This document shows, piece by piece, positions 1-64,000 of a DNA stretch of 64,000 nucleotides (positions are counted from its first letter, which is position 1; every line of letters begins with the position of its first letter). A model generated the notes under the pieces. It worked only from the letters and a program-made list of their open reading frames with translations. It was not told the DNA's origin and searched no databases. The stretch is taken from positions 309,486 through 373,485 of IMG/VR virus record IMGVR_UViG_3300042558_004148; one strand, given 5' to 3'. The position numbers were made by a program, and so were the translations under genes.

Positions 1-200
1 GAACAGGTGTTACACCAGGTGGTATTAAAAAGACAGGGACATATCTTCTAAATATTGGTCTTCCTATGATGAAGAGATTCTATAAGCCGGAGGACATAGA
101 GAAAATGAAGATGATAACAAGCGGACAGTTAATAGATGCTGCTAAAGCTAAAGAACTTCTTGCTGGTGGAGCAAAAGGGGGAGAATTATCTCTGGATTAA
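1..200 (+). CDS. 3' end of a hypothetical protein (partial)
   Basis: Open frame from position 3 (TGVTPGG...GELSLD) to TAA at 198-200. Confidence 0.6.
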   Translation, partial: TGVTPGGIKKTGTYLLNIGLPMMKRFYKPEDIEKMKMITSGQLIDAAKAKELLAGGAKGGELSLD

Positions 201-231
201 GAATATATAGATTATAAAAATATAAAAAAAT

Positions 232-1092
232 ATGAACAATAAACACATTAAATTATTCGAAGCTTATGTCTCTGAAACTAGCGACATTATAAATGAAGCT
301 TATGATGATATGATGGCTAACCATGCTGATGGTGATTTTAATATCGATGAAGACACTATGACTTATGACTTATCAGAAGATGACGAGGATATGGATTGGC
401 TGGATGACGAAGAATTAGGAAGTGGAGAAAAAGCAGCACTTGCTAGGGATTTTCAAATTCTAACTAAACCACAATTAGCAGCACTTTACCTAAGGGCATT
501 AGGAAAAGCTCAGGAAAATGATCCAGGTAAATATTTGGTAATGGTTGATGGTATCGATCAGTTCGGTGAATATGATGATGACAGCAGAGCATTTAAAGTT
601 AGTACTGCAGCTCTTGGTGATGCCATTGGACTTGATTCAATCAGAACAGTTGGACGTACAGTTAACAAATTTGTTAATCTAATTAATGGTACTGGTGAAA
701 CTTCTTCTGAGACAATCTACCCTAAATTACTTAGAGCATACGAATTTTTCCAAAATAAACCGGTTTCTCAAGTAGCTAATTTGGCATCTGAAGCAGTTCA
801 GGATCCTACAGTTTCTACTAAACACAGAGAGGAAGCTATTGCAGCAGGACCTAGAGCAGCAGCTCAAAGAGCAGCTCAAAAGAAAATGCAATTGGAAGTT
901 GGATCTAAAGTTTTTGCTCTTATTAATTCACTAAGAAGAAACGAAATCTTCAGAGACATCACTAAAGCTCATAGAGCGGCAGTTAATAAGATGGCAGCTG
1001 AAACTGGATTAACAGCAGAGAGAATTAATCTTGCTTATAGAACATTCTTAACAGATAAAGGAATTATGTCAGGTGCTAATTACGCTATGTAA
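232..1092 (+). CDS. hypothetical protein, putative head-packaged (N-term KHIKLFEAY)
   Basis: 286-aa ORF with acidic N-region; GAATATATA motif at 201-209 upstream. Confidence 0.75.
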   Translation: MNNKHIKLFEAYVSETSDIINEAYDDMMANHADGDFNIDEDTMTYDLSEDDEDMDWLDDEELGSGEKAALARDFQILTKPQLAALYLRALGKAQENDPGKYLVMVDGIDQFGEYDDDSRAFKVSTAALGDAIGLDSIRTVGRTVNKFVNLINGTGETSSETIYPKLLRAYEFFQNKPVSQVANLASEAVQDPTVSTKHREEAIAAGPRAAAQRAAQKKMQLEVGSKVFALINSLRRNEIFRDITKAHRAAVNKMAAETGLTAERINLAYRTFLTDKGIMSGANYAM

Positions 1093-1556
1093 TTATGCAA
1101 TAGTATATAAAAGATTATAAAAGAGGCCATCGTATTTAATATAGAAATTCGATGGCTTTTTAGTGTTTCCTTAATACCTGGAGGAGAAACCTGATAAACA
1201 GCATCAGAAAAAATATATTCCCGATCTGCTTCAGTTACATATACAGGATCGTCCGGAAATTCTTTGCTTTTTCCATTTACTGCGAAATCATCAGTAAGTA
1301 ATATCTCGTCAACAAGACAGACATCCAATAACTTGATCCTCGTTGATCTCACTGAATAATATTCAAACAATAAAACTAATAATAGGATAGTAAATAATAC
1401 AATAGCTCCAGTTACAACAGATAGAAGCAGAGTCATAAATAATGAAGATATTATTAATACTGTTGGATTTATCTTAGGGAACTTAAGTATGTTGAATAAT
1501 CTCCCCATCGAGACTGAGTCAAGTTTACTATTATAATAAGATATAGAATTTGTCAT
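1080..1556 (-). CDS. hypothetical membrane protein
   Basis: Hydrophobic stretch at about aa 33-66 plus a C-terminal hydrophobic segment. Confidence 0.55.
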   Translation of the reverse strand: MTNSISYYNSKLDSVSMGRLFNILKFPKINPTVLIISSLFMTLLLSVVTGAIVLFTILLLVLLFEYYSVRSTRIKLLDVCLVDEILLTDDFAVNGKSKEFPDDPVYVTEADREYIFSDAVYQVSPPGIKETLKSHRISILNTMASFIIFYILLHNYIA

Positions 1557-1608
1557 ATTTATATTTTTTATAAAAATAGTGATAATATTCGGTTTAAAAA
1601 AATATTAA

Positions 1609-2505
1609 TTAAAATATGTCGTGTTCCTTTATGGATAATCTTCTTGCCTGTATTTTTAATTTTCTCATTGCCTTCTGGTATTTGACTCTTATATTCTCAC
1701 CCGACATGGAATAAATTTTACCCATATCAGGGAATGAATGTGGATCACCATCATATTCACCAACACCATGTCTTCTAAAAACTATATCCTTCTCTGTTGG
1801 TGTTAACTTGTCAACGAGGTCATTTAGAATTCTATTAAAATCGTTCTGTAAAACAGAGTCATCCGAGCTTTTTTCTCCTGATTCTATTATATCCAATAAC
1901 GTCATTGAATCTGATTCTGATGATATTGGATTACTAAAAGAACTTGGTCTATAGTCCGCAACAGTAGCTGAAAATAGAGCATCTCTTCTTAATGACTTGT
2001 ATTTTTCTTTCTTCTCTTTTATCGAAGCAAAAGCTTCATCGAAGGTTGCATCTCTACCCTCCCGCATAGATATTTCATTAGAAGCTTCCCTCATTGCTCT
2101 TAAAACACCAATCTGATTCATTGGTAATCTAACTAATTTTTTAGATTCGCTCATGTGTGCTAGCATTTCTTTTCTGATATGCCATACAGCAAAAGAGATG
2201 AATTTGAATCCTCTAGTGGGATCGAATTTTCCGGAGGCTTCCACTAAACCTATGTTTCCTGCCGCAACTAGATCTGCATAATCTTCTGGACTGCTCGAAT
2301 ACATCTTAGCAACGGATAGCACAAATCTTAAATTAGCCTTAACCAATGTATCCCTTGCTTCCTGATCTCCTTCAGCAGCTAGATAAGCAATCTCAGCTTC
2401 TTTATCTGGACTCATCATCTTGTGTTGCTCAACTTCGTTGAAATAATCACCGGATGACCTGGTTAGTCTCGGTGTGAATTTTTCTGAAATTTTAAATTGT
2501 CTCAT
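1609..2505 (-). CDS. RNA polymerase sigma70 factor, Bacteroidota SigA-like (no region 1.1)
   Basis: LVKANLRFVLSVAKMY, GNIGLVEASGKFDPTRGFKFISFAVW, and a region-4 HTH-like C-terminus. Confidence 0.93.
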   Translation of the reverse strand: MRQFKISEKFTPRLTRSSGDYFNEVEQHKMMSPDKEAEIAYLAAEGDQEARDTLVKANLRFVLSVAKMYSSSPEDYADLVAAGNIGLVEASGKFDPTRGFKFISFAVWHIRKEMLAHMSESKKLVRLPMNQIGVLRAMREASNEISMREGRDATFDEAFASIKEKKEKYKSLRRDALFSATVADYRPSSFSNPISSESDSMTLLDIIESGEKSSDDSVLQNDFNRILNDLVDKLTPTEKDIVFRRHGVGEYDGDPHSFPDMGKIYSMSGENIRVKYQKAMRKLKIQARRLSIKEHDIF

Positions 2506-2540
2506 ATTGAATTTTTAATACTTCTTCATTAATTTTTGAG

Positions 2541-2572
2541 CAAAGGTAACCACCTAATACGGATAAAAAAAA
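2541..2572 (-). promoter_or_regulatory. class-1 promoter (T-tract-CCG-N11-TACCTTTG) upstream of the sigma gene
   Basis: Reverse strand reads TTTTTTTATCCG-11nt-TACCTTTG. Confidence 0.75.
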
Positions 2573-2633
2573 TAATTTCATAATATTTTCGATATATAAT
2601 TAAATCGCGTATAAACAATAATATAATATACCA

Positions 2634-3218
2634 ATGAAATACATCACCACATACGAATCAATGTCTTATACACAAAGAAATCAATCAATAAGTGAGGGTT
2701 TATCATATCACATAGATAAAAATATACCACTTATGGAAAGTGTATATAGAATAGAATCTGAATCTTGGTTATCTATAATTAATGAGGCTAGGATTCTATG
2801 GGAGAACAACGTCATTGATCTATGTGAGGATGATCTATTCCTAATCAGTACAGATGCTGGCAGTAAAGGTGTATATGAAAACGAAACAGTATTGCTAGAT
2901 GTACCATTCTATGTTGATCATGAATTATACGAGGCAGAATATAGGGGCAGAGATGTTGATCTGAATAAACCATTCAGAACTCCTGGAGGTCCTAGAAAAT
3001 TCGCAGTGTATACAAAGAATGAATCAGGAAATGTAATAAAGCTTGGATTTGGTCAGCCTGGTATGAGGGTTAATAATAACGATCCAGCTAAATCAAGATC
3101 ATTTCAAAAAAGAATGAGGTGTGATAATCCTGGACCTAGATGGAAAGCTAGATGGTGGTCATGTAATGTTGCAAGGTATAGAAAATTACTTGGTATTAAA
3201 TCTAGCAGACCATGGTAA
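2634..3218 (+). CDS. conserved phage protein (LNKPFRTPGGPRKFAVY...KLGFGQPG...WWSC), putative virion protein
   Basis: 194-aa ORF; N-term MKYITTYES; GATATATA at 2591-2598. Confidence 0.7.
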   Translation: MKYITTYESMSYTQRNQSISEGLSYHIDKNIPLMESVYRIESESWLSIINEARILWENNVIDLCEDDLFLISTDAGSKGVYENETVLLDVPFYVDHELYEAEYRGRDVDLNKPFRTPGGPRKFAVYTKNESGNVIKLGFGQPGMRVNNNDPAKSRSFQKRMRCDNPGPRWKARWWSCNVARYRKLLGIKSSRPW

Positions 3219-3496
3219 AATCACCATTTATGGAATCAGTGGTTTCCAAGGGATCTATAGAAACCGTTGTTAGAAAATTTGATAGCAATATAGACCCAAA
3301 TGAACTCAAGTGGCACTGGGATAATGAGGATAGAATAGTTTATCCTATCGGTGAAAGTGATTGGATGTTTCAGTTCGATAATGAATTACCGATTAATATT
3401 AGAGCTAAAATAAAAATACCAAAAGGTACTTGGCATAGAATAATAAAAGGAACCAGTGATCTTCAGATAATAGTTGAGAAGATTAAGGATATATAA
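3212..3496 (+). CDS. cupin-like small protein
   Basis: KWHWDNEDR and IPKGTWHRIIKG resemble the two cupin motifs. Confidence 0.55.
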   Translation: MVKSPFMESVVSKGSIETVVRKFDSNIDPNELKWHWDNEDRIVYPIGESDWMFQFDNELPINIRAKIKIPKGTWHRIIKGTSDLQIIVEKIKDI

Positions 3497-3512
3497 TAAA
3501 AAAATAATAGAT

Positions 3513-3809
3513 ATGGATAATATTAAGGGTTATGAATCATTCAGATCCAGTGAATCTGATATAAACGAGAGCTTCTGGAATAGTATTTTTGGTAAGCCAA
3601 CAATAAAGGCTGCAACGAGAGATGCTCTAAAAACACAGGAATTTAGTGTTAGAGGAGAGGGTGAAAGATCCGAGGACAATTATATAGTTTTCAACGGAAA
3701 GAAGTTTTACCCAGATCAAATACAATATGACGATTATCACTCAACAAAGGAACTACCAAGAGTGGAAGGTAACTTACTTATAATTGCAAATCCCGCTTGG
3801 AGTCTCTAA
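3513..3809 (+). CDS. hypothetical protein (probable start MDNIKGYESF)
   Basis: ATG at 3513 follows GATATATA at 3488-3495 and fits the shared N-terminal motif. Confidence 0.65.
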   Translation: MDNIKGYESFRSSESDINESFWNSIFGKPTIKAATRDALKTQEFSVRGEGERSEDNYIVFNGKKFYPDQIQYDDYHSTKELPRVEGNLLIIANPAWSL

Positions 3810-3840
3810 TTTAATCATATAACATAAATAACAAATAACA

Positions 3841-4044
3841 ATGGAACACTTAAAGGAATACAACGAATATCTTCTTGAAAAGAAAGGAATCAGCCCAGCA
3901 ATATACAAAGAACTTGAAATGTTTTTTGGATCTGTTAAAAGCCCTTCATATAAGGATGCTAAATTATTTATAGCTAAAACTAATGATGGTTGGGAACTTT
4001 CGGAAGAGGATTATAAAGAGGCTAAATCTAAATTTAAAGGATAA
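3841..4044 (+). CDS. small hypothetical protein (MEHLKEYNEYLLE)
   Basis: ORF with A-rich initiation region. Confidence 0.65.
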   Translation: MEHLKEYNEYLLEKKGISPAIYKELEMFFGSVKSPSYKDAKLFIAKTNDGWELSEEDYKEAKSKFKG

Positions 4045-4047
4045 AAT

Positions 4048-4629
4048 ATGAAATTTGTAAAATTATACGAAGATTTCGATCTGGATGATTTTATGAAAAA
4101 TCCTGGTACATATTTTCATTCCGACGATTCAAAGGAAGTCGAGGATGGCGATTATATAACTTCATATAGAGGTATAGGTCAGGTTCTTGGTAAGGAGGGT
4201 GATTTTTTAAGGATACAGCTTATGGATGGTCCTAGAAATGTGGTAAGGGTTCCTTATGATATGGTAAGAAAAATAAAAAAATCAGAAGCTGAGGAGGCTG
4301 CTAATTCACTACCAAAAACGAAGGATGAATTGAAGCTTATGAATAGCGAACTTTCTAAATATACTGAAACTGTAGTAACCACTGACGATAATGATAATGA
4401 GGTACTATCTGGAAATATAACATCATCCATAGAATATCTTGAAGCAATACTGATTGATGTCATTTCATTATCGAAGAAAGACGCATATACAACATTCTAT
4501 CCAGAGTATTCGCTTCTGGTATCAAATGTTGCAGAACTAGCACAGCTTATACTACAAACTACAAACGACGAAACAAAACAAAATTCGGTTGATGTTATTC
4601 TGGATAAATTCTATGAAATCTCCAATTAA
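4048..4629 (+). CDS. hypothetical protein (MKFVKLYEDF), possible SH3/KOW-like segment
   Basis: Operonic ORF; GDYITSYRGIGQVLGKEGDFLRIQL is a KOW-like pattern. Confidence 0.65.
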   Translation: MKFVKLYEDFDLDDFMKNPGTYFHSDDSKEVEDGDYITSYRGIGQVLGKEGDFLRIQLMDGPRNVVRVPYDMVRKIKKSEAEEAANSLPKTKDELKLMNSELSKYTETVVTTDDNDNEVLSGNITSSIEYLEAILIDVISLSKKDAYTTFYPEYSLLVSNVAELAQLILQTTNDETKQNSVDVILDKFYEISN

Positions 4630-4641
4630 TTAAAATTAAAT

Positions 4642-4881
4642 ATGTCAAGAACATTTTACTCTAGATACGTCAAGGGTGATAATACAATTATTGAGGTATC
4701 TTCCTCCGATACTCAATATATTGAATCTTTAAAAAATTTTACAGATTCGTACAACAGGGAAAAAATCAGGACAGAAATTGTTAACGAGGGTAGAATTAAA
4801 TCAATCCAAATTATTTTAGATAATGAAACATGTGTGGATGCTGAATCTATCATTCACGAAATAATGGAATATGTCCCATGA
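4642..4881 (+). CDS. hypothetical protein
   Basis: 79-aa operonic ORF. Confidence 0.55.
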   Translation: MSRTFYSRYVKGDNTIIEVSSSDTQYIESLKNFTDSYNREKIRTEIVNEGRIKSIQIILDNETCVDAESIIHEIMEYVP

Positions 4882-5039
4882 AAAAAATATCTATTGATAG
4901 TCTAAGAAAAATTAATCTGGATCATCTCATATTTTTAGCATTTGCTGGGCCAGAAGCTTTGGATGGCTATATACACATTAGAAACATAGCTAAAGAAAAA
5001 GCTAAAAAAATAATACTAACAAAAAAGCCGATTAAATAA
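4878..5039 (+). CDS. 53-aa hypothetical protein not in the ORF track (MKKISIDSLRK...KKPIK)
   Basis: ATGA overlap with the previous stop; ends TAA at 5037-5039. Confidence 0.5.
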   Translation: MKKISIDSLRKINLDHLIFLAFAGPEALDGYIHIRNIAKEKAKKIILTKKPIK

Positions 5040-5057
5040 TTTAATCGGCTTTTTCTT
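5022..5057. terminator. bidirectional intrinsic terminator
   Basis: AAAAAAGCCGATTAAAT-A-ATTTAATCGGCTTTTTT between convergent genes. Confidence 0.85.
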
Positions 5058-5073
5058 TTATGTGAAATTTAAT

Positions 5074-6468
5074 TTATGCTAATTCGATGTCCCATACAAG
5101 ATCTTCAAATATAAAATGTGAATCCTCGAATGAATTACATGTTGATTCCCAAACTGCTTTACCTGTATTGTACATCTGAGTAAAGAAATCTGTAGTTGCT
5201 TTAGCAGCTTCGTCATATGCGCTACTAAGTGCTTTACCTGCATCTGATAGCATTTTCTTACCTCCATTGTAAGCATTGGTAGTAAATTTAACTGATGCAT
5301 CCCAACCAGCTTTAATAGTTTTGGCGAAATCTGCTGCTCCGTCCTTAACATTCTTACCAATCCAAGCCATTCCTCCAGCAATCACTGCTGCTCCGTCCTT
5401 AGCTCCCTGAACTATTGTTTTTAATGCTGGTGACAAGAAAGTAGCTACTGATTTAAAAGCACTAACTGCTAGACCAGTAAGAACATATCCCAATGTTTTA
5501 GCTCCTGCTTTAATACCATCGAAAAAGGCTGTTGCCCCTTGTACTGTTGATTTAAGTGCCTTAGCTGAATCCTGAGCAAATTTGGTGAAGAATGCATTAG
5601 CTTTATCTGAAACCTTTTTATAGATGGCTGCACCTTTTATAGAAGCCCAATTCGCGATAGAAGCTAATCCTTGAATAGCTGCACCTGCCGTGTACATAAC
5701 ACCATCTGCAAGGAATTTAGAAGCAGATGCTACAGCAGATAAAATAGCCATTGCACCATCCAAAGCCATAACAACAGCTCCAGTTACAGTATAAACTATA
5801 GCCTTACCAACTGCAGTTGCTGCATTTTTAATAAATGCTAAGTTAGCATCCAATAGTGTTGTACCCTCTAGTGCTTTTACTTGTGTGGCTGCATCTTTTT
5901 TAGGTATACATATAACTAATGTTTTGCTACCGTATTTAACAACCGTTATAGATTGATAGATTTTAAGAAGAATTGGGTTAATCCCAGCTTTTTTAGCATC
6001 TTCAGCAGTTTTTACATTGTATCTTTTCACTATATCAGCATCTTGCTTAGCAGTATCCTTTATTGATTTAGATAATTCTAATAATTTTCTAAGCGTTTGA
6101 ACTCCAACAATACCATCAACGGTAAGTTTGTTAGTTTTCTGGAATTCCTTAACCTTAGCTTCAGTAGCTGAACCGAATGCTCCATCAGCCTCTTTAGCGC
6201 TCATTCCTAGGTCCTTTTGTAATTCAGTAACCCTCTTACTCTTCTCGCCTTTTTTTAGAGGTTTGAATTCACTTGGTGTTGGTCCAGCCTCATCAACAGG
6301 CTTTTCTTCGGTTGGTGCTAATAGGTCTGCAATTTTTTCCGCATCAGCAGCGGGAGCAAATGGATCGAATAATAAAGGATCCTCTGCTTTTACTTCTGAT
6401 TCGTTAATAAATCCATATGATTCATATAGGTGCTCGAAATCAGAAAATGATAATAATTTGTTTTCCAT
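5074..6468 (-). CDS. peptidoglycan-binding-domain protein with Ala-rich helical C-terminus
   Basis: LKKGEKSKRVTELQKDLG...DGAFGSATEAKVKEFQK...VDGIVGVQT (PG_binding_1 pattern); GATATATA on the minus strand at 6495-6502. Confidence 0.8.
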   Translation of the reverse strand: MENKLLSFSDFEHLYESYGFINESEVKAEDPLLFDPFAPAADAEKIADLLAPTEEKPVDEAGPTPSEFKPLKKGEKSKRVTELQKDLGMSAKEADGAFGSATEAKVKEFQKTNKLTVDGIVGVQTLRKLLELSKSIKDTAKQDADIVKRYNVKTAEDAKKAGINPILLKIYQSITVVKYGSKTLVICIPKKDAATQVKALEGTTLLDANLAFIKNAATAVGKAIVYTVTGAVVMALDGAMAILSAVASASKFLADGVMYTAGAAIQGLASIANWASIKGAAIYKKVSDKANAFFTKFAQDSAKALKSTVQGATAFFDGIKAGAKTLGYVLTGLAVSAFKSVATFLSPALKTIVQGAKDGAAVIAGGMAWIGKNVKDGAADFAKTIKAGWDASVKFTTNAYNGGKKMLSDAGKALSSAYDEAAKATTDFFTQMYNTGKAVWESTCNSFEDSHFIFEDLVWDIELA

Positions 6469-6520
6469 GTCTAAATTTATTTTTTACTATAAACTATATA
6501 TCAAAAATAAATTACAAATA

Positions 6521-6553
6521 TTTTTTTTATACCGGGAAGGTTTAATATATTTG
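6521..6553 (+). promoter_or_regulatory. class-1 promoter
   Basis: TTTTTTTTATACCG-11nt-TATATTTG. Confidence 0.7.
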
Positions 6554-6557
6554 CAAT

Positions 6558-7232
6558 ATGAAAAAACAAATATTATTACTTGTCGTGTTTTTATCTTGTA
6601 CATTATTATATGCACAGAATAGAACTTTCAGCTCCTCTGATGTTGATATAGCTACAATAGGATTTTCAAATGATCTGTCCGTGTATACTTCATATGGATC
6701 TAATGAAATTCATCGCGAACATTTTTTAGATAGTGTTGCTAAGGTTAGGGTTAATTATTTTTCCAGTGTCCTTATAGAAACTGGCAGAAGATTTTCATTA
6801 TGTAGTTTAGTTGAAAATATACCGGCAAATAATTATGGGCATTCTAGATATTTCGGAAACGATAAACTATTTAAAGAACCAGCTGGTTGCAGATATCCTA
6901 ATCCTTTACCTTTAATAGAAAACGCGAATACAAAGGTAACCGCAGAAATTATGCAGCAAACATCATGGACAAAATCAAGCGAATATAAATATACAGATGC
7001 GCAACTTATAAAGATGTCGTTGCTTGCTATCGGTAATAAATTCGGTAAAGATTTTATTTTGGATGGTTATAAGGAATCATCTTCCCATAGGAATGCAATA
7101 AAGAAATATGCAAAAGGTGCATATGGTTCTTATACGAAAGCTATAATCTCAAGAAAAAGAAATGAATTAGAAAATGTTTGGATTTATGAGGTAGTTATCT
7201 ATAATCTAACTGTTTTTTCCAAACCCGCTTAA
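6558..7232 (+). CDS. exported hypothetical protein
   Basis: Signal peptide MKKQILLLVVFLSCTLLYAQ. Confidence 0.7.
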   Translation: MKKQILLLVVFLSCTLLYAQNRTFSSSDVDIATIGFSNDLSVYTSYGSNEIHREHFLDSVAKVRVNYFSSVLIETGRRFSLCSLVENIPANNYGHSRYFGNDKLFKEPAGCRYPNPLPLIENANTKVTAEIMQQTSWTKSSEYKYTDAQLIKMSLLAIGNKFGKDFILDGYKESSSHRNAIKKYAKGAYGSYTKAIISRKRNELENVWIYEVVIYNLTVFSKPA

Positions 7233-7730
7233 TTATCTTAGCGTAAGTAGATATCTAGTTTGATCAACCAATGCTACAATTTCATCTAATATATTAAATA
7301 TTTCGCTATCTGAATTCTCGTCTAATAATGCTCTACAATCAATAGCATAGCATTTATGCATAACATCCATAAATTTTTTAAGATCACATTTTTCAGGATC
7401 ATTAAAATTCATTATTTTAATGCTAAGATTATCGTCAGATAAAACTGGCTTACCATACTTACCCATTATAACTTCAGCAAGACTGTCGCTGAGATCAAGG
7501 AATTTTCCAAATAACTTATCTAATGCCTTGTGCTGTCCGTAAGTATATGCTTGCCAATGTAGCAATTTTATCTGGGCAGTATTTTGCATTATCATCTTAA
7601 ATATATGGCCATATTTATTTGCTTCCTCAGATGAAACGTTATCTTCTGGCTTCTTATTAGCAACCATATCCATATTTGCTGGATTCTTAATCACGTCTCC
7701 AAATGCGCTAAGGTTTAAAATTCCGTCCAT
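7233..7730 (-). CDS. ferritin/Dps-like four-helix protein (DUF5856-like)
   Basis: QIKLLHWQ...HKALDKL...DSLAEVIMGKYG; GATATATA at 7751-7758 (-). Confidence 0.7.
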   Translation of the reverse strand: MDGILNLSAFGDVIKNPANMDMVANKKPEDNVSSEEANKYGHIFKMIMQNTAQIKLLHWQAYTYGQHKALDKLFGKFLDLSDSLAEVIMGKYGKPVLSDDNLSIKIMNFNDPEKCDLKKFMDVMHKCYAIDCRALLDENSDSEIFNILDEIVALVDQTRYLLTLR

Positions 7731-7749
7731 TATTTAATGTATATTTTAA

Positions 7750-8163
7750 CTATATATCACCAATTGGATTTATTTTATTTACTATTGATGTTGTTGATAA
7801 ATTGGGGATTTTGGTAAAAAATTCAACATTGCATAAATTTGATCCGGTTATCTTTCTCCCAATATATTCATCGCCTATTATTATCAGATCCACATTTTTT
7901 TCGACCAGCTTATCGCACATTTCAATTTCACTAGAAAAAACGACGACCTCATCAACATATCGTATCGATTCAAGTATAATCTTTCTGTTATTTTGGTTGT
8001 TTATAGGTCTATCCTTACCCTTCAGAATTGATACTCTTTCATCGGAATCTATACCAACAATAAGTAGATCCCCCCTGGATCTTGCATATTTTAGAATCTC
8101 TATATGCCCGGGATGTATTATATCGAAGCATCCGTTGACCCATATTATTTTCTTTTTCTCCAT
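7750..8163 (-). CDS. cytidylyltransferase-family protein (RfaE domain II/TagD-like)
   Basis: NGCFDIIHPGH (HxGH), VGIDSDERV, KGKDRPIN, STTSIV. Confidence 0.88.
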   Translation of the reverse strand: MEKKKIIWVNGCFDIIHPGHIEILKYARSRGDLLIVGIDSDERVSILKGKDRPINNQNNRKIILESIRYVDEVVVFSSEIEMCDKLVEKNVDLIIIGDEYIGRKITGSNLCNVEFFTKIPNLSTTSIVNKINPIGDI

Positions 8164-8213
8164 GCAGGAAACTTTTTATTGTTATAGATCTTATATAGAT
8201 ATATTATTTCACT

Positions 8214-8666
8214 ATGGGATGGCGTAATTTTTCAACGCATAAAGAGATTGAGCTAAAAGAATATTTAGAGGAGTGGTTATTCGAAAATCCGGATCATCTA
8301 ATTTACATTGGCTGTGATTCTCATAATGATATGGCTAATACAAATTTTGCAACTGTCATAGTACTTCATCATTATTCCAAAGGCGGACACGTTTTATATA
8401 ATAAGGAGATAATACCAAGGGTCACTTCAGCACACGAAAGACTATGGAAAGAGGTTGAGTATAGTGTAAATGCTGCTAAAAAATTAATAGAGTGGGGAAT
8501 ACAATCTCCTGAATACATAGACATTGATATGAATCCAGACCCTAAATATCAGTCAAATCAAATGCTTAGAGCTGCGGTTGGATTGGTTGAATCTGAGGGA
8601 ATGAAAGCAAGATATAAAACACTTTCCCCATGGTCAATATCAATAGCTGATGTTATCTGTAGATAA
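8214..8666 (+). CDS. RNase H-like YkuK (DUF458) family protein
   Basis: YIGCDS, RLWKEVEYS, IDIDMN, SIADVI pattern. Confidence 0.75.
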   Translation: MGWRNFSTHKEIELKEYLEEWLFENPDHLIYIGCDSHNDMANTNFATVIVLHHYSKGGHVLYNKEIIPRVTSAHERLWKEVEYSVNAAKKLIEWGIQSPEYIDIDMNPDPKYQSNQMLRAAVGLVESEGMKARYKTLSPWSISIADVICR

Positions 8667-8674
8667 ATACCATT

Positions 8675-9142
8675 ATGGAGGTAGAAAAGGGCATAGTAAC
8701 ATTTAGTTCACAAATAGATAGCGAATATACGGTTTTCATAGTATATGAGGAAAGCGAAAAATATCCAGCATTCAGAGAAATTTTCGAGCTACTTGATGAT
8801 AGTGTTGGATTCCTAGATTTCAAGGGTAAGCTTATTTTCATAGATGGCGAGTGTAAAGATCTAACATTGGACCATATCATAGCAGTACAAGCACATGAGA
8901 TATGTCATTTTATACTCCAGCATAATAATGGTGATTATAGTGAGGATAGAATGGAAATAGAAGCTGATATGGCATCAATAGAAATGCTTAATTGTATGGA
9001 AATGTATATTCCGGCAGATCTTATAAAGGAGAGGCTGCTTGAGAGGTATGGAATATTATACTCAACTGATAGCTTAGATTTTATATTATCTCCAGATAAA
9101 AGACTCATATTCAATGAATATCTAAAAAAAATTAAAAAATAG
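8675..9142 (+). CDS. HExxH zinc metallopeptidase-like protein
   Basis: AHEICHF followed by EIEADMAS. Confidence 0.7.
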   Translation: MEVEKGIVTFSSQIDSEYTVFIVYEESEKYPAFREIFELLDDSVGFLDFKGKLIFIDGECKDLTLDHIIAVQAHEICHFILQHNNGDYSEDRMEIEADMASIEMLNCMEMYIPADLIKERLLERYGILYSTDSLDFILSPDKRLIFNEYLKKIKK

Positions 9143-9151
9143 GATAAATAA

Positions 9152-9183
9152 TTTTTTTATATCGTGAAATATTATTATCTTTA
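9152..9183 (+). promoter_or_regulatory. class-1 promoter for the first tRNA cluster
   Basis: TTTTTTTATATCG-11nt-TATCTTTA. Confidence 0.65.
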
Positions 9184-9215
9184 CGTCATACAAATAAGAC
9201 ACAATGAAAACTAAA

Positions 9216-9289
9216 GGCCCCGTAGCTCAGCTGGATAGAGCAATTCACTTCTAATGAATAGGTCACACGTTCGAATCGTGTCGGGGTCA
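9216..9289 (+). tRNA. tRNA-Arg(TCT)
   Basis: Cloverleaf; anticodon arm ATTCA-CTTCTAA-TGAAT. Confidence 0.95.
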
Positions 9290-9297
9290 CAAAAAAT

Positions 9298-9379
9298 GCT
9301 CCTTTGGTGGAATTGGTAGACACGCTAGACTTAGGATCTAGTGCCGAGAGGTGTGAGAGTTCGAGTCTCTCAGGGAGTA
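9298..9379 (+). tRNA. tRNA-Leu(TAG)
   Basis: CTAGA-CTTAGGA-TCTAG; long variable arm. Confidence 0.95.
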
Positions 9380-9433
9380 CAACGGCTTTGATGGAGAGCC
9401 AAAAGTAGGTGATGAACCTACGTCCATCAAAAA

Positions 9434-9507
9434 GGTCTTGTAGCTCAGTTGGTTAGAGCACCGCACTCATAATGCGTAGGTCCCTGGTTCGAGTCCAGGC
9501 TGGACCA
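9434..9507 (+). tRNA. tRNA with CAT anticodon, probably Ile2 (lysidine)
   Basis: CCGCA-CTCATAA-TGCGT; lacks initiator features; Ile2 versus Met is inference. Confidence 0.85.
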
Positions 9508-9510
9508 CTA

Positions 9511-9540
9511 AATCCCGCCCAATAAGGGTGGGATTTTTTA
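9511..9540 (+). terminator. intrinsic terminator
   Basis: AATCCCGCCC-AATAA-GGGTGGGATT followed by a T run. Confidence 0.8.
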
Positions 9541-9557
9541 TTAAAAATAATTTTAAT

Positions 9558-9983
9558 ATGATATCAATTTATTTAGACGATTTTAGAACGCCCACCGAAC
9601 ATCCTAATAACGGGGAATGGATTATAGTAAGAAATTATGAGGAGTTCGTTAATAAGATATTAGAGGTTGGACTAGATAACATAGATATTCTCTCGCTGGA
9701 CCATGACTTGGATCATTCAGCAACATCCCACTATTTTGAATATGTTAAAAAAAATTACTCAATAGACTATTCACAAATACTAGAACCCACAGGAATGGAC
9801 GTAGCTAAATGGCTTATCTTGCATTCTAGAGCAACTGGTCACAAAATACCCAAATGTTATATACACTCTCATAATCCAATAGGATCCGGAAATATGTTGG
9901 GTCAAATAAATCTATATTTAAAGGAAAAGAAATTACCGGAAAGCTGCGAGATTAAAAGATGGAAGTATATAAATAAGGAATAG
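9558..9983 (+). CDS. cyclic-phosphate-processing receiver-like domain protein (probable start at 9558)
   Basis: IYLDDFRTP, IVRNYEEF, LSLDHDL, TGMDVAKWL, IHSHNPIG. Confidence 0.75.
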   Translation: MISIYLDDFRTPTEHPNNGEWIIVRNYEEFVNKILEVGLDNIDILSLDHDLDHSATSHYFEYVKKNYSIDYSQILEPTGMDVAKWLILHSRATGHKIPKCYIHSHNPIGSGNMLGQINLYLKEKKLPESCEIKRWKYINKE

Positions 9984-10028
9984 CAAAACCCGATTCCTTG
10001 ATTTGAATATATATAAAAAAAGGAATCC

Positions 10029-11861
10029 ATGTCAAATCCAGTAAAATATTCAATAACACCACTACCATATACTATAGGGAGAAATAACATGAACCTAGGG
10101 GTTGGCGTAACGGGATATGGATCAACACCGGAAACTAATTTTTGGCAAGGCTATGACGTTACACCATCGGGATATGTCATCTATATAAATAAGGCAGAAC
10201 AAGGACCTTCGATATATTCACCAGAATCTGATTTGGATCTCGTTGGATTAATCTCAATTAATGCATTTGGTGGATCATCGATAACAACAGTATCTGATGC
10301 ATTATTATGGTTATATGATCAGGACGATACAATATGTATCAATATGGAATACCCCTCGATACCAACTGAAGGCCTTAATATGCTTCTGGATGCAGGATTT
10401 ACTGCATCATATCCAAGAACAGGTAATGAGTGGTATGACCTCTCCAGAAATGGTAATTCAGGAAATCTAATGGGATCGACATTCAGTAATTTACAAAAAG
10501 GTAATATTGTATTTAATGGGGCAAGTGATTATGTAGATATAAACAATGGTTCACCCGTATTATCAAATAACGAATACACCAAGATAATCTGGTTTTATGT
10601 TAATAGCTTTTCTAATGCAAATAATCTAATAAGTGGAGGATCTGGATCTGGTCAGGGACAGCATGCTTTTTGGCTGGGCGCAACAAATAAATTACAATCT
10701 GGACATAATGGTTCCTGGAATATAGTTGAATCATCAACCACTCTTAACCTTAATACTTGGTATTGTGGTGCAGTAACCTTTAGTTCGGCAGCAGGATGGA
10801 AACTATATCTGAATGGTGTATTGGAAGATAGTTCAGCTGATAATATTACATTTTCTGGTGACGGTAACGTTTTTATAGGTTCATATGATACAGGTTCAAA
10901 TTTATTTAATGGATCCATATCCAATGCTATTATATACGACAGAACATTAAGTGATTCCGAAATAACATCAATATATAATTCATTCTTGCCGAGATTCATA
11001 ATACCGACGACTAGCACGACTACGACTAGCACCACAAGCACCACAACTACGACGACTATAGCTCCTACGACTACGACTACGACTACAACTAGCACCACGA
11101 CTACGACGACTATAGCCTCAACAACGACAACAACGACAACTATAGCTCCAACAACGACAACAACGACAACTATAGCTCCCGGTATAATTACCAGTAGTTT
11201 ATTCATGAAGCTTGATGCTAGTAATTATACATCAGGTACATGGACGGATGAGACTGGTAACGGAAATAATGCGACTATTAATGGGGCGACTTGGTCGTCA
11301 ACGGACGGTGGTATTTTTGATTTAAATGGTACTAGTAACACAATTAGTATTCCACACACTTCAAATCTTAGTTTAAATACCACGACACAAAGAACGATTC
11401 AGGTTTGGGTTAAATTCGATGTGTTACCTGCACTGAATACACAGATACCGGTCTTTGGTAAATTATCGGGATCGTTTGGGTTTGATGGATACTGGGGGGG
11501 TTTATTTTCTAATGGTGGTAAAGTTAGGTCAGTAACAAATGGAACAGGTGTTCAAAGAATTGTTGATTCTACTTTAACCGTCACAACAAATACTTGGTAC
11601 TTATTTACTTTTATATCACAAATTACAGCAACAGCAAATACAACTAAAGTTTATATTAATACTACGGAATATATTACAACGGCACACGGGACAGATGGGT
11701 ATTCGGAATCGAATCCTCTATACCTAGGATATATTGGGGCGGGTATTGGATCAACATATCTAAATGGTAAAATCGGTGCATCATATTTCTATACTAGAGG
11801 GTTGAGCGCTTCGGAAATTTCAACTAATTATAATTCAACAAAATCAAAATATGGTTTATAA
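10029..11861 (+). CDS. two LamG/concanavalin-like domains joined by a Thr-rich linker; putative virion fibre or decoration protein
   Basis: LLDAGFTASYP...WYDLS...VFNGASDY; second domain KLDASNY...WTDETGNGNNAT; about 55-aa poly-Thr linker. Confidence 0.85.
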   Translation: MSNPVKYSITPLPYTIGRNNMNLGVGVTGYGSTPETNFWQGYDVTPSGYVIYINKAEQGPSIYSPESDLDLVGLISINAFGGSSITTVSDALLWLYDQDDTICINMEYPSIPTEGLNMLLDAGFTASYPRTGNEWYDLSRNGNSGNLMGSTFSNLQKGNIVFNGASDYVDINNGSPVLSNNEYTKIIWFYVNSFSNANNLISGGSGSGQGQHAFWLGATNKLQSGHNGSWNIVESSTTLNLNTWYCGAVTFSSAAGWKLYLNGVLEDSSADNITFSGDGNVFIGSYDTGSNLFNGSISNAIIYDRTLSDSEITSIYNSFLPRFIIPTTSTTTTSTTSTTTTTTIAPTTTTTTTTSTTTTTTIASTTTTTTTIAPTTTTTTTIAPGIITSSLFMKLDASNYTSGTWTDETGNGNNATINGATWSSTDGGIFDLNGTSNTISIPHTSNLSLNTTTQRTIQVWVKFDVLPALNTQIPVFGKLSGSFGFDGYWGGLFSNGGKVRSVTNGTGVQRIVDSTLTVTTNTWYLFTFISQITATANTTKVYINTTEYITTAHGTDGYSESNPLYLGYIGAGIGSTYLNGKIGASYFYTRGLSASEISTNYNSTKSKYGL

Positions 11862-11880
11862 TAAATAATACGTAAATTAT

Positions 11881-11911
11881 TTTTTTTATCCGATTACATA
11901 TATTACATTTG
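11881..11911 (+). promoter_or_regulatory. class-1 promoter
   Basis: TTTTTTTATCCG-11nt-TACATTTG. Confidence 0.75.
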
Positions 11912-11915
11912 ATAT

Positions 11916-12512
11916 ATGAAAAAAATGATTCTATTCCTATTATTAACTCTAGTTCAAAATGTTCTATATGCTCAGACCAATTTAGAAGGATTGGTCTTAA
12001 AAGAACTTAATGCTTATAGAAAATTAAATAAGCTAAAACCGGTAAAATATTCAGATACCATAAATAAAGCTGCTTATCACCACACCCAATGGATGTCCAG
12101 AGTTAGCTTTAATAAAATGAAGCAAATAATGGAGGTTGATGATGGATCAGAGCAAATGGATGCACACACTGAAACAATCGACGTCCCGAACTTTAAGGAA
12201 TTAAAAACCCCCGAGGATAGAGGAAAGGAATTCGGTATAATTAAGGAAAGTACCAATTATACTTTAGGTGAGATCTGTAATATGGCAAATGCAAACGGCG
12301 GAAACTATTTCACTGCTTCTCAAAAATCCGATGATATGCTCGCTAAGGATATAATAACAAAATTTTCAAAATCACCAGGCCACGATGCGGTAATGAGATT
12401 GGACCTTGATAATTGTTATGTCGGTATTTGTGTAATTGTTAAGAGTGTTATTATCGGTGGACAGGAGAATAAAATTGCATATACCACAATATATTTTATT
12501 GAAAAATACTAA
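11916..12512 (+). CDS. exported CAP/SCP-domain protein
   Basis: Signal peptide; LNAYRK...AAYHHTQWM...GEI...SPGHDAVM. Confidence 0.75.
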   Translation: MKKMILFLLLTLVQNVLYAQTNLEGLVLKELNAYRKLNKLKPVKYSDTINKAAYHHTQWMSRVSFNKMKQIMEVDDGSEQMDAHTETIDVPNFKELKTPEDRGKEFGIIKESTNYTLGEICNMANANGGNYFTASQKSDDMLAKDIITKFSKSPGHDAVMRLDLDNCYVGICVIVKSVIIGGQENKIAYTTIYFIEKY

Positions 12513-12553
12513 TATTGCTATTGGATATATAGTTAAAATAAATCCAAATAAGA

Positions 12554-13858
12554 ATGTCTAAGAAATTTGTTTTCGAATCATTAAGTGATTTCATAAATTA
12601 TAAGCTTTTAACAGAGACTCCAAACGGAACTCTAAATGAGGCTGACTCTAAATCCTCCCCTTGGGATTTTAAATTTGATAGCGGTGAATTTAAAAAAGAT
12701 GACGTAAGTCCAGATCAGATAAAAAAATTAGAGGTAGATTTTAAAAATAGGATAATTCCAGTTTTAAATAATCAGAACTACATCGGTCAGAAACTTAATG
12801 TAACAATATCTTCAGCATCAAGTAAGGTTCCTGTCAATCCATCAGGATCTGTTGCAAAAGCATTAAAGGCTGCAGGTTATTCAACAGATAATGACGGCCT
12901 ATGTAAAGCTAGAGGTAATACTGTTGTTGAGTTGATAAAAGACCTAATGTACAATACATTCGGTGAAGGTATGGACAGGAAGGAATTTCTTAAGTCCGCC
13001 GAAAAGAAAATGGAATTCATAAATAAGCCAATGCCTAATATTGGACCAGATTATGATAAATCTAAAGGTGATAATCCGGATGATCAGAAATTTAAGGACA
13101 ATCAATTTATTTCTGCGACACTCGTAGCAAGTGGTGAACCAATTGGTGATGATATAAAGATATCATGTAAAATGGATAAAAGTTTCTCTGGTAGAAAGGC
13201 TGATGCTAGCAACGGATATGCAGGTTATGATAAAACAGTTTACCTTACAGCTAAGGCTGGCCAGAAAATGGAGATATTCTTTGATCCATTAGTTATACCA
13301 GATGCTATATTATTTTCATACTCAGGAAAGGAGATTAAACTTTCACCATTTATGGGTGCATTCGGTGCTAAATATATTAGAGGTGAATATAGCAAGGAAA
13401 AAGAGGATGCGTTAAATGCAGATGCTAAAGCGGGTAAAAATGCTCCTGGTAAAAGAGAGAACATTGGAGGAAAAAATTATTTAGTTATTGATTATAAGGA
13501 TTACCTTAATAATGTTATCAATAAAGGTGGTTCATTGGTTAAAGCAATAGAGACTAAACTATCTTCGCTTGGTCTAAAACCTATCAAAGAACTTTGTCCG
13601 GAATTTTTTGATTCAGCAGGAAAAATAGAGGTCTATAGAAATAAGGATCTTAGTGAAATTAAAATAGATGACACCAATAAAGTTTGGGAATGGACATACG
13701 ATCTGCTTAAATCTGGTGCATTAAAAGAATCTCCAAAGGCTGACATAAAGAGTTTAAGTATAGAGGTTACTAAAAATGCAGTAAGAGACGCAGTTAAATT
13801 AGTTGCTTTCTCACCGGTAGCTGGAACCCAATTTAAAATAAGAACAGTTTGTAAATAA
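12554..13858 (+). CDS. hypothetical protein, putative head-packaged (FVFESLSDF...LLTE)
   Basis: 434-aa ORF; GATATATA at 12524-12531. Confidence 0.7.
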   Translation: MSKKFVFESLSDFINYKLLTETPNGTLNEADSKSSPWDFKFDSGEFKKDDVSPDQIKKLEVDFKNRIIPVLNNQNYIGQKLNVTISSASSKVPVNPSGSVAKALKAAGYSTDNDGLCKARGNTVVELIKDLMYNTFGEGMDRKEFLKSAEKKMEFINKPMPNIGPDYDKSKGDNPDDQKFKDNQFISATLVASGEPIGDDIKISCKMDKSFSGRKADASNGYAGYDKTVYLTAKAGQKMEIFFDPLVIPDAILFSYSGKEIKLSPFMGAFGAKYIRGEYSKEKEDALNADAKAGKNAPGKRENIGGKNYLVIDYKDYLNNVINKGGSLVKAIETKLSSLGLKPIKELCPEFFDSAGKIEVYRNKDLSEIKIDDTNKVWEWTYDLLKSGALKESPKADIKSLSIEVTKNAVRDAVKLVAFSPVAGTQFKIRTVCK

Positions 13859-14253
13859 TGAGCAATAATATAAAAACTTTCGAAAGTTTCTCGTATCCAA
13901 TTAACGAGGAGGCAGCTTTACCAAAGATGCCGGATTTTCTTAAAAAAGCTGGAGCTAAAGAAGACCACTTCCATGGAGGAGGACCTGTTAGGATGAACCC
14001 ACCAAATAATTCTTGGATAATCGAGGTAAAATCGCCCAAAGGTATATTTAAGAAAGAGCATACATGGGGATTAGTATTTTTTCCTAACGGTACATTCACA
14101 ACCGGAATAACCCCAGAGGATTCAAACGGTCCATTCAATAGCGGTGGTAAATGGAAGGCTAGTCCTTCGGATTCATTTACTATGCTGAATAAAAAAATAC
14201 AGGGAGTATCTATGACATTCAATAGCTTATTTTCTCCTACCACATATATGTAA
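13858..14253 (+). CDS. hypothetical protein (MSNNIKTFESF)
   Basis: TAATG coupling with the upstream gene. Confidence 0.7.
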   Translation: MSNNIKTFESFSYPINEEAALPKMPDFLKKAGAKEDHFHGGGPVRMNPPNNSWIIEVKSPKGIFKKEHTWGLVFFPNGTFTTGITPEDSNGPFNSGGKWKASPSDSFTMLNKKIQGVSMTFNSLFSPTTYM

Positions 14254-14284
14254 ATAATAAAAATCAAAAAAAAATCAAAAAATA

Positions 14285-14316
14285 TTTTTTTTAATCGAAA
14301 CTTTATTATAAATTTG
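14285..14316 (+). promoter_or_regulatory. class-1 promoter for tRNA array A
   Basis: TTTTTTTTAATCG-11nt-TAAATTTG; late-type GATATATA at 14339-14346. Confidence 0.75.
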
Positions 14317-14369
14317 CATAAAATATTAAAATCAATTAGATATATAGTCTATTAAACATTAAAAACAAA

Positions 14370-14498
14370 ATGAAAACATTCTTCGGAAATATCGCCATTA
14401 ATTTTATGCCACAAGGCAATAACCCGTTTGTACAGGTGGGGATTGCAAAATGGTATAATGGCCAATACGAGAAACCGGAAGATGTAATAGTAGGTTAA
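14370..14498 (+). CDS. 42-aa putative leader peptide (MKTFFGNIAINFMPQGNNPFVQVGIAKWYNGQYEKPEDVIVG)
   Basis: A-rich initiation region, between a promoter and a terminator hairpin. Confidence 0.6.
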   Translation: MKTFFGNIAINFMPQGNNPFVQVGIAKWYNGQYEKPEDVIVG

Positions 14499-14521
14499 GA
14501 TAATAATAAAACTTAAATATT

Positions 14522-14558
14522 AAAAACTCCGATTCTCAAAAAGAATCGGAGTTTTTTT
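14522..14558 (+). terminator. terminator/attenuator hairpin directly before tRNA-Phe
   Basis: AAAAACTCCGATTCT-CAAAA-AGAATCGGAGTTTTT plus TT. Confidence 0.85.
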
Positions 14559-14562
14559 ATTG

Positions 14563-14635
14563 GGTGAGGTAGCAAAGTTGGTCTATGCAGCGGACTGAAA
14601 ATCCGATGATGACGGTTCGATCCCGTCCCTCACCA
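14563..14635 (+). tRNA. tRNA-Phe(GAA)
   Basis: GCGGA-CTGAAAA-TCCGA. Confidence 0.9.
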
Positions 14636-14720
14636 CAGAATAAATTAAATATTAAAATGAAGCGAAAACAGTAAGGTCCTCTAGCTTAGATTAAGCTATG
14701 GCCATTAATTAAAAAATAAT

Positions 14721-14795
14721 GATCCCGTAGCTCAGTTGGTTTAGAGCACCTCACTTTTAATGAGGGAGTCGTGAGTTCGAATCTCACCGGGATCA
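14721..14795 (+). tRNA. tRNA-Lys(TTT)
   Basis: CCTCA-CTTTTAA-TGAGG. Confidence 0.95.
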
Positions 14796-14821
14796 CTCAT
14801 AAATGAATTTCATTTATATAA

Positions 14822-14894
14822 CGGGGTGTAGATCAGTTGGTAGATCGCCTGGTTTGGGACCAGGAGGCCGTCAGTTCGAGCCTGGCCACCCCGA
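14822..14894 (+). tRNA. tRNA-Pro(TGG) copy 1
   Basis: CCTGG-TTTGGGA-CCAGG. Confidence 0.92.
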
Positions 14895-14903
14895 CAGAAT
14901 AAA

Positions 14904-14979
14904 CGGGAAATAGAGGAGTTAGGTCGTCCTCGCCTGCCTTGGACGCAGGAGCTCGCAGGTTCGAATCCTGCTTTCCCGA
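14904..14979 (+). tRNA. tRNA-Pro(TGG) copy 2
   Basis: CCTGC-CTTGGAC-GCAGG. Confidence 0.9.
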
Positions 14980-14985
14980 CAAAAT

Positions 14986-15058
14986 GGGGCCGTAGTTTAA
15001 TTGGCTAAAATTTCTGACTTGCACTCAGAGGACCCGGGTTCGATCCCCGGTAGCTCCA
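14986..15058 (+). tRNA. tRNA-Ala(TGC)
   Basis: TCTGA-CTTGCAC-TCAGA; G3:U70 pair. Confidence 0.9.
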
Positions 15059-15068
15059 CTATTAAAAT

Positions 15069-15141
15069 ACGTCGGTAGCTCAATTGGTAGAGCACTGGTC
15101 TCCAAAACCAGGGGTTGTAGGTTCGATTCCTGCCCGGCGTG
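15069..15141 (+). tRNA. tRNA-Trp(CCA)
   Basis: CTGGT-CTCCAAA-ACCAG. Confidence 0.93.
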
Positions 15142-15151
15142 CAAATTAAAT

Positions 15152-15222
15152 TGTCCTTTGGTCTAATGGCAGGACACGTGGTTTTGGTCCACGCGGTGGA
15201 GGTTCGAATCCTCCAGGGACAA
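15152..15222 (+). tRNA. tRNA-Gln(TTG)
   Basis: CGTGG-TTTTGGT-CCACG. Confidence 0.93.
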
Positions 15223-15325
15223 CAAATTGTTCATTGACATATGGAATAGCAAGGTACGTAATACGTAAAGTGCATTTGCAAAAAGTTATTGGTTCGAATA
15301 GATATATAGATAAAAAATCTATTTT

Positions 15326-15985
15326 ATGCAAAGTTGTGAAAATTGTGGGAATGTACATAATGGTGAATTGGGTAGCGGGAGATTTTGCTCTCTAAAATGC
15401 TCTAGAGGATTTAGTACTAAATCTAAAAGATCGGAAATAAATTATAAGGTTTCGAAAACATTGACAGGAAAGGGAAACCCGCCAGAAATAAAAGAATGTG
15501 GCCACTGTAAAAATAAATTTGAAATTTCTTGGTCAAAACGTCTACAGACATGTTGTTCAAGAAAATGCGCCGCACAATTAAAATGGCTGGATGATGATTA
15601 TAGAAAAAATATAACGGAAGCTTCTTCAAAATCAGCTTATGAAAAACACAAAAATCCAGACATTAAGTTCGGGTGGAGAACAAGGTCAAAATTTGAGATG
15701 TCATATCCTGAAAGTATAGCAAAATCAATTCTTGATGAATATGGCATACAATATGAATATGAATATCCATTTCATCCATATTTTATAGATTTTGCAATCG
15801 TTGATCATAAAATTGCTATCGAGATAGACGGAAGACAGCATAATCAAAACGAGAGAATGTTAATAGATATTAAAAAAGATAAAAAATTGATGGAGAATGG
15901 ATGGAGAATATTTAGAATAAAGTTTCCAGAGGATAATATTAAAAATAGCATTAAAAATATATTGGCAGATATACCCTCCGCCTGA
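15326..15985 (+). CDS. free-standing endonuclease: Zn-finger modules plus DUF559/Vsr-like PD-(D/E)xK domain
   Basis: CENC...FCSLKC; CGHC...CCSRKC; YFIDFAIVDHKIAIEIDGRQH...DKKLMENGWRIFRI; GATATATA at 15301. Confidence 0.85.
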   Translation: MQSCENCGNVHNGELGSGRFCSLKCSRGFSTKSKRSEINYKVSKTLTGKGNPPEIKECGHCKNKFEISWSKRLQTCCSRKCAAQLKWLDDDYRKNITEASSKSAYEKHKNPDIKFGWRTRSKFEMSYPESIAKSILDEYGIQYEYEYPFHPYFIDFAIVDHKIAIEIDGRQHNQNERMLIDIKKDKKLMENGWRIFRIKFPEDNIKNSIKNILADIPSA

Positions 15986-16040
15986 TACGCGGTAGAAAGG
16001 TTAACTGGTTATATGTGGGTTCGAATCCCATTCTGCCAAC
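15962..16040 (+). ncRNA. tRNA-like RNA without a canonical D arm (GAT anticodon-like loop)
   Basis: TTGGCAGA/TCTGCCAA acceptor; GTGGG-TTCGAAT-CCCAT T arm; CCGC-CTGATAC-GCGG. Confidence 0.65.
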
Positions 16041-16072
16041 ATAAGATTTGTAAAAAATCGACAACTAAAAAT

Positions 16073-16146
16073 TCTCCTGTAGCTCAGTTGGTTAGAGCAT
16101 CTGACTGTTAATCAGAGGGTCACTGGTTCGAGTCCAGTCGGGAGAG
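16073..16146 (+). tRNA. tRNA-Asn(GTT) copy 1
   Basis: TCTGA-CTGTTAA-TCAGA; G73. Confidence 0.95.
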
Positions 16147-16152
16147 CAATAA

Positions 16153-16224
16153 GGATCTGTAGCTCAGTGGTAGAGCAGCGCACTGTTAATGCGCTGGTCG
16201 TAGGTTCGAATCCTACCGGGTCCT
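16153..16224 (+). tRNA. tRNA with GTT anticodon (Asn) copy 2, atypical U73
   Basis: GCGCA-CTGTTAA-TGCGC; discriminator T. Confidence 0.88.
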
Positions 16225-16248
16225 CAAAAATAATATATTAACAATAAA

Positions 16249-16512
<264 letters not shown>

Positions 16513-16552
16513 TGTAGGTGCCTCAAGGGACTGCAGCCCTACTACACTCTAT

Positions 16553-16624
16553 GCAGGTATCGTATAACGGCTATTACTCCAGACTTCCAATCTGGAGATT
16601 GGGGTTCGATTCCCCATACCTGCT
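16553..16624 (+). tRNA. tRNA-Gly(TCC)
   Basis: CCAGA-CTTCCAA-TCTGG. Confidence 0.95.
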
Positions 16625-16686
16625 CAGAATGTGGAACCACATCGATCCCGTAATGCCACGGCTTGTGCACAAGTAACGGGATGCAT

Positions 16687-16760
16687 GGCGAGATAGCTCA
16701 GATGGTTAGAGCGCGGGAGTCATAACCCCGAGGCCGTAGGTTCGATTCCTACTCTCGCTA
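16687..16760 (+). tRNA. tRNA-Met(CAT), elongator type
   Basis: GGCGAGA/TCTCGCT acceptor; CGGGA-GTCATAA-CCCCG. Confidence 0.85.
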
Positions 16761-16820
16761 CTAAAAAATAAATTAATATGAAAAAGAAATTCGACGCTCA
16801 TTAGGTTTAATAACCTAAAA

Positions 16821-17018
16821 ATGAGTAAAATGAGTAAAAACACAAACAGAGCAAAATTGAATAAGGCAACTTGTTCTAGAGACTACCGATTAATTTGGTT
16901 AAAATGGGAATTTCCTATGTATTGGGATGAAGGATTAAATTTTAAAAAAGGTCATCCCTCAATAAAATATAGAAGTTATAAAACATGGAAACATAGCAGA
17001 AAAACCAGATGGAAATAA
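16821..17018 (+). CDS. small basic hypothetical protein
   Basis: 65-aa ORF whose start lies inside a hairpin. Confidence 0.55.
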   Translation: MSKMSKNTNRAKLNKATCSRDYRLIWLKWEFPMYWDEGLNFKKGHPSIKYRSYKTWKHSRKTRWK

Positions 17019-17030
17019 TTATCTTATTAT

Positions 17031-17061
17031 TTTTTAATCCCGTAGTATTTTATTAATCTTG
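17031..17061 (+). promoter_or_regulatory. class-1 promoter
   Basis: TTTTTAATCCCG-11nt-TAATCTTG. Confidence 0.6.
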
Positions 17062-17075
17062 TAAAAAATAAAAAG

Positions 17076-17597
17076 ATGAAAACAAAATTCTATGAACTGT
17101 CACAAAACAACAGCGGAGGATCATTCGTAGTTGATGATAAACTTTGTCACCGACTTTTCATTGAGGCTGAATCTGAGGAAGAAGCAATCAATATAGCGGA
17201 AGATCTTGGGTGCTATTGGGATGGTGTAGATGAAGGTTCGGATTGTCCGTGTTGCGGAGATAGATGGTACAGATCCGGGAATTTAGTAGATCTAGAAAAT
17301 ATCAACTCCAAATGGGGAGGTTACGAGATCTCCGAATGGTTGACAGATCCCAAGGGTGCAAATGGCGATGATGCTATCAAGAAAATCAAAGCAGAATATG
17401 GTAAATCTGTATGGCTTACAGAACCTATTATAGAAAAAAAATACGGATCTGATAGAATCATAGGTAAAATCAGGCTCGATTCAATAGAGCAATATGCACA
17501 GATTATGGCCAATCTTTATGGATGGACTAAACCTGACTGTCGTATTTTCTATAAAGACGGTAGAATTAAAAACGTATACTCAAAGAAGCTGAAATAA
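17076..17597 (+). CDS. conserved phage hypothetical protein (SQNNSGG...CPCCGDRW)
   Basis: 173-aa ORF with a CxCC motif. Confidence 0.75.
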   Translation: MKTKFYELSQNNSGGSFVVDDKLCHRLFIEAESEEEAINIAEDLGCYWDGVDEGSDCPCCGDRWYRSGNLVDLENINSKWGGYEISEWLTDPKGANGDDAIKKIKAEYGKSVWLTEPIIEKKYGSDRIIGKIRLDSIEQYAQIMANLYGWTKPDCRIFYKDGRIKNVYSKKLK

Positions 17598-17613
17598 AAA
17601 TCAGCTTCTCTAC

Positions 17614-17688
17614 AGTCCCTTAGCTCAGTTGGTTTAGAGCGATTGTTTTACACACAATAGGTCGTCGGTTCGATTCCGGCAGGGACTA
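17614..17688 (+). tRNA. tRNA-Val(TAC)
   Basis: ATTGT-TTTACAC-ACAAT. Confidence 0.95.
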
Positions 17689-17691
17689 CAA

Positions 17692-17884
17692 AAGATCCAA
17701 TTAGTCCGAAAGGATAAAAAAGGAGGAATAAGATGAACAGACAAAAGTCATCTCCAAAGAGTAGAATTAAGCCGGTGTGAGCGCACGCGGAGGCATCCGA
17801 GGGAGGGTATGGAAACCTTCAGCTAGAAATTCAAGGGTATGGAATCAAGGTGTTAGTAGCGGTCTAAAGTCTGAATTGGATCTT
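17692..17884 (+). ncRNA. putative 193-nt structured RNA
   Basis: 11-bp terminal helix AAGATCCAATT/AATTGGATCTT; internal TCC-GAAA-GGA hairpin. Confidence 0.45.
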
Positions 17885-17890
17885 ATATAA

Positions 17891-17977
17891 GGGAATGCGC
17901 CAGAGTTGGAGAGTTGGGACGGACTGTAAATCCGTTGGCTTGCGCCTGAGTAGGTTCGAATCCTACCATTCCCACCA
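17891..17977 (+). tRNA. tRNA-Tyr(GTA) copy 1 (CCA encoded)
   Basis: ACGGA-CTGTAAA-TCCGT. Confidence 0.95.
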
Positions 17978-17989
17978 ATAAAAAAATAA

Positions 17990-18205
17990 ATGGTTATGGA
18001 ATTAAATGAAATTAAAAAATCACTGTATAAGGAAAATCCACATGCAGTTTTGAGGATGATTAGAAAGAGTGTTGCTTATTATTCTGCGCATTTAGTTTCG
18101 AATGACTCCATTGTGCAATTTCAAGTTCCTATTGAAGACATGGGTGATGCTGATTTCTTATCATCGATGGACTCGAAACTTTTAATCCGCTGGATAACTA
18201 TATAA
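17990..18205 (+). CDS. small hypothetical protein
   Basis: EIKKSLYKENP...VPIEDMGDADF...KLLIRWI. Confidence 0.7.
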   Translation: MVMELNEIKKSLYKENPHAVLRMIRKSVAYYSAHLVSNDSIVQFQVPIEDMGDADFLSSMDSKLLIRWITI

Positions 18206-18225
18206 TATCGAAACATCCCTTAATC

Positions 18226-18308
18226 GGGTCAGTTGAGCAACTGGTTGGCTCGCCGGACTGTAAATCCGGTCCCTTCGGGGCGTGTAGGTTCGAATCCTAC
18301 CTGGCCCA
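18226..18308 (+). tRNA. tRNA-Tyr(GTA) copy 2
   Basis: CCGGA-CTGTAAA-TCCGG. Confidence 0.93.
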
Positions 18309-18323
18309 CTAAATTTTTTAAAA

Positions 18324-18716
18324 ATGAACAAAGAAAGATTATCAAAATTAGCGGGTGATTTATTAGATATCCCATCAAGAATTTCTGAAATTCAAGGAAG
18401 AATCCTTGATCATAACGAGGAGATTCAAACAACGAACAATGAGATTTCTCAGATCGAGGCAACAATAAAAAGCGAGATTGGCGCTCAGTTGGACGATAAT
18501 GGGAAGAAACTTTACACTAATGCAGAATCAAGAGAAGCTGCTTTCGTCGAGATTTCAAATTCCAATCAGGAATTAGTTTCTAAAAGAAATAGATTAAGTT
18601 CTTTACAGGGATATGTTTCTATCGAAAGAATAAAAATGGAATCTCTAAGTAATGAACAAAGAAATATTAGAGCAGTTCTATATTTCTTCGGAGGTAGCTT
18701 CGAGGATGTAGTATAA
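18324..18716 (+). CDS. coiled-coil hypothetical protein
   Basis: 130 aa with a heptad pattern. Confidence 0.7.
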   Translation: MNKERLSKLAGDLLDIPSRISEIQGRILDHNEEIQTTNNEISQIEATIKSEIGAQLDDNGKKLYTNAESREAAFVEISNSNQELVSKRNRLSSLQGYVSIERIKMESLSNEQRNIRAVLYFFGGSFEDVV

Positions 18717-18721
18717 TAAAT

Positions 18722-18847
18722 GGGTAACCTTCCGGGGTGGGAACCGGAGCCAACGCGTAATTTTGGCGTCATCCATGACTAAGGTTAATAAGGAAACAGC
18801 AAGACTCGAGTAATTGCAAATCCAGGGTTCGATTCCCCTGTTACCCA
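18722..18847 (+). ncRNA. 126-nt tRNA-like RNA with a multibranched interior
   Basis: GGGTAA/TTACCC-A acceptor; CAGGG-TTCGATTC-CCCTG; TTCCGG-GGTGGGAA-CCGGAG hairpin. Confidence 0.6.
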
Positions 18848-18879
18848 CAAAAATAATGAAGATTAATAATTAAAAGATT

Positions 18880-19338
18880 ATGACAATTAGAGAACAGATA
18901 AATGCAGATTTCGTAACTGCAATGAAAGCAAAGGACGAAAATGCTAAAATGGCTTTAAATAGCATCAAGGCTTCTATTACTAATTCAGAAAAGGCAAGTC
19001 CAACATGGATTGCAACTGACGATGAGGTAATTAAAATTGTCAGCAAAGGAATCAAACAACGTGAGGAATCTATTAAAATGTATGATTTGGCAAATAGACC
19101 AGAATTGGTTACTAAAGAACAGGATGAAATTAGTATTCTGAAAAAATACATGCCTGCTCAGATGAGTGAACAAGAGATTGCGGATGCCTTGACAGTAATC
19201 ATGCAAGGTTTTGCTGGAGTAATTACAAATTCTCAAGCACTTGTTGGTAAAACTATTGGAGAATTCAATAAACAATACCAAGGTCGTGCAGATATCGGAA
19301 CAGTTAAAATGCTAGTTAATTCATTAGTTGAATGTTAA
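18880..19338 (+). CDS. GatB/YqeY domain protein
   Basis: IREQINADFVTAMKAKD...IKQREESIKMYDLANRPELVTKEQDEISILKKYMPAQMSE. Confidence 0.9.
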   Translation: MTIREQINADFVTAMKAKDENAKMALNSIKASITNSEKASPTWIATDDEVIKIVSKGIKQREESIKMYDLANRPELVTKEQDEISILKKYMPAQMSEQEIADALTVIMQGFAGVITNSQALVGKTIGEFNKQYQGRADIGTVKMLVNSLVEC

Positions 19339-19360
19339 TTAGTTAATTTTTGCTAAATAA

Positions 19361-19392
19361 TTTTTTTACCCCGTATCTATGTGATACATTTG
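19361..19392 (+). promoter_or_regulatory. class-1 promoter
   Basis: TTTTTTTACCCCG-11nt-TACATTTG. Confidence 0.75.
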
Positions 19393-19434
19393 CAGAAATA
19401 ATAAAAATATAGTTAATCTTTAAAGATAATAAAT

Positions 19435-20352
19435 ATGAGAAGAAATTCATTAGAATCAAAGGGTCTTTCAATGTCACAGGCTCAGTCAGTATCAAATCTT
19501 TGTAACCAAAGAGCTAGAGACATCAACTTTAAATTAGCTGATATAAATAATATCAGCAAATCGATCACTGTCGATGGAATGGAATATCATGAAGTTGAGG
19601 CTAAACCAATCCCGGTGAATGTTAATGAGCTTCTTGATCAAAAGTCTAAGCTGCATGCAACCCAATCATTTCTTATGGAGAATATCAAAGCCAAGGAGGA
19701 AATGCTAAACGATGTCAAATGGGATGAATTTGAATTCGATAGGGACCAGCCTGTTAAGGGAGAATTAAAATCAATCAAGAAGTTAAACGAGGTTGATGAA
19801 AAATGGGGATGGGAACAGTTATCGACTGCCGAATATAATGAATATTTGGAGGCTGAAGCATATGCTTCCCATGTTGGTCAATTCATCCACAAAGGTGGTA
19901 AATTAGATCAATTAAGAAGTGAGCTTCCGAATATTAAGAAATTGGAATGGATGGAAATCGAGGCTGGAAAAAAGACTCCGGTTAAGGTTGAGATTCATCA
20001 CACAAGTGATGATCTTTTAAAAATCCATGAAGATCTTGCTTCTACCCACAGAAAGCATGAACAAAGGGTTAACTACTTTAAAGCAAAAATAAAGAACCTT
20101 GTTACTTCGGAAAATGCAAGGATTGCTAAAGAAAATGCAGTTGCTCAGGCTGGAATAAAAGAACACAACGATAATGTTCTTGATGCTTATAATAAAGCAA
20201 TGGAAGAATACAGATCTAGCTATAGAGAAGCTTCGGATTTATTCGAAGAAAAAAGACAAAAAGAGATCGCTCGAATCTCAGCTCTAAGAATTGAGGTTGA
20301 TCCAAGATTTAAAGAAACAATTGATATGTTTCTATCTGAGGTTTCAGAATAA
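19435..20352 (+). CDS. coiled-coil-rich hypothetical protein (GLSMSQAQSVSNLCNQ)
   Basis: 305-aa ORF downstream of a promoter. Confidence 0.75.
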   Translation: MRRNSLESKGLSMSQAQSVSNLCNQRARDINFKLADINNISKSITVDGMEYHEVEAKPIPVNVNELLDQKSKLHATQSFLMENIKAKEEMLNDVKWDEFEFDRDQPVKGELKSIKKLNEVDEKWGWEQLSTAEYNEYLEAEAYASHVGQFIHKGGKLDQLRSELPNIKKLEWMEIEAGKKTPVKVEIHHTSDDLLKIHEDLASTHRKHEQRVNYFKAKIKNLVTSENARIAKENAVAQAGIKEHNDNVLDAYNKAMEEYRSSYREASDLFEEKRQKEIARISALRIEVDPRFKETIDMFLSEVSE

Positions 20353-20360
20353 TTAAAAGT

Positions 20361-20709
20361 GGGGTTGGTTATGGATAGTCAGGAGACGATTCCATAACCA
20401 TTTGATTGAAGGTGGTAATGTTTTATATAAAATCTTATCGATGATAGTTATAAACTAATTTAAGTGTTTCTACGGAAACAGATAAAACAGCAACCGCTTC
20501 CTTTACAAAAACAAAAAAAACTGAGATAGAACTCAATTGTTAAACAAGTTACTGAAATCTCATAGAGAAAGAGGAATCTTTACCACTAGACAGATAATTG
20601 GTTAGCAAAAAGAGACTTGGTTTTTGACTTTGCCTTTGTAGTAAAGGAAGGTCTTTGACGTTGGCATTGTCGTTAGCATAGTCTATACACTTTATCATTT
20701 TCATAACCC
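20361..20709 (+). ncRNA. putative ~350-nt structured RNA or 3' UTR element
   Basis: GGTTATGGA/TCCATAACC; CTTCCTTTAC (20497)/GTAAAGGAAG (20641); TGTTTC-TACG-GAAACA. Confidence 0.4.
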
Positions 20710-20715
20710 ATAATA

Positions 20716-20787
20716 TTACCAGTTGGCGTATTGGCATACGCACCCGATCGTAAGGGAGATATTAGGTTCGATTCCTATGCTGGTAGC
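20716..20787 (+). ncRNA. tRNA-like/pseudo-tRNA with an irregular anticodon arm
   Basis: TTACCAG/CTGGTAG; GCGTA-TTGGCA-TACGC; TAGG-TTCGATT-CCTA; CCC-GATCGTAA-GGG. Confidence 0.55.
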
Positions 20788-20792
20788 AAATA

Positions 20793-20972
20793 GAGTTTGT
20801 CGGTCCGTGATGATGATTAATTCTTTTATGGATGCAGTAGGAGTAAACGTGTTGTTGGCGTAAACCACATTGCTATAAACCACATTAGTAGACCTGTAGA
20901 TGGTGATAATTAATTATCCCGTAGGGTTATAATAATAAATCAATCCATAGTGAATACAGCGTCGGCAAGCTC
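20793..20972 (+). ncRNA. putative 180-nt structured RNA
   Basis: GAGTTTGTCG/CGGCAAGCTC closing helix; TATGGAT/ATCCATA inner helix. Confidence 0.45.
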
Positions 20973-20979
20973 CATTTAT

Positions 20980-21094
20980 GTTACTGTAGCTTAGCGGAAG
21001 AGCAGTCTCCCTGTAACCGTGCGTAGGGTTCGATTCCCTTTCAGATTGGATGCGAGACGTGGGATTGGCATAGGTTCGAATCCTATCAGTAACT
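20980..21094 (+). ncRNA. tRNA-like RNA with a 44-nt anticodon loop that contains a second T-arm motif
   Basis: Perfect acceptor GTTACTG/CAGTAAC, anticodon stem GTCTC/GAGAC and T arm ATAGG-TTCGAAT-CCTAT; inner AGGG-TTCGATT-CCCT. Confidence 0.7.
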
Positions 21095-21099
21095 CAAAA

Positions 21100-21298
21100 G
21101 TGTTGTTAGCTCAATTTGGTCAGAGCTTCCGATGGGTAGATATTAAGAAGATTCTAGACACTATCTTAAAAAGGGCCACAGGGACACGGAGTGCTAGGTG
21201 ATATGCGTAATGAAATTAATTACTTCATGTAACAGGTCATAGGGTCCGTAAACGGTACATAAGGCCGTTGGGTATAGGTTCGAATCCTGTACAACACA
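21100..21298 (+). ncRNA. 199-nt tRNA-like RNA with large internal expansions
   Basis: GTGTTGT/ACAACAC-A; D arm GCTC-AATTTGGTCA-GAGC; ATAGG-TTCGAAT-CCTGT. Confidence 0.7.
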
Positions 21299-21415
21299 CG
21301 ATGTGGCGTTGACCTGTCTGCTGCCACAATGGATAAGAGGAATAGCTTTTAGGAAGTAGATCCAATTTGATGCGCAAAAAAGTGGAGGGTGACGAACGGG
21401 GAGAGACTCGTCCAT

Positions 21416-21487
21416 AGTTCCATAGTTTAACGGATAGAATTTCCCACTACGGATGGGAAGATGAGGGTTCGAATCCTTCTGGGACTA
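21416..21487 (+). tRNA. tRNA-Arg(ACG)
   Basis: TCCCA-CTACGGA-TGGGA. Confidence 0.9.
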
Positions 21488-21525
21488 CTAATTATCGAAT
21501 AATATTTAGAAAATAATAGAAAATA

Positions 21526-21557
21526 TTTTTTTTATCCGAAACTTTTCCCTATTTTTG
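21526..21557 (+). promoter_or_regulatory. class-1 promoter for tRNA array B
   Basis: TTTTTTTTATCCG-11nt-TATTTTTG; GATATATA at 21580-21587. Confidence 0.75.
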
Positions 21558-21606
21558 CATAGAAATTAAAAGGGAGAAAGATATATAAATCTCAAAATAA
21601 CATAAA

Positions 21607-21708
21607 ATGAAACAAGTACAATACACATTATCGTCACTGCATTTAGATACAACAAGTACATCTTGTGAGTTATCACTGTGCGTTGAAAAGGAGAAGGTAT
21701 TGGTATAA
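21607..21708 (+). CDS. 33-aa putative leader peptide (MKQVQYTLSSLHLDTTSTSCELSLCVEKEKVLV)
   Basis: Same position as the 14370 leader: promoter, ORF, terminator, tRNAs. Confidence 0.6.
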   Translation: MKQVQYTLSSLHLDTTSTSCELSLCVEKEKVLV

Positions 21709-21728
21709 GTATATAAAAACTTAAATCT

Positions 21729-21760
21729 AAAAGGTCTCCTCTAAAAAGGAGACCTTTTTT
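21729..21760 (+). terminator. terminator/attenuator hairpin before the tRNA-Ser array
   Basis: AAAAGGTCTCCT-CTAAAA-AGGAGACCTTTT plus TT. Confidence 0.85.
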
Positions 21761-21797
21761 ATTTTACGAGATCTTTGACATATTGGAAGCCAAAAAA

Positions 21798-21881
21798 GGA
21801 GGAGTAATTAAGCTGGCGCTTGACCTAGTCTTGAAAACTAGCGGTACCCTCGGGTATGGGGATCGATACCTCACTCCTCCG
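21798..21881 (+). tRNA. tRNA-Ser(TGA) copy 1
   Basis: CTAGT-CTTGAAA-ACTAG; long variable arm; T loop ATCGATA. Confidence 0.85.
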
Positions 21882-21890
21882 CAAATGAAT

Positions 21891-21977
21891 GGAAAGTTGT
21901 CCGAGTGGCTTAAGGAGCACGCTTGGAAAGCGTGTGCATCCGAAAGGGTGCCATAGGTTCGAATCCTATACTTTCCG
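21891..21977 (+). tRNA. tRNA-Ser(GGA)
   Basis: CACGC-TTGGAAA-GCGTG. Confidence 0.95.
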
Positions 21978-21982
21978 CACAT

Positions 21983-22055
21983 TCCTCCGTGGCTCAATTG
22001 GTAGAGCAGCTGATTTGTAATCAGCAGGTTGCAGGTTCGATCCCTGTCGGAGGAT
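21983..22055 (+). tRNA. tRNA-Thr(TGT)
   Basis: GCTGA-TTTGTAA-TCAGC. Confidence 0.93.
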
Positions 22056-22070
22056 CTAATAAATAAAAAT

Positions 22071-22142
22071 GGCACTGTGGTCGATTGGCTCAGGCGTCCG
22101 CCTGCAAAGCGGAAGAGATAGGTTCGATTCCTATTGGTGCCT
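22071..22142 (+). tRNA. tRNA-Cys(GCA)
   Basis: TCCGC-CTGCAAA-GCGGA; U73. Confidence 0.92.
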
Positions 22143-22160
22143 CTAATTAATAACTTGCTT

Positions 22161-22583
22161 ATGAATGATATAGAAAAAATAGCTTTAGCAAAAGCTAAGA
22201 TCGAGGAGGAAAGAGCTAACAGGAAAGAAGCTATGATTAAATACTGGAATAATTTAAAGAAATTTGAAAATCCATGCGACGTTCCAGGTATTCCTAGAGT
22301 TGAAGAAAAGGAGTATAAAGAATTCTATGTACCCAGACTTATAGCTGCTGGAGCAATACCGAAAGCAGATCTTGTAGATGGACAATTTTACTTCGGTGAA
22401 TATAGAAATGCTAATGTTGGTAAATGGATAGCTGAAAAAAACTTATTTGAACACTGGAGATATAAATTCGGATTTCGTTTAGATACTTGTAATCACTTCG
22501 AGGATGATAATGGATTTGCATTATTCGTTCCTATTAGATTAGCAAATGATGCTGAAATAGAGGAATACCTCAGCACAAAATAA
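22161..22583 (+). CDS. hypothetical protein (probable start MNDIEK)
   Basis: The track start at 22134 lies inside tRNA-Cys; ATG at 22161 is outside it. Confidence 0.7.
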   Translation: MNDIEKIALAKAKIEEERANRKEAMIKYWNNLKKFENPCDVPGIPRVEEKEYKEFYVPRLIAAGAIPKADLVDGQFYFGEYRNANVGKWIAEKNLFEHWRYKFGFRLDTCNHFEDDNGFALFVPIRLANDAEIEEYLSTK

Positions 22584-22588
22584 TACAT

Positions 22589-22663
22589 GGTGGCCGTAGT
22601 TCAGTTGGTTAGAACGTCTGGTTGTGGTCCAGAAGGTCGTCGGTTCGATCCCGACCGGTCACC
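22589..22663 (+). tRNA. tRNA-His(GTG)
   Basis: G-1; TCTGG-TTGTGGT-CCAGA; C73. Confidence 0.95.
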
Positions 22664-22794
22664 CTTTTTTATTACTAAGATTATGGCTTTTATTAAGATC
22701 CATCAAAGGTTTTGAATTAGTTTAGATTCTCAGGGCTAATATAGTCGACGATTCGAAATCAACTTTAGAATATATAATTATAAAAATAAAATTT

Positions 22795-23478
22795 ATGTGG
22801 AATGAAACCGAGTCTATTCTTGCTAAAAAATTACTAGAGGATGGAAAAAAATATAGAGAAATATCAGAAGTAATAGGTAAAAGTTACAATTCAATTAAAA
22901 ACCATCTTTTGAAAAAATATGGAATAAATCAATCTCAATTCGACAACTTAAGAAATATCGATATTCTAATTTGCCTTTGTTGTGGAGATGAGTTCGATAA
23001 TGAGAAATCTGGCAAGACAAGAAAATATTGCTCAGTGACGTGTTCAAATATAAGTAGAGGGAAAAAAAATCTAAAAAATTGTCCGATCTGTTTTAATACA
23101 GTAGATAAAGAAAAAAGAACCAAATACTGTTCACCAGAATGTCATAGTAAATCTATAACAAAAATAAATCAGGAAAAATTAGACGGCGGGATTTTTACTG
23201 ATTCAAACAGAAAAACTATTAAGAAGTTTTTAATATTAAAAAGAGGACACTGCTGTGAAATTTGTAAAAATGAAAGTTGGAATGGCGTAAATATACCATT
23301 AATATTGGATCACATTGACGGAAATCCCCAAAATAACCTAGAAAATAATTTTAGGTTGATTTGTCCAAATTGTGACGCACTAACACCAACTTATATGGGG
23401 AGAAATATAAAAAATATAAAAAGAAAACCCCGACAAAGAGATTTAGATAGGGATATAAAAATACAGAAGAATTCGTGA
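22795..23478 (+). CDS. free-standing HNH endonuclease with an N-terminal HTH and Zn-finger modules
   Basis: CEIC...LILDHIDGNPQNNLENNFRLICPNCDA; YCSVTC and YCSPEC; GAATATATA at 22768. Confidence 0.9.
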   Translation: MWNETESILAKKLLEDGKKYREISEVIGKSYNSIKNHLLKKYGINQSQFDNLRNIDILICLCCGDEFDNEKSGKTRKYCSVTCSNISRGKKNLKNCPICFNTVDKEKRTKYCSPECHSKSITKINQEKLDGGIFTDSNRKTIKKFLILKRGHCCEICKNESWNGVNIPLILDHIDGNPQNNLENNFRLICPNCDALTPTYMGRNIKNIKRKPRQRDLDRDIKIQKNS

Positions 23479-23495
23479 TTATGATCGGATCAATT

Positions 23496-23576
23496 GCTTG
23501 AGTGGTGGAATTAGGTAGACACGCTAGATTTAGGATCTAGTGCTTCGGCGTGAGGGTTCGATTCCCTCCTTGAGTA
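23496..23576 (+). tRNA. tRNA-Leu(TAG) copy 2
   Basis: CTAGA-TTTAGGA-TCTAG. Confidence 0.92.
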
Positions 23577-23581
23577 CAAAT

Positions 23582-23667
23582 GCCCCGGTGGTGAAACTGG
23601 TAGACACGCTGGACTTAAAATTCAGTGGGCCGTAAGGTCCGTGCGGGTTCGACTCCCGCCCGGGGTA
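23582..23667 (+). tRNA. tRNA-Leu(TAA)
   Basis: CTGGA-CTTAAAA-TTCAG. Confidence 0.93.
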
Positions 23668-23672
23668 CAATT

Positions 23673-23758
23673 GGAGAGTGATCCGTGATGGCGATCGGGT
23701 CCGCCTGCTAAGCGTGACGTACGGGAAACCGTATGAGGTTCGATTCCTCCGCTCTCCG
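23673..23758 (+). tRNA. tRNA-Ser(GCT)
   Basis: CGC-CTGCTAA-GCG; long variable arm; GGAGAG/CTCTCC-G. Confidence 0.82.
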
Positions 23759-23784
23759 CTTTTAATTAAAAAAATTAGATATTA

Positions 23785-23816
23785 TTTTTATTACCCGTGA
23801 AACATTATTATATTTG
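23785..23816 (+). promoter_or_regulatory. class-1 promoter for tRNA array C
   Basis: TTTTTATTACCCG-11nt-TATATTTG. Confidence 0.75.
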
Positions 23817-23863
23817 CAGAGTAATAAAAATAACATATAATAAACAGTTCATTGAAAATATAT

Positions 23864-23936
23864 CGTGGGGTAGAGCAGTAGGTAGCTCATTGGGCTCATA
23901 ACCCAAAGGTCGTCGGTTCGAGTCCGGCCCCCGCTA
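23864..23936 (+). tRNA. initiator tRNA-fMet(CAT) copy 1
   Basis: Unpaired 1:72; GGG/CCC in the anticodon stem. Confidence 0.92.
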
Positions 23937-23941
23937 CTAAA

Positions 23942-24089
23942 GGTTGCGAAAGCTATAGGTCAGTATGTAATGCTGATTGGCCAATGGATTAATGATGATT
24001 TAGTATTACTGCCCGAGATACCGGTTAAGCAGCATGGTAAGTGACTAAGTAAGTAATTGATATAGTAGGTTCGATTCCTACCGTGACCA
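23942..24089 (+). ncRNA. 148-nt tRNA-like RNA (acceptor and T arm only)
   Basis: GGTTGCG/CGTGACC-A; GTAGG-TTCGATT-CCTAC. Confidence 0.65.
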
Positions 24090-24094
24090 CATAT

Positions 24095-24167
24095 TGCGGA
24101 GTAGAGCAGTTGGTAGCTCAGTGGGCTCATAACCCAAAGGTCGCAGGTTCGAGTCCTGCCTCCGCTA
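24095..24167 (+). tRNA. initiator tRNA-fMet(CAT) copy 2
   Basis: TGCGGAG/CTCCGCT; GGG-CTCATAA-CCC. Confidence 0.9.
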
Positions 24168-24356
24168 CGAGTCGCTTTTAGTTATCCCTGTAGAAGATAG
24201 AGGTTTGGGTAGTGAAGTAAACCAGTGGAATTCTACAACTTTAAAAGTTTGTGTGACAAAGTAAGGTCTAATTTTCCTGACAAGGGGGCTTCCCGACGAA
24301 AAATAGAAGCTCAACTAATTAAGTAGAATCTGAATCGCTCAATTCAGATTCGAAAC

Positions 24357-24457
24357 GGTCCGGTGGTGAAGTTGGTAAACACTAAGGTGGATGTATTCGA
24401 AGGCCAAGAATAACTAACATCTACTAGGCGTCGCAGGTTCGAATCCTGCCCGGTCCA
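24357..24457 (+). ncRNA. 101-nt tRNA-like RNA with an elongated anticodon arm
   Basis: GGTCCGG/CCGGTCC-A; GTG-AAGTTGGTAAA-CAC; GTGGATGT/ACATCTAC; GCAGG-TTCGAAT-CCTGC. Confidence 0.7.
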
Positions 24458-24507
24458 CAAATCTCAAGATTAATTACCTTGAGGCTGTCAGGTTCGAAAC
24501 TGACGAT

Positions 24508-24611
24508 TGGCTATAGTGTATTGGAGCACAGCAGAACGGAGTACAAGAATAGTGCTTAGCACTCACGGAAAGGGGACGCAGGTTTAAGGTTCGAATCCTT
24601 ATTAGTCACCA
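24508..24611 (+). ncRNA. 104-nt tRNA-like RNA with an expanded anticodon region, ending ACCA
   Basis: TGGCTA/TAGTCA; GTG-TATTGGAG-CAC; TAAGG-TTCGAAT-CCTTA. Confidence 0.65.
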
Positions 24612-24735
24612 AATTTAAAAGTACACCGGAACGCTCTGATTTGTCGAAAGACTTTTCAACGACGGTACGAGGCAGTCTCTGTTTATTCGCGGTACAGAGA
24701 AAGAGAGGTTCATCCCGCTGCGTCCTCGTTATAAT

Positions 24736-24807
24736 GGTCCTGTAGTTAAACGGCTATAATGCTGCCCTGTCACGGCAGAGTTCGGAGTTCGATTCTCCGT
24801 GGGACCG
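24736..24807 (+). tRNA. tRNA-Asp(GTC)
   Basis: CTGCC-CTGTCAC-GGCAG. Confidence 0.95.
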
Positions 24808-24809
24808 CA

Positions 24810-24951
24810 AAAAGATAATGGTTCTTTCTACGTAGGTTGTCGACAAACCGAAATAGGTAAAAAAAGTTCACCACCCCTTGTGCCTGGATCCAGTAAAACT
24901 CAGGAAAGCACTTAAGATTGGAGCGAGAAGGGTACTCCATCATTATCTTTT
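24810..24951 (+). ncRNA. putative 142-nt structured RNA
   Basis: AAAAGATAATG/CATTATCTTTT closing helix; GTGC-CTG...CAG-GAAA-GCAC. Confidence 0.45.
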
Positions 24952-24956
24952 TAACC

Positions 24957-25043
24957 GGAGGAGTCGCATAGTGGTTTAGTGCACCGGTCTTGAAAACCGG
25001 CGATCCTGAAAGGGGTCCGTGAGTTCGAATCTCACCTCCTCCG
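24957..25043 (+). tRNA. tRNA-Ser(TGA) copy 2
   Basis: CCGGT-CTTGAAA-ACCGG. Confidence 0.95.
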
Positions 25044-25047
25044 CAAA

Positions 25048-25342
25048 GGGTAAGAGATACCCTCCATGTTTAGATCTCATTAAAGGATCTCGGTTAATGT
25101 CCAGGTGGTAACCGAAAGCTGGTTTGGAAAGCAATCATCTCATGGGTGGTAATGAGTCAAATTAGTTAAAATACTGGAACTGAGAACAAAGGCAGGTAGC
25201 AGAGCCTCTCAGTAGCTTGACAGGTTTTTATGTGGTAAGACACTAATGAAAAGCTTCGCATGGCTCGTACCCATGGGAGTGATGGTTCTCGAAACAGCTA
25301 GAGTAACCCGTTAAAATCTAGCTTAGCACATCTCACTAAGTG
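25048..25342 (+). ncRNA. putative ~295-nt structured RNA
   Basis: Several hairpins (CTCAT/ATGAG, CTGAGA/TCTCAG, AGCTAGA/TCTAGCT, CTTAG/CTAAG); no long ORF; richer in GC than the coding background. Confidence 0.45.
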
Positions 25343-25347
25343 AACAT

Positions 25348-25419
25348 GGCCCGTTCGACTATCGGTTAGGTCGTCAGGTTTTCATCCTGGAAAGAGGGGT
25401 TCGATTCCCCTACGGGCTA
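25348..25419 (+). tRNA. tRNA-Glu(TTC)
   Basis: TCAGG-TTTTCAT-CCTGG. Confidence 0.95.
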
Positions 25420-25489
25420 CTATGTGTTAGATACTGTAATATTTAACACAGAGCCAATGAAAGTGATTTACAGATTGCTTGAATTGGTT

Positions 25490-25558
25490 GAAGCTTTCGT
25501 CTAGCGTTCTAGGACTCCGCGTGTAGCGGGAACATCGGTTAGAATCCGATATGCTTTA
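25490..25558 (+). pseudogene. tRNA pseudogene or tRNA-like element with a shortened anticodon loop
   Basis: GTC-TAGCGTTCTAG-GAC; CCGC-GTGTA-GCGG; ATCGG-TTAGAAT-CCGAT. Confidence 0.5.
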
Positions 25559-25567
25559 CTAAACATT

Positions 25568-25603
25568 TAAAAGTCGGTACATTTAAAAGTATCGACTTTT
25601 TTT
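25568..25603 (+). terminator. terminator closing the tRNA region
   Basis: AAAAGTCGGTAC-ATTTAAAA-GTATCGACTTTT plus T run. Confidence 0.8.
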
Positions 25604-25667
25604 GTGGCCTAAAAAAGAGCAATTTCAGATAAATATTCCGAACCAAAATAAACCAAAATAAACATCT

Positions 25668-27569
25668 ATGAAAAAATTACTCATTCTCATTTTTGGAATC
25701 CTGCTGATACCATATCTAGGATTCTCACAATGTCCAACAGCTCCGGGAAATGGAGTCTATGTTATGGTCAATTCACAATATCAGGTAGGTACTGTAGCAT
25801 CAGGAAAAACCAATATAGGTCTATGTTATCAAAACACGACATCTACCTTGATCACCGGTTTGCAATACAGAGTTTGGTATGATAAGAATGCATTCGGCGG
25901 TGGAGCTCCTATAGTAACATCAACAAATACATCATTTGCACAGGTACTTCAATACGAGAATAATCTATCGGAAGGTAGCATTACAGTAACTATCGTTTAC
26001 ACTGGTAGTAGTAGCACTTTTACTATTCCATCAGGTGCATTATTTAATATAGAATTACAACATTCAGCAAACTTTCAAACCTTCACTAATAATATAACTA
26101 ATATTGAGGTAACTGGAACAACAACATTCAATAATCTAAGCTCAAATATAGATGGTCTTGATGATCTATTAACCCTTCATAATTACGGTGGGGTTATTAA
26201 TTCTGTAATGTTTAATTACCAGGGTAACTTTGTTAACGTTACCGGATCGCCAGCTAAGAATCTAACTCTTGCTCTAGAGAAGAAACCTAAAACCGGATCG
26301 ACTTGGTCTATAGATGAGATTGACACTACTGATCTTAATGGTGAATTCAATTTTTCAAAATCGATAGACACCACATACTATGACGTTAGACTTGCAGTTC
26401 AGGGTGATACATTATCAGTAGGTAATATAGTTACTGTGGCCGATGCGCAAAGAGTTAATCAATATGTTCTTGGACAACTTCAACCATCCGGATTTGATTA
26501 TTATTCTTCCGATGTAAATAATTCAGGTAACATTACAATGTCGGACGTTTACGGAATATATGGTAGAATAGCGGGAAGATTTAGTGCTTGGCCAAATAAC
26601 GTACCTGACATCAGATTCTTTAGTGCTTCCGAATATGCATCGATCAATGGATCTTCAACAAATCAGACACAATCAATACCAGGGGTAACTAATCTAACGT
26701 TCGATATATTACCAGGCCAACCAGATTCGGTCACATTTTATGTACTTGGATATGGAGATGCCAATGGTACAGGATATAACATGGCTCGTTTAGTTCCGAT
26801 AACTATTATAAATCCGAACAACACACCAAATTATATAATGGACGTGACAACGCAATATGATGACACTACATTGTCTACGATTGAAATTAACATGCCTAAG
26901 GTGACTGTAGATGAAGCAAATCTTGTAACGATACCTGTTACATTAAAATCTAATTCAGGTCCAATAGGATCGCTACAAATGGCATTATACTACGATCCAT
27001 CTTTATTAGAATTTAAGGAAATAGTTAATAGTGAAAAATCAATGGATTGGATGAGTTTCGTTAATCCAGTTGAAAATACGATCGAATGGGGAGGATTTGA
27101 TATCTCAGGAAATCAACATCCAATAAATGATGGTGAAAACCTATTTAATCTTAAGTTTCTTGCACTTGAACCACAGTCAGATTGGAATGCTAGTCCATTA
27201 TGGGTAACAAGGAAATATGCGGGTAATTCTATTGCAACTGATCTGATCATAAATCCAACCCACGGTGAAGTTAAAATAATGAATATCTCATCAGGCTACT
27301 TAAATCTACTCGGTAACAAGATAATAGTATATCCAAATCCAGTAGACGATAAAATAATGGTTGCTTTTGAGGTTTCAGAGAAAGAAAATATAACACTATC
27401 GATTTACGATATAAACGGAAAACTTGTAGTTGATTTAATGAAAACTAATATGCCAAAGGGAAAATATCAGTACACTTATGATATTGGTGAACTATCAGCT
27501 GGTTTATATGTTGCAACATTAAATATCAAAGCAAGCCAAATAGCGACAGCTAAAATAATTAAAAAGTAA
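25668..27569 (+). CDS. secreted cohesin-like / Ig-like / dockerin-like / cohesin protein with a T9SS type-A C-terminal sorting domain
   Basis: Signal peptide; ITGLQYRVWYDKNAF; SDVNNSGNITMSDV; VTIPVTL...GSLQMALYYDPSLLEF; VYPNP...LSIYDINGKLV...AGLYVATL...KIIKK. Confidence 0.85.
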   Translation: MKKLLILIFGILLIPYLGFSQCPTAPGNGVYVMVNSQYQVGTVASGKTNIGLCYQNTTSTLITGLQYRVWYDKNAFGGGAPIVTSTNTSFAQVLQYENNLSEGSITVTIVYTGSSSTFTIPSGALFNIELQHSANFQTFTNNITNIEVTGTTTFNNLSSNIDGLDDLLTLHNYGGVINSVMFNYQGNFVNVTGSPAKNLTLALEKKPKTGSTWSIDEIDTTDLNGEFNFSKSIDTTYYDVRLAVQGDTLSVGNIVTVADAQRVNQYVLGQLQPSGFDYYSSDVNNSGNITMSDVYGIYGRIAGRFSAWPNNVPDIRFFSASEYASINGSSTNQTQSIPGVTNLTFDILPGQPDSVTFYVLGYGDANGTGYNMARLVPITIINPNNTPNYIMDVTTQYDDTTLSTIEINMPKVTVDEANLVTIPVTLKSNSGPIGSLQMALYYDPSLLEFKEIVNSEKSMDWMSFVNPVENTIEWGGFDISGNQHPINDGENLFNLKFLALEPQSDWNASPLWVTRKYAGNSIATDLIINPTHGEVKIMNISSGYLNLLGNKIIVYPNPVDDKIMVAFEVSEKENITLSIYDINGKLVVDLMKTNMPKGKYQYTYDIGELSAGLYVATLNIKASQIATAKIIKK

Positions 27570-27583
27570 AAAAAAGTAAAAAA

Positions 27584-27916
27584 ATGTCAGAAGAAACAAA
27601 CAACGTTGAGACCAACGATGGTACTTGGTCGGGATTAAAGAAAACCATAATCGGTACTCTAACAACTGTTATCGCAGGTGGTGGGGTTTGGATTTCTACA
27701 CTATTATTCGGCGGAAACGAGGATAAGGAAGAAACTAAAACCGAGCAGGTAGCTCCGGCTCCAGTTGTAGTTAACGTACAGCAAAACCAGGAAAACACTC
27801 AGAAACAACAAAACAATGGTGGAACACACACTATTATCAAAGAACGTGTTGTAGAAAAACCTGTTGAAAAGAAAGAGGAAAAGAAAAAGGACGAATCAAC
27901 TGATGCTCCTTGGTAA
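27584..27916 (+). CDS. small single-TM membrane protein
   Basis: TIIGTLTTVIAGGGVWISTLLFGG followed by a charged low-complexity tail. Confidence 0.75.
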   Translation: MSEETNNVETNDGTWSGLKKTIIGTLTTVIAGGGVWISTLLFGGNEDKEETKTEQVAPAPVVVNVQQNQENTQKQQNNGGTHTIIKERVVEKPVEKKEEKKKDESTDAPW

Positions 27917-27934
27917 TTAAAATAAATTAAATTT

Positions 27935-28285
27935 ATGTCATTAAAAAAATCACTAGGCTTTGGTAAAGAAGATCTGACTAAAGTGGCAGACAACAATAGA
28001 TTCTATCATATGCTTCAGCAGATGCAATCTAATAGATGGAGAATTACTGCTATAGTACTTGGATTATTTACATTAATAATAGTTGGTATCAATGCAGGAG
28101 TTTTTCTTGGAGCTACTATTAACGAGGACTGGAAAGAAATGTTACTTATACTATTAGGTGCTTTTGTTGGTAATCTAAATAAAGTTGTTGATTATTGGTT
28201 TAACTCTGAAGACAGGGATAAAATGCTCATCCAGAAGGTGGATGAAGAAGATGGTGTTGCTTTATCTAACACTATAGAAAAATAA
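27935..28285 (+). CDS. two-TM membrane protein (holin-like topology)
   Basis: ITAIVLGLFTLIIVGINAGVFLG; MLLILLGAFVGNLNKVVDYWF. Confidence 0.75.
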   Translation: MSLKKSLGFGKEDLTKVADNNRFYHMLQQMQSNRWRITAIVLGLFTLIIVGINAGVFLGATINEDWKEMLLILLGAFVGNLNKVVDYWFNSEDRDKMLIQKVDEEDGVALSNTIEK

Positions 28286-28296
28286 TAAAATTAAAA

Positions 28297-28530
28297 ATGA
28301 AAAAGTTTTTTAGCCAAATTTTCCAAGATGAAAAGGGAAATTATTCATCCAACAGATTTGTTGGTATCATGTGTGCAGTTTCACTTTGTGTTACAATGTA
28401 TCACAATTCATTCTCAACTGAGGATGTAGCACCAGCTCCAGCACTAATTAATGCAGTTGCAGCTCTTGCTTTTGGTGCACTTGGTTTAGGTGCAGCTAAT
28501 AAGATCTTCTCTAAGAAGAAAGAAGATTAA
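28297..28530 (+). CDS. small two-TM membrane protein
   Basis: SSNRFVGIMCAVSLCV; ALINAVAALAFGALGLGAA. Confidence 0.75.
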   Translation: MKKFFSQIFQDEKGNYSSNRFVGIMCAVSLCVTMYHNSFSTEDVAPAPALINAVAALAFGALGLGAANKIFSKKKED

Positions 28531-28546
28531 TTAAAATTAAATTTAT

Positions 28547-29266
28547 ATGAGATTCTCACTAATACTACTATCTTTAATTCTTGCTACTTCAAGTATTTAT
28601 GCACAGCCGGGTTCAGTAAAAACTGAACAGTATCAAGCTGAGTTTGAAAAGAAGCAATCAATAGATGTTGTAGCTGAATATACGGACACAATAAAAATAC
28701 CAATACAAATATTAAAGATTGGTATTAGTGAGGAACTCTATGAATTTTATCCGGAATTAAAAGATAAGAGAGTCGGCCTTGGTGTAACCAATATAGTTTT
28801 AGAATATCTTGAGATGACAAACAGATTTGTGTTCACTGAGGATAAGTTGGAGATTAAGGAAAGGATGATCCAGCAATTTAAGGCTTCGGATAAGGGGTTT
28901 ACTGAAAATAAAATGGACGGCAGAGGAAAAATTAAGTTAGCTAAATATTTTGTTTATATAGAGGTTTATGACTTTTCGGTATCTGATGATGAGGTTCTTA
29001 AATTGAACGGAGAATCTAAAACAACACAAGTAACAAGATTAGGACTTCAAGTTAAATTTGTAGATTCCGAAACTGGTGAGGTCTTAATGGGATCTGGATT
29101 AGGTGAGGCAACTACAATTAAAACAGCATCAATATTGGATGGCGTTGATGATAGTGATATTAAATTCAACCAATCCACAATAGGAACAACAACAAAAAAA
29201 TCACTAGAGACAGCTTCCTCAAGAATAGTATCTAGAATGATCAAAAAAGGAATTTTTAAATCGTAA
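28547..29266 (+). CDS. CsgG/HfaB-like exported protein
   Basis: Signal peptide; GLGVTNIVLEYL...RFVFTE; YFVYIEVYDFSV; LGLQVKFVDSETGEV...GLGEA. Confidence 0.7.
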   Translation: MRFSLILLSLILATSSIYAQPGSVKTEQYQAEFEKKQSIDVVAEYTDTIKIPIQILKIGISEELYEFYPELKDKRVGLGVTNIVLEYLEMTNRFVFTEDKLEIKERMIQQFKASDKGFTENKMDGRGKIKLAKYFVYIEVYDFSVSDDEVLKLNGESKTTQVTRLGLQVKFVDSETGEVLMGSGLGEATTIKTASILDGVDDSDIKFNQSTIGTTTKKSLETASSRIVSRMIKKGIFKS

Positions 29267-30850
29267 ATGTATGCTAAAACCATATCAACATTATTTCTTA
29301 TTCTCGCATTCAATGTAATTGGATATGGGCAAACATTCACGTATTCTTATACCGATCCATGTACAGGGTCAATAAAATCTCTACAGGTTCCTTCCAATGG
29401 GATCACAGTTAATTATTACGGAGAAATCCAAACATTCCAGCCAATAGATTTTTATAATGGCGGATTTGAAACATGGACACAAAATGTTTATTCCAATTAT
29501 GGGGGGAACAATCCATGCGCAACTATAGTTGGCTTATCGTCAACAGTTAATATTGCACAGAACACCGCTATAAATTTTATAGGTATAGTTAATTCATTAT
29601 CTGCACTTAGCGATATGGCTGCTACTGCAGGATCAACTAATATATTATCCGGCGTGGGGAGTGTACAGAATTCATCAAATGGTGGGAACAATAAAGGTAA
29701 GAATAAACAAACAGGATCTGGAGGAACAACAGGATCTGGTGGTTCTCAAAATCAGGGAGGTAATAATGGAAACAACAGCAGCAATAACGGAAATAGTAAT
29801 GCTAACGGTAGTAATAATACCGGGGGCTCTACAGCTACTAACGGGTCTACGCAATCTAATGACCAAACAACAGGATCTGGAGGAACAACAGGATCTGGAG
29901 GAACAACAGGATCTGGAGGAACAACAGGATCTGGAGGAACAACAGGATCTGGAGGAACAACAGGATCTGGAGGAACAACAGGATCAGGTCAGACAGGCAC
30001 TTCAAGCGGATCAAGTGGATCTACTGGTCAGAATAGCAGCAATACTAATGGGAGCGGGGGTTCCACAGAAGGAGGCAATGGAAAAAGCGAATCTACTACT
30101 ACCACAGAAACCCCTACAGAAAGCGAAGGAAAAACGAATATAGTTGGTGGATCTGTTGCTTCAGTACAAAATTCAACAAACAGCGGTGGCTCACCGTCTA
30201 ATAAAAATGGAAACAGACCAACGATATTAGCCAGTAGTGATTTTGTTGGATTCAATTTCAAGGATTCGGATGTAACCGCAGGTGGTAAAGTAACGGGAGG
30301 TTATACCTCGATGAGATGGGATGGTGCAAGATCATGGGGAATTAATGCAGATTATACAACAGCTATAAAAGGGCCAAACATAACAGGATTCTATGCTTTC
30401 ATTAAAAAGAAAAGAATAGATCTTATATCAGGTACAGTAACATTAGGATTCGATAGAAGATCATCATTGTATGGTACATTAGCTCTTGGTCAAATGTGGA
30501 ATATAGGCAAACGTGGTAAATTTAAAGCAGTTTATATGCTAACTGGATCTTACGGTAATGTATATGGTGAGGAATTTGTAGGTACTGCAGCAATAGCTGG
30601 TACCATGTATGATTTTAAAGTTTCAAAGAGAATAGACATTAAACTTCTGGGATTATATGTTTATGCTCCTTATGTTAGTTATTATAACGATATACTATTA
30701 AAATCACCGCACGTGGTTTTACCTATAGTTGGTACTAATGTAAGTTTAAGTAAGAGATTTAAACTTAACGTAAACTGTGGAGGTGCATGGGCTCTTAATG
30801 AGAATGCACTTAATTATACCATAATGCTAGGAACAAGAATGTTATTATGA
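29267..30850 (+). CDS. exported protein with a Gly/Ser/Thr/Asn linker and a predicted beta-barrel C-terminus
   Basis: Signal peptide; GSGGTT repeats; alternating hydrophobic strands ending YTIMLGTRMLL. Confidence 0.7.
   Translation: MYAKTISTLFLILAFNVIGYGQTFTYSYTDPCTGSIKSLQVPSNGITVNYYGEIQTFQPIDFYNGGFETWTQNVYSNYGGNNPCATIVGLSSTVNIAQNTAINFIGIVNSLSALSDMAATAGSTNILSGVGSVQNSSNGGNNKGKNKQTGSGGTTGSGGSQNQGGNNGNNSSNNGNSNANGSNNTGGSTATNGSTQSNDQTTGSGGTTGSGGTTGSGGTTGSGGTTGSGGTTGSGGTTGSGQTGTSSGSSGSTGQNSSNTNGSGGSTEGGNGKSESTTTTETPTESEGKTNIVGGSVASVQNSTNSGGSPSNKNGNRPTILASSDFVGFNFKDSDVTAGGKVTGGYTSMRWDGARSWGINADYTTAIKGPNITGFYAFIKKKRIDLISGTVTLGFDRRSSLYGTLALGQMWNIGKRGKFKAVYMLTGSYGNVYGEEFVGTAAIAGTMYDFKVSKRIDIKLLGLYVYAPYVSYYNDILLKSPHVVLPIVGTNVSLSKRFKLNVNCGGAWALNENALNYTIMLGTRMLL
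29870..29977 (+). repeat. 6 x 18-nt perfect tandem repeat ACAGGATCTGGAGGAACA (TGSGGT)
   Basis: Read directly; a further copy near 29710. Confidence 0.95.
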
Positions 30851-32520
30851 GAAAGTTTATAACCAGTCTAATCGTAATTCTGATAACATGTGCTACTTAT
30901 GCGCAAACGTTTTCCTATTCGGGATACATCTATAACGCGAATGGTACAGGAGCAGTAAATGTTCCAGTAAAGCTATATAAAAGAACAACCCCAACTTTAA
31001 CCGGATTTACCTCACAAACTAATTACAATGGTCACTCATATTATCGTTCAACAGGTTCTATGACATGGACTGCTGCTAAAACTGCTTGTGAAAATATGGG
31101 TGGACATCTTGCTACAGTTTCAAATGCAGCTGAGAATAATTTTCTCTTTAATACATGGCCATCAGGTTGGATTGGATATTATCAAGATAAAGTTGCTGGA
31201 TATACTTATTCTGAACCTTTAGGTGGATATCGATGGACAGAAACTCAAGTAACTGCAAATAGAGTAGCAGATTATGACGTTTCATCATATTCTTCAGGTT
31301 CGACCCTAGTTGATATCAAAGGAGGATTTAATGCTACTTTATACAATTCACCGACATATACAAGTACTGGTGGTAAGTATCTAAGCTTCAATGGAGCTAA
31401 TCAATATGCAATAACCGGAAACTTGGCTTCGGCAATGGGAAATACCAATCACATCACTTTGTTTGCTTGGGTTTATCCTACAGGGAATGGCGTTATTGTT
31501 AACGAACTAGGAACTGGAAGTCCTACATCCGGTTGGCATGAATCTGTTATAGAAATTACTGGAGGAAACACATTGAGAGTTGGATTTTGGACAGGAATTG
31601 GAATTCAACAATTAAGTACTACTATTACACTTAATGCTTGGCATTTAGTAGCAATAACTTATAATGGAACAACCATGAAAGGTTATTTAGATAATGTTAA
31701 TTTCGGATCTGTTAATTTTCAGAGAGAAGCTGCACATTTATATTCAGGAAATGGAGAATTTTTTGGAATAGGATTGACTGAAACTACTAATATGGGAAGT
31801 GGTGCTTATGGATCTTTTAGATTAGGAGATTTTCAAGTTTTTAATAGAGCTTTAACTGCCGATGAATTAGATAGAACATACAATTTATATGCATATAGAT
31901 ACAAGCTAAATCAATATGTTAATTGGAATGGCGGAGAACCTAATAACTCAGGAAATGAAGATTACGCTCAATTCGTAGGTAATGGACAATGGAATGATCT
32001 ACCGAACACTACTCTCCCTTATGTAATTGAATTTGATTATATCAACGATTTTACTCCTTGGGCTTTATATCAAACGGTCTATACAAATTCTAATGGATAT
32101 TATTCTTTTAGTCAATCAACGAATCCTGCAACTGAATGGTATATAAAAGTTGATGCACCTACTCCAATTACTACTCACCAAACATCAGATTTAAGTTCAA
32201 TAGGCAATATTGTAATTGGAACAACCACAAGAAAATCTATACATTGGAATATGTTTGACGTAAACAATGATGGCAAAATTACAATATCCGATTCATATTA
32301 TGTTTGGGGAAAGAAAAACGGGATATTTCCTAGCTGGATTGGATCTCAACCATCCTCACTTTATACTGTTTCCCAATTTAACTCATTGAATTCAGGAACA
32401 GTAAATTTAAAATCAATCTACCCCGGAGTAAGTTCATTTACGATATCCACCCCGGTCAGTGGGGGGTCTACAAATTATTATCTAATCGCTCCTGGATTTT
32501 CGGGACAGGTAACATATTAA
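30847..32520 (+). CDS. secreted C-type lectin with an inserted LamG domain and a C-terminal dockerin-like motif
   Basis: GHSYYRS...TWTAAKTACENMGGHLATV; WNGGEPNNSGNEDY...GQWNDL; LGDFQVFNRALT; DVNNDGKITISDS. Confidence 0.85.
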   Translation: MRKFITSLIVILITCATYAQTFSYSGYIYNANGTGAVNVPVKLYKRTTPTLTGFTSQTNYNGHSYYRSTGSMTWTAAKTACENMGGHLATVSNAAENNFLFNTWPSGWIGYYQDKVAGYTYSEPLGGYRWTETQVTANRVADYDVSSYSSGSTLVDIKGGFNATLYNSPTYTSTGGKYLSFNGANQYAITGNLASAMGNTNHITLFAWVYPTGNGVIVNELGTGSPTSGWHESVIEITGGNTLRVGFWTGIGIQQLSTTITLNAWHLVAITYNGTTMKGYLDNVNFGSVNFQREAAHLYSGNGEFFGIGLTETTNMGSGAYGSFRLGDFQVFNRALTADELDRTYNLYAYRYKLNQYVNWNGGEPNNSGNEDYAQFVGNGQWNDLPNTTLPYVIEFDYINDFTPWALYQTVYTNSNGYYSFSQSTNPATEWYIKVDAPTPITTHQTSDLSSIGNIVIGTTTRKSIHWNMFDVNNDGKITISDSYYVWGKKNGIFPSWIGSQPSSLYTVSQFNSLNSGTVNLKSIYPGVSSFTISTPVSGGSTNYYLIAPGFSGQVTY

Positions 32521-32542
32521 ATAAAAAATAAAATACTAACTA

Positions 32543-32998
32543 ATGAGAAATTTATTATTTTTACTACTTCTGATGCCAGTTATGGCATTTACACAAACAG
32601 AAATATGTGTTAAGATTGATTCGGTTTATTCTACTGCTAAATTAAGGGAGATGGGAAATAGAGATATCAGATTTGGTATCCAACAAATAGCTGAGGATAT
32701 ATTATCCGAAAAATATTGTCTTTCAGAAAAAGGAAATCCTATGGAAATAGAGGTTTATTATTTCGGTATACCTAAAAAATCATTAAGGATAGCAGGCATG
32801 GAAAAAACCAATCAAATAACACAGGTTGGTATTAGAATATATTACAATGGGATTAAATACGAGGGTCTGGGTGAATCAGATACCGAGGTTAGAGCAGTAA
32901 TGATAGAACTGGTTGATGGACAAGTACCATTCTCTAAGATGACAGTATCGAATGCTATAAAAAAAGCAATAATAGATGCTGTAAACAAGATAGAATAA
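32543..32998 (+). CDS. exported protein, distant paralog of the CsgG-like ORF at 28547
   Basis: RFGIQQIAEDIL vs GLGVTNIVLEYL; EGLGES vs GSGLGEA; FSKMTVSNAIKKAI vs FNQSTIGTTTKKSL. Confidence 0.6.
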   Translation: MRNLLFLLLLMPVMAFTQTEICVKIDSVYSTAKLREMGNRDIRFGIQQIAEDILSEKYCLSEKGNPMEIEVYYFGIPKKSLRIAGMEKTNQITQVGIRIYYNGIKYEGLGESDTEVRAVMIELVDGQVPFSKMTVSNAIKKAIIDAVNKIE

Positions 32999-33033
32999 TA
33001 AAGATATATACAGAAAGAAAATAAAGAACCGAA

Positions 33034-33708
33034 ATGGCTTATCGAATAATATTAAGAAGAGACACCACTCAAAATTGGGAATCTAATAATCCCGTATTAC
33101 TTTCGGGCGAACCTGGGTATGAAACGGACACTGGAATACTAAGAGTCGGTGATGGACTAACAACTTGGAAGGATCTAAATCCATATTATGGTGTTACAGG
33201 ACCGATTGGTGTTACAGGTTCCACTGGAGCTACTGGAGCAATGGGAGTTACTGGAGCTACTGGACCTTCAGGAGGACCGGTTGGAGCTACTGGACCGGTT
33301 GGAGCTACTGGAGCAATAGGAGCTACTGGAGCAATAGGAGCTACTGGAGCAATAGGAGCTACTGGAGAAGTTGGAGCTACTGGAGCAATAGGAGCTACTG
33401 GAGCAATAGGAGCTACTGGAGCAATAGGAGCTACTGGAGCAATAGGAGCTACTGGAGCAATAGGAGCTACTGGAGCAATAGGAGCTACTGGAGCAATAGG
33501 AGCTACTGGAGCAATAGGAGCTACTGGAGAAGTTGGAGCTACTGGAGAAGTTGGAGCTACTGGAGCAATAGGAGCTACTGGAGCAATAGGAGCTACTGGA
33601 GCATCTATAGAATTTTCTTCTACTCAACCTGGCAATACTGCTTCGCCCTCCACATGGGGAGAAATAACGATAGGAGCTACAGCATATTACATACCTCTGT
33701 ATTTATAA
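33034..33708 (+). CDS. Mtd_N/hyaluronidase-N-like domain plus a collagen-like (GATGAI)n fibre
   Basis: [38 protein letters not shown]; GATATATA at 33003. Confidence 0.85.
33301..33603 (+). repeat. about 16 x 18-nt repeat GGAGCTACTGGAGCAATA (variant ...GAAGTT)
   Basis: Read directly. Confidence 0.95.
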
Positions 33709-33724
33709 TATAATTAGAAACCAG

Positions 33725-33753
33725 AAAAACCCGATATTATATGTCGGGTTTTT
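33725..33753 (+). terminator. intrinsic terminator
   Basis: AAAAACCCGATAT-TAT-ATGTCGGGTTTTT. Confidence 0.8.
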
Positions 33754-33821
33754 CGTGTTTCTAATTTAAGTATATGTTAATATGGATATATACTTAATCA
33801 TAAATAAAATACATCAAAAAG

Positions 33822-35381
33822 ATGCCTTATAGAATATTACTTAGAAGAGATAACGCATTAAGCTGGGCATATAATGACCCGGTTTTAATGACAGGTGAAC
33901 CTGGATACGAAACAGATACCAATAAATTTAAAATCGGAGACGGACAGGCACCTTGGTCGCAATTGCCATATTATTCTGGAGTAACTGGAGGTACCGGTCC
34001 GATCGGACCCATTGGTATAACAGGAGCTACGGGTGCTAATGGATCTAGCGGTACCTCAGGTAGTTCTGGTACTAGCGGTACTAGCGGTACTAACGGTACT
34101 TCCGGAGTGAATGGTGCTGGATTAAGTTCTAAATCTGGAACCGTTTCATCTGGTGATACCGGATGGGTTGGTCCTGTCTATGATGTTGTCTTCGCTCAGT
34201 CATTCGGGTCTACAAATTATTCCATTTCTGTTGATGTTACAAATAGTGGTCCAATAACAATAACAAATAAGACCTCTTCCGGGTTTAGAGTTGCGACGGG
34301 GATGTTTGCCGAGAATTTTGATTGGATTGCGATTGCTAATGGTGAAAGTGTGGTACCAAGTTCAAGTGGCACATCAGGTTCAAGCGGTACCTCAGGTTCA
34401 AGCGGTACATCAGGTTCATCGGGAACTGCTGGTACTAGTGGTACTTCAGGAACTAATGGATCTTCAGGTACTGATGGATCATCTGGAACTAATGGATCAT
34501 CGGGAACTAATGGTACCTCAGGCACAGACGGAACTTCAGGAACATCTGGTACTAGTGGAAGTAGTGGAACATCAGGAAGCAGTGGAAGCAGTGGAACTAA
34601 TGGAAGCAGTGGAACTAATGGAAGTAGCGGGGTTTCACCTGGATATAATCCAATCCCATATAAATACGAAAATGCAGGGGATGTAACTATAAACAGTGAC
34701 GGGACGGATCCATTAAATACCGGAAGAATGATAGGGTCCGGTATTACATATACTCCATCCAGTATAGGAACTATTGGCATCTCATTTTCATTTGGTGTAA
34801 ATATCACATCAGATTTTGTACCTCTTGATAATTATGCATTCTCTATACGATATGGGACTGGAACACCTCCAATAACTAGTGATCAATTAACAGGAACACC
34901 GATAGCTACCCAAATATACGAAACATTCAATGGACAGTCCGCAGTAACTAATATGTATATAAATTCGGTACTTACCGGATTAACTATAGGTACAGATTAC
35001 TGGTTTGATTTATCAGTAACTTCAACAGAACAGAATCCACCAACAGCAAGATTCAATGGTTCGAATATAACATGTAGTATATTGGAATTAAGTGGTGGAA
35101 TTGGAGCAACTGGTCCTATTGGTGGATCAGGTACCGGAGCAAATATATATTACGGTGACCAAACAATAACATCAGGAAATAAGGTAATTGTAAATACCAT
35201 AGAGGTATATTCAGGCAATATATTAACACTTAATTCACCTATAGTGGATGTACCAGCAATATTTAAAATCTCCGATTATTCAGCTCTTAACTTTACTGAT
35301 GATATAGGTGCCTCCGCAGGTGGTGTACCAACAGGAGGTATCTATCATAATGCTGGAGCAGTAAGGATAAGATTAACTTAA
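33822..35381 (+). CDS. Mtd_N-like fibre protein with GTSGSS repeats
   Basis: [30 protein letters not shown]; GATATATA at 33785. Confidence 0.85.
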   Translation: MPYRILLRRDNALSWAYNDPVLMTGEPGYETDTNKFKIGDGQAPWSQLPYYSGVTGGTGPIGPIGITGATGANGSSGTSGSSGTSGTSGTNGTSGVNGAGLSSKSGTVSSGDTGWVGPVYDVVFAQSFGSTNYSISVDVTNSGPITITNKTSSGFRVATGMFAENFDWIAIANGESVVPSSSGTSGSSGTSGSSGTSGSSGTAGTSGTSGTNGSSGTDGSSGTNGSSGTNGTSGTDGTSGTSGTSGSSGTSGSSGSSGTNGSSGTNGSSGVSPGYNPIPYKYENAGDVTINSDGTDPLNTGRMIGSGITYTPSSIGTIGISFSFGVNITSDFVPLDNYAFSIRYGTGTPPITSDQLTGTPIATQIYETFNGQSAVTNMYINSVLTGLTIGTDYWFDLSVTSTEQNPPTARFNGSNITCSILELSGGIGATGPIGGSGTGANIYYGDQTITSGNKVIVNTIEVYSGNILTLNSPIVDVPAIFKISDYSALNFTDDIGASAGGVPTGGIYHNAGAVRIRLT

Positions 35382-35402
35382 AATAAAAATAGTATATAAT
35401 AC

Positions 35403-35429
35403 AAAATCCGGATATCCGGATTTTTTTTT
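35403..35429 (+). terminator. intrinsic terminator
   Basis: AAAATCCGGATATCCGGATTTT followed by a T run. Confidence 0.8.
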
Positions 35430-35448
35430 GAAATAAACTCCCTTTTAT

Positions 35449-35480
35449 TTTTATATTGCCGGAATATTACACTACTTTTG
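35449..35480 (+). promoter_or_regulatory. class-1 promoter for the ClpC-like gene
   Basis: TTTTATATTGCCG-11nt-TACTTTTG. Confidence 0.7.
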
Positions 35481-35515
35481 CATAAAATAAAGGATCTAAT
35501 CTTATTATATAAAAT

Positions 35516-37582
35516 ATGAATTACAACGAAAACGAGGATGATGATTTAGCATCAGCATACAAATCAAAGAAGGGGGTAAAAACTCCCATATTAGATTCTT
35601 ATTCTAGAGACTTAACAGAGATGGCGATTAGAGGTGAATTAGATCCAATAATCGGTAGAGACGAAGAAATAGAGAGAGTTTCACAGATCCTCTCCAGGAG
35701 AAAGAAAAATAATCCAGTTTTAATTGGAGAACCCGGTGTTGGTAAATCAGCAATTGCCGAAGGATTAGCATTAAAAATAGTACAAAGGAAGGTTTCAAGA
35801 AGTCTACTCAATAAAAGGGTACTTACTTTGGATTTAGGTTCAATGGTGGCAGGAACCAAATATAGAGGCCAATTTGAGGAAAGAGTAAAGGGGATACTAG
35901 AGGAGCTCAGAAACAATAAGGATATAATAATCTTCATAGATGAAATTCATACCATGGTCGGAGCTGGCGGTGCATCGGGTTCATTGGATGCTTCCAATAT
36001 GTTTAAGCCACCATTAGCTAGAGGCGAGATACAATGCATCGGGGCAACCACGCTGAATGAATATAGACAGAACATAGAAAAGGATGGTGCACTAGAAAGA
36101 AGATTTCAGAAAGTTATTGTAAATCCTCCAGATGCAGAAACTACCATAGAGATACTAGAAAACATAAAAAGTAAATATGAGGATTATCATAATGTAAAAT
36201 ATACGGATGAAGCCATATTAAATTGTGTGAAACTTACTGAAAGATATATTACTGATCGAAATTTTCCCGATAAGGCATTAGATGCACTTGATGAAGCAGG
36301 AAGTAGAACACAGCTTAGCGATGTTAAAATTCCAGACAGCATAACTAATTTGGAAACCAGCCTTATTAAAGTAACTGAGGAAAAAGATAAATCTGTAAAA
36401 AAGCAAGATTATGAGGGTGCTGCTAAATACAGAGATCAGGAAAGAAAAATTAGATTATCTCTGGATCTTGAAATAAAGTCATGGGAAGAAAAACTTAAGG
36501 CGAAAAGAAAAGTTGTTGATGGTGAAAGAGTAGCGGAAGTAGTTTCGATGATGTCAGGGGTTCCTCTTAAGAAAGTTTCAGAGGTTGAAAACGAAAGGCT
36601 CTACAGGATGAATGATGAATTACGTGGAAAAGTAATAGGTCAAGATCATGCTATAGAAAAAATTGCTAGGGCTATCCTTAGAAATAGAATGGGACTGAAA
36701 GATCCAAATAAACCAATAGGATCATTTATGCTATTAGGACCTACCGGAGTTGGTAAAACCCAATTGGCGAAAGAATTATCTAAATATATGTTTGGAGATA
36801 CTGACTCATTAATAAGAGTTGATATGAGTGAATATATGGAAAAATTTGACGTATCTAAATTAACGGGAGCTCCTCCAGGATACGTTGGACACGAAGACGG
36901 AGGACAATTAACCGAGAAAATAAGAAGAAAACCATATTCAATAGTACTTTTTGATGAAATTGAAAAGGCACACCCCGAGATATTTAATACACTACTCCAG
37001 ATACTGGATGAAGGTCATATCACAGATAGTATGGGGAGAAAAATAAACTTCAAGAATACGTTAATCATATTGACCTCTAATATAGGCCAAAGAAAATTGC
37101 AAGAATTTGGTGGCGGTGTCGGGTTTTCAACAGCAACAAAGGAAAACTATGCTGAAATGGAAAATGAAATGTTTCTTAGAAAAGAACTTGAGAAGAAGTT
37201 TTCCCCTGAATTTATAAATAGATTGGATGATATAGTTTATTTTAAAACATTAGAAAAGAAAGATCTACTTCAAATACTTGATGTTGAATTGGATAAGGTT
37301 ATTCCTAGATTAGAATCACTAGGATTTAAAGTTAAAATAGCTGATGATCTTAAAGATAAAATATGTGAAGCTGGATATAATCCAAAATTTGGTGCTAGAC
37401 CATTAAAAAGAATAGTACAGAAATATATTGAGGATACATTAGCTGATCTGATGGTACAAAATAAAATACCACAGGAAAGCACAGTTACATTATCATATGA
37501 CAAAGAGAAAGATGGTGGTATACAGAATCCAGTAAAATTTAAGATACTACAGAAAAGGAAAAGAAAAGATGATATGGCATAG
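35516..37582 (+). CDS. clpC: ClpC-like AAA+ chaperone lacking the N-terminal Clp_N domain
   Basis: GEPGVGKS and GPTGVGKT Walker A motifs; UVR-like KQDYEGAAKYRDQE; GGVGF loop; FGARPLKR. Confidence 0.92.
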   Translation: MNYNENEDDDLASAYKSKKGVKTPILDSYSRDLTEMAIRGELDPIIGRDEEIERVSQILSRRKKNNPVLIGEPGVGKSAIAEGLALKIVQRKVSRSLLNKRVLTLDLGSMVAGTKYRGQFEERVKGILEELRNNKDIIIFIDEIHTMVGAGGASGSLDASNMFKPPLARGEIQCIGATTLNEYRQNIEKDGALERRFQKVIVNPPDAETTIEILENIKSKYEDYHNVKYTDEAILNCVKLTERYITDRNFPDKALDALDEAGSRTQLSDVKIPDSITNLETSLIKVTEEKDKSVKKQDYEGAAKYRDQERKIRLSLDLEIKSWEEKLKAKRKVVDGERVAEVVSMMSGVPLKKVSEVENERLYRMNDELRGKVIGQDHAIEKIARAILRNRMGLKDPNKPIGSFMLLGPTGVGKTQLAKELSKYMFGDTDSLIRVDMSEYMEKFDVSKLTGAPPGYVGHEDGGQLTEKIRRKPYSIVLFDEIEKAHPEIFNTLLQILDEGHITDSMGRKINFKNTLIILTSNIGQRKLQEFGGGVGFSTATKENYAEMENEMFLRKELEKKFSPEFINRLDDIVYFKTLEKKDLLQILDVELDKVIPRLESLGFKVKIADDLKDKICEAGYNPKFGARPLKRIVQKYIEDTLADLMVQNKIPQESTVTLSYDKEKDGGIQNPVKFKILQKRKRKDDMA

Positions 37583-37604
37583 AGTCATTAGAATCATGTG
37601 ATCC

Positions 37605-37642
37605 AAAAAAACCATTCAATTTATATATTGAATGGTTTTTTT
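37605..37642. terminator. bidirectional terminator
   Basis: AAAAAACCATTCAAT-TTATAT-ATTGAATGGTTTTTT. Confidence 0.8.
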
Positions 37643-37688
37643 GTATATTTCTTTATATCAGTTATATATCTTAAAATATAGATAATTA

Positions 37689-37889
37689 ATGAACAATAAA
37701 AAATATAAAGATGATGTAATAAAAGAAAATGTTATACTAAAAAGTAAAATAGCATATTCTATAGGGTCTCTTGAAACGGTAAGTTATTTATTGAAAAATG
37801 ATGATCCTGAAACGATAGTTAAAAATACGGAGCATCTTAAATTTACAGTGTCAAGAATACTCGAGGATCTTAAAAAAGATATAGCTTAG
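37689..37889 (+). CDS. small hypothetical protein
   Basis: 66-aa ORF. Confidence 0.5.
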   Translation: MNNKKYKDDVIKENVILKSKIAYSIGSLETVSYLLKNDDPETIVKNTEHLKFTVSRILEDLKKDIA

Positions 37890-38437
37890 CCCACTTTTAC
37901 TAATTTTATTTTAGCCCCTCTATATCCATTAACCTCCATGGCTAATCTAAGATTTTCATCATTATCATCGAAAAATGTGAGATTGGTATAACCGGAATCT
38001 ATTATATCTGATATAGCTTTTTGCTTTCTTTCCGCTATATTTCCGCTATAATTAAATTTGGGATCATTAATTGCTATTACGAGATCGGGATGTATGTCTA
38101 TCCTATTACAAAGAAAGAAATCCCTAACCAGATCGGATGAACTTCTTGCGGTAAGTATAGATACGGGTATACCCCTCCTATAGTAATTTTTTAATTTATT
38201 GAATATAAAATGAATAAATTCACCCTGCCTTAATATTTCCGGGCAATCAAAATCGTCGAAATTTAATATATGGGAGGAGCTATTCTCGAAGCTATTGAAC
38301 TCATCCGGAGTCATTTCTCGTATAACTTTTTTAGTTACTCTACTGACTATTTTAATTTTAGCGTCAGTTTTAATCAGAGTGTCATCCAGGTCAAATATAA
38401 CTATACGGTCCCCTTTGATATCTTTAAGTTTATTCAT
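37886..38437 (-). CDS. HAD-superfamily phosphatase (capless, polynucleotide 3'-phosphatase-like)
   Basis: FDLDDTL, ILTARS, ERKQ, FFDDNDEN. Confidence 0.8.
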   Translation of the reverse strand: MNKLKDIKGDRIVIFDLDDTLIKTDAKIKIVSRVTKKVIREMTPDEFNSFENSSSHILNFDDFDCPEILRQGEFIHFIFNKLKNYYRRGIPVSILTARSSSDLVRDFFLCNRIDIHPDLVIAINDPKFNYSGNIAERKQKAISDIIDSGYTNLTFFDDNDENLRLAMEVNGYRGAKIKLVKVG

Positions 38438-38441
38438 CCGA

Positions 38442-39101
38442 TTAGATAATTACATTAATCATCCTGGTTTTATTTGTTATTTTCTCCTCACTTAACTTAT
38501 CATATCTTAGATCCGATAATCCATCCTTAGATATCTCATCAGCAGTTGGATTTACCTGGAATTCTCTAAGTTTTTGTATATTTAGCATATATTGAGTCTG
38601 CTCTATGTCCCTTGTATGATCCAATGATTTATATCTACATTTTTTTCTATATGTTTGAATCCCCATTATGACACATCTAAGTAGAACGTCATCATCTTCA
38701 GCTCCCCATCCCCAATATGAATTTGAATATCCATTTATTTTAACAAAGCTGTCCTTATCGAATAGTGTAACTCCTCCGAAATATCCATCATAAGGCAATT
38801 TATATCCGAACTGTTCAGCCTCCGTAGCTAAATGTGTTGGTCCATCGGGATATGAATAATCAGAATCCAATGGAAGCATATCAACATCATGGAAAGCGTA
38901 ATAGTCGCTATCGGGTGATTCATTAAATCCTATATTAAGAAGCTTTGCTCTATTGAATTTCTTATCATCCGATTGATGAACTATTACAATTTCAAAATCT
39001 ATATTTTCTGAATTTAGTGTTTTTTCCATGTGAGGTATGAATTGTTCCATATGCTCCTCCCGGTTTCTATAAGGTACTATTACCGATAGCTTTTTAGACA
39101 T
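38442..39101 (-). CDS. GT7 beta-1,4-galactosyltransferase-like protein
   Basis: IVPYRNREEH, FNRAKLLNIGF, FHDVDMLP, YFGGV, NGYSNSYWGWGAEDDD. Confidence 0.9.
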   Translation of the reverse strand: MSKKLSVIVPYRNREEHMEQFIPHMEKTLNSENIDFEIVIVHQSDDKKFNRAKLLNIGFNESPDSDYYAFHDVDMLPLDSDYSYPDGPTHLATEAEQFGYKLPYDGYFGGVTLFDKDSFVKINGYSNSYWGWGAEDDDVLLRCVIMGIQTYRKKCRYKSLDHTRDIEQTQYMLNIQKLREFQVNPTADEISKDGLSDLRYDKLSEEKITNKTRMINVII

Positions 39102-39172
39102 TGTTTTATCTTTAATATGCCAAAATTGGACTTTTGTTTCGAAACCTGTCCTATTTTTTAACTATAATTAGT

Positions 39173-39931
39173 ATGATAAAAGACAGTGATATAATTTTCG
39201 TAACCACCTCTTTAAATACAAAATGGATAGGTATACAAAAAAAAATAGTCAGAGATAAATTCCCTGGTAGCGAGCATATTATAATGGACGGGCGGGGTAA
39301 CTGGCCAAACTCCTGGTTCTATTGGATAAATGAAATAAAAGATAGAAATGAAAGGTGGTTTATCCATGTGGATGAAGATTTTTTCATAGAAAGTCGGGAA
39401 GAAATATTAAGATTATTGGATATTATGGAATCCGGTAACTATGGAATATCTGCAATATCTGAAGCATATTGTCATTATAGGGGAAGCAATCCTGTTGCAA
39501 TGAATTCTTTCTTCATGGTTGGAAGAATATCAGATCTAAGTAATTTCAATTTCGACCCTTCAGAAATGGAATTTTATATAGGATCCGATGGATGGAAGAA
39601 TAATATGGGACTGGAGTATTCCGATGAATATTACAATGACTTCGATTACCCCCACGAAAAACAAACTACCGGTGAATGGAGCCAAAAAGAGAGTGAACCG
39701 TACTATGCCTTTTTCTGGTATCTGAAAAATCTCGGAGTTAAATTCCATTATTTATATCCATATTTTGACAAAAGATTCATGTCAACTAATCCCAGAATAT
39801 CCGGAGATTCCGATGATATCGGTATTCATATGTGGTACACTAGAATATGGGAAAGTAATATGGATGTACATGGAATGCCCAATATAGAGAGATATCTATT
39901 AGTAGAGAATTATTTAAAAAATAAAAATTAA
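39173..39931 (+). CDS. putative glycosyltransferase (DxD motif), probable start at 39173
   Basis: WFIHVDEDFF; first gene of the glycan island. Confidence 0.5.
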   Translation: MIKDSDIIFVTTSLNTKWIGIQKKIVRDKFPGSEHIIMDGRGNWPNSWFYWINEIKDRNERWFIHVDEDFFIESREEILRLLDIMESGNYGISAISEAYCHYRGSNPVAMNSFFMVGRISDLSNFNFDPSEMEFYIGSDGWKNNMGLEYSDEYYNDFDYPHEKQTTGEWSQKESEPYYAFFWYLKNLGVKFHYLYPYFDKRFMSTNPRISGDSDDIGIHMWYTRIWESNMDVHGMPNIERYLLVENYLKNKN

Positions 39932-40782
39932 TGATAACATTAAGACAAATAGGTTATGCAGGAAGGCTTGGTAACCAAATGTTCCAATTTGCATCAGCAT
40001 TGGGTATTGCAAATAAAATAAGTTCTGATGTGAAATTTCCGATAGAGAATACGAAGAATTATTTAAACAATGGTCCTATTGACTCGAAAACCGGCAAATC
40101 AATGGATGTTAAATGTGATCTATTGGATTGCTTCAGTGGTAAGATAGAAACATATTTTATAGAATCAAGTTTAATAGAATCAAGATATCAATTTACGGAG
40201 AGTGGATTTGAATATGATCCAGCTATCTCAAATATAATACCTTACACAAACATAAATGGCTATTATCAAACTGATCTATATTTTAATTTCATACAGGAAA
40301 AAATAAAAGAAATATTTAACTTCAAAGACGAATATAAGTATATAGGCAATGCAATCTACGAGAGCATAAATGGCAAGAATCCCAAAGATGAAATAATATC
40401 AATGCATGTAAGGAGAGGAGATTATGTACTTTACCCAGATCATCATCCCCCATGTGACATTAATTATTATAAAAATGCTATAGAAATAATTAAGTCTGAG
40501 TCACAATCACCCAAAAAAATACTAATATTTTCCGATGATAAGGAATGGTGCAGAATTAATTTTACAGGTGATGAATACATTATATCAGAAAACGATAATC
40601 CGTATATAGATTTATATCTCATGTCATTATGTGATTATCATATAATAGCAAATAGCTCCTTCAGTTGGTGGGGATCATGGTTAGCAAAATCTAAAAAAAC
40701 TATAGCACCCTTAAAGTGGTTTGGACCTATGCTAAGAAATAACACAAAAGACATATATAAAAAGGAATGGATAATATTATAG
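39931..40782 (+). CDS. GT11 alpha-1,2-fucosyltransferase
   Basis: GRLGNQMFQFA, HVRRGDY, FSDDKEWC, IANSSFSWWG. Confidence 0.92.
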   Translation: MITLRQIGYAGRLGNQMFQFASALGIANKISSDVKFPIENTKNYLNNGPIDSKTGKSMDVKCDLLDCFSGKIETYFIESSLIESRYQFTESGFEYDPAISNIIPYTNINGYYQTDLYFNFIQEKIKEIFNFKDEYKYIGNAIYESINGKNPKDEIISMHVRRGDYVLYPDHHPPCDINYYKNAIEIIKSESQSPKKILIFSDDKEWCRINFTGDEYIISENDNPYIDLYLMSLCDYHIIANSSFSWWGSWLAKSKKTIAPLKWFGPMLRNNTKDIYKKEWIIL

Positions 40783-41597
40783 AGAAAATTAATTTTTGCG
40801 TATATTCAAATGAAAAATACTCAAAACCTAGAAAATCCATATTGAACCTAGCTAAGAGAAGCCTTATATTTAATAGTATCTTTGAATATGATAGGGAATG
40901 GTTAGAAAAAACAAAATTTTATTCGGACAATATTGGTATATTGGGAGACACTAACGGCAAAGGTGATGGATGGTGTTTATGGAAACCGTATGTTATATTG
41001 GAATCTCTTAAAAAAATAGAGAATGGTGAAATATTAATCTATATGGATTCCACTGATACGTTTAGCTCCGGATTCAAGGAATTCATAATAGAGCATTTTA
41101 ATTCTAATGAATTCTTATTATCGCAAATGGGTGACAATAAGAATTCAGTCTACACAAAAAGAGATACATTTCATTATATGGGATGTGATTCAATTGAATA
41201 TTGGGAAACTCCTCAGTTGGAGGCAGGAATAATAGGTGTAAGGAAAAATGAGAATACTATCAGATTCATGGAGGAATATTTAAAATATTGTCAAGACGAG
41301 AGGATAATAAAGGATTCACCCAATATTTGTGGAAAGGATAATTTAGGGAATTATATTGGACATAGGTATGACCAAAGTGTATTGACTAATTTAAAAGTTA
41401 AATATTCAATAAAACCGTGCACCGATATTAGATATTATGTGGAATGTAATATATGGGAGGCATTACATTACTGGAATAATATAGGTGAATTTAATAGAAA
41501 AATTAACCTAATAGAAAGCAGATTTGAAGAAAGACCCGAGAATAATATGGATATTAAGTTCTGGAGAATTAATTATTTAGAGCATCTTATAAAATAA
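40767..41597 (+). CDS. putative nucleotide-diphospho-sugar transferase
   Basis: WCLWKPYVI, IYMDS, HRYDQSVLT. Confidence 0.65.
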   Translation: MDNIIEKINFCVYSNEKYSKPRKSILNLAKRSLIFNSIFEYDREWLEKTKFYSDNIGILGDTNGKGDGWCLWKPYVILESLKKIENGEILIYMDSTDTFSSGFKEFIIEHFNSNEFLLSQMGDNKNSVYTKRDTFHYMGCDSIEYWETPQLEAGIIGVRKNENTIRFMEEYLKYCQDERIIKDSPNICGKDNLGNYIGHRYDQSVLTNLKVKYSIKPCTDIRYYVECNIWEALHYWNNIGEFNRKINLIESRFEERPENNMDIKFWRINYLEHLIK

Positions 41598-41604
41598 AAG
41601 TCTC

Positions 41605-42417
41605 ATGTTAAGCATAAATCTAACCGTACATAATAAGGAGAATCTACTACTGGAGTGTCTTGAGAGAATAAAAAAACATACTACAGGGACATATGAGATA
41701 GTAACTGTTCTGGATGGATGTACTGACAGATCTGAATTAATTTTGGATAATTTCATCAAAAATAATACATCAATCAGAATAGAAAAAATACATGCACCAA
41801 ACGTATTTGAAACCAAATCCAATAATATAGCAGCAAGAGCAAGCTCAGGAGAACATATTGTAATAATTCAGGATGATATGTTAATTAACGAAACCTGCTG
41901 GAATGAGAGGATGCTTAAGCCCTTTATTTTATTCGATGATGTTTTTTCAGTAACTGCAAGGACCTCACATAATTGGATAATTAATAAGGATTCTGTCCAT
42001 TCCAACTGTGAATCTATACCTCCAGGAATATGGTCAGATATATTAATACATACCGATCATGCAAATAGAAACAATACCGGGAGAGATGAATTTTCAATAA
42101 GAGACAGTTCAAACAGAGGACCGCTAATTATAAATCATAAAGATCTAGAAACACTTAATTATTTCGACGAATCATTCTATCCTCAGGATATGGATGATCA
42201 TGATCTACATTACAGAATGAAGAAACTTCTAGGGAAGGTTACTGGGATTTATTGGATAGACTATATAAGCGACAATGAGTGGGGAGGAACAAGAGAAAAT
42301 GGGGTAACTAAACAATGGATGTTAGATGCAAATCATAAAAACTCTGGTATATTGAGAGATAGACATCTGGATATTTTATCATCTCCCGGTAAAATGGAGG
42401 TTCGGAAATGTATATAA
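41605..42417 (+). CDS. GT2-family glycosyltransferase
   Basis: LTVHNKE, VLDGCTDRS, IIQDDM, DMDDHDL. Confidence 0.85.
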   Translation: MLSINLTVHNKENLLLECLERIKKHTTGTYEIVTVLDGCTDRSELILDNFIKNNTSIRIEKIHAPNVFETKSNNIAARASSGEHIVIIQDDMLINETCWNERMLKPFILFDDVFSVTARTSHNWIINKDSVHSNCESIPPGIWSDILIHTDHANRNNTGRDEFSIRDSSNRGPLIINHKDLETLNYFDESFYPQDMDDHDLHYRMKKLLGKVTGIYWIDYISDNEWGGTRENGVTKQWMLDANHKNSGILRDRHLDILSSPGKMEVRKCI

Positions 42418-42421
42418 AAAA

Positions 42422-43399
42422 ATGGACCATATTATGAAAAAAATAATTATCACCGGTGACATATCAACGAGGGATAAATTAAAGATGGAGGGATTCATAA
42501 AAGCATTCTCGAAAATAGGACATGTCGAGTATGTCGAGCCAAATCTTAGAGATAATATAATAAATCGAGGACCTTGTGATATATTATTTGGTGAATCGGC
42601 AGATTGGTTTCATGTTGATTATACTAATATAAAAAACGTCTTTATGTGGTGTATAATTGACCCATATAAATTTTTAGAAATATCTGAAAAATATACAAAT
42701 ACTAATTTTTTCATATGTTCAAAAAGTGTAATACACATTGATTCGGTATCGAAGGAATATATAAAAAGATACGATACTCCCATATACATGGAGGGAACTT
42801 TTGAGGAAATAGATCTATTGAAGTTCAGTGAATTCATAGGAGAATGTGAACTTATGGACGAAAACTTATACAAGTTTAAGGAAAATCTATATTATATGTA
42901 TTTACCATGTTCCCTTTCTTCATCACATATAGCTAATCATGAAAAAAGGGATATTGATATCACATATTTCGGAACTAGAGAGAATAGACCAGGCGTAACA
43001 GATATAATAAATCAAATGAGTTCGCTCGGATATAAAGTTACGTATAATCATACTGGAATTTATATTGGTCCCGATGAATGCATAGAATATTACAAGAGGT
43101 CCTTAATAACCCTACATGAGCAGGTGGGTCCAGTGCATTTAGAATTTCCGGTCAGATTTGGCGAAGCATCATATTGTGGTTCCACTATTTTTTCATTAGG
43201 TATGATGGGGAAATTAGCAGAATTTGCACAGTCGAATGATAATGTTCCCGCATTTAGATCTTTCAATAATAAAGAGGAACTCATTAAAGAGGCAATATGT
43301 TATATAGATACATACGGAAAAAAGGAAGATCCAGTGGTAGTTAAAGATGGTTATACTTATGATACATATTGTAAAAAAATAATAGATTTATCAATATGA
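42422..43399 (+). CDS. putative GT-B glycosyltransferase (CgeB-like C-terminus)
   Basis: DITYFGTREN-R...YKRSLITLH...VRFGEASYCG. Confidence 0.5.
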   Translation: MDHIMKKIIITGDISTRDKLKMEGFIKAFSKIGHVEYVEPNLRDNIINRGPCDILFGESADWFHVDYTNIKNVFMWCIIDPYKFLEISEKYTNTNFFICSKSVIHIDSVSKEYIKRYDTPIYMEGTFEEIDLLKFSEFIGECELMDENLYKFKENLYYMYLPCSLSSSHIANHEKRDIDITYFGTRENRPGVTDIINQMSSLGYKVTYNHTGIYIGPDECIEYYKRSLITLHEQVGPVHLEFPVRFGEASYCGSTIFSLGMMGKLAEFAQSNDNVPAFRSFNNKEELIKEAICYIDTYGKKEDPVVVKDGYTYDTYCKKIIDLSI

Positions 43400-44505
43400 A
43401 AAAATATGATTTTCTTATAGTTGGTGCTGGCCTTTTCGGATCGGTATTTGCTCAACAAGCCATTGAAAATGGATATACCTGTCTAATAATAGATAAAAGA
43501 AACCATAATGCAGGAAATGTATACACTGAGAATGTAAATGGCATAGATGTACATAAATATGGTGCACATATATTCAGAACATCGAGTAGCGATATATGGA
43601 ATTATGTTAATAGGTTCACTAAATTTAATCATTATACAAATAGGGTTAAGGTAAAATATGAAGAAAAGGTTTTCTCCTTTCCTATAAATCTTCTAACATT
43701 TAATCAGGTTTTTGGGTGTATTACACCAGAGGATGCCATAAATAAACTCAAAGAAAAAAAAATTAATATAGAGAATCCAAAAAATCTGGAGGAACATCTA
43801 TTATCTACCATAGGCGAGGATCTATATAAAATTTTTTTCCACGGCTATACTAAAAAACAGTGGGGGAGAGAACCGAGGGATTTGCCAAAGAGCATAATAT
43901 CAAGAATACCCATAAGGACTAATTTCGACGATAATTATTTTAATGACTGCTATCAGGGTATACCAGTTAATGGATATACCGATATGATAGAAAATATGCA
44001 AAAAGGAGCAGATATTTTACTAAACGAGAACTATTTGGATGATGTAGAAAAATGGAATTCAATTTGTGAAAAGGTTGTATATACGGGACCAATAGACGAA
44101 CTCATGGGATTTTGTTTCGGTGAATTAGAATATAGAAGTCTCAGATTCGAGGAGCATCTAATCAATACACCAGATTATCAGGGTTGCGCGGTTGTTAATT
44201 TTACTAGCGAATCGATAGAATATACAAGAATTATAGAGCATAAACATTTCACATTTGGCAAGCAAGATTTTACTATAATATCCAAAGAATTTCCGGAAAA
44301 ATGGGATAATACTAAGGAAAGATATTATCCGGTAAATGATGAAGGAAACAATATCAAATATAATCAATATAAAAATATGATTGAATCTGATCCCAAATAT
44401 ATTTTAGGCGGGAGACTTGCTGAATATAGATATTATGATATGAATCAAGTTATAGGATCAGCAATTAGCAAATTTTCCAAATTCATCAAAAAAAATAATA
44501 AGTAA
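43396..44505 (+). CDS. glf: UDP-galactopyranose mutase
   Basis: IVGAGLFGS, HKYGAHIF, YQGIPVNGY, RYYPVN, GRLAEYRYYDM. Confidence 0.95.
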   Translation: MKKYDFLIVGAGLFGSVFAQQAIENGYTCLIIDKRNHNAGNVYTENVNGIDVHKYGAHIFRTSSSDIWNYVNRFTKFNHYTNRVKVKYEEKVFSFPINLLTFNQVFGCITPEDAINKLKEKKINIENPKNLEEHLLSTIGEDLYKIFFHGYTKKQWGREPRDLPKSIISRIPIRTNFDDNYFNDCYQGIPVNGYTDMIENMQKGADILLNENYLDDVEKWNSICEKVVYTGPIDELMGFCFGELEYRSLRFEEHLINTPDYQGCAVVNFTSESIEYTRIIEHKHFTFGKQDFTIISKEFPEKWDNTKERYYPVNDEGNNIKYNQYKNMIESDPKYILGGRLAEYRYYDMNQVIGSAISKFSKFIKKNNK

Positions 44506-44506
44506 A

Positions 44507-45160
44507 ATGGTATCATATTCACAAGCAGGACAGGATATATTTGTAATCAATATATTAAAAAACGCAGGGAAGTTTTTAGATCTAGGATGCTATTTACCAG
44601 ATAAAATAAATAACACTTATCTATTAGAAAAAAATGGCTGGGACGGAGTTTCGGTTGATATATTTGATTATTCTAATGAGTGGAAATTAAGGAGTAGTAA
44701 ATTCATACAGATGGATTGTTTATCTGTTAACTATAAGGAATTTCTAGATTTACACTATCCTAATTCAAATAATATAATAGATTATCTTTCGATAGATATG
44801 GAGTTGTTGGGTGACAGATATACTCTCCTTAATAAGGTTATGCTTAGCGGATATGAATTTAAAATAATCACGATAGAGCATGATTCTCATCTAGGTAACG
44901 ACTACATAGAGGGAGAAAAAAATAAACAAGCTGAGCTTCTAAATAATATGGGATATTATTTATTATGTAACGATGTGGCAAATTATAAAAATCCGGATAT
45001 GTTTTATGAAGATTGGTGGATAAACCCAAAACATATAAATCCCGATGAGTATAATATGCTAAAATCATCCAGAATCAGCTGCGACCAGATATTTTTAAAA
45101 GCAGGAATAGAATATAAAATAAGCGACATCTCTAAAAATTGGGATGATTATAAAATATAG
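44507..45160 (+). CDS. FkbM-like methyltransferase
   Basis: SYSQAGQD, FLDLGC, NNTYLLEKNGWDG, IDYLSID, ITIEHD. Confidence 0.75.
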   Translation: MVSYSQAGQDIFVINILKNAGKFLDLGCYLPDKINNTYLLEKNGWDGVSVDIFDYSNEWKLRSSKFIQMDCLSVNYKEFLDLHYPNSNNIIDYLSIDMELLGDRYTLLNKVMLSGYEFKIITIEHDSHLGNDYIEGEKNKQAELLNNMGYYLLCNDVANYKNPDMFYEDWWINPKHINPDEYNMLKSSRISCDQIFLKAGIEYKISDISKNWDDYKI

Positions 45161-45162
45161 AA

Positions 45163-45753
45163 ATGATTAAAATACTACCATCAGACTCAACACAATGGTA
45201 TCTCGATAACGGAGATAATACATTAAGAATAGATTATCCCGAAATTAATCAAAAATCCACGGTTGTTGATATTGGGGCAAGACATGGATCTTGGTCGGAC
45301 CAAATAAAAACAAAATATTCACCTAATATATTTTGTTTTGAAGTTGTACCAAGTTTTTGTGAAGAATTGAAAGTCAAGGGGTATACAGTTTTTCAAAACG
45401 CAGTATATAATAGGGACGGGAAAATAATGATAGGAATAGACGGCGACGAGGGATCGGTATACCATACTAATAATACATTTGAGGTTGAATCAATACAAGC
45501 AAATAGTATATTTAATATAATAGGATCCGACGTAATAGATCTGATTAAAATTAATGTAGAGGGAGCAGAGTATTCGATACTAAATGATTTAATATTATCC
45601 AATACTATAGGTAAAATAAAAAACATACAGGTACAATTTCATCTAATAGAGAACCACGAGGAACAATATGATAATATAGTAAAAGAACTAGAAAAAACAC
45701 ATAGACTCACCTGGAGATATCCGTTCGTTTGGGAAAACTGGGAAATAAAATAA
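45163..45753 (+). CDS. FkbM-family methyltransferase
   Basis: VDIGARHG, IDLIKINVEGAEY, IQVQFH. Confidence 0.85.
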   Translation: MIKILPSDSTQWYLDNGDNTLRIDYPEINQKSTVVDIGARHGSWSDQIKTKYSPNIFCFEVVPSFCEELKVKGYTVFQNAVYNRDGKIMIGIDGDEGSVYHTNNTFEVESIQANSIFNIIGSDVIDLIKINVEGAEYSILNDLILSNTIGKIKNIQVQFHLIENHEEQYDNIVKELEKTHRLTWRYPFVWENWEIK

Positions 45754-45785
45754 AGTAAAGTAAAGCAGATTATATAATATTAGAA

Positions 45786-46718
45786 ATGAAAGATTTAACT
45801 AAAACAACATTAATAATACCAGTAAAGGTAGAACATAATGATAGATACAGAAATGCAAAGAATGTTCTTAATTTTCTAAACTCCAATATAAAAACAAATG
45901 TCTTTATATATGAGATATCTGATAACGGTGAAAGTAAATTAGACTTCATAAACGAATTGGGTAATCTGAAAATAAGTCACTGGGTACTACCGAACGAATC
46001 ACCATTTCATCGTACAAAATATCTTAATATTATGTTGGATAAAGTAGAAACTCCCGTTGTTGTTAATTATGATATAGATGTTCTATTAGATCCAAATAAT
46101 ATGTTGGAATGTCAGAATATCATATTGAGAGGGGAATCTTCAGTAATATATCCATACGAGCTTGGTCTCGGACAAATCCAAGTATACGAAACTTTTGATT
46201 ATAGTGGATTTGAAAAATCTGGATATTCCATAGATTTTATAAATAATTCAGATAAAATCAATACTTGGTATGCTGAATGCGGGCATTGTATATTTTTTAA
46301 TACCGAGATATACAGAGATTTTGGTGGAGAGAATGAGAATTTCATATCATATGGACCAGAAGATAAGGAAAGATTATACAGGTTCCAAATATTATCAAAT
46401 AGTGTTTCTTGGAGGGATGGACAAAAGGTATACCATCTTGAACATTATAGAGGAAATGATAGTTGGACAACAAATCCAAGCTTCAGTCACAATTGGAATA
46501 TATTCGATTCTCTTAAAGGAATGTCGGGAGAAGACCTCATGGAATACTATAAAAAATCGGATTACACAAAGAAATATTCAACGATAAGCAAGAATCACCC
46601 TATATTAACTGAATTGGGAGAAATAGGAAATGCTATAGAGAAAATAGTAAGTCCGCCAAAAATAATACAGAATTCGAATATCCAGATAAATCAAAACGAT
46701 CCCTCCACACTTAGATAA
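45786..46718 (+). CDS. GT2/GT7C-like glycosyltransferase
   Basis: FHRTKYLN, NYDIDV, FGGENENFISYGPEDKE. Confidence 0.8.
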   Translation: MKDLTKTTLIIPVKVEHNDRYRNAKNVLNFLNSNIKTNVFIYEISDNGESKLDFINELGNLKISHWVLPNESPFHRTKYLNIMLDKVETPVVVNYDIDVLLDPNNMLECQNIILRGESSVIYPYELGLGQIQVYETFDYSGFEKSGYSIDFINNSDKINTWYAECGHCIFFNTEIYRDFGGENENFISYGPEDKERLYRFQILSNSVSWRDGQKVYHLEHYRGNDSWTTNPSFSHNWNIFDSLKGMSGEDLMEYYKKSDYTKKYSTISKNHPILTELGEIGNAIEKIVSPPKIIQNSNIQINQNDPSTLR

Positions 46719-46783
46719 TATTGGTTTCTAAATATAATGGAATATAAATCCACAATTGGACTACAATATCATAAATATATTAA

Positions 46784-47695
46784 ATGGGAAAAATAATAAT
46801 AACCGGTGGAAGCGGATTAGTAGGTAGTGCTTTTAAGGGTGATGAATTTATACATCTTTCATCAAAAGACGGGGATCTTAGAAATATCGATTCGATAAAA
46901 CCAATACTGGAAAAAAATAAACCGGAGGGAATAATACACTGTGCTGCTAAAGTTGGTGGTGTTTTAGGTAATACTAAATATCCTGGGAATTTCTATAGGG
47001 ATAATATTCTTATGAACACCAACGTTATAGAGGAAGCAAGAAAACATGAAATCAAAAAACTTGTATTTTTCTCCTCAACATGTGTATTTCCTGATAATGT
47101 CGAATACCCATTATCACCAGAAAAAATTCATCTTGGACCACCACATAAATCAAACTATGCTTATGCTTATGCTAAAAGAATGGGGCAAGTTCAGATACAA
47201 GCATACAAGGATCAGTATGATCTTGATTATTTTACAGTTATACCTACCAATATTTACGGACCTAACGATTTTTATAATCTGGAAAACGGACATGTTCTAC
47301 CCTCACTAATACATAAAATGTATTTAGCAAAAGAAAATGGGACGGATTTCGTAGTATGGGGATCCGGTAATCCTCTAAGAGAGTTTATATTTTCCGAAGA
47401 TGTGGCTAGATTAACAATGAATCTATATAATGACTACAGAGGAAATGATCCAGTTATATTATCAACGTCGAATGAAATAAGTATAAAGGATGTCGTACTT
47501 ATGATCGCAGATATTTTTGAATTTAAAGGTAATATAAAATTTGATTCGACTAAACCGGAGGGTCAATACAGAAAGCCCAGCGATAATTCGGTGATAAAGG
47601 GGATGTATCCGGATTTTAAATTTACCCCGATGGAGGAAGGATTAAAAAAATCAATACATTGGTTTATAGAAAATTATGAAAATATTAGAAAGTAA
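46784..47695 (+). CDS. fcl: GDP-L-fucose synthase
   Basis: TGGSGLVG, HCAAKVGG, SSTCVFP, YAYAKR, PTNIYGPND, WGSGNPLREF. Confidence 0.95.
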   Translation: MGKIIITGGSGLVGSAFKGDEFIHLSSKDGDLRNIDSIKPILEKNKPEGIIHCAAKVGGVLGNTKYPGNFYRDNILMNTNVIEEARKHEIKKLVFFSSTCVFPDNVEYPLSPEKIHLGPPHKSNYAYAYAKRMGQVQIQAYKDQYDLDYFTVIPTNIYGPNDFYNLENGHVLPSLIHKMYLAKENGTDFVVWGSGNPLREFIFSEDVARLTMNLYNDYRGNDPVILSTSNEISIKDVVLMIADIFEFKGNIKFDSTKPEGQYRKPSDNSVIKGMYPDFKFTPMEEGLKKSIHWFIENYENIRK

Positions 47696-48678
47696 TGGAA
47701 AAGAAAAGAGCATTAATAACCGGAATTAACGGACAGGATGGTAGTTATCTTGCTGAATTACTTATAGATAAAGGATATGAGGTATTTGGTACAATCAAAA
47801 GAAACTCAGTATCTGAAAATCAAACAGCAAGATTAGATTCGGTGTATGAAGAAATAAAAGATAACCTGATATATGCGGATTTATTGGATGTTCCTTCATT
47901 ACTGCATGCTTTAAAGATATCAGATCCCTGCGAAGTATATAATTTAGCTGCGCAATCACACGTGAGGATATCCTTCGACCAACCAGTTTATACAGCACAA
48001 GCAACAGGCATAGGTACACTCAATCTACTGGAAGCAATAAGATTACATAATCAGGAAATAAAAATGTACCAGGCATCCTCATCGGAAATGTTTGGTAATT
48101 CCATAGATGATGATGGATACCAAAGGGAAACGACACCCATGAACCCGGTTAGTCCATATGGATGCGCTAAGGTATTTTCATATAATATATGTAGAAATTA
48201 TAGGAATTCATACGGAATGTTTATAAGTAACGGCATTCTATTCAATCACGAATCTCCGCGTAGGGGCACAAACTTTGTCACTAACAAGGTAGTAAAGACA
48301 GCAGTAAGGATTAAGCTAGGTTTGGAAAATAAACTCGTTTTAGGTAACCTAGATGCCACTAGAGACTGGGGACACGCAAAGGATTATGTGGAAGCTATGT
48401 GGATGATGCTCCAACAGGATAAATCTGGTGACTATATCTGTTCAACCGGTATATCACATTCTGTTCTTGACTTAGTTGAATATGTCTTTGATAAATTGGA
48501 TCTTGATTGGAAAGAATACGTCGGAACTGATAGCAAATTTTTAAGGCCAGAAGAACTTGAAGATCTAAAAGGAGATTCAAGAAAACTTAGAAATGATACT
48601 GGATGGTCACCCAAGTATAATTTCGAATCGATGTTAGATGAAATGATTGAGCATTGGCTGGAACATTATTCCAAATAA
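47695..48678 (+). CDS. gmd: GDP-mannose 4,6-dehydratase
   Basis: ITGINGQDGSYLAE, YNLAAQSHV, QASSSEMFG, SPYGCAK, NHESPRRG, RDWGHAKDY. Confidence 0.97.
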   Translation: MEKKRALITGINGQDGSYLAELLIDKGYEVFGTIKRNSVSENQTARLDSVYEEIKDNLIYADLLDVPSLLHALKISDPCEVYNLAAQSHVRISFDQPVYTAQATGIGTLNLLEAIRLHNQEIKMYQASSSEMFGNSIDDDGYQRETTPMNPVSPYGCAKVFSYNICRNYRNSYGMFISNGILFNHESPRRGTNFVTNKVVKTAVRIKLGLENKLVLGNLDATRDWGHAKDYVEAMWMMLQQDKSGDYICSTGISHSVLDLVEYVFDKLDLDWKEYVGTDSKFLRPEELEDLKGDSRKLRNDTGWSPKYNFESMLDEMIEHWLEHYSK

Positions 48679-48699
48679 ACTAATAACTACCAATAATAA

Positions 48700-48728
48700 T
48701 AAAAGCCGCTATATGCGGCTTTTATTTT
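48700..48728 (+). terminator. intrinsic terminator
   Basis: AAAAGCCGC-TATAT-GCGGCTTTT. Confidence 0.8.
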
Positions 48729-48761
48729 GATATATAGAGAAAATAAATAAAATAATATATC

Positions 48762-50036
48762 ATGGATAGAGTATTAAGTTTTTCAAGCTATCATAAATTA
48801 AATGAAGCTGAGGAAGTAAATAAATCTGCTAGCGCAGCTGAACAAATAGTCGATCTTTTCTTTCAGGCTTATGGTTCACTTGTTACTAAAATAGGTGATT
48901 ATAAGGATGCAATTAGCGATTTACTTGAAGTTGCAGAGGAAAAAGAAGCAGGTAAGAAAGGTGAAATTATGGATTCAATTTTAAGAAAAGTTGTTTCTAA
49001 AATAGACCCAACTTACAAAGAAATTGGTGGCGACATAACACAAGCTGGTAAACAAATAAAAGAAGTTTATGCAACTTTATTAGACACAGAAGAGGGTAAA
49101 AAATCTCTGGAAGAAATTAATAAAGCAATCTATAGAAAAATTATAGAAAAGCAAAAAGGTTTAGAAACTTCTTCTAAGGAACTTAAACCTAACGAAGAAA
49201 AAGTTGAGAAGGATAATAATTCATTTGATGCCAATTATTCTGATTCAGATTATATCTTTGAAAAAAATACTTTCGTGGATGAGAGAAACGCATTAATAAG
49301 TAAAATAAAACCTTTCTATGCAGAAAGTGTTCAACAGGCTAAAAATGCAGTATCAGCAAATCTTAAGTCAAAATCAGTTGAGACCGCTAAAAGTTTAAAA
49401 ACGATGTATGACTTACTTTCGGATGAGACCAAATGGGAATCTATGAAAAGAAGAACTAGAAAAGAAGAACTAGAAAGAATCAATTCAGAAATGGATAAAT
49501 TAAATTCTGATATGAATGATGTTAGAAAATCGGAGCTTCTTAAAATTGGCATAGATAAAAAAGTTTCTGATGGAATATCAGGAATCATAGAATTGATAAA
49601 TTCAGCAATTGGTAAAATATCCGAGATTGACTCTAAGAAAATTGAGGATGAAAAATTAGTAAAAACTGACGGCAAGGAAGAAGAAGAAGCTAAAAAAGAG
49701 GAGGATAAAAAAGAGGAGGATAAACCTGAATTAATATCGTCAGGTAATGTAGATAAGAAAAATCTAACCAAGAAAGGTCCAAATCTAGAAAAAATTAAAG
49801 CTTTCCAGGAAAAATTCAACACATTGTTTCCTAACGATAATATAAAAGCTGATGGACTTTATGGAAAAAATACTGAGACTTCCATAGTTAAAGTTGCTAA
49901 GATGATCGGTGGACTAATCGGTGAAGATTTAGCTAAGGCTACTGAGGACGGTAAAAAATTAACACCTGAATTGCAATCAGCAATAAATAAATTTGATTCT
50001 AATAAGGATAAAATAAAGGAGCTTATTTCTAAATAA
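48762..50036 (+). CDS. coiled-coil putative head-packaged protein with a C-terminal PG-binding-like segment
   Basis: VLSFSSYHKLNE; KAFQEKFN...ADGLYGKNTE; GATATATA at 48729. Confidence 0.7.
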   Translation: MDRVLSFSSYHKLNEAEEVNKSASAAEQIVDLFFQAYGSLVTKIGDYKDAISDLLEVAEEKEAGKKGEIMDSILRKVVSKIDPTYKEIGGDITQAGKQIKEVYATLLDTEEGKKSLEEINKAIYRKIIEKQKGLETSSKELKPNEEKVEKDNNSFDANYSDSDYIFEKNTFVDERNALISKIKPFYAESVQQAKNAVSANLKSKSVETAKSLKTMYDLLSDETKWESMKRRTRKEELERINSEMDKLNSDMNDVRKSELLKIGIDKKVSDGISGIIELINSAIGKISEIDSKKIEDEKLVKTDGKEEEEAKKEEDKKEEDKPELISSGNVDKKNLTKKGPNLEKIKAFQEKFNTLFPNDNIKADGLYGKNTETSIVKVAKMIGGLIGEDLAKATEDGKKLTPELQSAINKFDSNKDKIKELISK

Positions 50037-50040
50037 TTGT

Positions 50041-50739
50041 ATGCAAGTAAATAATTTTCATAAATTTAAAGTAAATTCAATTTTAGAGAAAGACGGTGAA
50101 TCTAAATCTGGAATTAAATATAAGGAAAATATAGGATACATTAAAAGTGATACTGGTAAAACATCAGCAATATCATATAAAATGGCTATTGGTGAAGCAC
50201 TAGCTGCTATAGATGATATGGCAGGTAACATATCAGTAAAAACCCCTTCCGTTCTAAGAGATGTTAGCGACAGAAAATATTCATTAGCAGATTCTTTAAA
50301 ACCTGATTTACAATCACATCTTAAGATGCTCAAGGGATTAAATTCAATAGCATCTTATCTAGAAACTAAAGCTCCTAAAAGCGAAGCTAATAATAAAGTA
50401 GTAACCTCGTACAATGACGGGATTAAAGAAATAGATGATGAACAAAAAGCAGGCAAAATTTCTAAAGAAATAGCTGATGGTAAAAAAGCAGATCTTAAAA
50501 AAGCAGCTCAAAAAGATTTAGACGAAGCCAAGGAAATTTATTACACACAAATACAAAAAGCATTACCGTATTATAAGGAAGCGGTTTTTGCATTTACTCA
50601 AGCAGCATCTAATGAGATATCTAATATAGACAAGGAAGAGGCTAAAGTTGATGATTTAAAATCAGAAGAAAACTATACAGATTGGCTATCTGGTGTAACT
50701 AAATTTGTGGAGTCTATATTATACGGGGCTAATAAATAA
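50041..50739 (+). CDS. hypothetical helical protein
   Basis: Operonic; N-term VNNFHKF...ILE. Confidence 0.7.
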   Translation: MQVNNFHKFKVNSILEKDGESKSGIKYKENIGYIKSDTGKTSAISYKMAIGEALAAIDDMAGNISVKTPSVLRDVSDRKYSLADSLKPDLQSHLKMLKGLNSIASYLETKAPKSEANNKVVTSYNDGIKEIDDEQKAGKISKEIADGKKADLKKAAQKDLDEAKEIYYTQIQKALPYYKEAVFAFTQAASNEISNIDKEEAKVDDLKSEENYTDWLSGVTKFVESILYGANK

Positions 50740-50749
50740 TTAATTAAAA

Positions 50750-51604
50750 ATGCTAATAGAAAATTTCGGTGGATTTCTAAATACTGCTAAAAAAATAATA
50801 TCCGGTGATAAGTCATCAGCTCAAATGGGATCTGATGTTCCTGCTGATTTATATTCTGCCGAAGCCATAAGAAATATGGTTATAACAACAGCCAATAAGG
50901 TTGATAATATAATTGGAATGGCAAACGAAAAGGATAGGGACGCAGCAAAATCATCTGCTGGGGAGATTGTATCATTTCTTAGAGATTCATTTGTTAAGCT
51001 GGAAGAGATCATAAAGGAACAGGGTAAAGGTGATATGACAGGAAAGGAGAGATCCTCCACGCTGTCTAAAATATCGTCACAACTGGATATTATAAACAGA
51101 AACGGTGGTGTTATTGATAAATGGAAAACTGAGTTTCTTGGCAAAGGAGGATCCAAAATAGCAGGATCCGCACTTTTTGATAAAGGTAAATCTCTAGTTG
51201 AAAAGGCAAGATCTATAATGAAGGTTGTTGAAGACACCAAGGCAATAAAGGATAAAATTAAATCTACTGAATTTGATCAAATCATAAAAAGAAGTATTGA
51301 TGCTGCATCAGGAACTGATATGAGAGGATTTAAACCTAAGCAAGATGTATTTACTAACGATACAAATAATAATCCAGAAGTTGTACAAAGATACAGAGAG
51401 AGATTAAAGAAAATAGGTGTGGATGCAAATCAAGAGGGTAAATATACTGCTTCAGATAAACCAAGCACCACTCAAGCTATGCAATACATAGGGACAGTAA
51501 CCGGTAAAACATATGGAGATGGCGACGAAGCCCTAGCAGATTTTCAAAAAGATCTAGGTGCATATACTGATAAGCAGGATGATATAAAAAAATTATTCAA
51601 GTAA
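50750..51604 (+). CDS. hypothetical helical protein
   Basis: Operonic; N-term MLIENF. Confidence 0.7.
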   Translation: MLIENFGGFLNTAKKIISGDKSSAQMGSDVPADLYSAEAIRNMVITTANKVDNIIGMANEKDRDAAKSSAGEIVSFLRDSFVKLEEIIKEQGKGDMTGKERSSTLSKISSQLDIINRNGGVIDKWKTEFLGKGGSKIAGSALFDKGKSLVEKARSIMKVVEDTKAIKDKIKSTEFDQIIKRSIDAASGTDMRGFKPKQDVFTNDTNNNPEVVQRYRERLKKIGVDANQEGKYTASDKPSTTQAMQYIGTVTGKTYGDGDEALADFQKDLGAYTDKQDDIKKLFK

Positions 51605-52095
51605 TGCTAAATATAAATTCATATGAGGATTTCTTATTCGAAAGCACTGACGATGGAGGATTTATACCAAATAATGTTTATCATAACAGTCCGGTAGCAA
51701 TCAACATTCTTGGGGAATCGCCAATGTGGTTTTCTTTAGATCTTGAACACGGTAACGAATATTATAATAATATGATATTTGACAGGGGTGAATCATATCT
51801 GTATGAAGGAGTAGTTAGAGATACTATTCCACACATCTACTCCGATGTAATATCGAATCTATTTAGCGACAATGGCATAGATACGGAAGACTGGATAGGT
51901 AGCATAGTAGGAAATCCTGACGAGGAAGAAGTTATGTCTCTGGATGGAACAAAAATACTAATGGAAAATAACTACTCCGGTATAGTTTATCCTGATTATG
52001 ATCCATTTGATCCGAGCGATGATGTTGACACATTATTAATATTCAACCCAAGAAAAACAATAACAGGATTTAGATTAATTAGGTCATCAAATTAA
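51604..52095 (+). CDS. putative ADP-ribosyltransferase-fold protein (ART-PolyVal-like), head-packaged N-terminus
   Basis: VYHNS...WFSLD...YSGIVYPD...LIFNPRKTI pattern; N-term INSYEDFLFE. Confidence 0.45.
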   Translation: MLNINSYEDFLFESTDDGGFIPNNVYHNSPVAINILGESPMWFSLDLEHGNEYYNNMIFDRGESYLYEGVVRDTIPHIYSDVISNLFSDNGIDTEDWIGSIVGNPDEEEVMSLDGTKILMENNYSGIVYPDYDPFDPSDDVDTLLIFNPRKTITGFRLIRSSN

Positions 52096-52302
52096 AAATT
52101 CGTTAAAGTTAATAATTATTGAAACAAATTTGCGTAACTTTGCTAAGATAATTATCTAATGGGACCCGGGGTTAATACTATCTAAGAGACTCTTAAGAGC
52201 CCAAAACCAAAAACTACTAATAACAATACCCAGATTTCAGATTAAAAAGAAACATATCCCCAACCTAGCTGTATGATAATGAAATAAATATCATAAAATA
52301 AT

Positions 52303-53499
52303 ATGGCTAAAGCAACGACATCATCAGTATCAGAAGGTTTTTCATTTGCTTCATTGGATAAACAACTTTCAAAAATAAGTGGTTTTGAAACTGGATCATT
52401 ATTAGAAACAAATACATTTAGCGAGGTTGATGAATGGATACCTACTGGTAACTATTTATTAAATGCACAGATATCAGGAACGTTATTTGGAGGTGTACCT
52501 AACTCAAGATCATTTGGAGTTATGGGAGATCCGGGAACAGGTAAATCCTTCTTCTGTTTAAATGTAGTTAGAGAAGCACAAAAAATTGGATATCATATTA
52601 TATATTGTGATACCGAGGGAGCTATTGATAAATCAAGTGCTATTAAATTTGGTATCGATTCTACAAATATAAGATATCAACCAATACAGACAGTTTCACA
52701 ATTTCAAACGTTTGTATCTAATATACTCGATCTTGTAAAGAAAGCTAAAGCTAAAGGAGAAAATCCTAAAATATTGATTGTACTAGATTCATTAGGAATG
52801 TTAAGTACTGATAAGGAATTGGCAGATGCTATGAAAGGACATAATGCATCTGATATGGGGGCTAAGGCTAAGGAATTAAGAAAATTATTCCGTGTAATTA
52901 CTCTTGATCTAACTGCAGCTAAAATACCCCTAATCTGTACAAACCACGTATATGCAGGGGGTGGAGCTTATATTCCAACGAAGGAAAGTTCAGGTGGTGA
53001 CGGCCCTATATTCGCTATGTCTGTTGTCTCTTTCCTATCTAAAGCACAATTAAAAGATGGTGCTGGTACAAAGACCGGTATAGTCGTTACATCCACTCTT
53101 AAGAAAAGCAGATTTACTATACCAGAACCTGTTAAATTTCATATATCATTTTCTAATGGTATGAATCCTTATGTTGGCTTACAAGACTACGTTTCTTGGG
53201 AAGTGTGTGGGATAGAAAGAGGTAAATTCGAGGAAGTTAAAAATGCGGAGGGTAAAAAAGAATCCGTTTTTAAACCAAGTGCTACCGCAACCAGATGGGG
53301 TGTTAAACATTTAGGTAAAACAGTAGCTTCAACTGAACTATTTACCGAGAAGGTATTTACAAGAGAAGTATTAGAGCAAATAGACGCTAAAGTTATTCAG
53401 GATAAATTCAAATTTCCTGATCTTGCTGATCATAGCGATATTTTAGATTCTATGAATATAGAATCAGATACTGATACGGATACTGATGAACAAGAATAA
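52303..53499 (+). CDS. uvsX: RecA/UvsX-like recombinase
   Basis: PTGNYLLNAQISG, GDPGTGKS, YCDTEGA, LDSLGML, TNHVY. Confidence 0.9.
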   Translation: MAKATTSSVSEGFSFASLDKQLSKISGFETGSLLETNTFSEVDEWIPTGNYLLNAQISGTLFGGVPNSRSFGVMGDPGTGKSFFCLNVVREAQKIGYHIIYCDTEGAIDKSSAIKFGIDSTNIRYQPIQTVSQFQTFVSNILDLVKKAKAKGENPKILIVLDSLGMLSTDKELADAMKGHNASDMGAKAKELRKLFRVITLDLTAAKIPLICTNHVYAGGGAYIPTKESSGGDGPIFAMSVVSFLSKAQLKDGAGTKTGIVVTSTLKKSRFTIPEPVKFHISFSNGMNPYVGLQDYVSWEVCGIERGKFEEVKNAEGKKESVFKPSATATRWGVKHLGKTVASTELFTEKVFTREVLEQIDAKVIQDKFKFPDLADHSDILDSMNIESDTDTDTDEQE

Positions 53500-53782
53500 T
53501 ATAAAATTCAAATATTTATTGGGGCTTTGGAAAACAATGCCCCAATATCCAACTAAAGAGGATGTCGTCTATGAAATTAGCCTATATCTATTAAAAGATA
53601 AAAGACCCAATGGGGATTTTTCTGAACAAACATTTAATTCCATATTTGGAAAAAATTGGAAGAGCGAAAAATCAGGCGAGATTATATCGGAGATGCTGGA
53701 AAATAATGATATAATGGAAACTAAAAAGAGTACACCATCTAAAAAATGGTATACAATAAAAAATAACCCTTATTATAATTAG
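53486..53782 (+). CDS. hypothetical protein
   Basis: 98-aa operonic ORF. Confidence 0.65.
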   Translation: MNKNNIKFKYLLGLWKTMPQYPTKEDVVYEISLYLLKDKRPNGDFSEQTFNSIFGKNWKSEKSGEIISEMLENNDIMETKKSTPSKKWYTIKNNPYYN

Positions 53783-53785
53783 TAA

Positions 53786-55087
53786 ATGGATTTATCACAT
53801 TCGGAAAATGTAATACTTAGATATGCACTAGAAAGTGCAACATATCTGGAAACTTGTAAAAGAGAATTCTTTAAGAATGAATCTTTTGGTGAAATGTTTG
53901 TTGCAGTTAAGGAATTTTGGGACAAGTACCACGAAATGCCTAGCTCAGATCAGTTGATAGAAGCTTTCAAACTTTCCGGTAATGTAGACAAGGTTAATGC
54001 TACAGAAATTCGTTCCATTTATGATATTGATTTAAGTAGATATGAGGATTCTTGGTTAAAGGAAACCACCGAATTTTTTATAGAATATAAGAACTTAACA
54101 AAATCCGCTGTTGATGCTCTTAAATATATTCAATCAACTCCAGTATCTTCGGAGAATATAAAAACAGTAATAGACACATTCAAAAATATAATAGTTGAGC
54201 GAAACAATATAGATTTTTCATTTGATGAGGGTCTGGATTTTTTCAAAGCTGAAAACCACAAGCAGTTAACACATAATACTTTCTCGAGCGGATATCCTTT
54301 CATAGATACTGTGCTTGGTGGGGGTTTCTCCGCTAAGGCTCTTTATGTATTCATGGGTATGCCTAAAGTTGGTAAATCTTTATGGTTAGGTAATATCGCT
54401 GCACAGGCAGTTAAGAGTGGTCATAATGTTGCTGTATTATCTTTGGAGATGTCAGATAGGAAATACGTGAAGAGAATGGGAGCTAATATTCTTGGTATTC
54501 CTGTTAAAGAATACGAGGCATTAAGTAACGATGAGCAGGCTATTAAGAAAAAATTAGGTTCAATTACTTATGAGAATTTAAGAGTTCCCGGTCAATTATT
54601 GATTAAGGAATTTCCTACCTCACAGGCATCTGTTAATGACGTTGAGAATTACTTGAAGAAGATGGAGGAAATTAAAGGTATTAAATTTAAGGTAATTATT
54701 ATTGATTATATTAACATTATGAAGAATTGGAGAAATCCGAATTCGGAAAACACTTATATGAAGATTAAACAGTTAGCGGAGGATTTAAGAGGTATGGCAA
54801 TGTCAAATCAATGGTCCATTATTACTGCTACACAAACAAAACAAGGTGATTTCGATGCTTCTGATTTAAGCATAAATTCCGCAGCGGAATCTTCTGGTTT
54901 AGTTGCAACCGTTGATGGTATGTTTGGTATAATCCAAGACCCACTTATGTATGCTAATAAGGAATATAAGCTTAAGATTCTAGCCAATCGTGATGATGGC
55001 TATAAAAATGCATACAAGGTATTTTCTGTTGATTACAAATACATGAGAATATCCGAAGATATCAATGTTGCTATGCACGTTGAGTAA
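53786..55087 (+). CDS. DnaB-like replicative helicase (T4 gp41-like)
   Basis: GMPKVGKS, SLEMS, IIIDYINI, TATQT, AAESSGL. Confidence 0.92.
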   Translation: MDLSHSENVILRYALESATYLETCKREFFKNESFGEMFVAVKEFWDKYHEMPSSDQLIEAFKLSGNVDKVNATEIRSIYDIDLSRYEDSWLKETTEFFIEYKNLTKSAVDALKYIQSTPVSSENIKTVIDTFKNIIVERNNIDFSFDEGLDFFKAENHKQLTHNTFSSGYPFIDTVLGGGFSAKALYVFMGMPKVGKSLWLGNIAAQAVKSGHNVAVLSLEMSDRKYVKRMGANILGIPVKEYEALSNDEQAIKKKLGSITYENLRVPGQLLIKEFPTSQASVNDVENYLKKMEEIKGIKFKVIIIDYINIMKNWRNPNSENTYMKIKQLAEDLRGMAMSNQWSIITATQTKQGDFDASDLSINSAAESSGLVATVDGMFGIIQDPLMYANKEYKLKILANRDDGYKNAYKVFSVDYKYMRISEDINVAMHVE

Positions 55088-55104
55088 AAATAATCCATAA
55101 AGAA

Positions 55105-55569
55105 ATGGACGAAAATGAAAACAATGAAGCCCCTAAGAAACAATTAGGTGATAAAATATTCGGAGCACATAACAATCCGACAAAAGATAATGATTATAAT
55201 GATAGTTTCGAACTGGATCAGACCCATAATATATTAAGTGAGTCTTATGATGAGGAGGATTATGTTTATAGAAAAAAATTAGAGGAACTTATATATCAGG
55301 CATTTCAGGATTCCAGATGGTTCCCACTTAGTTATAAGAAAAAAATACCAAAGGATTTGGTGCCTCATTTATTTCAGGAAGTTCTTGAAAAACTGGAGGA
55401 AACAGAATATACATTTTCCGAAAAATTTGTTTCTATATGTGACTATATACAAATTTCATATACCAAGGCGTATGAAATTGCACCTATAAAATACAAGGAG
55501 TTAATAATTAATGAATTGGAAGTTAAGTATAGTATTTTAACTAAAAGAAAAATAAGTAGACTTTTTTAA
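55105..55569 (+). CDS. hypothetical protein; C-terminal half weakly gp33-like
   Basis: FSEKFVSICDY...KYKELIINEL; similarity judged by eye only. Confidence 0.55.
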   Translation: MDENENNEAPKKQLGDKIFGAHNNPTKDNDYNDSFELDQTHNILSESYDEEDYVYRKKLEELIYQAFQDSRWFPLSYKKKIPKDLVPHLFQEVLEKLEETEYTFSEKFVSICDYIQISYTKAYEIAPIKYKELIINELEVKYSILTKRKISRLF

Positions 55570-55582
55570 ATTTGATAATAGA

Positions 55583-56698
55583 ATGGATAACCAAATAATT
55601 ACTAACGCTGAAGCCAAAAGAGTTTGGTTTATTACTGATACACATTTAGGAGTACGTAATAATTCGAATGAATGGATAGAACAGATTAGAGAATATTTTT
55701 TTGATTGGTTTTTCCCTTTAGTTAGAAATAATTATAAAGAAGGTGATGTTCTTGTACATCTTGGAGATTTTTTCGACTCAAGACAGAGTATAAATCTTAA
55801 AGTACTTAATTTAGGTATAGATGTTGCGGAGGAATTTTCTAAGATATTCCAGGATGGCGTATATTTTATAGTGGGCAATCATGATATATGGGGGAGAACA
55901 GCAAATGATGTAAATTCATTGAAGACCATAAAATGGATACCTGGTATAACCGTCTTCGAAGAACCTAGATCTGCAATTCTTAATGACAAGAAGTTTTTCT
56001 TTATGCCGTGGAGAAAGGATCACGAAGAGGAGATTGACACTCTAGAAAGCTCGCTACCACACGATGTTCTATGTTGCCATACTGATATCAGGGGTTTAAA
56101 GTTTAATCGCTATACGACTGTAGAAACAGGTGCTAGCACAGAAAAATTCAACAAATTTGGAAGAGTTTATTCGGGTCATATTCATTATGCGCAAAAACAG
56201 GATAATATAAATATGTTAGGATCTCCTTATGAGATAACGAGATCTGATATGGATAACCAAAAGTCCATAACTATGTTGGATCTTAATACAATGGAGGAGA
56301 CAGTTTTTGTTAATGATTTCTCTCCTAAATTCAAGAAAATATTTTTCTCACAGATCCTCGAATCCACAATAGATCAGCTTGAACCCATATTTAGAAATAA
56401 TTTTATAGATATTATGATCGATCCCATCATGTCTTTAAAAGCTCCTCTAAGTATTTTAACTGATACCATAACTTCACAGAGATCTTTAAAGTTTCATCCA
56501 TATGATCCTGATCAATCCAATAATCTATCGCAGCAGATGATTGATGCTGATGGCAGACAATTTAATGTTATGAGTTTTATAAAGGAATATGTTGGTGCTC
56601 TAGATAAGGATGACGAAACAAAGGAAAAATTGGTCAGTAGCATTAATAAATTACATCAACTAGTAATAACTCAGAATCAAGATCAAAAAATATCATGA
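55583..56698 (+). CDS. Mre11/SbcD-like nuclease (T4 gp47-like)
   Basis: ITDTHLG, HLGDFFD, GNHD, CHTD, SGHIH. Confidence 0.93.
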   Translation: MDNQIITNAEAKRVWFITDTHLGVRNNSNEWIEQIREYFFDWFFPLVRNNYKEGDVLVHLGDFFDSRQSINLKVLNLGIDVAEEFSKIFQDGVYFIVGNHDIWGRTANDVNSLKTIKWIPGITVFEEPRSAILNDKKFFFMPWRKDHEEEIDTLESSLPHDVLCCHTDIRGLKFNRYTTVETGASTEKFNKFGRVYSGHIHYAQKQDNINMLGSPYEITRSDMDNQKSITMLDLNTMEETVFVNDFSPKFKKIFFSQILESTIDQLEPIFRNNFIDIMIDPIMSLKAPLSILTDTITSQRSLKFHPYDPDQSNNLSQQMIDADGRQFNVMSFIKEYVGALDKDDETKEKLVSSINKLHQLVITQNQDQKIS

Positions 56699-58359
56699 AA
56701 ATAATTAAGATTGAATGGAAGAACTTTTCTTCGTACGGAAATAAAAAACAAATTCTCGAATTTCCTTCTGATTCTTCTTTGTTCCAGATAGTTGGTGAAA
56801 ATGGTGCGGGTAAGACAACAATCTCCCAAGTTATAGCATTTGGCCTATATGGAAAAGTAGAGGGTAAAAAATTAGGCGACATTCCGAATCGTATAAACGG
56901 TCACGCCTGGGTTAAAATTGAATTTGAAAATAACGGAAAGGTTGTTACGGTTGAACGTGGATTAGAACCATCAGTTTTTAATCTTTATATAAATGGTATC
57001 CTTTATGAGCAAGCAGGAAAAAATCCAGTGCAGGATTATTTAACTGATGATCTTATCGGTATACCGTACTATGTTTTTAATAATACCATATCTTTATCCA
57101 TCAACGATTTTAAATCTTTTATTAAAATGAGTGCTCAAGATAAGAGAGCCATAGTTGATAAAATATTTGGATTCCATATACTTAACCAGATGAGAGAGAT
57201 CTTAAAAGGTGAAGTAAAAAGAATAAAAGAGTCACTAGATATACTTGTTGGTAAAATTGAATCGACCAAGAAAAGCATCGACCATTCAAATAACGAGATG
57301 GAATCCTTATTAGCTGAGATAGAAAAGGAATCAACTGAAGAAATATCCAAGCTAAATGGTGCATTGGATAAATTTAAAACCCTCCAGATTGAACACTCTA
57401 AAGTGGTTGGAGATTTTAAAAAAAATGAGGATGAACTAACCGCATTGATATATGACTCGAATAGGAATCTAATAGAGACCAGAAGTAAATATCAGGATTT
57501 GGAAAGAAGATTGAAGCTTTATGATTCTGATAAATGTCCGACCTGTGAAAGCGATCTATCCGGAGAACATCACGAAGCATTAAAGGAATCTTTAAAAACG
57601 GAGAGTGAAATTAGATTTTCCGAATTGGGTGAATATGAGAACACATTGATTAGTCTTAAAAGAAGAGAATCAGAGAACAGAACACTTAAATCTGAACTTT
57701 CTGAGAAGAGTCAAAAAATTGATCTTAGAATAAAAGCAATACTTGCTGAGATCAAAAACATGGAGGATAAAAAAGACGGGAAGGAAATTAATTCATTGGA
57801 AAGGATAATCAATAAATTAGAATCCGATAAGAGTACACTTGAGGCTTCTAGCTTTACTACAATAGAAAAAAACAATTGGTTAAAGACAATAGATGATATA
57901 TTAAGCGAAAAGGGGGTTAAACAAATGGCAATAAAAACTATATTACCCTCATTAAACACCGAAATATCTGAATTGCTATTGGATCTTCAGCTCGAATATA
58001 GAGTTGTATTTGATGAGGAATTTAAAGCTATAATTTACCATATGGGAATAGAAATACCCCCGCAGACACTTAGTACTGGTGAAATGAAAAAAGTCGATTT
58101 TGTGGTACTTATTGCAGTAATGAAATTAATGAAGCTTAAATTTAGTTCTATTAATTTGCTGTTTCTGGATGAGCTTTTTAGCTCTGTTGATCCGGAGGGG
58201 GTTAATTCCATATTATCGATATTGAGAAAAAATTCCAGAGAAATGGGATTAAATATATTTGTAATAAACCATGCACCAATGCCCCATGAGATATTCGATT
58301 GGAAGCTAGAGGTTAAGAAAACTAATAATTTTTCATCCATACTTATAAATAAATTCTAG
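56695..58359 (+). CDS. Rad50/SbcC-like ATPase (T4 gp46-like)
   Basis: KNFSSYG, GENGAGKTT, CPTC hook, LSTGE, LFLDELFSSVD. Confidence 0.94.
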   Translation: MKIIKIEWKNFSSYGNKKQILEFPSDSSLFQIVGENGAGKTTISQVIAFGLYGKVEGKKLGDIPNRINGHAWVKIEFENNGKVVTVERGLEPSVFNLYINGILYEQAGKNPVQDYLTDDLIGIPYYVFNNTISLSINDFKSFIKMSAQDKRAIVDKIFGFHILNQMREILKGEVKRIKESLDILVGKIESTKKSIDHSNNEMESLLAEIEKESTEEISKLNGALDKFKTLQIEHSKVVGDFKKNEDELTALIYDSNRNLIETRSKYQDLERRLKLYDSDKCPTCESDLSGEHHEALKESLKTESEIRFSELGEYENTLISLKRRESENRTLKSELSEKSQKIDLRIKAILAEIKNMEDKKDGKEINSLERIINKLESDKSTLEASSFTTIEKNNWLKTIDDILSEKGVKQMAIKTILPSLNTEISELLLDLQLEYRVVFDEEFKAIIYHMGIEIPPQTLSTGEMKKVDFVVLIAVMKLMKLKFSSINLLFLDELFSSVDPEGVNSILSILRKNSREMGLNIFVINHAPMPHEIFDWKLEVKKTNNFSSILINKF

Positions 58360-58398
58360 ACTAATATTCTATATCGAATATATAGAATAAAAAAAGTT

Positions 58399-59328
58399 TT
58401 GAAAGAAGGAATTCCTAGAAAAGTAATAAGGGGAAGACAAACTATAGATGCTGATAAAATCAGAATAGCTCCTACACCTAGACAGGAGGTAAAGGATATA
58501 GTTAATTCTAAAGATAAGATACCGGAGCTTGTTAGTGTTCCATCAACATCATTTGTTCCTAGCACTAGCGGGGAGGGAATACTCGGAATAGGATTACTTA
58601 AGCCCAGACCACAGATAAGAGAAATATATCCAACCGATGTAGTTTCATCTGCTAATATTCCTATAATAAATAAACCTGTTACCTACTCATATTTTTTCAT
58701 TAAATATGATAATATGAATGTTCAATTAGGCATAGAGGGAAAATTATTAGCTTTTGCTGTTGTCATTACTCTAAGCCCAATGAGTGTTAAAACGTGTTCT
58801 GAGCTTTTGGGTATGTCCGACACTAAGATAACACCATTAACTAAGGATCAATATACTAACGATTCATTTTCACATCCAAAATATGTTAATGATTCAGGTA
58901 CACCACTTCAAATAAGATATTCTGAAATAACTATTCTTGTACAGGTCACCCCAGGAAGGCTGGACAACATACCAATTGGATATCCAGATTTTGATTCAAC
59001 ACCAGACGGGGTAACAAGCAGAAAAGGACCTATACCAACCCCACCATATACCGATTTTATAAGCTCCACTGGTGCAACATCCAGTGTTTCTATAATTCCT
59101 GGAGGTACTGTTGCATTTATAGATAACTCAGTTAGAAGCCCTTGGCAGTTTGCACCAACCGGATGGAATTGGCAATTTGGACCTAGCGCAAATCCAACGG
59201 GAAGTACCGCTCAGAATCCAATAGTTGCTTATGGTGCCACTGGAAATTATACTGTTACTTTAACAGCTTCTAATTCTGCAGGATCCACAGCAAAAACAAA
59301 AAATAACTTTGTGATAGTAACAAATTAA
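58399..59328 (+). CDS. structural protein with a C-terminal PKD domain
   Basis: VAFIDNS...WNWQFG...QNPIVAY...GNYTVTLTASN; TTG start; GAATATATA at 58376. Confidence 0.8.
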   Translation: MKEGIPRKVIRGRQTIDADKIRIAPTPRQEVKDIVNSKDKIPELVSVPSTSFVPSTSGEGILGIGLLKPRPQIREIYPTDVVSSANIPIINKPVTYSYFFIKYDNMNVQLGIEGKLLAFAVVITLSPMSVKTCSELLGMSDTKITPLTKDQYTNDSFSHPKYVNDSGTPLQIRYSEITILVQVTPGRLDNIPIGYPDFDSTPDGVTSRKGPIPTPPYTDFISSTGATSSVSIIPGGTVAFIDNSVRSPWQFAPTGWNWQFGPSANPTGSTAQNPIVAYGATGNYTVTLTASNSAGSTAKTKNNFVIVTN

Positions 59329-59330
59329 CT

Positions 59331-60077
59331 ATGTCAGGATTTTTAGAAAAATATAACACGGATGATGTATTTTTAAGAGGTGTAATTATGGGTCTGATAA
59401 GATCTTTTAATGATAAGCTAACTTATATACAAGTAAATGATAAACAGGAAGTTTTAGAGGTCTTTGTTCCTTTCTTTTATTCAATGACCGGTGATGAATC
59501 TTTTTTACAAGATTTCTTTATAGAATACAAGGAATGTCTAACGGATAAAACTATTGCCGAGGGTAACTATGATGTACTTCCTAGAGGTATAGTTACCATG
59601 CAATCATCTGAAATTAATACGGGAGGTCTAGGTAATAAATTTACCAGGATGACATACGCTAAAGAATCCCTTGAGGGCGAGATGAAAACATATTCATCAT
59701 ATACAAATTCTGTACCTCTTAATTTATCATTTAACGTTGCTATGAAGGTCGACACTATGCTCGATGCATTTAAGATATATCAATCAGTTATATCAACTTT
59801 TTATAAAACATACACATATAGTTTTGAGTATCAGGGATTCAGAATACCCGTTCAGGTTGGATTTCCGGAAAGTTATGAAATCAATAAGCAATTAGAATTT
59901 AGTTATGCCAGTAACGATTATATACAATTTAATTTTTCGGTTGCTATGGAGACATATTTTCCAGAGAAGGATTTATCAACTGAAAGATTTAGAGGTAATC
60001 TTATGCAAGCTGGTATAAAAATGAATGAGGTTATTAGTAAAAAATCTATAGATTCTGAAAATAGAGAGATTTTATAA
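59331..60077 (+). CDS. tail completion / sheath stabilizer protein (T4 gp15-like)
   Basis: VPFFYS...FL, LPRG, VPLNLSF...MKVD...DAFKI pattern. Confidence 0.65.
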   Translation: MSGFLEKYNTDDVFLRGVIMGLIRSFNDKLTYIQVNDKQEVLEVFVPFFYSMTGDESFLQDFFIEYKECLTDKTIAEGNYDVLPRGIVTMQSSEINTGGLGNKFTRMTYAKESLEGEMKTYSSYTNSVPLNLSFNVAMKVDTMLDAFKIYQSVISTFYKTYTYSFEYQGFRIPVQVGFPESYEINKQLEFSYASNDYIQFNFSVAMETYFPEKDLSTERFRGNLMQAGIKMNEVISKKSIDSENREIL

Positions 60078-60199
60078 ACTGCATTCAATACTTTTTTTGG
60101 AGTAAATATTAGTAATATTGAACATATCCGGAAAAGGATATAATATCAGGTAGATTAGTATTTTGGAAATGAATATATACACTAAAGAATTATTAAAAA

Positions 60200-60493
60200 G
60201 TGGCTTCCAATTACGATATAAATTTACTCCCATTAACATCTAGAATAATAGATGGTAGTAACAGCCAGACTGAAGATCAGCTTTATTTCGTTGGTACTGG
60301 TAAAAATTATGTTAAGAAATCAGATTCAGGTGCATCCATAGAGGTTAAAGCATCTGGTAATTTCTATAGCAACACTAACCCGGTGGGTGATTCATTTAGA
60401 GATATATTGGATGGTGGTGACTCAGGTGATAGTTCGCAATTTATTGCACCTATTGTCGGCGGTGTATTTCCTGCAAGAAAAAATGGAATATAA
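60200..60493 (+). CDS. small hypothetical protein
   Basis: GTG start; GAATATATA at 60171. Confidence 0.6.
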   Translation: MASNYDINLLPLTSRIIDGSNSQTEDQLYFVGTGKNYVKKSDSGASIEVKASGNFYSNTNPVGDSFRDILDGGDSGDSSQFIAPIVGGVFPARKNGI

Positions 60494-60507
60494 AAAAATA
60501 GAATAAA

Positions 60508-61296
60508 ATGGCATTTAGAATACAAATAAGAAGAGACGTAGCTCTTAAATGGTCTATAAACAATCCTATTTTATTGGATGGTGAAATTGGATACGAAACG
60601 GATACCACCTATATAAAAATAGGAGATGGAACAACATACTGGAATGACCTATCTTATTGGACAGGTGGAGTTACTGGTGCTGGTTTAATAGTTAAAAAAG
60701 GTGGTGCTACGATACTATCACCGACAAATACTATTAACTTCAGCGACGATTTTAATGTTAGTGTTACAACATCAACGGAAGCTACAGTATCTCTGGCTAA
60801 TGGAGCTGGAGGATCTAGTTCATTTAATATATTTGTTAATGGGGAAGGAGTTACCGGTGCTACTGGTTTAGATTTTAACGGATTTGGATTAACTGCTAGC
60901 GATAAGTTTGTTACTTTAACACCTTATTATACTCCATATTTTTCAGTTAGCCTTGAACTAAATGGATCTGACTTTAGCCAATTTACTAGTAGTAGAGGAC
61001 CTGATGGAGAGCCTTTAACTGGACCAAGTTGGAATTATAGCCTTACTAATTCAGGTAATAATATAACAATTACCCATAATGAGGGAACATCACCTATGAG
61101 TCTAGCTACACATGCTACCAATGCTTCTAATATATTTATTAAATCCCCGGTGGGTACTTCACCTGCACAGTTTACATTAGCTAGTAACCCAACCAAAAAT
61201 GCTTTCACCGTATATGGTGTAAATAGTTCAAATACCGGTGCAGCGAGTAGCTCGGGTACGGTAGATATCGTTTGGGCTTTTGGTTTGACCCTTTAA
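60508..61296 (+). CDS. Mtd_N-like domain fibre-associated protein
   Basis: RIQIRRDVALKWSINNPILLDGEIGYETDT...KIGDG. Confidence 0.85.
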   Translation: MAFRIQIRRDVALKWSINNPILLDGEIGYETDTTYIKIGDGTTYWNDLSYWTGGVTGAGLIVKKGGATILSPTNTINFSDDFNVSVTTSTEATVSLANGAGGSSSFNIFVNGEGVTGATGLDFNGFGLTASDKFVTLTPYYTPYFSVSLELNGSDFSQFTSSRGPDGEPLTGPSWNYSLTNSGNNITITHNEGTSPMSLATHATNASNIFIKSPVGTSPAQFTLASNPTKNAFTVYGVNSSNTGAASSSGTVDIVWAFGLTL

Positions 61297-61352
61297 TAAA
61301 TAATATATGGCTAATTTTTTTAGACCTTTAATAGACAATATAAAACTGATAA

Positions 61353-64000
61353 ATGGATTTTGATAGATCTTTAATATTACCACCTAAATTAATCACTGGA
61401 TATGCTATATCAGGAGGAGCTTCTGTTAACCAGACATATAGTGATGTAACCAGTCCTTATTATGGAACTGCATATAGATGGAATGTTAATCTAAGAGTAA
61501 ATATACAGCAGCATTCCAATCCAAATACTCCTACTCCATATGTTTACAGAGCAGCGGATTTATCTGCAGGAATGTGGATAGGTCAGATTAATGGATATAC
61601 ATATCAGATTATAGATATAGTTTCGGTTAGTGGCGATTCAAATTTAACTGTTATATTAGAAGATACGGATTTTCTAAATCTTATAACTTCACCAGATCAG
61701 ATAGGTACAAATGCTCCTTTAGAGGATTCACCTATAATTATATTCGACCTAGATGATAATGGTGATCCTATAATAAATCCTATACAGCTACAGAGTAGTA
61801 AACTTCCGGATTACACATACTGGCTCCATGACATACAGTCTAGATTTAAGTTTAGAAATTATTATCAGAAGTTTTTCTATATAAACCCAGGTGACAACAC
61901 TACTGGATTAACTGGTGGTGATCCTGTTTATCTTTCGACTGATTCAACTTTTGTTAAGGTTACGTCCACATCTCAATTAGAGGTTGATAAATTATTTGGG
62001 TATGTTTCAGGTGGTAATCTACCTTATCCCGGACATCTAACTGTAATGCCTTCTGGTAAGTACGTTAGTGATTTACCTAATCTTCCTGGTCCTACTGGTA
62101 GCGTTCTTTATCTTGATACTGTAAATGGCGTTAATAATTTAAGTAATACTGCACCTGCCACTGGTCCAGTTAAACCAGTTTATATAAAGATAAGTGATAA
62201 TAGTGCTATATTAATAAGTTCTGGTGGAGGATCTGGATCTGGCTCTGGTGATTTACCAATATATGGAACATCCGGTGAAATAATTAGCACAGGAGCTACA
62301 GGATTACAATTTTCTGGAGATGGCATAGATTCTATAACAAATATCGATAATTATGTCACTGTATCAATAAATGGTGGATCATCAGGAACTTCAGGTACTA
62401 ATGGAACCGATGGAACTTCAGGTACTAATGGAACCGATGGAACATCGGGTACTAGTGGTACTAATGGAACATCAGGTACTAGTGGTACTAATGGAACATC
62501 TGGAACCAATGGAACATCGGGAACCAATGGTACTAACGGAACTTCAGGAACCAATGGTACTAACGGAACTTCAGGAACCAATGGTACTAATGGATCTTCA
62601 GGAACCGATGGAACATCAGGTACTAACGGTACTAATGGAACTTCGGGTACTAACGGATCATCAGGAACCGATGGTACCAGTGGATTAAGTGGTGCGTCGG
62701 GTACCAGTGGAACTTCAGGTACTAATGGAACATCAGGTACTAACGGTACTAATGGATCTTCAGGAACCGATGGAACATCAGGTACTAATGGTACTAATGG
62801 AACATCAGGAACCGATGGTACTAACGGATCTTCAGGAACTGATGGAACATCAGGTACTAACGGATCTTCAGGAACTGATGGAACATCAGGTACTAATGGA
62901 ACATCAGGAACCGATGGTACTAACGGATCTTCAGGAACCAATGGTACTGATGGAACAAGTGGTACTGATGGAACAAGTGGATCTTCAGGAACCAATGGTA
63001 CTGATGGAACAAGTGGAACCGATGGAACAAGTGGAACCGATGGAACAAGTGGAACCGATGGAACATCAGGTACTGATGGAACAAGTGGAACCGATGGGAC
63101 TTCTGGTACCGATGGAACAAGTGGAACCTCAGGAACTGATGGAACATCTGGAACCTCAGGAACTGATGGAACCTCAGGAACTGATGGAACAAGTGGAACT
63201 GATGGAACAAGTGGAACTGATGGAACAAGTGGTACTGATGGAACAAGTGGTACTGATGGAACAAGTGGAACCGATGGGACTTCTGGTACCGATGGAACAA
63301 GTGGAACCTCAGGAACTGATGGAACATCTGGAACCTCAGGAACTGATGGAACCTCAGGAACTGATGGAACAAGTGGAACTGATGGAACAAGTGGAACTGA
63401 TGGAACAAGTGGTACTGATGGAACAAGTGGAACCGACGGAACTTCGGGAACAAGTGGTACTGACGGAACCTCTGGAACAAGCGGTACTGATGGAACTTCA
63501 GGTACTGATGGAACAAGTGGTACTGATGGAACAAGTGGTACTGATGGAACAAGTGGTACTGATGGAACTTCTGGAACAAGTGGTACCGATGGAACAAGCG
63601 GAACCGATGGAACAAGCGGAACCTCAGGCACTGACGGAACAAGCGGAACTTCAGGTACTGATGGAACTTCTGGAACAAGTGGTACTGATGGAACTTCAGG
63701 TACTGATGGAACTTCAGGTACTGATGGAACTTCAGGTACCGATGGAACAAGCGGAACAAGTGGTACCGATGGAACTTCTGGAACAAGTGGTACTGATGGA
63801 ACTTCTGGAACAAGTGGTACTGATGGAACTTCAGGTACCGATGGAACAAGCGGAACTTCAGGTACTGATGGAACTTCAGGTACTGATGGAACTTCAGGTA
63901 CCGATGGAACAAGCGGAACAAGTGGTACCGATGGAACTTCTGGAACAAGTGGTACTGATGGAACTTCTGGAACAAGTGGTACTGATGGAACTTCAGGTAC
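61353..64000 (+). CDS. large structural/fibre protein with a very long (GTS/GTD/GTN)n tract; runs off the window and is absent from the ORF track
   Basis: ATG at 61353 (MDFDRSLILPPKLITGY...); I traced the frame open into GGSSGTSGTNGTDG..., with no stop before 64000. Confidence 0.85.
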   Translation, partial: MDFDRSLILPPKLITGYAISGGASVNQTYSDVTSPYYGTAYRWNVNLRVNIQQHSNPNTPTPYVYRAADLSAGMWIGQINGYTYQIIDIVSVSGDSNLTVILEDTDFLNLITSPDQIGTNAPLEDSPIIIFDLDDNGDPIINPIQLQSSKLPDYTYWLHDIQSRFKFRNYYQKFFYINPGDNTTGLTGGDPVYLSTDSTFVKVTSTSQLEVDKLFGYVSGGNLPYPGHLTVMPSGKYVSDLPNLPGPTGSVLYLDTVNGVNNLSNTAPATGPVKPVYIKISDNSAILISSGGGSGSGSGDLPIYGTSGEIISTGATGLQFSGDGIDSITNIDNYVTVSINGGSSGTSGTNGTDGTSGTNGTDGTSGTSGTNGTSGTSGTNGTSGTNGTSGTNGTNGTSGTNGTNGTSGTNGTNGSSGTDGTSGTNGTNGTSGTNGSSGTDGTSGLSGASGTSGTSGTNGTSGTNGTNGSSGTDGTSGTNGTNGTSGTDGTNGSSGTDGTSGTNGSSGTDGTSGTNGTSGTDGTNGSSGTNGTDGTSGTDGTSGSSGTNGTDGTSGTDGTSGTDGTSGTDGTSGTDGTSGTDGTSGTDGTSGTSGTDGTSGTSGTDGTSGTDGTSGTDGTSGTDGTSGTDGTSGTDGTSGTDGTSGTDGTSGTSGTDGTSGTSGTDGTSGTDGTSGTDGTSGTDGTSGTDGTSGTDGTSGTSGTDGTSGTSGTDGTSGTDGTSGTDGTSGTDGTSGTDGTSGTSGTDGTSGTDGTSGTSGTDGTSGTSGTDGTSGTSGTDGTSGTDGTSGTDGTSGTDGTSGTSGTDGTSGTSGTDGTSGTSGTDGTSGTDGTSGTSGTDGTSGTDGTSGTDGTSGTSGTDGTSGTSGTDGTSGTSGTDGTSG
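62370..64000 (+). repeat. 9-nt-period Gly-Thr-X coding repeat, including a ~180-nt tandem duplication (about 63068-63427)
   Basis: Lines starting 63121 and 63301 are identical; a 162-nt-offset duplication near 63731/63893. Confidence 0.9.

Follow-up and report, generated by a model that had tools for sequence, protein, structure and literature searches.

A phage from lake water, represented by a 373-kb virus genome, appears to control its tRNA genes by leader-peptide attenuation. Two blocks of its tRNA genes are each preceded by a promoter, a short open reading frame (ORF) and an intrinsic terminator, and the core of each ORF is spelled only with amino acids whose tRNAs lie in the block behind the terminator. 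The most likely explanation, based on sequence comparison only, is that slow decoding of any of these codons lets transcription read into the tRNA genes, so that the tRNAs are probably made only when they run short. Leader-peptide attenuation itself is well known from amino-acid biosynthesis operons, but we found no published precedent for its use on tRNA genes.

The region studied, here called the window, consists of the last 64 kb (64,000 nucleotides) of a 373,485-bp virus record (IMGVR_UViG_3300042558_004148) with direct terminal repeats, which is rated complete. Near-identical DNA is present in many lake-water metagenomes. The window carries 32 tRNA genes, all on the + strand, while the whole genome has 33. 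The host is inferred to be a Bacteroidota bacterium, as the promoters carry the TAnnTTTG box, start codons lack a Shine-Dalgarno sequence, a structural protein finds only Flavobacterium phages, and homologues of a neighbouring gene carry the Por_Secre_tail domain.

An initial annotation, made from the sequence alone, had described a promoter, a 42-residue ORF and a strong terminator in front of tRNA-Phe, and had proposed that the last codons of the ORF mimic the 3' arm of the terminator and can pair with its 5' arm. All of these elements are present at the positions it gave. The first module is composed of the following features:

14285-14316, + strand: promoter of module 1, with a T-run at 14285-14292, CGAAAC at 14296-14301 and TAAATTTG (Bacteroidota-type -7 box) at 14309-14316.
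14339-14346, + strand: GATATATA box, a second promoter-like motif.
14370-14498, + strand: leader ORF 1, 42 codons, of which codons 1-31 are the regulatory part.
14379-14395, + strand: region 1, the 5' strand of the protector helix 1:2.
14404-14458, + strand: central hairpin inside the ORF, nearly invariant in sequence.
14466-14484, + strand: region 2, which pairs either with region 1 or with the 5' arm of the terminator; it contains the proposed mimic GAGAAACCGGAAG at 14469-14481.
14485-14522, + strand: apical part of the antiterminator hairpin, where 14485-14496 pairs with 14510-14522; the stop codon at 14496-14498 sits at its tip.
14522-14558, + strand: intrinsic terminator (regions 3 and 4), with an A-tract, a 10-bp stem 14527-14536/14542-14551, the loop CAAAA and a T-run at 14552-14558.
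14563-18309, + strand: tRNA array A, with Phe, Lys, Pro x2, Ala, Trp, Gln, an Ile-like gene (15963-16039), Asn x2, Gly x2, Met, Val and Tyr x2, interrupted in the window by protein genes.

The promoter belongs to a family defined by a composite motif, which has 25 matches in the genome against 1.9 in shuffled genomes. All but two of these matches are on the + strand, and the downstream sequences mostly run into a start codon or a tRNA. It is the only promoter of this class ahead of array A, and no promoter of the family lies inside the array. However, as the array is broken up by protein genes in the window, unrecognised internal promoters may exist.

The terminator folds at -19.4 kcal/mol (z -7.7) and ends in seven U, 4 nt before tRNA-Phe. 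A generic terminator scan missed it, apparently because part of its T-run pairs with the A-tract. In contrast, the proposed antiterminator is not convincing in the window when its core is taken alone. The best duplex between the leader and the 5' arm is -7.2 kcal/mol and lies elsewhere, against -7.5 +/- 1.8 in shuffles, while the proposed site, which is weakened by a T-to-C change, gives about -6.8. However, this duplex is the base of a longer hairpin, 14469-14537, and the whole hairpin is -14.1 kcal/mol (z -3.4), a value reached by 0 of 200 shuffles. The observation is therefore real and more than chance, but the proof comes from relatives and not from the window alone.

To find such relatives we searched IMG/VR, where all relatives are 100% identical over the region and carry no comparative information. 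In public phage records a DNA similarity search found only tRNA matches, and the leader peptide has no relative in cultured phages. A protein search with the 42-residue ORF, however, found nine variants of 40-42 residues in metagenome contigs. These contigs, together with 13 loci from a metagenome scan, gave about 20 distinct versions of the region (relatives are denoted below by L numbers). In all but one of those whose downstream sequence was long enough to read, the order is promoter, GATATATA box, small ORF, hairpin with U-run, 4-9 nt, tRNA-Phe and a tRNA array. The exception is L016, where the array is largely absent. In relatives the array is one compact block directly behind the leader. 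The order holds even where the upstream genes are different or on the other strand, so the small ORF belongs with the tRNA array and not with the genes before it.

Notable is that the relatives keep three mutually exclusive helices with co-varying changes. The terminator stem (3:4) is kept by compensatory changes, GATTCT/AGAATC against GGATCTT/AAGATTC, and the U-run is invariant. For the antiterminator (2:3), the site homologous to 14469-14481 is the best partner of the 5' arm anywhere in the leader in every relative except the near-identical L032, at -9.3 to -13.4 kcal/mol. The site differs between lineages, with five versions of the GAGAA-TCGGA type and one AGATCTGGA type. In a swap test, region 2 of the lineage L021/L024/L027/L043 pairs at -13.3 kcal/mol with its own arm and at about -5.5 with the arm of the other lineage, although the reverse swap is not uniformly worse. 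The whole hairpins are -14 to -17 kcal/mol in all lineages, against -14 to -19.5 for the terminators.

Further, L021 and L024 differ by a one-base deletion before region 2 and a one-base insertion after it, so the same nucleotides are read in two frames (…DRSGYES against …VDLDMES). This is selection on the RNA and not on the peptide.

The third helix is the upstream protector 1:2, in which codons 4-9 pair with codons 33-38. In 11 of 14 sequences tested region 1 is the best upstream partner of region 2, closing the ORF around the central hairpin. This helix also differs in sequence between lineages but is kept, with one fully compensated pair, several G-U changes and a different sequence in the L024 group. 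It is the fold seen in the full-length minimum-energy structure. The central hairpin does not vary, so its covariation cannot be judged; it may be a pause or scaffold hairpin. RNAalifold recovered 1:2 and the central hairpin but neither the terminator nor 2:3, because indels in the loop and a bulge that shifts position between lineages break the column register. For the same reason, 2:3 was assessed by duplexes in each lineage and by the swap test instead of by column-wise pair counting.

The hairpin lies only 4-9 nt from the RNase P site of tRNA-Phe, and the alternative folds would also change the 5' leader of the precursor. It is thus conceivable that the leader senses decoding speed but that the folds control processing or stability of the precursor, for example access of RNase P or RNase E, or Rho loading. 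We consider this unlikely. The hairpin has every feature of an intrinsic terminator, with a GC-containing stem and 7-9 U that are invariant in relatives, and in the second module and in several units of another phage (see below) the terminator is tens of nucleotides from the first tRNA.

Next, we compared the codons of the leader with the tRNAs behind the terminator. The conserved first 31 residues use exactly twelve amino acids: Met, Lys, Phe, Gly, Asn, Ile, Ala, Pro, Gln, Val, Trp and Tyr. These are the identities of the tRNAs in array A. Given the amino acid usage of the phage, the probability of 31 of 31 consensus residues falling in this set is 5.75e-8, and 0 of 92,028 windows of 31 residues in the proteome reach it. 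At the codon level, 31 of the first 33 codons can be read by the array under strict wobble, and all 13 anticodons are sampled. The match is not perfect: Thr at codon 3 and the GCC codon are not covered under strict wobble, codons 34-38 (Glu, Lys, Pro, Glu, Asp) are set by RNA pairing, and some relatives have Ser or Arg at position 6. In addition, the relatives whose arrays were read to the end (L015, L034, L040, L045 and L046) show no Met tRNA in the first array, although the leader keeps an internal Met.

Interestingly, the window contains a second module of the same design at 21526-21764:

21526-21557, + strand: promoter of module 2, of the same family and with the same internal spacing as in module 1.
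21580-21587, + strand: GATATATA box of module 2.
21607-21708, + strand: leader ORF 2, 33 codons, of which codons 7-25 use only Ser, Thr, Cys, His, Leu, Asp and Glu.
21686-21702, + strand: region 2 of leader 2, a copy of the 3' arm of the terminator (AAAAGGAGA).
21729-21764, + strand: intrinsic terminator of module 2 (-17.4 kcal/mol).
21798-25420, + strand: tRNA array B, with Ser-like, Ser, Thr, Cys, His, Leu x2 and Ser, then behind an internal promoter at 23785 Met x2, Asp, Ser and Glu.

All 19 residues of the core of leader 2 belong to the set of its own array (P 1e-8; 4 of 96,168 windows). All 19 codons are readable by array B, and each of its anticodons is sampled, including all three Ser and both Leu species. 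No residue of either core belongs to the set of the other array. However, the promoter at 23785 uncouples the last five tRNAs (Met, Asp, Ser-TGA and Glu) from leader 2. The hairpin 21689-21740 is -12.8 kcal/mol (z -3.3).

An exhaustive protein search with leader 2 returned nothing, and its relatives were instead reached by walking along contigs. Their peptides are quite different but have the same composition. L046, whose array behind the leader has no Leu tRNA, has no Leu in its leader core, while L045, with only Leu-TAA, uses TTA there. The last codons of these leaders copy the 3' arm of their own, different terminator (CTAAGGGA), and the frame differs between L045 and L046. Cognate pairs of region 2 and arm give -8.3 to -12.8 kcal/mol, against -5.0 to -6.3 for swapped pairs. 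The protector helix is clear in L045 and L046 and weaker in the window.

To see if the codon match occurs elsewhere, we studied the 634,780-bp uncultured phage LR745206.1, which shares only tRNA similarity with the window. Around its tRNA arrays we found six units of promoter, short ORF, terminator and array:

Leader enriched in His, Lys, Phe, Trp: array His Phe His Phe Trp Lys x4.
Leader enriched in Ser, Arg: array Arg Ser.
Leader enriched in Tyr, Glu: array Glu x4 Tyr x2.
Leader enriched in Ile, Gly, Ala: array Ile Gly Met Gly (then Gly Ala).
Leader enriched in Met, Thr, Asn, Leu, Val, Ile, Arg: a 19-tRNA array of exactly those seven identities.
Leader enriched in Pro, Gln, Asp: array Pro Asp x4 Pro Gln x3.

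When whole ORFs are scored, with no choice of core, five of the six leaders fit their own array best, and the true assignment has the highest total of all 720 permutations. In all six, the 5' arm of the terminator pairs best with the 3' part of the ORF, 7-27 nt before the stop, and the antiterminator hairpins are -11 to -24 kcal/mol. A paper on huge phages states that its genomes above 634 kb, of which this record may or may not be one, were predicted to infect Bacteroidetes (PMC7162821).

These comparisons bear on two other explanations. The first is that an ordinary small phage gene, with a promoter and terminator of its own and a peptide with its own function, happens to sit in front of the tRNA genes, which would be made by constitutive leak or from an unrecognised promoter. 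The first 31 residues of leader 1 are indeed strongly conserved as a sequence and not only in composition, and intrinsic terminators are probably often leaky. However, the amino acid sets match the downstream arrays twice in this genome and six times in another, the C-terminal part is conserved as nucleotides across frame changes, the 1:2 and 2:3 helices co-vary, leader 2 and the LR745206.1 leaders share composition but not sequence, and only 4 nt separate the terminator from tRNA-Phe. This explanation is therefore very unlikely. The second is that leader 1 encodes an arrest peptide of the SecM/TnaC/Erm-leader kind, stalling the ribosome in response to a ligand or factor rather than to tRNA supply. 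The conservation of residues 1-31, including Trp-Tyr-Asn-Gly near the end of the conserved part, could be taken to indicate this. Much of that conservation can, however, be explained by RNA constraints from region 1 and the central hairpin, and the other seven leaders share no peptide motif, only array-matched composition. We find this equally improbable.

The explanation we favour, with good but not complete confidence, is a ribosome-mediated transcription attenuator, as the initial annotation proposed, here of the trp/his/leu type. Transcription would start at the promoter at 14285-14316, and perhaps also at the GATATATA box. If no ribosome is on the nascent RNA, region 1 pairs with region 2 around the central hairpin, the terminator forms and the polymerase stops 4 nt before tRNA-Phe. 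If a ribosome translates the leader smoothly, it would reach the end of the ORF and sit on the tip of the would-be antiterminator hairpin, so the terminator would again form. In the lineage of the window, region 2 ends about 15 nt before the stop codon, so a terminating ribosome would abut it rather than cover it, and blocking would have to be through occupation of the hairpin tip. If the ribosome instead is delayed within the first 31 or so codons, region 1 and the central hairpin are disrupted while region 2 stays free to pair with the 5' arm, and the polymerase reads into the array.

It should be noted that translation of the ORF, its coupling to transcription, and the direction and size of the response are inferred. 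Three sequencing runs labelled RNA hold a strain with about 90-97% identical contigs and look like DNA; their depth, which is the assembler's, shows no transcript ends, and they give no evidence for or against termination.

As the regulatory codons are cognate to all 13 tRNA species of the array, a shortage of any one of these charged tRNAs would switch on the whole array, an OR gate. The newly made phage tRNAs would then relieve the stall and switch it off again, which is negative feedback by the products of the array. The initial annotation had suggested that the array is switched on only when host translation is attacked. This is narrower than the evidence, since the design would respond to any shortage of the cognate charged tRNAs, including a plain codon-supply mismatch.

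In the attenuators of amino-acid biosynthesis operons (trpL, hisL, leuL, thrL, ilvL, pheL) a short translated leader with regulatory codons is likewise combined with protector, antiterminator and terminator helices, the position of the ribosome decides which fold forms, and the signal is the supply of charged tRNA. Here the controlled genes would be tRNAs and not enzymes, so what is sensed would be the product of the operon itself. Further, the leader carries single or few codons for up to 13 tRNA species rather than runs of one or two amino acids, and such leaders occur several times per phage genome, one per sub-array. The pheM leader of the pheST operon in E. coli appears to be similar in that it controls a translation-apparatus operon by reading the charging of tRNA-Phe, but it senses one amino acid, controls a synthetase and is cellular. 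T-box riboswitches also couple tRNA status to read-through of a terminator, but they bind uncharged tRNA directly through a specifier codon and the T-box sequence and need no translation. An Rfam scan of 14200-22000 at E up to 1 gave no T-box match, and no curated Rfam leader family reached its threshold: there was only a sub-threshold Phe_leader match at module 2 (28.4 bits against 55) and none at module 1.

Why phages carry tRNA genes has been debated for decades, with codon compensation, replacement of degraded host tRNAs and escape from anticodon nucleases as the rival views. Phage tRNA clusters, such as those of T4, T5 and huge phages (PMC7162821), are thought to compensate for codon supply or for tRNA cleavage by host defences (PMC10264068, PMC10802454). 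Full-text literature searches returned no paper on leader-ORF control of tRNA operons or phage tRNA arrays, and the huge-phage paper has no occurrence of "leader" or "attenuat". It is possible, and in our view more likely than not, that huge phages of Bacteroidota carry a general, self-referential sensor in which each tRNA sub-array is gated by its own leader, so that the phage measures, species by species, whether decoding capacity is sufficient and transcribes only the tRNA blocks that are needed. This would be the first case of leader-peptide attenuation controlling tRNA genes, in a phylum where attenuation has been little studied, and would give a built-in response to codon-supply mismatch and to host defences that cleave tRNA. 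For annotation it gives a rule, a short ORF plus a terminator in front of a tRNA array with array-matched composition, which explains many unannotated small ORFs in huge-phage genomes. The multi-codon leaders, as natural OR-gate sensors of translational capacity, could also be reused in synthetic biology.

TAnnTTTG alone is not enriched in the genome, only the composite motif is, and a generic sigma-70 scan found 71 matches against 67.7 expected. The GATATATA box is invariant in relatives and has the same spacing from the T-run in both modules. It was considered as an RNA element of the leader, but this was rejected, as it looks like a genome-wide promoter-like box: the genome has 75 copies, where about 50 are expected from base composition, and by eye most of them lie shortly upstream of a start codon.

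Apart from the leaders themselves, the tRNA region of the window contains the following features:

9152-9536, a three-tRNA operon (Arg-TCT, Leu-TAG, Met)
13850-14248, a stretch holding most of the 131-residue gene at 13858-14253
14563-14636, tRNA-Phe
15326-15985, a gene for an HNH/homing-type endonuclease
15963-16039, a weak tRNA prediction
20717-20787 and 20980-21094, two unusual tRNA predictions
21798-21880, a tRNA-like gene

Notable is that the array is interrupted by the endonuclease gene, identified by PHROG matches, which sits between tRNA-Gln and the Ile-like tRNA and has its own GATATATA box at 15301. All four sequencing runs had zero depth across most of the gene (15358-15948), and in relatives tRNA-Ile directly follows tRNA-Gln. 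The gene looks like a mobile insertion into the array. The 3' end of its ORF is overlapped by the weak tRNA, which is called by Rfam (31.2 bits) but missed by ARAGORN. This tRNA has an Ile GAT anticodon loop, but the D-arm region is deviant and there is a long extra segment; it may be a damaged copy of the tRNA-Ile(GAT) seen in relatives.

There is also variation close to the first leader. The 131-residue gene is absent from a related strain, where a joint from 13849 to 14249 is seen in two runs. It is also absent from relatives such as L012, in which the 434-residue gene is followed directly by the leader promoter. Further, the tRNA-Phe of the window differs from the nearly uniform tRNA-Phe of most relatives, both in the D-arm and in the stretch after the anticodon stem. 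The closest relative, L032, shares the same downstream sequence.

The tRNA-like gene lies directly after the terminator of the second module. It scores 46 bits on the tRNA-Sec model, where the threshold is 47, and it has a long extra arm, while its anticodon loop was read by eye as UGA (Ser). The same sequence is visible in two of the compared stretches, L046 and L047, and in the phage LR745206.1 (stretch L049, about 2050-2135). Two further predictions lie between the two arrays, upstream of tRNA-Arg(ACG): ARAGORN reports a tRNA with a two-base anticodon at 20717-20787, and Rfam reports a 115-nt tRNA match (47.4 bits) at 20980-21094, which could mean an intron or insertion.

Next, two promoter-like motifs were studied over the whole genome. 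The GATATATA box has 75 copies, while about 50 are expected from base composition; in the window it is found for example at 2591, 3488, 12524, 14339, 15301, 21580, 33003, 33785 and 48729. Judged by eye, most copies lie shortly upstream of a start codon and on the strand of the gene, and the box is probably a second, phage-specific promoter class, reminiscent of T4 late promoters. The other motif is a composite promoter-like family (T-run, CCGTAA-like element, TAnnTTTG) with 25 hits against 1.9 in shuffles, all but two of them on the + strand. In the window its members are at 6521, 9152, 14285, 21526, 23785 and 35448, and the copies next to tRNAs share a CGAAAC or CGTGAAAC variant of the upstream element.

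Interestingly, the three-tRNA operon has its own promoter of this composite family and a terminator right after the last tRNA, but no leader ORF; not all tRNA units of this phage seem to be attenuated. Finally, in LR745206.1 (stretch L050, about 1090-1160), a stretch with a T-arm-like GGTTCGAGTC motif lies between the terminator of the Tyr/Glu leader and the first tRNA-Glu. It was not called by ARAGORN, but it could be another unusual tRNA.

What the first reader, a model, noticed from the sequence alone, without database searches (positions are those of the whole stretch)
20980..21094. tRNA inside a tRNA: 44-nt anticodon loop containing a second T arm
The acceptor (7/7), anticodon stem (5/5) and T arm (5/5) are perfect. 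The loop reads CCTGTAA followed by a 37-nt insert containing AGGG-TTCGATT-CCCT. Removing the insert would leave a 7-nt loop CC-TGT-AA. It could be an intron-like precursor or a double-elbow tRNA mimic.
Basis: seen in the sequence. Interest (0 to 1): 0.7.

Follow-up and report, generated by a model that had tools for sequence, protein, structure and literature searches.

The report
Phage tRNA-shaped gene with conserved insert
A huge freshwater phage carries a gene for a tRNA-shaped RNA whose anticodon loop holds a 44-base, almost unchanging hairpin; similar "enigmatic tRNA introns" were reported in Lak megaphages, and nobody yet knows how they work.

Summary
The feature is real. Window 20980-21094 (+) matches the Rfam tRNA model end to end (47.4 bits), with about 50 extra bases in the anticodon loop. 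It lies in a 32-tRNA array of a complete 373-kb phage.

I found three diverged homologues: one in a 362-kb phage and two on metagenome contigs. All carry the same insert.
- The cloverleaf is kept by compensatory changes: 8 pairs changed on both sides, and 100% of cells are paired.
- The insert is nearly invariant: 2 of 48 columns vary, against 23 of 63 in the tRNA body.

The conserved anticodon stem is GUCUC/GGGAU (21005-21009 with 21061-21065), not GUCUC/GAGAC. The loop is therefore 51 nt and the insert 44 nt. The inner "tRNA" is only a 7-bp stem plus a T-arm-like hairpin.

It is neither a group I intron nor an archaeal-type (BHB) intron, and the phage has no EndA or RtcB. No simple excision gives U33.

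The closest precedent is the Lak megaphages' "enigmatic", highly conserved tRNA introns, which include a tRNA-Thr(TGT) with a tRNA-like intron.

My best guess (0.4) is an unspliced RNA in which the tRNA body acts as a scaffold for the hairpin. The main rival (0.3) is a protein-spliced intron. I rate it a new member of a known but unexplained kind.

The parts
20980..21094 (+). Whole gene: tRNA-shaped RNA, 114 nt plus discriminator U at 21094, no encoded CCA
   Evidence: Rfam RF00005 47.4 bits over the full model; ARAGORN -i; conserved in L024, L023 and L022
20980..20986 (+). Acceptor stem, 5' strand; pairs with 21087-21093
   Evidence: 7/7 pairs in all four homologues; 4 pairs changed on both sides
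20989..21003 (+). D arm (GCUU-AGCGGAA-GAGC) with G18 G19
   Evidence: Invariant stem; only the loop varies (AGCGGAA/AUUGGAA)
21005..21009 (+). Anticodon stem, 5' strand (GUCUC)
   Evidence: Covaries with 21061-21065: 2 pairs changed on both sides, 100% paired
21010..21016 (+). First 7 nt of the 51-nt loop (CCUGUAA), resembling a Thr anticodon loop but with C, or G in L022, where U33 should be. Columns 32-33 are the only freely varying part of the loop.
   Evidence: Alignment A1; CCU becomes CGA in L022; a variant CCUUGA appears in a run X15 contig
21016..21059 (+). 44-nt insert if placed at the canonical 37/38 position, as ARAGORN places it in homologue L024
   Evidence: L024: tRNA-Thr(tgt), intron 44 at 37; 2 of 48 columns vary across the four lineages
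21013..21019 (+). Inner stem, 5' strand (GUAACCG); pairs with 21047-21053 (UGGAUGC) with a central A.A mismatch
   Evidence: MFE and suboptimal folds of all four loops; RNAalifold. Invariant, so there is no covariation test.
21025..21039 (+). Inner T-arm-like hairpin AGGG-UUCGAUU-CCCU (loop UUCGACU in L022 and L023)
21054..21060 (+). Invariant 3' tail of the loop (GAGACGU).
   Evidence: Invariant in all homologues, but cannot pair with CUCCC in L024
21061..21065 (+). True anticodon stem, 3' strand (GGGAU)
   Evidence: (Rfam alignment)
21070..21086 (+). Outer T arm AUAGG-UUCGAAU-CCUAU
   Evidence: 5/5 pairs; 2 pairs changed on both sides
21087..21093 (+). Acceptor stem, 3' strand

Best explanation
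This is a functional phage gene for a tRNA-shaped RNA that most likely works without being spliced. The tRNA body acts as a scaffold. Its acceptor, D, anticodon-stem and T arms are kept by compensatory mutation, and all the usual tertiary-contact bases are present. The body gives the L-shaped fold. By inference it also gives 5'/3' end processing by RNase P and RNase Z, CCA addition (the phage has its own CCA-type nucleotidyltransferase), and stability. Grafted onto the anticodon stem is the part that matters: an almost invariant 44-48-nt rod made of a 7-bp stem with an A.A mismatch, a purine-rich internal loop, and a 4-bp stem capped by a consensus T-loop. It cannot decode, because there is no 7-nt loop and no U33. 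I infer that the rod is a sequence-specific ligand or decoy. Its target would be a host or phage factor that normally handles tRNA T arms or anticodon arms, such as a tRNA-processing or tRNA-modifying enzyme, or a tRNA-targeting defence nuclease. Shown: the structure, the covariation, the extreme conservation of the insert, and the absence of known splicing signals and enzymes. Inferred: the processing route, the lack of splicing, and the target.
For: Cloverleaf: 100% of 124 cells are paired and 8 of 31 pairs changed on both sides; 0 of 500 shuffles reach this. RNAalifold finds the same fold independently. Only 2 of 48 insert columns vary against 23 of 63 body columns (Fisher p 3e-5). By comparison, ordinary tRNAs of the two complete phages are about 70% identical, and their ClpB-like protein is 51-59% identical. 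Variation lies right next to the insert (columns 26-33 and 85-90). This argues for selection on the insert rather than recent transfer with co-conversion of the flanks. No excision of the 51-nt loop can give U at position 33, which is C or G. The body is no closer to the phages' real tRNA-Thr genes than to other tRNAs, and it lacks their shared C2-G71 pair. There is no group I or other Rfam hit, no EndA and no RtcB. Metatranscriptome run X25 holds 10 of 10 sampled words of the unspliced 126-nt stretch, yet it was not among the holders of the surrounding 3 kb. This suggests that an insert-bearing RNA accumulates. The same genome holds at least six more tRNA-like genes with other inserts. Among them is a family that shares one Leu-like scaffold but carries different inserts.
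Against: No target or partner was found: no conserved neighbouring protein gene, no antisense site in the genome and no Ro60. The insert sits exactly where tRNA introns sit, and the first 7 loop bases look like a Thr anticodon loop. In Lak phages the analogous insertion interrupts an otherwise perfect tRNA-Thr, which fits an intron better. The phage has an Rnl1-like ligase next to a metallophosphoesterase, which could seal exons. The inner helices are invariant, so their pairing is predicted, not proven.
Confidence: 0.4

Rival explanations
1. It is a true intron in a phage tRNA gene. A protein endonuclease, from phage or host and not yet known, cuts out the 44 nt. The halves are held together by the tRNA body and sealed by the phage's heal-and-seal enzymes (the Rnl1-like ligase with its adjacent metallophosphoesterase, or the Rnl2-like ligase) or by host RtcB. 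The result is a 71-72-nt tRNA that reads ACN (Thr) codons. The conserved hairpin would be the recognition element for the endonuclease.
For: In L024 ARAGORN places the insert at the canonical 37/38 position and restores a 72-nt class I tRNA with a 4-nt variable loop. G35, U36 and A37 are invariant. The phage encodes Rnl1-like and Rnl2-like ligases, a metallophosphoesterase and a CCA-type enzyme. In Lak phages, insert-free alleles of tRNA-Thr(UGU) show that the insertion precisely interrupts a perfect CUUGUAA loop, and that its 3' end coincides with the discriminator of the inner tRNA-like unit, a possible RNase Z site (PMC6784885).
Against: Position 33 would be C or G, never U. The phage already has a normal tRNA-Thr(UGU) at 21983-22056. 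The body lacks the C2-G71 pair shared by the phages' real Thr tRNAs. There is no BHB motif, EndA or RtcB in the phage. Protein-spliced introns are normally less conserved than their exons, whereas here the insert is far more conserved. No spliced joint appeared in the RNA-library contigs. Rnl1 is absent from Lak-A1 and only weakly matched in G001.
Confidence: 0.3
2. It is a scar of recombination in a repeat-rich tRNA array, namely a partial tandem duplication of the 3' half of a tRNA. The product would be a dead or dying tRNA gene with no function of its own.
For: Columns 38-69 have the order and spacing of tRNA positions 39-72: 5 nt, a short variable stretch, a T arm, then 7 nt. A weak BLAST match aligns columns 7-61 with an ordinary phage tRNA-Arg (E 0.3, not significant). 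Other phage tRNA arrays hold many odd chimeras with extra T arms.
Against: Four lineages, whose ordinary tRNAs are only about 70% identical, keep the insert at 96-100% identity and repair every stem by compensatory change. A pseudogene would not do that.
Confidence: 0.07
3. It is a selfish mobile insertion that spreads between co-infecting phages at the DNA level, as introns with trans-acting homing endonucleases do. It would be identical everywhere because it arrived recently, not because it is useful.
For: Lak phages show presence/absence polymorphism of identical insertions (PMC6784885). A DUF559-type endonuclease ORF sits in this tRNA array at 15326-15985.
Against: The insert occurs in one gene family only. 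Three pattern scans for it in IMG/VR and one in 185,579 prokaryote genomes found no other context. No insert-free allele was found. The exon bases directly flanking the insert differ between lineages, whereas recent homing would have co-converted them.
Confidence: 0.1

Closest known systems
'Enigmatic', highly conserved tRNA introns of Lak megaphages (Devoto et al., Nat Microbiol 2019, PMC6784885; preprint 10.1101/356790), in particular the tRNA-Thr(TGT) whose intron 'may encode a tRNA'
   Same: Both are oversized tRNA genes in the tRNA array of a huge phage, whose host is a Bacteroidota (shown for Lak, only suspected here). In both, the insertion lies in the anticodon loop of a gene read as Thr(TGT), has tRNA-like features, and is conserved to near identity between phages. 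Neither is a group I intron, and no mechanism is known for either. I confirmed the nested architecture in Lak-A1 (MK250016.1).
   Different: There is no sequence similarity. The Lak insertion is 114 nt: a 31-nt leader plus a full cloverleaf-like unit, placed between U36 and A37 of a perfect CUUGUAA loop, and insert-free alleles exist. Here the insertion is 44 nt with only a stem and a T arm. The loop has no U33, no insert-free allele was found, and the habitat is fresh water.
Archaeal and eukaryal protein-spliced tRNA introns (BHB motif, EndA/Sen endonuclease, RtcB or Trl1 ligase)
   Same: Short insert, compatible with the canonical 37/38 position, and the tRNA body is intact.
   Different: No bulge-helix-bulge motif. 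The consensus fold has one 3-nt strand on the 5' side and a 7-nt strand on the 3' side. The phage has no EndA or RtcB. The insert is more conserved than the exons.
Bacterial group I introns in tRNA anticodon loops (tRNA-Leu UAA, fMet, Ile, Arg)
   Same: An insertion in the anticodon loop of a bacterial-type tRNA gene.
   Different: At 44 nt it is far below a group I core, and there is no Rfam group I hit even at E<=1.
tRNA-like stable RNAs of phage tRNA clusters (T4 species 1 and 2 RNAs), and the engineered 'tRNA scaffold' in which the anticodon arm is replaced by a cargo RNA. Both are recalled from my own knowledge and were not tested here.
   Same: An RNA with tRNA-type ends and arms, encoded among phage tRNAs, that is not a decoder. 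The tRNA body would serve for processing and stability, with the anticodon end carrying something else.
   Different: The function of the T4 RNAs is also unknown, and the scaffold is a laboratory design, not a described natural class.

Membership tests
tRNA (Rfam RF00005) | Four-arm cloverleaf that scores above the gathering threshold | tested here: met
   47.4 bits against a threshold of 29, model positions 1-71; all stems 100% paired across four homologues
tRNA (Rfam RF00005) | Conserved tertiary-contact bases (U8, A14, G18 G19, T54 Psi55 C56, A58) | tested here: met
   Read from alignment A1: T8, A14, the GG of the D loop and TTCGA of the T loop are invariant
tRNA (Rfam RF00005) | 7-nt anticodon loop with U33, able to decode | tested here: not met
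   The loop is 51 nt. Position 33 is C (three lineages) or G (L022), and no first-k plus last-(7-k) excision gives U33.
Lak-type phage tRNA with conserved 'enigmatic' intron | Oversized tRNA gene in a huge-phage tRNA array, with the insertion in the anticodon loop | tested here: met
   373-kb phage with terminal repeats; 32-tRNA array
Lak-type phage tRNA with conserved 'enigmatic' intron | Insertion sequence near-identical between phage genomes | tested here: met
   46-48 of 48 positions identical between four lineages
Lak-type phage tRNA with conserved 'enigmatic' intron | Insertion itself tRNA-like | tested here: inconclusive
   Only a 7-bp stem and a T-arm-like hairpin are present. The Lak-A1 insertions have fuller inner cloverleaves.
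Lak-type phage tRNA with conserved 'enigmatic' intron | Insert-free alleles exist, showing a precise insertion | tested here: not met
   No insert-free allele in IMG/VR or the JGI metagenome contigs using 5'-half patterns. This contrasts with Lak-C1 and Lak-B2.
Lak-type phage tRNA with conserved 'enigmatic' intron | Sequence homology to the Lak insertions | tested here: not met
   blastn at E<=10 against 50,697 phage records, which include the 15 Lak genomes, gave only T-arm matches
Archaeal/eukaryal BHB intron | Bulge-helix-bulge: two 3-nt bulges separated by a 4-bp helix | tested here: not met
   Consensus and suboptimal folds
Archaeal/eukaryal BHB intron | Splicing endonuclease (EndA, PF01974) and RtcB (PF01139) available | tested here: not met
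   Neither is present in the complete phage genome, while the control genomes matched. The host genome is unknown; the Bacteroides thetaiotaomicron control matched RtcB.
Group I intron | Catalytic core (P3-P9) recognised by the Rfam model, with a length of about 200 nt or more | tested here: not met
   44 nt; no hit at E<=1 in 20600-21500
tmRNA | tRNA-like domain without D and anticodon arms, plus a tag reading frame | tested here: not met
   ARAGORN found no tmRNA; the D arm and anticodon stem are intact
YrlA / bacterial Y RNA | Rfam RF02553 match and a Ro60 (TROVE) partner | tested here: not met
   19.4 bits against a threshold of 69, and the match spans two neighbouring genes; no TROVE domain in the phage

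The most novel reading that the evidence does not exclude
Huge phages have a protein-dependent tRNA splicing pathway of their own, the first bacterial tRNA splicing that is not by group I introns. In it, the invariant T-loop-capped hairpin is the handle for an unknown endonuclease, or for RNase P/RNase Z acting on the inner tRNA-like unit, and a phage RNA ligase reseals the anticodon loop. The equally new alternative is that phages naturally use tRNA bodies as chassis to express and stabilise small effector RNAs.
Probability: 0.3. Interest if true: 0.85.

Novelty: new member of a known kind. Interest (0 to 1): 0.55.

Why it matters
Short, non-self-splicing insertions in bacterial-type tRNA genes have no known mechanism. 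The Lak report called them enigmatic and gave no comparative test. This case adds three things: proof by covariation that the interrupted tRNA body is under selection; evidence that the insert is the most conserved RNA segment of the whole tRNA array; and a correction of where the insert really sits. It also shows that the phenomenon extends to freshwater phages, and that one genome can hold a whole set of tRNA-like genes with different inserts. If the RNA is spliced, it points to a new RNA-processing pathway in bacteria or phages. If it is not, it points to a natural tRNA-scaffold class of phage small RNAs, possibly aimed at host tRNA enzymes or tRNA-cutting defences. Either way it is directly testable with a 115-nt transcript.

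Tried and rejected
rejected by covariation.
- **Group I, ribozyme or other known RNA family:** no Rfam hit at E<=1. The YrlA and plastid hits are far below threshold.
- **BHB intron:** no motif and no EndA.
- **Split tRNA:** I searched the genome for a 5' half that could pair with the inner 3'-half-like segment. Nothing tRNA-like turned up.
- **Antisense target:** the only genomic match is a 13-nt complementary site, which is about the chance expectation and includes a variable base.
- **Conserved protein neighbour as partner:** none is shared between lineages.
- **Ro60/Y-RNA system:** no TROVE domain.
- **Link between an Rnl1 ligase and insert-bearing tRNAs:** not consistent. Rnl1 is absent from Lak-A1 and weak in G001.
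- **RNase P/RNase Z excision of the inner unit:** this would leave a 9-nt loop here. It fits the 3' junction of the Lak-A1 Thr insertion but not its 5' junction, so I kept it only as a speculative variant.
- **Resemblance to 16S rRNA helix 45:** the insert shares GUAACCGU and UUGGAU with the 16S sequence as I recall it. I dropped this because an 8-mer match is expected by chance, the pairing register differs, and the rRNA sequence came from memory.
- **Spliced joint in RNA libraries:** none was seen, but only assembled contigs were available, and few of them cover the gene.
- **Homologues of the neighbouring insert-bearing genes (21100-21299 and 24357-24458):** none in the fetched relatives.
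- **GenBank phages:** no homologue.
- **Prokaryote genomes:** no copy of the insert.

Full report
**Setting.** The window is the last 64 kb of a complete 373,485-bp IMG/VR phage genome with direct terminal repeats and 34.9% G+C. DNA of this phage occurs in many lake-water metagenomes. One window protein carries a type IX secretion sorting domain, which hints at a Bacteroidota host but does not prove it. Window 9.2-25.6 kb is a tRNA array: ARAGORN finds 32 tRNAs and Rfam finds 34 matches to its tRNA model.

**The observation.** The Rfam tRNA model matches it from model position 1 to 71 at 47.4 bits (E 5e-7 for the window), with about 50 extra bases in the anticodon loop. With introns allowed, ARAGORN calls tRNA-Thr(tgt) with a 37-nt intron. 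The minimum-free-energy fold keeps the cloverleaf and turns the extra bases into a hairpin capped by UUCGAUU. The energy z-score is unremarkable at -0.7, so folding energy alone proves nothing.

**Relatives.**
- Exact-pattern scans found identical copies in four IMG/VR contigs of the same phage species.
- Contigs of another strain in run X15 gave the sequence of a diverged 5' half.
- Patterns built from that 5' half and from the insert found three distinct homologues: L024:5401-5516(-) in a complete 362-kb phage (G001), and L023:252-367(-) and L022:8189-8304(-) on metagenome contigs.
- G001 is a distant relative. Its ClpB-like protein is 51-59% identical to the window's, and ordinary tRNAs with the same anticodon are about 70% identical at the median.
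- No insert-free allele was found. There is no copy of the insert in any other gene (IMG/VR), none in GenBank phages, and none in 185,579 prokaryote genomes.

**Structure by comparison.** On the four-sequence alignment A1, the cloverleaf plus the predicted inner helices are 100% paired in 124 cells.
- Eight pairs change on both sides: four in the acceptor stem, two in the anticodon stem and two in the T stem.
- No shuffle out of 500 reaches these values, and partners slid by 1-3 columns fall to about 50% paired.
- The anticodon stem that covaries is columns 26-30 with 82-86. This is GUCUC/GGGAU in the window, GCCUC/GGGGU in L022 and L023, and CUCCC/GGGAG in L024.
It pairs in only 80% of cells and shows no compensation.
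- RNAalifold reaches the same structure on its own, and it is also the Rfam alignment.

The loop is therefore 51 nt (21010-21060) and the variable loop is a normal 4 nt. In L024, ARAGORN places a 44-nt insert at the canonical 37/38 position of a 72-nt tRNA.

**The insert.** Inside the loop, all four sequences fold the same way:
- three free bases;
- a 7-bp stem (21013-21019 with 21047-21053) with a central A.A mismatch;
- an internal loop of 5 and 7 nt, in which a C-G pair flanked by two G/A oppositions is possible;
- a 4-bp stem closed by a consensus T-loop (21025-21039);
- a free, invariant GAGACGU tail.

These helices are invariant, so covariation cannot test them. Only 2 of 48 insert columns vary: one T-loop base and one internal-loop base. 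In the tRNA body 23 of 63 columns vary (Fisher p 3e-5). Variation reappears immediately outside the insert, in columns 26-33 and 85-90. Recent lateral transfer with co-conversion of the flanks is therefore unlikely, and the invariance reflects selection on the sequence itself.

**What it is not.**
- It is not a group I intron or any other Rfam family.
- It has no bulge-helix-bulge motif.
- The phage has no EndA and no RtcB, and no Ro60.
- It is not a tmRNA.
- It cannot be a decaying pseudogene, given the compensatory changes.
- It is poorly suited to decoding. Position 33 is C or G in every lineage, and no simple excision of the loop creates U33.
- The body is no closer to the phages' genuine tRNA-Thr genes than to other tRNAs, and it lacks their C2-G71 pair.
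- A normal tRNA-Thr(UGU) lies 900 bp downstream.
- Because G35 and U36 are fixed and every NGU anticodon reads Thr, the 'Thr' label carries no weight.

**Expression.** A strong terminator-like hairpin at 21729-21758 follows the next ordinary tRNA. The gene probably lies in one transcription unit with its neighbours, but that is an inference. RNA-library contigs show no spliced joint, though few of them cover the gene. Metatranscriptome run X25 holds all 10 sampled words of the 126-nt stretch and run X27 holds 6 of 10. X25 was not among the holders of the surrounding 3 kb, for which a twentieth of the words was required. This suggests that the insert-bearing RNA accumulates as RNA.

**Precedent.** Devoto et al. 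[quoted passage not shown] These include a tRNA-Thr(TGT) whose intron 'may encode a tRNA', is identical across cohorts, and is absent from some genomes. I examined Lak-A1 (MK250016.1). It has several oversized tRNA genes, two of them with nested tRNA-like units.

Aligning Lak-A1 with Lak-C1 and Lak-B2 shows a 114-nt insertion exactly between U36 and A37 of a perfect CUUGUAA loop. By my reading, the insertion is a 31-nt leader plus a cloverleaf-like unit, and its discriminator base is the last base of the insertion. RNase Z could therefore create the 3' exon end there. The 5' end has no such explanation.

The window's gene is the same kind of object but is unrelated in sequence and much reduced. 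It has no U33 and no known insert-free allele.

**The wider pattern in this genome.** Allowing introns, ARAGORN finds seven insert-bearing tRNA-like genes. These include the immediate neighbour at 21100-21299, one at 24357-24458, and a family at genome 258.5-259.7 kb and 303.7 kb. That family shares one Leu-like scaffold but carries different inserts. Other large phages also have tRNA-like genes with extra T arms. This modular look, the same chassis with different cargo, is one reason I lean towards the scaffold reading.

**Mechanism.** I commit, at 0.4, to an unspliced RNA. In this reading the tRNA body provides fold, end-processing and stability, and the invariant T-loop-capped rod is a sequence-specific ligand or decoy. 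Its target would be a factor that handles tRNA arms.

The main rival, at 0.3, is a new protein-dependent splicing route. The phage has the sealing side of such a route: an Rnl1-like ligase directly followed by a metallophosphoesterase, an Rnl2-like ligase, and a CCA-type nucleotidyltransferase. However, no endonuclease is known, and Rnl1 is not shared by all phages with such genes.

A selfish mobile insertion (0.1) and a recombination scar (0.07) fit the data poorly.

**Verdict.** This is a real, conserved and probably functional gene. I class it as a new member of a known but unexplained kind.

Noticed in passing
window 21100-21299 (+): Five bases after the finding lies a second tRNA-shaped gene. 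It has acceptor GTGTTGT/ACAACAC, a normal D arm and T arm, and an insert of roughly 106-120 nt where the anticodon arm should be. A metatranscriptome contig (run X19) covers 21153-21349 with one difference. No homologue turned up in the fetched relatives.
   Followed up: partly
window 24357-24458 (+): Third oversized tRNA-like gene (Rfam tRNA 37.9 bits). Its anticodon arm is a 9-bp stem carrying a further small hairpin instead of a 7-nt loop.
   Followed up: partly
window 20717-20787 (+) and upstream 20470-20710; L017:11100-11300: tRNA-like gene with an abnormal anticodon loop (ARAGORN 'tRNA-???'). It is conserved, together with about 200 nt of upstream non-coding sequence, in a relative that has no tRNA array at this place (67.7% identity over 198 nt). 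The upstream part is matched with no differences by short contigs of metatranscriptome run X17.
   Followed up: partly
G000 258474-259699 and 303655-303753 (outside the window): Four or five tRNA-Leu-like genes share nearly the same acceptor, D arm and T arm (AGTCAGG...CCTGACT) but carry different inserts, the three ARAGORN delimits being 46-183 nt, in the anticodon region. It looks like one scaffold carrying different cargo.
   Followed up: partly
window about 18722-18847 (+); G000 about 158120-158225: Two elements have a T arm followed by an acceptor-type 3' strand (the window one has GGGTAAC...GTTACCC-A). Neither has a D arm, and both share the string AGCAAGACT. They are tmRNA-like or minimal tRNA-like, and neither ARAGORN nor Rfam calls them.
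   Followed up: no
G001 (loci L025-L028): The 362-kb relative has several tRNAs of normally short types that are 85-89 nt long with an extra arm in the variable region (Pro, Asp, Val, Ile, His, Met). It also has a tRNA with anticodon CTA, a possible amber suppressor, and a 132-nt gene that ARAGORN reads as anticodon TTA with an insert.
   Followed up: no
L022, L023 and L024, just downstream of the homologues: About 250 nt of non-coding sequence after the homologous gene is conserved between the three other lineages. It includes a hairpin with an invariant loop TGTCGACA and a covarying stem. It is absent from the window.
   Followed up: no
Lak-A1 MK250016.1 (L032 c14332-14518) compared with Lak-C1 and Lak-B2: The Lak tRNA-Thr insertion is 114 nt, placed exactly between U36 and A37. 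Its last base is the discriminator of the inner tRNA-like unit, so the 3' junction coincides with a potential RNase Z site. The 5' junction lies 31 nt upstream of the inner unit.
   Followed up: yes
window 15326-15985 (+): An ORF with a DUF559 / Vsr-like endonuclease domain sits inside the tRNA array. Its end overlaps a weak Rfam tRNA match at 15963-16039. It may be a homing-type nuclease.
   Followed up: no
window 30847-35381 (+): Two proteins stand out here: one with C-type lectin and concanavalin-like domains, and one with an Mtd N-terminal domain and collagen repeats. These are the kind of target proteins seen with diversity-generating retroelements. I did not look for a reverse transcriptase.
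   Followed up: no
G000 199.9-203.4 kb, 209.4-213 kb and 218.3-218.7 kb (outside the window): RNA repair and tRNA maturation genes: an Rnl1-like ligase directly followed by a calcineurin-like phosphoesterase, an Rnl2-like ligase with an OB-fold domain, and a CCA-adding-type nucleotidyltransferase.
   Followed up: partly
G001 234791-239560: The ClpB-like ATPase of the relative matches the window's protein (35516-37582) in two pieces about 2.8 kb apart. This suggests an inserted element, or an intein or intron, in that gene.
   Followed up: no

What the first reader, a model, noticed from the sequence alone, without database searches (positions are those of the whole stretch)
21100..21298. 199-nt giant tRNA-like RNA
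It has a canonical acceptor GTGTTGT/ACAACAC-A, D arm and T arm. A candidate stem TTCCG/CGGAG encloses an expanded loop containing TTAAGA/TCTTAA. A long variable region has further hairpins (ATGAA/TTCAT, ACGG/CCGT). It lacks tmRNA's G3:U70 Ala acceptor and is too short for a typical group I intron.
Basis: seen in the sequence. Interest (0 to 1): 0.7.

Follow-up and report, generated by a model that had tools for sequence, protein, structure and literature searches.

The report
Oversized tRNA-like RNA in phage
A 373-kb freshwater phage carries, inside its array of more than 30 tRNA genes, a conserved 199-base RNA gene with the outer shell of a tRNA and about 115 extra bases where the anticodon side should be; it cannot decode, and it belongs to the little-understood class of oversized "pseudo-tRNAs" already noticed in megaphages.

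Summary
It is not chance: 0 such shells appeared in 20 shuffles.

It is not a tRNA, tmRNA, group I intron or Y RNA by Rfam or ARAGORN. The phage has its own tmRNA elsewhere.

The shell is homologous to a conserved 73-75-nt phage tRNA-like family with a non-canonical "anticodon" arm. An insert-free paralog lies 27 kb upstream. The element equals that shell plus a ~115-nt insert between the D arm and that arm.

The full 199-nt form occurs in several phage lineages whose neighbouring protein has diverged to 76-79% identity. It stays 95-99% identical there while flanks differ by 10-34%. Every substitution sits in a loop or preserves a pair, and two pairs change compensatorily. No reading frame is kept. 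A metatranscriptome contig covers the insert-to-3' junction unspliced.

Best reading (about 0.5): a non-decoding structured RNA that uses a tRNA shell for processing and stability. The function of its inner module is unknown.

The closest precedent is the "enigmatic", highly conserved tRNA "introns" of Lak megaphages. I rate it a new variant of a known but unexplained kind.

The parts
21100..21106 (+). acceptor stem, 5' strand (GTGTTGT)
   Evidence: Pairs 7/7 Watson-Crick with 21291-21297. In lineage L102 two C>T changes on the partner strand give G:U pairs, so pairing is kept.
21107..21126 (+). U8-A9 and D arm (GCTC, 10-nt loop with G18G19, GAGC)
   Evidence: Read directly. The only variation is C/T at 21121 in the loop. 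The same D arm occurs in the 73-75-nt family.
21127..21241 (+). insert of about 115 nt that is absent from the 73-75-nt family and from the paralog at G000:303477-303550
   Evidence: Alignment A1. No homolog in the own genome, in about 120 loci or in five relatives' genomes. 0/117 differences against L056 and 1/117 against L102, with flanks 9-34% diverged. Boundaries are uncertain by a few nt.
21143..21169 (+). hairpin TTAAGA...TCTTAA inside the insert
   Evidence: Pair probability 0.83 in constrained folding. Invariant in all lineages, so it is untested by covariation.
21135..21177 (+). helix GGT/GCC that encloses the previous hairpin
   Evidence: U:G at 21137:21175 becomes U:A in L102 and L098, which preserves the pair.
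21210..21228 (+). hairpin ATGAA / 9-nt loop / TTCAT
   Evidence: Two compensatory double changes (G:C to U:A, and A:U to G:C) in L109 and L100.
21242..21273 (+). diverged remnant of the family's anticodon-side arm (GGGTCCGTAA...GCCGT), including hairpin AACGGT/GCCGTT at 21251-21269 and a junction TGGGT
   Evidence: Homology to the family motif GGGTCCGTAANAGGAGTTGCCGT. The stem is invariant, while the loop changes from ACATAAG to ATGAAG in L109/L100. 21272 G>A occurs in strains X15/X25 and in L102.
21274..21290 (+). T arm (ATAGG TTCGAAT CCTGT)
   Evidence: Read directly. 21289 G>A turns U:G into U:A in four lineages.
21291..21298 (+). acceptor stem 3' strand (ACAACAC) and discriminator A; no encoded CCA
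   Evidence: Almost none of the array's tRNA genes encodes CCA.
20521..20716 (+). conserved, highly represented leader region upstream of the tRNA-like genes (context: probable start of the transcription unit)
   Evidence: Word depth 12-50 in RNA runs. Conserved in L018, L012, L104 and L106.
20717..20787 (+). neighbouring odd tRNA-like gene el1 (6-nt 'anticodon' loop)
   Evidence: ARAGORN reports 'tRNA-??? (cg)'. Conserved, with compensatory acceptor changes in L102.
20980..21094 (+). neighbouring oversized tRNA-like gene el2 (115 nt; 50-nt insert in the anticodon loop containing a second T-arm-like hairpin)
   Evidence: Rfam tRNA 47.4 bits with 50 nt skipped. 7 of 33 pairs show compensatory changes across 5 lineages.
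21729..21766 (+). intrinsic-terminator-like hairpin plus T run after tRNA-Arg (21416-21488); probable end of the unit
   Evidence: It is a pattern match only.

Best explanation
The element is a gene for a non-decoding, structured RNA built on a tRNA chassis.

Shown:
- It descends from a conserved 73-75-nt phage tRNA-like family whose anticodon-side arm is already non-canonical: a 5-bp stem with a 4-nt bulge and a 6-nt loop.
- It gained about 115 nt between the D arm and that arm.
- The whole 199 nt, and the insert above all, is held nearly constant across phage lineages, with only loop or pair-preserving changes.
- It is non-coding.
- It is present in environmental RNA with the insert still joined to the 3' part.

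Inferred:
- It is transcribed with its neighbours (leader, el1, el2, el3, tRNA-Arg, terminator).
- It is released by RNase P at 21100 and by 3' processing after 21298, then given CCA, because the acceptor/T/D shell that these enzymes read is intact.
- The shell serves as a processing and stability scaffold, as in engineered 'tRNA scaffold' RNAs.
- The inner module (21127-21273) is the working part, through a protein or RNA partner that is still unknown. Possible roles are a decoy or sponge for a tRNA-directed host or phage factor.
For: Shell:
- The shell is real and not chance.
- The tertiary-contact nucleotides are kept: U8, A14, G18G19, the TTCGAAT loop, and A15 with the T before the T stem.

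Homology:
- The shell and 3' part are homologous to a 73-75-nt family found in 28 metagenome and 10 viral loci.
- An insert-free paralog lies in the same genome.
- The acceptor register shifted by one pair on both strands relative to that paralog, and 7 bp are kept.

Conservation:
- Against L056: 2/199 differences and 0/117 in the insert. dS of three adjacent genes is 0.10-0.14 and adjacent spacers are 9-10% diverged, giving P about 2e-7.
- Against L102: 2.5% (insert 0.9%), versus 26% in the neighbouring gene and 30-34% in the spacers.
- Six haplotypes give 375/375 paired cells, two compensatory pairs and four one-sided pair-preserving changes. All other changes lie in loops or junctions.

Other:
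- The ORFs on both strands are broken in L056.
- RNA run X15 has patchy cover, with a 203-nt contig at 21153-21349.
- Neighbour el2 shows the same design, with 7 compensatory pairs.
- tRNA shells carrying inserts of up to about 250 nt are processed and stable in E. coli (PMC3753655).
Against: - No direct evidence exists for the mature ends or for a stable 199-nt species.
- The only RNA contig runs 51 nt past the predicted 3' end. It may be a precursor, or DNA carried over into the library.
- Folding energy is no better than that of shuffled sequence.
- Most helices of the insert never vary, so they are untested.
- Very low divergence inside diverged flanks could also arise from recent gene conversion in a recombining tRNA array that carries homing-endonuclease genes.
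- One lineage (L098/L099) has lost the 3' 88 nt, so the element is dispensable there.
- No partner or function has been identified.
Confidence: 0.5

Rival explanations
1. Intron-bearing tRNA-like gene. The ~115-nt insert is removed from the transcript and the exons are joined. The product is either an ~82-nt RNA of the 73-75-nt family type or the freed insert.
For: - The insert-free paralog and family show that the shell can exist without the insert.
- Lak megaphages carry oversized pseudo-tRNAs that were read as intron-containing, with inserts identical across cohorts (PMC6784885).
- ARAGORN in intron mode calls the element tRNA-Pro(AGG) with a 106-nt intron, and calls el2 tRNA-Thr(TGT) with a 37-nt intron.
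- The phage encodes three RNA-ligase-family proteins.
Against: - The ARAGORN model has two mismatches in its 5-bp anticodon stem.
- Removing the insert at the homology boundaries leaves no canonical anticodon arm.
- No group I or other ribozyme matches down to E=10.
- At 115 nt the insert is far below the smallest known self-splicing group I intron, about 205 nt in Azoarcus (from memory).
- The genome has no splicing endonuclease and no RtcB.
- No spliced joint appears in any run, and the one RNA contig is unspliced across the 3' junction.
- The insert lies at the D/anticodon junction, not in the anticodon loop.
Confidence: 0.17
2. The RNA has no function of its own. It is a disrupted or decaying copy of the tRNA-like family whose near-identity between lineages reflects recent gene conversion or horizontal spread within recombining tRNA arrays, possibly driven by free-standing homing endonucleases.
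For: - The locus is mosaic. el2 is 17-19% diverged, and the block to the right of 21489 has dS 0.71 between strains that are 3% apart elsewhere.
- Strain-specific insertions of 1.8-3 kb occur at 21490-21520.
- An HNH-motif ORF lies at 22795-23478, and a GIY-YIG gene lies in L113.
- tRNA fragments are scattered in these arrays.
- The element's anticodon-side arm has drifted from the family consensus.
- L098/L099 carry a truncated copy.
- Folding energy is ordinary.
Against: - The substitutions that did occur are all pair-preserving or in loops, including two compensatory doubles.
- The identity island matches the element's borders to within about 20 nt on both sides in L056.
- The same holds in L102, where the flanks are about 30% diverged.
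- The element is kept at the same site in at least five haplotype groups.
Confidence: 0.15
3. An aminoacylated tRNA-like or tmRNA-like RNA. The shell is charged and the RNA acts on the ribosome or in an amino-acid transfer reaction.
For: - The acceptor/T/D shell and A73 are intact.
- The L102 lineage has G3:U70 plus A73, the main alanine identity set (the identity rule is from memory).
- Relatives place a tmRNA in the same neighbourhood (L012, L104).
Against: - The window and four other haplotypes have G3:C70.
- The D arm is of the type found in tRNAs whose synthetases read the anticodon, which is missing here.
- No tag-like frame or pseudoknots were recognised, and Rfam tmRNA gives no match.
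- The phage has a proper tmRNA at G000:157762-158221.
Confidence: 0.04
4. A Y-RNA-like (YrlA-like) partner of a Ro60/Rsr protein.
For: - More distant relatives have a Ro60-type gene (TROVE 26.9 bits, vWA_Ro60 30.2 bits) directly upstream of the homolog of ORF 19435-20352, followed by the same leader and an expanded tRNA-like gene.
- YrlA RNAs contain a tRNA-like module (from memory).
- The family motif contains GGUCCG.
Against: - The genome has no TROVE gene and no homolog of that protein.
- The Rfam YrlA match is 19.4 bits against a cut-off of 69. It spans the T arm of el2 plus the D arm of el3, an artefact that appears between many adjacent tRNAs and in 13 of 14 control genomes.
- The order of the arms is that of a tRNA, not the permuted order of YrlA.
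Confidence: 0.04

Closest known systems
Oversized 'pseudo-tRNAs' with highly conserved 'enigmatic introns' in Lak megaphages of Prevotella (Devoto et al. 2019, PMC6784885)
   Same: - Both are huge phages of (probably) Bacteroidota with arrays of 30 or more tRNA genes.
- Some tRNA-shaped genes are far too long. An example is a Tyr(GTA) gene with a 93-nt insert that itself holds a T-arm-like GGTTCGAATCC, as el2 does here.
- The inserts are identical or nearly so across samples while the surroundings vary.
- They match no Rfam family, and no mechanism is known.
   Different: - The Lak cases were modelled as anticodon-loop introns whose removal gives a typed tRNA.
- Here the insert lies between the D arm and an anticodon-side arm that is non-canonical even in the insert-free relatives, so no decoding tRNA results.
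- There is no sequence similarity to the one Lak sequence seen.
- The habitat is freshwater.
- Splicing has not been shown in either system.
73-75-nt phage tRNA-like family defined here (called tRNA-Val(AAC)/Phe(AAA)/Ile(AAT) by ARAGORN)
   Same: The acceptor/D/T shell, the GGGTCCGTAA...GCCGT core, the 3' trailer start CGAT and the position in tRNA arrays are shared. A paralog lies in the same genome.
   Different: - The element has about 115 extra nt and 7-8 extra nt in the bulge region.
- Its arm no longer fits the family's 5-bp stem, GTTG bulge and GTAANA loop.
- The family model R1 does not find it.
Engineered 'tRNA scaffold' RNAs (Ponchon and Dardel; PMC3753655)
   Same: The acceptor stem, T arm and D arm are kept and the anticodon side is replaced by a foreign structured RNA. 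Such chimeras are processed and protected by the bacterial tRNA machinery for inserts up to about 250 nt.
   Different: Those are artificial. Their insert replaces the anticodon stem-loop as one hairpin, whereas here the insert forms two irregular domains next to a remnant arm.
Phage T4 RNAC and RNAD (species 1 and 2 RNAs)
   Same: They are small RNAs of unknown role transcribed from a phage tRNA gene region (PMC3014915).
   Different: Their tRNA-likeness is recalled from memory only.
tmRNA
   Same: It has a tRNA-like acceptor/T domain formed by the two ends of a longer RNA. Phage-encoded examples exist in this clade.
   Different: tmRNA lacks a D stem, carries G3:U70, a tag frame and pseudoknots, and is about 350-450 nt long. 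None of this holds for the window's element.

Membership tests
canonical tRNA (Rfam RF00005) | 7-bp acceptor stem, D arm, and T arm with a T-psi-C loop | tested here: met
canonical tRNA (Rfam RF00005) | 5-bp anticodon stem with a 7-nt loop (U33, anticodon, purine 37) at the standard place, and a length of about 70-95 nt | tested here: not met
   The element is 199 nt. It is not called by ARAGORN or by Rfam, even at E=10. Intron-mode ARAGORN gives a Pro(AGG) model with 2 mismatches in 5 stem pairs.
tmRNA (RF00023) | G3:U70 in the acceptor stem | tested here: not met
   G3:C70 in the window and in 4 other haplotypes. G3:U70 occurs only in L102.
tmRNA (RF00023) | covariance-model match, no D stem, tag reading frame and pseudoknots | tested here: not met
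   No Rfam match. A full D stem is present. The genome's real tmRNA lies at G000:157762-158221, 64.3 bits.
group I intron in a tRNA gene | conserved catalytic core (P3-P9), detectable by Rfam, inserted in the anticodon loop | tested here: not met
   No match at E up to 10. The insert is about 115 nt and lies at the D/anticodon junction.
protein-spliced (bulge-helix-bulge) tRNA intron | splicing endonuclease and RtcB-type ligase available | tested here: not met
   No PF01974 and no PF01139 in the phage genome. The host enzymes are unknown.
protein-spliced (bulge-helix-bulge) tRNA intron | bulge-helix-bulge motif at the exon-intron borders | tested here: inconclusive
   None was seen on inspection of 21120-21135 and 21235-21250. 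No formal search was run.
YrlA / Y RNA-like (RF02553) | covariance-model score above 69 bits, permuted T-then-D order, and a Ro60 gene | tested here: not met
   19.4 bits across two adjacent genes. No TROVE gene in the genome.
73-75-nt phage tRNA-like family (model R1) | shell plus the core GGGTCCGTAANAGGAGTTGCCGT followed by the T arm | tested here: inconclusive
   The shell, GGGTCCGTAA, GCCGT and the T arm are present and alignable. The arm is altered, however, and R1 does not score the element. It is a derived relative, not a regular member.
Lak-type oversized pseudo-tRNA with conserved insert | tRNA-shaped gene much longer than a tRNA, within a megaphage tRNA array | tested here: met
Lak-type oversized pseudo-tRNA with conserved insert | insert far more conserved than its surroundings | tested here: met
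Lak-type oversized pseudo-tRNA with conserved insert | removal of the insert yields a typed, canonical tRNA | tested here: not met
Lak-type oversized pseudo-tRNA with conserved insert | insert actually removed from the RNA | not testable with these tools
   Only assembled contigs of RNA runs were available. No joint was seen. Splicing has not been shown for Lak either.

The most novel reading that the evidence does not exclude
Huge phages of Bacteroidota use tRNA shells as a general natural expression platform.
- A whole class of oversized tRNA-like genes would be stable chimeric RNAs made by the host tRNA-processing enzymes. Candidates are el2, el3, 24357-24457, the AGTCAGG family, the 102-121-nt genes in relatives and the Lak 'introns'.
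- Their ultra-conserved inner modules would be effectors, for example decoys for tRNA-directed defence nucleases or for Ro60-type RNA surveillance.
- Where the insert itself mimics a tRNA (el2, Lak Thr/Tyr), RNase P and RNase Z could excise it and a phage RNA ligase could reseal the outer tRNA. That would be a protein-only, ribozyme-free form of bacterial tRNA 'splicing'.
Probability: 0.15. Interest if true: 0.8.

Novelty: new variant of a known kind. Interest (0 to 1): 0.5.

Why it matters
Oversized tRNA-shaped genes with strangely invariant inserts were flagged as 'enigmatic' in Lak megaphages in 2019 and have not been explained since.

This element shows three things:
- The phenomenon extends to freshwater huge phages.
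- The insert need not sit in an anticodon loop, and its removal need not yield a usable tRNA.
- The whole chimera evolves like a structured RNA.

That moves the question from 'are these introns?' towards 'what do tRNA-scaffolded phage RNAs do?'. It also gives a compact, well-delimited 199-nt candidate, with natural variants and an insert-free paralog, for processing, binding and deletion experiments.

Tried and rejected
- Rfam at gathering and at E=10: nothing other than neighbouring tRNAs and a spurious YrlA match.
- Search for the insert elsewhere: BLAST and nhmmer against about 120 loci and the own genome, BLAST and covariance model R2 against five relatives' genomes, and exact-pattern scans of IMG/VR. 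Only the same locus of close lineages was found.
- Origin of the insert by internal duplication or fusion of two tandem copies: the similarities look suggestive (GGTCAGAG/GGTCATAG; GGGAGATATTA in el1 against GGTAGATATTA) but are not significant against shuffles, P 0.15-0.8.
- Coding potential: the ORFs at 21019-21201(+) and 21194-21415(-) are broken in L056.
- Complementarity of the insert to the rest of the phage genome: no better than for shuffles.
- The family in bacterial genomes: two chance hits inside coding sequence only.
- Splicing evidence: no joints in 8 runs, but these are assembled contigs and cannot show absence.
- A recurring GTAAC word after the 5' strand of the anticodon-side stem in several oversized genes: noted, but no consistent structural role was found.
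- Relatives could not be drawn automatically for a virus record.

Full report
CONTEXT. The window is the last 64 kb of a 373,485-bp phage record with direct terminal repeats. Between 9.2 and 25.6 kb it carries 32 ARAGORN and 34 Rfam tRNA calls. The only DNA-level relatives among deposited phages are short tRNA matches to uncultured 630-640-kb phages and to Flavobacterium phages. The phage occurs in many lake, river and estuary metagenomes.

THE OBSERVATION.
- a 7/7 Watson-Crick acceptor stem with discriminator A;
- U8 and A9;
- a D arm with G18G19;
- a T arm with loop TTCGAAT;
- the internal complementary words.

Neither ARAGORN nor Rfam calls the stretch, even at E=10. A purpose-written scan for acceptor + D arm + T arm at 95-450 nt finds only this element and its neighbour 20980-21094 in the window. 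It finds none in 20 shuffles. With real T arms and shuffled upstream sequence, 0.11 hits are expected. Folding energy is ordinary, with z = -1.08 for the whole element and +0.65 for the insert.

WHAT IT DERIVES FROM.
- The same genome holds a 74-nt tRNA-like gene at G000:303477-303550. It shares the D arm, a core GGGTCCGTAA...GCCGT, the T arm, the word TGTTGT/ACAACA in the acceptor stem and the start of the 3' trailer.
- Pattern scans anchored on that core recovered a tightly conserved 73-75-nt family in 10 viral and 28 metagenome loci. The members lie mostly in tRNA arrays and sometimes alone.
- ARAGORN names these genes Val(AAC), Phe(AAA) or Ile(AAT). The stem this requires has three G:U pairs and a C:A mismatch.
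- The alternative is five Watson-Crick pairs with a 4-nt GTTG bulge and a 6-nt loop GTAANA. It is what Infernal skips over, and it tolerates the one variant in the bulge. I therefore regard the family as non-decoding. This is an inference, not a demonstration.
- The family was not found in 185,579 bacterial and archaeal genomes at pattern level.
- Aligned to the family, the element is the same RNA with about 115 nt added between the D-stem 3' strand and GGGTCC, plus 7-8 nt added in the bulge region. MAFFT can also place the gap inside the D loop, because GGTCATAG just before GGGTCC resembles GGTCAGAG of the D arm. The borders are therefore uncertain by a few bases.
- Relative to the paralog, the acceptor helix has moved by one pair on both strands and keeps 7 bp.

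IS THE INSERT JUNK? The insert has no homolog in the genome, in about 120 fetched loci or in five relatives' genomes. The 199-nt form, however, is not confined to one strain.
- Homologs of the neighbouring 305-aa protein led to contigs that carry the full element in lineages where that protein is 98%, 79% and 76% identical. A copy truncated after nt 111 occurs in one lineage.
- Against L056, three adjacent genes have dS 0.10-0.14 and the two adjacent spacers are 8.9% and 10.3% diverged. The element shows 2/199 differences and its insert 0/117, with P about 2e-7 and 4e-6 at a 10% rate.
- Against L102, the neighbouring gene differs by 26% and the spacers by 30-34%. The element differs by 2.5% and its insert by 0.9%.
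- Across six haplotypes all 375 pair cells of the constrained fold are standard pairs. Two pairs of the ATGAA/TTCAT hairpin change on both sides. Four pairs change on one side with pairing kept (acceptor x2, T stem, GGT/GCC). All other changes lie in the D loop, an internal loop, two hairpin loops and the junction before the T arm. Only 2 of 500 shuffles reach these values. The structure was derived from one of these sequences, so the percentage paired is flattering. The compensatory changes are not affected by that.
- Nucleotides 23-106 are almost invariant, so most of the insert's helices are untested.
- Both ORFs that overlap the element are broken in L056.

EXPRESSION. In one metatranscriptome (X15) coverage over 1.7 kb is patchy rather than even.
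- Coverage is strong on a conserved leader at about 20521-20663.
- A 203-nt contig runs from 21153 to 21349, that is, from inside the insert through the T arm and 51 nt beyond the predicted 3' end.
- No skipped joints were seen in eight runs.

These are assembled contigs. They show presence in RNA and an unspliced junction. They do not show the mature ends, and they cannot exclude splicing.

WHAT IT IS NOT.
- tmRNA: no G3:U70, a full D stem, no model match, and a proper tmRNA elsewhere in the genome.
- Group I or another known ribozyme: no match.
- Protein-spliced intron: no endonuclease and no RtcB, although three RNA-ligase-family genes exist.
- Y RNA: the weak YrlA match joins the T arm of one gene to the D arm of the next. 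The same artefact appears between other tRNAs and in control genomes, and the genome has no Ro60 gene.

THE WIDER PATTERN. The element is one of several oversized tRNA-shaped genes in this phage group.
- el2 (20980-21094) has a 50-nt insert in the anticodon loop with a second T-arm-like hairpin. It has seven compensatory pairs across five lineages.
- Further examples are 24357-24457 (101 nt) and a family with acceptor AGTCAGG and a leucine-type D arm, at 98-170 nt.
- Relatives carry genes of 102, 121, 133 and 170 nt.
- Devoto et al. 2019 described the same phenomenon in Lak megaphages. They reported pseudo-tRNAs 'substantially larger than expected', read as intron-containing. The introns were identical across cohorts, one 'may encode a tRNA', and none matched Rfam (PMC6784885).

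MECHANISM. I favour (0.5) a stable chimeric RNA.
- The shell supplies what RNase P, 3' processing, the CCA-adding enzyme and tRNA-protective factors need. This is as in engineered tRNA scaffolds, which carry inserts up to about 250 nt (PMC3753655).
- The conserved inner module would do the work.
- Shown: the shell, the homology, the constraint, the non-coding status and the presence in RNA.
- Inferred: the processing sites, the stability and the existence of a partner.

Rivals are true splicing (0.17), no function with gene conversion (0.15), charging or a tmRNA-like role (0.04) and a Ro60 partner (0.04).

NOVELTY AND SCORE. This is a new variant of a kind that is known but unexplained. It is interesting because it does not fit the intron reading and because it offers a clean experimental handle. 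It is limited by the absence of any functional clue.

Noticed in passing
window 20980-21094: 115-nt tRNA-like gene (el2). Its 50-nt anticodon-loop insert contains a second T-arm-like hairpin (loop TTCGATT). 7 of 33 pairs show compensatory changes across five lineages. ARAGORN intron mode calls it Thr(TGT) with a 37-nt intron, but the anticodon stem of that model is contradicted by covariation, which supports GTCTC/GGGAT. It closely parallels the Lak 'Thr(TGT) intron that may encode a tRNA'.
   Followed up: partly
window 20717-20787: 71-nt tRNA-like gene (el1) with a 6-nt 'anticodon' loop. It always directly follows the conserved leader. L102 shows compensatory acceptor changes.
   Followed up: partly
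window 20521-20716: Conserved non-coding leader, with blocks such as AAAAACTGAGATAGAACTCA and GTTTTTGACTTTGCCTTTG. It has the highest depth of the locus in four RNA runs and is conserved down to relatives with 53-65% protein identity. It could be a promoter/leader or an independent small RNA.
   Followed up: partly
window 24357-24457; 15963-16039; 25490-25558: Further odd tRNA-like genes found by Rfam only. The first is 101 nt with an 8-bp stem and a 22-nt loop. The second is a D-arm-less gene with loop CTGATAC (Ile GAU, the one anticodon missing from the regular set) and a long extra arm. The third is a weak 69-nt match.
   Followed up: no
G000:258474-259698 and 303655-303752 (outside the window; loci L040, L041): A family of tRNA-like genes with acceptor AGTCAGG/CCTGACT-A and a leucine-type D arm, with middles of very different length (87-170 nt). 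The same acceptor sequence is used by the 73-75-nt family in other phages.
   Followed up: partly
L106/L107 1298-2923; L104 1034-2140: In relatives, the homolog of ORF 19435-20352 is preceded by a Ro60-type protein (TROVE plus vWA_Ro60, both above the Pfam cut-offs) or by a T4 Rnl1-type RNA ligase. It is followed by the leader, a 102-nt expanded tRNA-like gene and, in L104 only, a tmRNA. This looks like an RNA-surveillance/repair neighbourhood. L012 also carries a tmRNA, but upstream of the homolog.
   Followed up: partly
L102 4513-4711: In one lineage the element's acceptor stem carries G3:U70 and G6:U67 with A73, which is formally the alanine identity pair.
   Followed up: no
window 21490-21520: Other strains (runs X14, X26) have 1.8-kb and 3.0-kb insertions here, just after tRNA-Arg(ACG). 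The block to the right (ORF 22134-22583) has dS 0.71 against a strain that is otherwise at dS about 0.12, so this is a recombination hot spot.
   Followed up: no
window 22795-23478: 227-aa ORF inside the tRNA array with zinc-ribbon-like Cys pairs and an HNH-type motif (DHIDGNPQNN...CPNC). It is probably a free-standing homing endonuclease.
   Followed up: no
G000:157762-158221 (outside the window): Phage-encoded tmRNA, 64.3 bits, above the Rfam cut-off.
   Followed up: no
window 18880-19338 and 25668-27569: The first is a YqeY-like protein (GatB/YqeY domain) next to the array. The second is a 633-aa ORF whose 633-aa syntenic counterpart in L098 is recorded with Cohesin and Por_Secre_tail domains. 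That would point to a Bacteroidota host (type IX secretion signal).
   Followed up: partly
window 20845-20870; L038 (reverse strand) upstream of its el2 copy: Isolated 5' tRNA-like fragments occur in spacers (AAACGTGTTGTTGGCGTA; GGGTCGGTAGCTCAGTTGGTTAGAGC with no 3' partner). In L038 a 118-nt stretch is bounded by GTGTTGT...ACAACACA but has no D or T arm.
   Followed up: no
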